Part shown: positions 1 through 13,383 of the stretch, in pieces
Numbering within the stretch: the first letter of the stretch is position 1
How the letters are laid out: every line of letters starts with the position of its first letter
Source of the DNA: Candidatus Eiseniibacteriota bacterium
Lineage (GTDB): Bacteria; Eisenbacteria; RBG-16-71-46; SZUA-252
Direction: 5' to 3'
NCBI GenBank assembly: GCA_031370645.1
Contig: JANMQV010000118.1
Location: 1-13,383 of the forward strand
Length of the DNA: 13,383 bases
Made by a program: the position numbers and the translations under genes
The notes under the pieces: generated by a model
Seen by the model: only the letters and a program-made list of their open reading frames with translations
What the model was told of the DNA's origin: nothing
Database searches by the model: none

Positions 1-1583
1 TCCCACCACTCCTCGGCCCGCGCGGCGTTCCACGGTTCGTGGAGCGGAATCGAGTCGAGGCGCCGCGCCAACTCCACCGTGCTCGCCGGGCGATCCTCGG
101 GCTTCTTCGCGAGGCAGGCGAGGATCACCCGATCGAGTTCAGGCGGGATTTCGAGTTCCGTGAGCGTCGAGGGCGGCGCCGGTTCAGCCTGGATGTGCAG
201 CAGCATCATCTTCAGCGCGTTCTCCGCTTCGAAGACGAGCCGTCCCGTGAGGAGCCAGGTGGCGACGCAGCCGAGCGCGTAGATGTCGGCTCGCGCGTCG
301 ACTTCAGTTTCGCCGAGCGCCATCTCCGGGGCCATGAACGCGGGCGTTCCGGTCGTTACGTCGGGCGAGGTGAGAAGCGTCTGCTCCTGCGACGACGCGA
401 GGTTCGTCTTCACCAAGCCGAAGTCGAGCACCTTCACGAAATCGACGCTCAGCCCGAGGCGGCAGGTGTGGATATTCGAGGGTTTGATGTCACGGTGCAC
501 CATTCCGCGAACGTGCGCCTCCCCGAGCGAGTGGCAGGCGTGTTTGATGAGATAGATCGTCCGGGCGGCCGAAATGGGGCCGAAGCGCCGCACCAGCGTT
601 TCCAGGTCGACGCCATCGAGGAGTTCCATCACGTAGTAGAAGACGCCGTCGTCGGTGACGCCGAAGTCGTAGAGGCTGATCGTGTGAGGCGAGCGGAGCG
701 AAGCCGCCGCCTGCGCCTCGCGACGAAAGCGCTGGATCGTCATCTCGGCCCCGCGATTCGTGCCGAGCGCCTCGGAGCGGATCAGTTTGATCGCCGCGGG
801 GCGGGCAAGGAAACGGTGGCGCGCCCGGTAGACTTCCCCCATTCCCCCGCGGCCGATCATCTCTCCGAGTTGATAGGAGCCGAGCTCGCGCGCCTTCCGC
901 ACCTGGCGCCCCAACGTCGCGATGAGGTGCGAAGGAATCGCGGCGAGCGCCGCGCAGATATAGATCGGAAGGAAATGCCAGATGAGGACGAAGGGATCGG
1001 TAATGAACTGTTCGCCCCGTGCGCTGGCGAGGATGAGGAAGAGCGGATCCGTGGTCGCCGCCAGTAAGGCGGTGATCGTGGTGCTCCGCGGCGTGCTCGG
1101 GACGATCGACGGATAGACCAGAATGATGATGCAGAGCCAGGAGACGCCGACGGTCTCGATCTGGGGCTTCCAGTTGAAGAGCACCGACACCAGTGCTGCC
1201 GTCGCCACTTCGTAGACGAGTCCGATTCGAAGCAGCGTCTCGGGGCGGACGCGGTGCTTCCACGCGATGAGGAACATCACCGCTGAGATGCCGATTCCGG
1301 CGCCGGCTACCAGGTTCCCCGGCATCGGCCAGATCGAGTTGACCACCATCATGTCCATGTTCATGTGGTGGAGCAGATCGTGAACCCAGTTGTTCATCAC
1401 GATCGCGATCACCCAGACCGAGGCGAAAACGATGGCCATGATGCCGAGCCGCTTGCACGACTGCTCCAGCACTTCCGCCGGAAGGCCGCGGGTGCCGAAT
1501 CGCGTCGAGCTGGTCGGGGAGGGAGACGTGGTCGCGCGAAGGCTTGTCATCGGCCGGTCGGGATGGTGAACGTGGTCCGCCAT
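1..1583 (-). CDS. Membrane-embedded Hanks-type Ser/Thr protein kinase (N-terminal multi-TM region, C-terminal kinase domain); 3' end beyond the left edge
   Basis: Manual translation of the minus strand from ATG 1583 (alternative ATG 1550) stays open to base 1. About 220 aa with several hydrophobic segments precede the kinase motifs: IGRGGMGEVY (P-loop), AAIK, RFRREA (alphaC Glu), HRDIKPSN, DFG, GTPAFMAPE and DIYALG. It is absent from the ORF track because there is no stop in the window. Confidence 0.95.
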   Translation of the reverse strand, partial: MADHVHHPDRPMTSLRATTSPSPTSSTRFGTRGLPAEVLEQSCKRLGIMAIVFASVWVIAIVMNNWVHDLLHHMNMDMMVVNSIWPMPGNLVAGAGIGISAVMFLIAWKHRVRPETLLRIGLVYEVATAALVSVLFNWKPQIETVGVSWLCIIILVYPSIVPSTPRSTTITALLAATTDPLFLILASARGEQFITDPFVLIWHFLPIYICAALAAIPSHLIATLGRQVRKARELGSYQLGEMIGRGGMGEVYRARHRFLARPAAIKLIRSEALGTNRGAEMTIQRFRREAQAAASLRSPHTISLYDFGVTDDGVFYYVMELLDGVDLETLVRRFGPISAARTIYLIKHACHSLGEAHVRGMVHRDIKPSNIHTCRLGLSVDFVKVLDFGLVKTNLASSQEQTLLTSPDVTTGTPAFMAPEMALGETEVDARADIYALGCVATWLLTGRLVFEAENALKMMLLHIQAEPAPPSTLTELEIPPELDRVILACLAKKPEDRPASTVELARRLDSIPLHEPWNAARAEEWW

Positions 1584-1590
1584 GGCGGGA

Positions 1591-3558
1591 TCATACCCCT
1601 TCAAGTTCCTCGAGTTTTCTCCAAAGACCGTCGACGTCTTTTCGAAGCGCCTCGTAACGGCCGAGGAGTTCTTTCGTACGGGCGCCGTCGGCATAGAGTG
1701 CGGGGTCGGCCAGGCTGGTTTCCACCTCTTTGAGTTCTCGCTCCCGCAGCTCCAGGTCTGCCTCCGCCTTCTCGCGCTCCCGGGCACGCTTCTTCGCCTC
1801 GTTCTTCACGGTGGGGGCGCGGCCGGACGTTGCCGGCTTCTTGGCAACGCGGCCGGTTCCGGGAGCCGCGACGACCGCCGCGGCAGGGGCAACGGGCGCC
1901 ACGGCGGCACCCCCCGGCATTCCCTGCCGTTTCGTCGCTTCGGCCTTCGCTACCCGGGCCGATTCGTAGTCGTCGTAGCCGCCCGAATAGAGGACGACGC
2001 GCCCCTCCTCCACCGCGATGATCCGCGTGGCCAAGCTCGCCATGAGGGAGCGGTCGTGCGTGACGACGAGAACCGCGCCGGGGTATTGGCGAAGCGCTCC
2101 CTCCAGCACTTCCTTTCCGGCCAAGTCGAGATGATGCGTCGGCTCGTCGAGCAGGAGGATGTTCGCCGGCTCGAGAAGCATTCGCACGATCGCCACGCGC
2201 TGCCGCTCTCCGCCCGAGAGGATGCGGCACGACTTGTAGACGTCGTCGCCGAGGAAGAGAAAATTTCCGAGAAGCGCGCGGAGGGCCGATGTCGGCGTGC
2301 CGAAGGGGGCCACGTCCTCCACGGCCTGGAGAATCGTGAGGCTCGCGTCGAGTGTTTCCGCCGCATGCTGGGCGAAGTAGGCGAGCTTCGCCTGGGGATG
2401 GAGCTCCCGCTCCCCGCGCCGAGGGTCGAGCTGTCCCGCCAAGAGCCGCAAGAGGGTCGTCTTCCCCGCGCCGTTCGCGCCGACGATCGCGATCTTGTCG
2501 CCCCGCTCGATGACGACGTTCGCGTCGGTGAAGATGTCGCGCTTGTCGTAACCGAACGAGACGCCCTCAAGCCGCGTGAGCGTGCGACCGACGTGCGGCG
2601 GCGTCGGAAACGAAAAGGAGATGTGCCGGGCCTTCCGCGGCACGACGACGCGCTGGCGCTTCAAGCGATCGATCTGCTTCATCTTGCTCGCGGCCTGCGT
2701 CGCCTTCGTGTTCTTGGCGCCGAACCGCTCCACGAATCGGGAGAGCTGGGCGATCTTCTGATCGAGCTGCTCGTTTTGCGACTCGAGCGCCTCGCGCCGC
2801 CGCTGCCGCTCCTCGAGATAGTCGGTGAACGACATGACGAACTCGTTCAGTTCCGCGTGGTCGAGCTCCCGCACCTCGTCGGTGATCCGGTCGAGGAAGA
2901 CCCGGTCGTGCGACACCACGATCAGCCCGCCATGGAACGTCTCGAGATATTCCTCCAGCCACTCCATGGCCGGCAGGTCGAGATGGTTCGTCGGCTCGTC
3001 CAGGAAGAGGAGCGTCGGGTCGGTGAGAAGGAGCGCCGCGAGCGCCACGCGCATCCGCCATCCGCCCGAGAAGGAGGCGAGCGGCCGGTCCTGGTCTTCC
3101 GTCGAGAAGCCAAGCCCCGCCAAAACGCGGCGCGCCTCCGGCACCAGCGTGTGCTCGTCCGACCGCTCGAGCGTGTGCTGGAGCTCCCCGGCCCGGTCGA
3201 GAAGGGCTTCCATTCGCGGATCCCCCGGATCGAGGGTCGGGATTTCCTGGTAGAGCGCGTCCAACTCCTCCCGCATCTCCATCAAGTGGCGGTGGGCTTC
3301 GAGGGCGCGGTCGAGCACCGTGCCCTCGAACTTCTCAGCCGCTTCCTGCGGGAGATACCCGATCCGGGTTCCGCGCGAGAGGACGCGCGTCCCCTTGTCG
3401 GGGCGAAGTTCCCCGAGGAGTACTTTCAAGAGCGTCGTCTTCCCCGCCCCGTTCGGACCGACCAAGGCGACGCGATCGCCGGGGCCGAGCGTCCAGGTAA
3501 GCCCTGTGAACAGGGCGCGTGTGCCGATGGAATAGGAGACGTCGTTCAGCCGGATCAT
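1591..3558 (-). CDS. ABC-F family ribosome-associated ATPase (YheS/YdiF/Uup-like) with C-terminal coiled-coil extension
   Basis: Two tandem ABC domains and no TM segments. Walker A motifs GPNGAGKT and GANGAGKT, signatures FSGGW and LSGGE, Walker B motifs LDEPTNHLD and LDEPTHHLD. The interdomain linker FVERFGAKNTKATQAASK is followed later by an Ala-rich linker and a charged helical C-terminal domain. Confidence 0.95.
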   Translation of the reverse strand: MIRLNDVSYSIGTRALFTGLTWTLGPGDRVALVGPNGAGKTTLLKVLLGELRPDKGTRVLSRGTRIGYLPQEAAEKFEGTVLDRALEAHRHLMEMREELDALYQEIPTLDPGDPRMEALLDRAGELQHTLERSDEHTLVPEARRVLAGLGFSTEDQDRPLASFSGGWRMRVALAALLLTDPTLLFLDEPTNHLDLPAMEWLEEYLETFHGGLIVVSHDRVFLDRITDEVRELDHAELNEFVMSFTDYLEERQRRREALESQNEQLDQKIAQLSRFVERFGAKNTKATQAASKMKQIDRLKRQRVVVPRKARHISFSFPTPPHVGRTLTRLEGVSFGYDKRDIFTDANVVIERGDKIAIVGANGAGKTTLLRLLAGQLDPRRGERELHPQAKLAYFAQHAAETLDASLTILQAVEDVAPFGTPTSALRALLGNFLFLGDDVYKSCRILSGGERQRVAIVRMLLEPANILLLDEPTHHLDLAGKEVLEGALRQYPGAVLVVTHDRSLMASLATRIIAVEEGRVVLYSGGYDDYESARVAKAEATKRQGMPGGAAVAPVAPAAAVVAAPGTGRVAKKPATSGRAPTVKNEAKKRAREREKAEADLELRERELKEVETSLADPALYADGARTKELLGRYEALRKDVDGLWRKLEELEGV

Positions 3559-3671
3559 GAGGGAGGGAGTGTACCGTTCATCCGCACTACCCTTCCACCG
3601 CTCCCTGTGGCATCCTCCCGCGGTTGCCCCGAAGGGGGTCCACGGACGGATCCAACGCCAGGAGGAACTCG

Positions 3672-4040
3672 ATGATGCGACGGTTCACGACATTCCTGTT
3701 ACTGCTGAGCGCTCTGATCATGATGGTCGGGTGCGGCGGCGATAAGGTGAAGTCGGTGCTTGCCGACGGAGAGACGAGGGCGAAGTTGATGGACGCCATT
3801 GCGGGCGACACTGCGGTCTCCGGCGAGGTGATCGACAAGCTGATGGGCGCCGAGGGAACACGGGAGCAATTGGTCGAGAAGATCCTCGGAAACGGCGACA
3901 TGATGCAGGCACTGATGGGCCGAATGTCCAAGGATCAGACGATGGTGGACGGCATCATGAATCTCGCGGTGCAGGACAGCATGATGAAGAGTCACATGAT
4001 GAGCGTGCTCCAGGGCATGCAGATGATGTCGAAGAAGTAG
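3672..4040 (+). CDS. Methionine-rich predicted lipoprotein with 14-aa helical repeats (122 aa, function unknown)
   Basis: SD AGGAGG at 3660-3665 precedes ATG 3672 (or 3675). The signal peptide MMRRFTTFLLLLSALIMMVG-C ends in a lipobox Cys21. The mature part has 15 Met in about 102 aa, and a terminator hairpin follows the gene. Confidence 0.85.
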   Translation: MMRRFTTFLLLLSALIMMVGCGGDKVKSVLADGETRAKLMDAIAGDTAVSGEVIDKLMGAEGTREQLVEKILGNGDMMQALMGRMSKDQTMVDGIMNLAVQDSMMKSHMMSVLQGMQMMSKK

Positions 4041-4073
4041 CGGTACCGACACCGATTGCGTCGAGGGAACGTC

Positions 4074-4109
4074 GGGGCCGTGGCGAAACGCCGCGGCCCC
4101 TTCTCGTTT
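4074..4109 (+). terminator. Intrinsic (Rho-independent) terminator after the lipoprotein gene
   Basis: GGGGCCGTGGCG-AAA-CGCCGCGGCCCC forms a 12-bp GC stem with one G-U pair. It is followed by TTCTCGTTT and lies 33 nt after the TAG stop. Confidence 0.75.
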
Positions 4110-4211
4110 CCGGCATCACGGCGTATTCTCGAACCGGAGCCGCGCGCAGGTTCTCCGCGACGCATCACCCGAGGCGGGAAGAACTCCCTGAGTGCCATGG
4201 AGGTGTCAACG

Positions 4212-4601
4212 ATGCCAGAGCCGTCCGCCTTGCTGTTGATCATCATTGGACTTCTGGCCGGCGTCCTTTCGGGAATGTTCGGCATCGGAGGGGGCGTCGT
4301 CATCGTTCCGGCACTGATCTACGTCGCCGGCTTCAGGCAGCATATGGCGACGGGAACGAGCCTCGCCGTGCTCCTCCCGCCCATCGGAATCGCCGCTGCC
4401 TACGAATACCATCGCCACGGAAACGTGAATATCCGTGCCGCCGCCATCATCGCCGTCGCCGTGCTGGTGGGCGGATGGCTCGGCGCCGTCGTGGCAAACC
4501 GAATGGCCGGCCCGCAACTGCGGCTCGCCTTCGGGGTCTTCGTCGTGGGACTTGGAATCTATTTGATCTACGGGGCGATGCGCCGGCTAGGCTGGCTGTA
4601 G
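4212..4601 (+). CDS. Half-size sulfite exporter TauE/SafE (TSUP) family membrane protein, 129 aa, about 4 TM
   Basis: SD GGAGGT at 4199-4204, 7 nt before ATG 4212. TSUP repeat signature GLLAGVLSGMFGIGGGVVIVPAL...A.GTSL...Y..HGNV...GGWLGA...LRLAFGVFV. Only one repeat unit is present. Confidence 0.9.
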   Translation: MPEPSALLLIIIGLLAGVLSGMFGIGGGVVIVPALIYVAGFRQHMATGTSLAVLLPPIGIAAAYEYHRHGNVNIRAAAIIAVAVLVGGWLGAVVANRMAGPQLRLAFGVFVVGLGIYLIYGAMRRLGWL

Positions 4602-4641
4602 CCCATGCAGAACGTGGTCTCGCCCGCCAGGCTGTAACGTC

Positions 4642-5325
4642 ATGCCGACCGAGTTCGACATGCGGATCAAAGTGGCCATCTACCGGCACTTCGCCGAGAC
4701 GGGCCGCGGTCCCACGCCCGCCGAGGTGGCCGACCGCGCCGGCACCGATGCCGCGACGGTGCTCGATGCGTATCCGAGACTTCGGGCGCTCCGCGTCCTG
4801 CTGCTCGAAGCCGACGGAGTCTCAATCCGGATGGCGCCGCCTTTCTCCGGCGTCCCGACGCAACATGTCGTCGTCGCGGACGGGATCCGCTACTTCGCGA
4901 ACTGCGCGTGGGACTCGTTCGGAATTCCGGCCGCGCTTCACCGGCCGGCGGAAGTGCATTCGCGGTGCGAGCAGAGCGGCGAGCCGCTTCATCTCACGAT
5001 CGGCCCGGACGGACCGGGGCCATCGGATTGGATCTATCACTGCCTTGTGCCCGCTTCCCACTGGTGGGACGACATCGGCTTTACCTGAAGCACGATGCTC
5101 TTCTTCCGGTCGGAAGAACGGGTCCGCGCGTGGTGCGTGGCGCACGACTATCCGCTGCGGCCGCTCGTCACGATCGAGCAGCTCTGGAATCTCTCCACAA
5201 CGTGGTACGCCACGCGATTGCAGGAGAATTCCCGTCGCCCCCAGCCGAACGAGATGCGGGCAATCTTCGCGGGCTTGGGATTGACGGGAGATTTCTGGGA
5301 TCCGGAGTCGGATCGGTTCGGGTAA
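4642..5325 (+). CDS. merB: MerB (organomercurial/alkylmercury lyase)-family protein, predicted selenoprotein (Sec149 at TGA 5086-5088), 227 aa
   Basis: Track ORFs 4642-5088 and 5095-5325 share a frame and are joined by TGA AGC ACG. There is an N-terminal wHTH-like segment. YFANCAWDSFGIP matches the MerB CxxD catalytic motif (Cys96/Asp99 in E. coli), and SRCEQSGEPLHLTI matches the Cys117 region. DIGFT-U-STMLFFRS aligns to the MerB C159..HFFAS segment. A SECIS-like hairpin follows the TGA. The symbol denotes family membership, not proven orthology. Confidence 0.85.
5089..5132 (+). promoter_or_regulatory. Bacterial SECIS element (selenocysteine insertion hairpin)
   Basis: Upper stem TTCTTCC (5101-5107) pairs with GGAAGAA (5112-5118) around the apical loop GGTC (5108-5111), which begins 19 nt after the UGA. 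The stem extends by GCTC/GGGT around bulged C5119 and by CACG/CGTG. The GGUC loop resembles the E. coli fdhF SECIS loop. Confidence 0.8.
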
Positions 5326-5400
5326 CGTCGGCGGGAGAATCGTGGTACGGTTTTCGGAGTGCACGTTGTCCTCAACGCCCAAAAACCATGCGAGGTGCCC

Positions 5401-5613
5401 ATGAAACCGGTTCAAATCGTCGGCCTGATCCTGATCATCGCCGGTATCTTCGTCCTCTGGAAGCACCCCACGTACGCGACGAAGAAGAACGTCATCGAAC
5501 TCGGCGATCTCAAGGCGACCGTCGATGAACGCGAAGCGGTGCCGGGCTGGCTCGGCGCCGTGAGCATCGGCGCGGGAGTGATCTTGCTGTTCGCCGGGAG
5601 TCGGAAGTCCTAG
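5401..5613 (+). CDS. Small two-TM membrane protein (DUF3185-like), 70 aa
   Basis: SD GAGGT at 5392-5396. The sequence [20 protein letters not shown]...[31 protein letters not shown] has two hydrophobic helices around a short loop. The family label is from pattern recall only. Confidence 0.75.
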
Positions 5614-5629
5614 TCGACCTGAGAACGCG

Positions 5630-6250
5630 ATGACGCCGACGGAATTCGCCCAATGGAGACCGCATCCCTGGCACGGTCTCGAGACCGGAAGGGAACCGCC
5701 GCTACAGGTGAACGCGTACATCGAGATCACGCCGTTCGATCTTATCAAGTACGAGCTCGACAAGCCGACCGGCTACCTCCGCGTCGACCGGCCGCAGCGG
5801 ACGTCATCCCAGCCACCCGCGCTCTACGGGTTCATTCCCCGCACCTACTGCGGGCAAGAAATCGCGGCGCTCTGCCCCGGGGCCGATCACGGCGACGGCG
5901 ACCCGCTCGACATCTGCGTTTTGAGCGAACGGCCGATCGCGCGCTCCGAGGTGATCATACCGTCCCGCGTCGTCGGAGGGATCCAGTTGCTTGATCGGGG
6001 CGAGGCCGACGACAAGATCCTCGCGGTCTTGGAAGGCGACTTCATGTGGAGCGGGGCTTCCGACATCACCAACCTACCCGACATTCTCGTGGAGCGGCTG
6101 GTCCACTACTTCTCTACGTACAAGCTCGTGCCGCATGCCGACGTGCAGATCGTGGTCCAGAAGACCTACGGCGTGGACCACGCGTCGCGCGTGGTGAAGG
6201 CCGCGATGGAGGACTACCGTACGCTTGTCGCCAACGCGCCGTCCCGCTGA
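5630..6250 (+). CDS. ppa: Inorganic pyrophosphatase, family I (soluble)
   Basis: Motifs HPWH, IEI, KYELDK..G.LRVDR, YGFIPRT, DGDGDPLD (catalytic), DRGEADDK and FSTYK. Confidence 0.95.
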
Positions 6251-6331
6251 ACTCGCGGGAAGTCTAGGCTCTCCCCCGCGCGCCCGAGGCTCTCTGCGAT
6301 CGCCGCATCGCGTCCGGCACCTCGGCGCTCG

Positions 6332-7705
6332 TCAGCCTACCCAAACCGTCTTCACGTTCACGAACTCACGGATTCCGAACGCCGCCAGTTCACGTCCGTA
6401 GCCCGATTCCTTCACGCCGCCGAACGGCAACCGTGGGTCGGAGCGGACGAGGCCGTTCACGAAGCAGGCTCCCGCGTCGAACTCCGTCGCGGCAATCCGC
6501 TCCCCGCGCGCCACGTCGCGCGTGAAGACCGCGGCGCCGAGACCGAACGGCGTGTCGTTGGCGAAGCGGATCGCCTCCGCTTCGTCGCGCGCCGCGATCA
6601 CCGCGGCCACGGGCCCAAACGTCTCCTCGCCGAAGACCGGCATGCCGGGGAGAACCTGGTCGAGCACCGTCGGCGGATAGAATGCGCCCGGCCCGTCGGG
6701 AACCCGCCCTCCCAACAATACGCGCGCGCCACGAGCGACGCTCGCCTGCACCTGCCGGTGAAGCTCGTCGCGAAGATCCAATCGGGCCATGGGACCGAGG
6801 TCGGGAGCCGCAGCGCCTTCCGCGAGCGGATTCCCCCATCGCTTCGCGCGCATGGCGGCGACGAATCGCTCGGTGAACGCCTCGCGAATCGGCTCGACCG
6901 CGATGAAGCGCTTCGCCGCGATGCACGACTGGCCGGCGTTGATCAACCGCGAGGCGGCGCAGGTGATCGCGGCCGCGTCGAGATCGGCATCTTCGAGAAT
7001 GACGTAGGGGTCGCTCCCTCCCAACTCGAGCACCGTTTTCTTCAGCACGGCGCCCGCCGCGGCCGCCACCGCGCGTCCCGCCGGCGCGCTCCCGGTCAGC
7101 GTGACGGCGCGAATCTGCGGCATGGCGATGATCGGCTCCACAGCGGAACCGGGAACGAGGAGCGTCGTGAAGAGTCCGTCGGGAAGCCCCGCCTCGCGGA
7201 AGATCGCCTCGATGGCGAGCGAGCAGCCCGAGACGTTCGAGGCGTGCTTCAGCACGCAGGCGTTCCCCGCCATGAGCGCCGGGGCCGCGAAGCGAAAAAC
7301 TTGCCAGAACGGAAAATTCCACGGCATCACGGCGAGCACGACGCCGAGCGGTTGAAACGAGACGTAGGAGCGCGTCGCGTCCGAAGGCGCCTCCTGCGGC
7401 GACAACATCCACGCCGCATGTTCGGCGAAGAATTCGCAGGTCCACGCGCACTTCTCCGACTCGGCGCGCCCTTGCGCGACCGGTTTTCCCATCTCCCGCG
7501 CCATCATGATCGCGTCGTCCGCCGCCCGCTCGCGAAGCCGCGCGGCGACGCGCCGCAACACGACGGCGCGCGTCTCGATTGGTTCCCGCCGCCACGAATG
7601 GTACGCGCGCTCGGCTTGATCCAACGCGACACCGATGGCTGCCGGCTTCGCTTCCGGATAGTCGCGGATCGTCTCGCCCGTTGTCGGATCGATCGATCGA
7701 AGCAT
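6332..7705 (-). CDS. gabD: NAD(P)-dependent succinate-semialdehyde dehydrogenase (ALDH superfamily, GabD1/Sad type)
   Basis: Motifs PLGVVLAVMPWNFPFWQVFRFAAP, LKHAS, LTGS, LELGGSDP (catalytic Glu), NAGQSCIAAKR (catalytic Cys), EETFGP and PFGGVKESGYGREL. Confidence 0.9.
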   Translation of the reverse strand: MLRSIDPTTGETIRDYPEAKPAAIGVALDQAERAYHSWRREPIETRAVVLRRVAARLRERAADDAIMMAREMGKPVAQGRAESEKCAWTCEFFAEHAAWMLSPQEAPSDATRSYVSFQPLGVVLAVMPWNFPFWQVFRFAAPALMAGNACVLKHASNVSGCSLAIEAIFREAGLPDGLFTTLLVPGSAVEPIIAMPQIRAVTLTGSAPAGRAVAAAAGAVLKKTVLELGGSDPYVILEDADLDAAAITCAASRLINAGQSCIAAKRFIAVEPIREAFTERFVAAMRAKRWGNPLAEGAAAPDLGPMARLDLRDELHRQVQASVARGARVLLGGRVPDGPGAFYPPTVLDQVLPGMPVFGEETFGPVAAVIAARDEAEAIRFANDTPFGLGAAVFTRDVARGERIAATEFDAGACFVNGLVRSDPRLPFGGVKESGYGRELAAFGIREFVNVKTVWVG

Positions 7706-7891
7706 CCAAACCCTCCGAACGGTTCCTGGTTGCAGCCGCCGGCGACGGCCGGAAACCTCCCGGAACCCCTGAAATCACAAGCGACTAATCCTGATGAACC
7801 GCGGGCCGAACCGTGGCAGAATGAGTCCCCCGCGCTCCGGATGCAAGCCCTCCAGGAGACCCACATGGGTTTCCGTGACGGACCGCTCCGA

Positions 7892-7907
7892 TGGCACGGG
7901 TTTCGCT
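7892..7907 (+). promoter_or_regulatory. Sigma54 (RpoN) -24/-12 promoter upstream of sucA-sucB-lpdA
   Basis: TGGCACGGGTTTCGCT matches the consensus TGGCACGNNNNTTGCW with one mismatch and exact GG-N10-GC spacing. It points toward sucA, with a predicted start site near 7918. Confidence 0.65.
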
Positions 7908-7993
7908 TGTAACCCATTGAATTCGAGCGAGCTAGGGAGTTGAGTTACGGGAGTTCCGCCCCCGCGGCTCCCGCCAAGGGACCAGACGAACCG

Positions 7994-10939
<2,946 letters not shown>

Positions 10940-10983
10940 TCCACGCCGCGCGCCGGCGCCGCTACGACACGAAAGGAAGAACG

Positions 10984-12294
10984 ATGTCCGTGGAGTTGAG
11001 AGTCCCCGAGGTCGGCGAGTCGATCACCGAAGTTCAGATCGGCGCCTGGCTGAAGGCCGAAGGCGATACCATCGAGCGCGACGAGGCGCTCGTGGAGATC
11101 GAGTCGGACAAGGCGACGCTGGAGCTTCCCGCGCCGGTCTCCGGGACTCTGACGAAGATCGTGGCGAAGAAGGGCGCGATCCTGAAGATCGGCGATCTGA
11201 TCGCCGAACTGACGGAGGGTGCTTCCACCGGGAGCGCCGCGAAGGCGCCGGCGAAGGCTGCCGCACCAGCCACGCCGGCTGCGGCGGCTGCGCCGGCCGC
11301 TCCAGTCGCTGCTTCGCCCGCGTCGGGCCCAACGCCAGCGCCAGCGCTCACGAAAGCCGCGGCCAAACCCGCGCCTGCGGCACCGCTCTCGTCCGCCGCA
11401 CCGCCGCGCGTCATGCCGGCCGCGGCCCGTGCGCTCGCCGAGGCGGGTCTTGGCGCGACCGAGGTCCGCGCGAGCGGCCCCGGCGGTCGCCTCTTGAAGG
11501 AGGACGTCGCCGCTCACGTGGCGAATCTTGGAACGAAACCTCCCGCGGCCCGCTCGCCGCTCGATCGCGCGGAGACGACGGCGCCGGCCGACGCTCGCGG
11601 CGAGGAATCCGTACCCATGAGTCCGATGCGCGTCCGCATCGCCGAGCGCCTGAAGGCGGCCCAGAACACCGCCGCCCTTCTCACGACGTTTAACGAAGTC
11701 GACATGTCGTCGGTCATCGCGCTGCGCGAGGAATTGAAAGAGCCGTTCCAAGAGCGCTACGGCGTGAAGCTCGGGTTCATGTCATTCTTCGTGAAGGCGA
11801 CGGTCGACGCGCTGATGCACTTCCCGCAAGTCAACGCCGAGATCCGCGAGCGCGACATCGTCTACAAAAACTACTTCGACATCGGCATCGCCGTCGGAGG
11901 CGGGAAGGGCCTCATCGTTCCCGTGCTCCGTAACGCCGAACGCCTCTCCTTCGCGGAAATCGAAACGGCTGTCTCCGACTTCGGCGCGCGCGCCAAGGAG
12001 AACCGCATCCAGTTGGACGAACTCTACGGCGGCACGTTCACCATCTCGAACGGCGGCGTCTACGGTTCCCTCCTCTCCACCCCGATCGTGAATCCGCCGC
12101 AGAGCGCCATCCTGGGGCTCCATGCCATCCACAAGCGGCCGGTCGCGGTGAACGACGAGGTGGTCATCCGCCCCATGATGTACCTGGCGGTCACGTACGA
12201 TCACCGCGTCATCGACGGCCGCGAGTCGGTCACCTTCCTCAAGCACATCAAAGACCTGATCGAGCGCCCCACGCGGATGCTCCTCGGGCTTTAA
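10984..12294 (+). CDS. sucB: 2-oxoglutarate dehydrogenase E2, dihydrolipoyllysine-residue succinyltransferase
   Basis: SD AAAGGA precedes ATG 10984. Lipoyl domain [10 protein letters not shown]...ESDKA, Ala/Pro linker, E3-binding domain MPAAAR...[12 protein letters not shown], then LTTFNEVDM and catalytic [10 protein letters not shown]. Confidence 0.96.
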
Positions 12295-12301
12295 TTCGAC
12301 C

Positions 12302-13383
12302 ATGAGCGCCATTTCCGTCACTCACGATCTCGTCATCGTCGGTTCCGGCCCCGGCGGCTACGTCGCCGCCATTCGCGCGGCGCAACTCGGCATGAACGTC
12401 GCCTGCATCGAGGAAGAACCGGCGCTCGGCGGCACCTGCCTCCGCGTCGGCTGCATCCCGAGCAAGGCGCTTCTGGAGTCGAGTGAGCGCTACCACGAGA
12501 CGAAGACAGCCCTCGCCGCGCATGGCGTCAAGGTGGAGGGCGTCGCGCTCGATCTCCCCGTCATGCTGAAACGGAAGGATCAGATCGTCACCGACCTGAC
12601 GCGCGGCGTGGAGATGCTCTTCAAGAAGAACAAGGTGACGCGCTACGCGGGGCATGGCCGGCTGGCGGGCGGAGGACGCGTGGTCGTGGCCGGCGCCGAT
12701 GGCGCCGTGGTCGCGGAACTGCGGGCGAAGCAGATCTTGATCGCCACCGGATCGAAGCCGACTTCGCTCAAGGGCGTGGCGTTCGACGGCGACCGGATCG
12801 GCGGCAGTACAGAAGGGCTCGCTTACGCGGAAGTCCCGAAGCACTTGGTCGTGATCGGCGCCGGCTACATCGGACTCGAACTCGGCTCGGTCTGGCTCCG
12901 GCTCGGCGCGAAGGTCACCGTGCTTGAATACCTCGACCGCATCCTCCCCGGCATGGACAGCGACCTCGCGACCGAAGCGAAGCGGATCTTCGAGCGCCAG
13001 GGAATGACCTTCCACCTGGGCCGGCGCGTCACCGGCGCGAAGGTCGAGAAGAAGGAAGTCGTCGTGGAGTCCGAGGGTGCCGAGCCGATCCGCTGCGACC
13101 GACTCCTCGTCGCCGTGGGGCGCGTTCCGAACACCGACAACCTCGGTCTCGACGCCGTCGGACTCAAGACGGATGAGCGAGGGCGCATCCCGGTCGACGC
13201 CGACTACGCCACGTCCGCCGCCGGCATCTACGCCATCGGCGACGTGATCGGCGGGGCCATGCTCGCCCACAAGGCGGAAGAAGAGGGAATCGCCTGCGTG
13301 GAGCGGATCGCCACCGGCTACGGCCACGTGAACTACGACGCCATTCCCGGCGTCGTCTACACGCATCCGGAGATCGCGTCGGT
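12302..13383 (+). CDS. lpdA: Dihydrolipoyl dehydrogenase (E3); 3' end beyond the right edge
   Basis: Manual translation from ATG 12302 gives DLVIVGSGPGGYVAAIRAAQLG (FAD binding), GGTCLRVGCIPSK (redox disulfide), VIGAGYIGLELG (NAD binding), YAIGDV and MLAHKAEEEG. It is open to the window end and starts 7 nt after the sucB stop. It is missing from the ORF track. Confidence 0.96.
   Translation, partial: MSAISVTHDLVIVGSGPGGYVAAIRAAQLGMNVACIEEEPALGGTCLRVGCIPSKALLESSERYHETKTALAAHGVKVEGVALDLPVMLKRKDQIVTDLTRGVEMLFKKNKVTRYAGHGRLAGGGRVVVAGADGAVVAELRAKQILIATGSKPTSLKGVAFDGDRIGGSTEGLAYAEVPKHLVVIGAGYIGLELGSVWLRLGAKVTVLEYLDRILPGMDSDLATEAKRIFERQGMTFHLGRRVTGAKVEKKEVVVESEGAEPIRCDRLLVAVGRVPNTDNLGLDAVGLKTDERGRIPVDADYATSAAGIYAIGDVIGGAMLAHKAEEEGIACVERIATGYGHVNYDAIPGVVYTHPEIAS

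Follow-up and report, generated by a model that had tools for sequence, protein, structure and literature searches.

The window, which is the whole 13,383-nucleotide stretch analyzed here (contig JANMQV010000118.1 of assembly GCA_031370645.1, from a Candidatus Eiseniibacteriota bacterium), contains one real, intact selenoprotein gene at positions 4642 to 5325 of the forward strand. The gene is complete, beginning with an ATG at 4642 and ending with a TAA at 5323 to 5325, and it specifies a MerB-fold protein of 227 residues when one UGA is read through. From the sequence comparisons described below, we are highly confident that this UGA, codon 149, is recoded as selenocysteine (Sec). We also favor, with clearly less assurance, the whole proposal that the product would be a Sec-recoded, MerB-type carbon-metal lyase with a Cys88/Asp91/Sec149 site, working without MerA; the carbon-metal lyase function is our best guess, made by analogy with MerB.

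Translation of the frame (227 codons plus the TAA) revealed a single in-frame stop between 4642 and 5325, the TGA at 5086 to 5088, which is found in the context WWDDIGFT-[TGA]-STMLFFRSEE. ORF calling with translation table 11 splits the gene into two ORFs of the same frame, from 4642 to 5088 (148 amino acids) and from 5095 to 5325 (76 amino acids), and direct reading of the sequence located no purine-rich, Shine-Dalgarno-like stretch ahead of the ATG at 5095. The initial annotation had claimed that the two ORFs belong to one frame, that the downstream ORF has no Shine-Dalgarno sequence of its own, and that the MerB fold is incomplete without the downstream piece; the first two claims are borne out by these observations, and the third agrees with a Pfam MerB match and a structural model that both span the TGA. 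The 78 codons after the UGA (5089 to 5322, forward strand) encode the last strands and helices of the MerB fold and then a family-specific C-terminal tail (approximately residues 190-227). The same annotation had foreseen that such a gene would be recorded in fragments, and the window's own database entry is indeed a truncated protein of 148 amino acids, identical to the first ORF. In a word-indexed search of 5.8 billion proteins, 115 of the best 120 matches were 145 to 149 amino acids long and covered 63-65% of the query, the six database matches that were aligned all end in ...FT, and C-terminal pieces starting from Met152 are recorded as separate entries. These truncated and separate entries favor the alternative that the UGA is a real stop, giving a 148-residue protein with or without a 76-residue product from ATG 5095, or that the locus is a pseudogene or an assembly error.

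Conservation of the codon across related loci bears directly on that alternative. Relatives were scanned using one genome per species and search patterns that did not include the TGA, and the best 80 of 429 relatives were kept. The aligned codon is TGA in all 80 of these related loci (60-74% identity, 14 phylum labels), and the tblastn match continues past the TGA in each case, with conservation equal on both sides of this column, the homologue comparison by which the initial annotation had proposed to judge its reading. For the 81 sequences comprising the window copy and the 80 loci, every read-through frame contains exactly one internal stop, the length after the TGA is exactly 78 codons in 57, and Thr148 immediately before the TGA is invariant. 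The internal stop is TGA in 81/81 sequences and never TAA or TAG, whereas the true terminators of the same genes use all three (TGA in 32, TAG in 26, and TAA in 22, with one cut off by a contig end). The mean amino-acid entropy is 1.02 downstream of the TGA compared to 1.04 upstream, and the third-position entropy is 1.33 compared to 1.41, a protein-coding pattern on both sides. Judged from these alignments, the pattern of conserved TGA codons across loci is far beyond chance. Contigs from a second study that extend over positions 4500 to 5390 contain one difference, at position 4750, and leave the TGA unchanged, and further contigs from that study, covering 5043 to 5298 and 5052 to 5212, contain zero differences. 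Because the TGA is present in independent contigs, it is not an assembly error, and its retention in the second-study contigs together with all 80 related loci disposes of the error and the private mutation that the initial annotation had named as ways in which it could be wrong. Given a column that is always TGA, 78 downstream codons that are in frame and conserved like the upstream part, a MerB fold and Pfam model that need both parts, no Shine-Dalgarno-like stretch ahead of ATG 5095, and confirmation of the TGA by independent contigs, the reading of this codon as a real stop is close to refuted.

A SECIS-like hairpin is located at 5097 to 5123 on the forward strand. RNA folding yielded an apical stem of 7 bp (UUCUUCC with GGAAGAA, 5101-5107 paired with 5112-5118), a GGUC loop at 5108-5111 that starts 19 nt 3' of the UGA, and a weaker lower stem (5097-5100 paired with 5120-5123). 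A GGUC apical loop is typical of well-studied SelB-binding hairpins. In the 81-sequence alignment the hairpin loop and most of the stem bases are invariant, and the rare stem substitutions replace A with G on the 3' side, which keeps U-G pairs. Among 86 degenerate codon columns with at least 90% conservation, synonymous entropy values of 0.1 or less were obtained only at codons 154-157 (TTC in 80/81 sequences, followed by TTC, CGG, and TCG in all 81), compared with a median of 1.455 over the 86 columns and values of 1.2-2.4 for the other four- and sixfold degenerate codons. These four codons contribute to the 7-bp stem and its GGUC loop. Their invariance points to an RNA-level rather than a protein-level constraint; conservation of the FFRSEE peptide may account for part of it. 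When the stem was evaluated for covariation, pairing was retained in 93.8% of cells versus 93.5% for shuffled data, with 127 of 500 shuffles reaching the observed value, and slid controls gave 46-60%. With no variation in the stem, the covariation test carries no information, and the support for the hairpin therefore consists of its invariance and its pairing potential. A search of the window with Rfam at gathering thresholds returned zero matches; we are not aware of a curated bacterial SECIS model that ought to match this hairpin. On the evidence of the alignments, the UGA is a family-wide feature that is accompanied by its own conserved, putative SECIS hairpin and is not peculiar to the window copy.

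The genome from which the window derives possesses the genes needed for this recoding. Its own assembly (95% complete, 0.27% contaminated) contains two tRNA-Sec genes (67.5 and 64.5 bits, anticodon UCA), SelA (480.4 bits), SelD (353.7 bits), and one copy of SelB (wing domain 69.7 bits), so that tRNA-Sec, selA, selB, and selD, whose presence the initial annotation had made a test of its proposal, were all found. The selD gene adjoins one of the tRNA-Sec genes and has its own in-frame TGA in a C-x-x-U-x-x-K context, with a hairpin 17 nt later whose loop starts with GG. tRNA-Sec was detected in 34 of the 37 genomes searched. The genome also contains a second, divergent UCA tRNA that resembles tRNA-Sec; such a second gene is present in 6/8 genomes of the genus, and none was found in 29 relatives searched outside the genus. 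One could suppose that this second tRNA inserts an amino acid other than Sec at the UGA, for example Cys or Trp, and the presence of Trp in the Sec column of two database homologues would fit such decoding. We regard reading as another residue as highly improbable: the TGA is kept in many phyla but the second tRNA is in none of the 29 relatives outside the genus, a single SelB was detected, the window uses TGA as a normal stop, and a SECIS-type hairpin is a requirement of SelB-dependent Sec insertion. Specifically, TGA serves as the ordinary stop of the pyrophosphatase and aldehyde dehydrogenase genes in the window, for which the Pfam matches reach the ends of the profiles; a code with TGA as a Trp or Gly codon is excluded.

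The assignment of the read-through product to the MerB fold is based on profile, sequence, and structural comparisons. The Pfam MerB profile (PF03243) matches residues 68-189, across the TGA, with an E-value of 3.7e-29 and a score of 101.7 bits (cut-off 27) over profile positions 1-125 of 126. According to phmmer alignments with the solved structures of MerB2 (5C17) and MerB (3F2G and others), the TGA column corresponds to the Cys that precedes an FF/YF motif, Cys88 matches the first catalytic Cys of MerB/MerB2, Asp91 matches their Asp, and the Cys of HSRC aligns with a further conserved (structural) Cys of MerB. The codons for Cys88-Ala-Trp-Asp91 (CAWD) are at 4903 to 4914 on the forward strand and align with MerB Cys96 and Asp99, and the UGA at 5086 to 5088 falls in the column of MerB Cys159. 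Cys88, Ala89, Trp90, Asp91, Cys109, and the Sec column are invariant in 40/40 aligned family members. The alignment to solved MerB/MerB2 thereby sustains the initial annotation in placing the TGA at the Cys159-equivalent position with Cys88 and Asp91 intact, and the catalytic trio it cited for MerB is the same as that in the available portion of a preprint (Haft & Gwadz, bioRxiv 10.1101/2022.07.06.499078), which assigns the active site around the Hg of 3F0P to Cys96, Asp99, and Cys159. An AlphaFold2 model generated with the 40-member alignment has a mean pLDDT of 91.4 and a pTM of 0.89, and a Foldseek comparison of this model with the PDB gave MerB or MerB2 for all of the best 11 matches (E-values of 2.3e-12 to 1.1e-7, TM 0.52-0.71), with the next match at an E-value of 0.07. 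Outside the Pfam MerB domain, the protein has a conserved C-terminal tail of approximately 38 residues, and its N-terminal 60 residues exhibit weak winged-helix matches, both to Pfam profiles (Sigma70_r3, HTH_IclR, and HTH_20, E-values of 0.006-0.19) and in Foldseek (LexA and DtxR, E-values of 0.1-0.6).

Homologues with Cys in place of Sec were sought with residues 130-227 as the query in an exhaustive search of 1.84 billion representative proteins; a word-indexed search with the C-terminal part retrieved only 6 proteins, of 124-398 amino acids. The closest matches in the exhaustive search were orphan C-terminal pieces starting at Met152, followed by full-length proteins of approximately 220-235 amino acids. 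For 29 aligned full-length homologues (26-38% identity), the Sec column contains Cys in 25, Trp in 2, Ala in 1, and Arg in 1. Such Sec/Cys exchange with distant homologues is what one usually sees in a genuine selenoprotein family. The interpretation of the TGA as Sec, first put forward in the initial annotation, is thus upheld by TGA in 80/80 close homologues, Cys in 25/29 distant full-length homologues, and the Sec genes of the organism. The Cys-type MerB-like proteins of approximately 220-235 amino acids (P0154, P0155, and P0158 among them) resemble the window protein in length, architecture, and C-terminal tail; unlike the window gene, they are encoded without a UGA and without a SECIS element. 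By direct reading of the alignment, the column of Asp91 is Cys rather than Asp in 11 of the 29 aligned homologues.

When compared to characterized members of the fold, the window protein is distinct. It shares its fold with MerB (EC 4.99.1.2, plasmid R831b; 3F0O, 3F0P, 3F2F, and 1S6L) and MerB2 (5C17), with which it exhibits 22-24% sequence identity. MerB and the window protein have the first catalytic Cys and the Asp in common, whereas the third column is Cys in MerB and UGA (Sec) here, a residue that is chemically akin to Cys yet not the same. No model in NCBIfam release 20.0 is passed by the window protein, and the MerB equivalogs NF033555 and PRK13239 gave scores of 46.7 against a cut-off of 200 and 55.9 against a cut-off of 193. 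With both models far under their cut-offs, identity as a canonical MerB by NCBIfam was rejected. The closest precedent is SaoL (NF040728), for which the available portion of the preprint cited above describes a MerB-fold protein that, like the window protein, has Sec at the Cys159 column, retains Cys and Asp at the other catalytic columns, and is routinely truncated at the UGA in databases. On the SaoL model the window protein scored 38.8 bits against a cut-off of 140, with a match confined to residues 46-120, and the motif at the metal site is C-U in SaoL as opposed to T-U (T148-U149) in the window protein. In strict anaerobes, SaoL is the marker of an SAO locus of nine genes, according to the same portion of the preprint, in contrast to the window family, which has no conserved neighbor. 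Identity as SaoL was rejected on the basis of the NF040728 score, the T-U motif, and the lack of an SAO-type neighborhood around the gene; since model, motif, and gene context all failed, the window protein belongs to a separate group. In the accessible text of two catalogue reviews (PMC9312934 and PMC13188914) there is one MerB-like entry, with the same accession in both, and the 2026 review labels it SaoL, NF040728, with motif CU. Our literature search likewise found SaoL as the only MerB-like selenoprotein, and the supplementary tables of selenoproteome surveys could list the window family. The statement in the initial annotation that Sec-containing MerB-like proteins have already been reported thus holds for SaoL and does not extend to the group of the window protein, which is outside SaoL. 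The window family is apparently a separate, uncatalogued Sec clade of the MerB family.

Gene context was examined in the window, in the related loci, and at the level of the genome. The neighbors of the gene in the window encode a Ser/Thr kinase, a Met-rich lipoprotein, a short TauE-like permease, a small membrane protein, an inorganic pyrophosphatase, and an aldehyde dehydrogenase; further genes encode the E1, E2, and E3 components of 2-oxoglutarate dehydrogenase and an ABC-type ATPase, the last assigned by reading of its Walker motif. No mer genes are present in the window. When seven window neighbors were compared with the 80 related loci, none recurred beside the gene except the pyrophosphatase (in L054 only) and a weakly matching ABC ATPase (in L065 and L013). 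All-against-all clustering of the flanking ORFs of the 80 loci produced no family in more than 6 loci, and a Pfam scan of 20 flanking ORFs from 15 related loci assigned 13, none of which is mercury-related. As a separate matter, the ORFs of the upstream TauE-like gene at 3624 to 4040 and 4056 to 4601, which share one frame, were considered as a second selenoprotein, and this candidate was rejected because the intervening stop is TAG; the two ORFs are two genes. The best match to the MerA model in the organism's own genome scored 326.9 against a cut-off of 454.45, and the gene in the window is the only MerB-family gene of that genome. In a set of 61 genomes (its own plus relatives), MerA exceeded the cut-off in two, both of which are without the gene described here, and in 0/13 of the carriers.

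Thirteen of these 61 genomes, its own included, contained a match to the gene; 12 of the matches carry one TGA, and the thirteenth (28% identity) carries none. The distribution is patchy, with matches in 12/36 other genomes of the same family, 1/7 other genomes of the same genus, and 0/24 genomes from other families of the class. The relatives of the gene are labeled Acidobacteriota, Verrucomicrobiota, Chloroflexota, Eisenbacteria, Gemmatimonadota, and others. In a maximum-likelihood tree built quickly from the 81 proteins, the 14 phylum labels require 28 changes, compared with a minimum of 13 and a shuffled mean of 48.9. This tree fits vertical descent within clades combined with repeated transfer, with errors in MAG binning as a possible alternative. 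The window copy pairs weakly (SH-aLRT 80) with that of a MAG labeled Candidatus Eisenbacteria; the two also have the pyrophosphatase in common (88.7% identity). We conclude that the family is widespread in soil and sediment and is cut at the UGA in databases.

According to our proposed mechanism, UGA 149 would be recoded by SelB and tRNA-Sec under the direction of the GGUC-loop hairpin 19 nt downstream, which would create a Cys88/Asp91/Sec149 metal site in place of the Cys96/Asp99/Cys159 site of MerB. By analogy with MerB, the carbon-metal bond would be cleaved by protonolysis: a soft metal in an organometallic substrate, most probably an organomercurial (for example methylmercury), would be ligated by the thiolate and the selenolate, with Asp91 as the proton donor to the departing carbon. 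The gene would act on its own, without a mer operon and without MerA. We infer from the comparisons above the insertion of Sec, the lyase activity, its substrate, and the exit of the metal product from the Cys/Sec site, and the greater reactivity of Sec as a nucleophile that the initial annotation put forward is likewise presumed. A chemical precedent is provided by selone mimics of organomercurial lyase, which cleave Hg-C bonds faster than their sulfur analogues (PMC11639659, in the part of section 4.3 available). By analogy with MerB, we consider the chances about even that the protein cleaves C-Hg bonds. The NCBIfam MerB scores far below cut-off, the lack of mer context, and the missing MerA count against an organomercurial role.

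MerB normally passes its Hg(II) product to MerA, and the binding of Hg to Se is very tight. With no MerA, release of Hg(II) from the Cys/Sec site thus represents a difficulty for the lyase reading, and this product-release problem keeps both capture or sensor functions and Cys/Sec redox roles alive. As a metal binder or sensor, the protein would use its Cys/Asp/Sec site to hold Hg(II), methylmercury, or another soft metal, acting as a sink, a chaperone, or a regulator by way of its winged-helix-like N-terminus. The tightness of Hg-Se binding favors capture over turnover, no MerA was found that could take over a product, mer context is lacking, and the weak winged-helix matches of the N-terminal 60 residues are compatible with regulation; yet the proton-donating Asp91, which is invariant in 40/40 family members, would be needless in a pure binder, the same N-terminal domain occurs in MerB, which is an enzyme, and neither an operator nor a divergently transcribed target recurs beside the gene. 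We consider a binder or sensor unlikely. A redox enzyme would instead form a Cys88-Sec149 selenenylsulfide and function as a thiol/selenol oxidoreductase on a repurposed MerB scaffold. Cys88 and Sec149 should sit close to each other, as they align with the MerB pair that binds one Hg atom, and, according to the accessible portions of reviews, redox proteins make up most of the selenoprotein families of prokaryotes. The protein has neither a thioredoxin-like motif nor a thioredoxin-like fold, its entire fold is that of MerB, as are the three catalytic columns, and no conserved redox-partner gene is nearby, all of which make a redox function improbable. The lyase with a Cys88/Asp91/Sec149 site remains the reading that we prefer.

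Should the product be synthesized as proposed here, it would represent a large MerB-like family with a Cys/Asp/Sec metal site in common phyla of soil and sediment. The public databases carry this family only as "hypothetical proteins" of 146-148 residues and as orphan C-terminal pieces, and none of the copies would be picked up by mercury-cycling gene surveys in which Cys159 or a full-length sequence is demanded; if the family is real, searches for merB would overlook it, since each copy is cut short at the UGA. The annotation remedy is simple and general: the two ORFs are fused at the UGA. The family would add a selenoprotein group to the prokaryotic catalogues, in which SaoL is the only MerB-like member. 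More speculatively, and on a tentative footing, it may constitute a widespread MerA-independent demethylase of methylmercury or other organometals in soil and sediment bacteria, in which the selenolate would speed the protonolysis of the C-Hg bond and hold the resulting Hg(II) as an Hg-Se/S complex rather than hand it on to MerA. The family would also provide a natural Cys-to-Sec experiment on the site of a well-understood carbon-metal lyase.

The genome to which the window belongs (G000) contained two tRNA-Sec matches over the Rfam cut-off. The canonical tRNA-Sec (G000:C103:6057-6150, forward strand; L001:1501-1598 in the extracted locus) adjoins selD, whereas the other, a divergent tRNA-Sec-like gene, is located on the reverse strand of a different contig (G000:C167:16685-16779; L002:1499-1595). 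The divergent gene has a UCA anticodon, an acceptor stem of 8 bp, a T stem of 5 bp, a D stem of 6 bp, and a long variable arm, its CCA is not encoded, and only about half of its columns are identical to those of the canonical tRNA-Sec. Two matches over the cut-off were found in six of the eight genomes of the genus, but a second such match was obtained for none of the 29 other relatives searched; on this basis, we conclude that the second tRNA-Sec-like gene is a genus trait rather than contamination. The search for SelB gave a single copy in the genome. The selD gene (G000:C103:5013-5936, forward strand), separated by ∼120 bases from the canonical tRNA-Sec that follows it, has an in-frame TGA (position 1531 of its locus, L011) in a C-x-x-U-x-x-K context, and a hairpin of 5 bp with a GGA loop lies 17 nt 3' of this codon. 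Thus selD, too, is a selenoprotein gene.

Upstream of the MerB-like gene, the forward strand encodes a small predicted lipoprotein (window 3672-4040) with a signal peptide ending in Cys and an unusual abundance of Met (19 of 122 residues), for which the Pfam search gave no match. It is directly followed on the same strand by a short TauE-like permease (window 4056-4601) and then by the MerB-like gene, an arrangement that was not kept among the best 80 of 429 related loci. A few database homologues of the MerB-like protein continue through the Sec column, among them P0003, P0007, P0174, and P0206. The first has Cys at this position, and its hairpin-encoding MLFFRSEE segment is replaced or shortened; the protein sequences of the other three have Trp, possibly a TGA rendered as Trp by the annotator. 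When the alignment of distant Cys-type MerB-like homologues (A4) was read by eye, the Asp91 column was occupied by Cys in 11 of the 29 full-length sequences, which creates a C-x-x-C motif in addition to the third Cys and hints at a different metal site in this subgroup. In two sediment runs, contig depth increased from ∼6 to 87-130 at window 5044-5111 alone, the added depth arising from short contigs that were 90-95% alike. This pattern suggests that the conserved segment extending from WWDD through the UGA to the hairpin is also carried by many other organisms in these samples.
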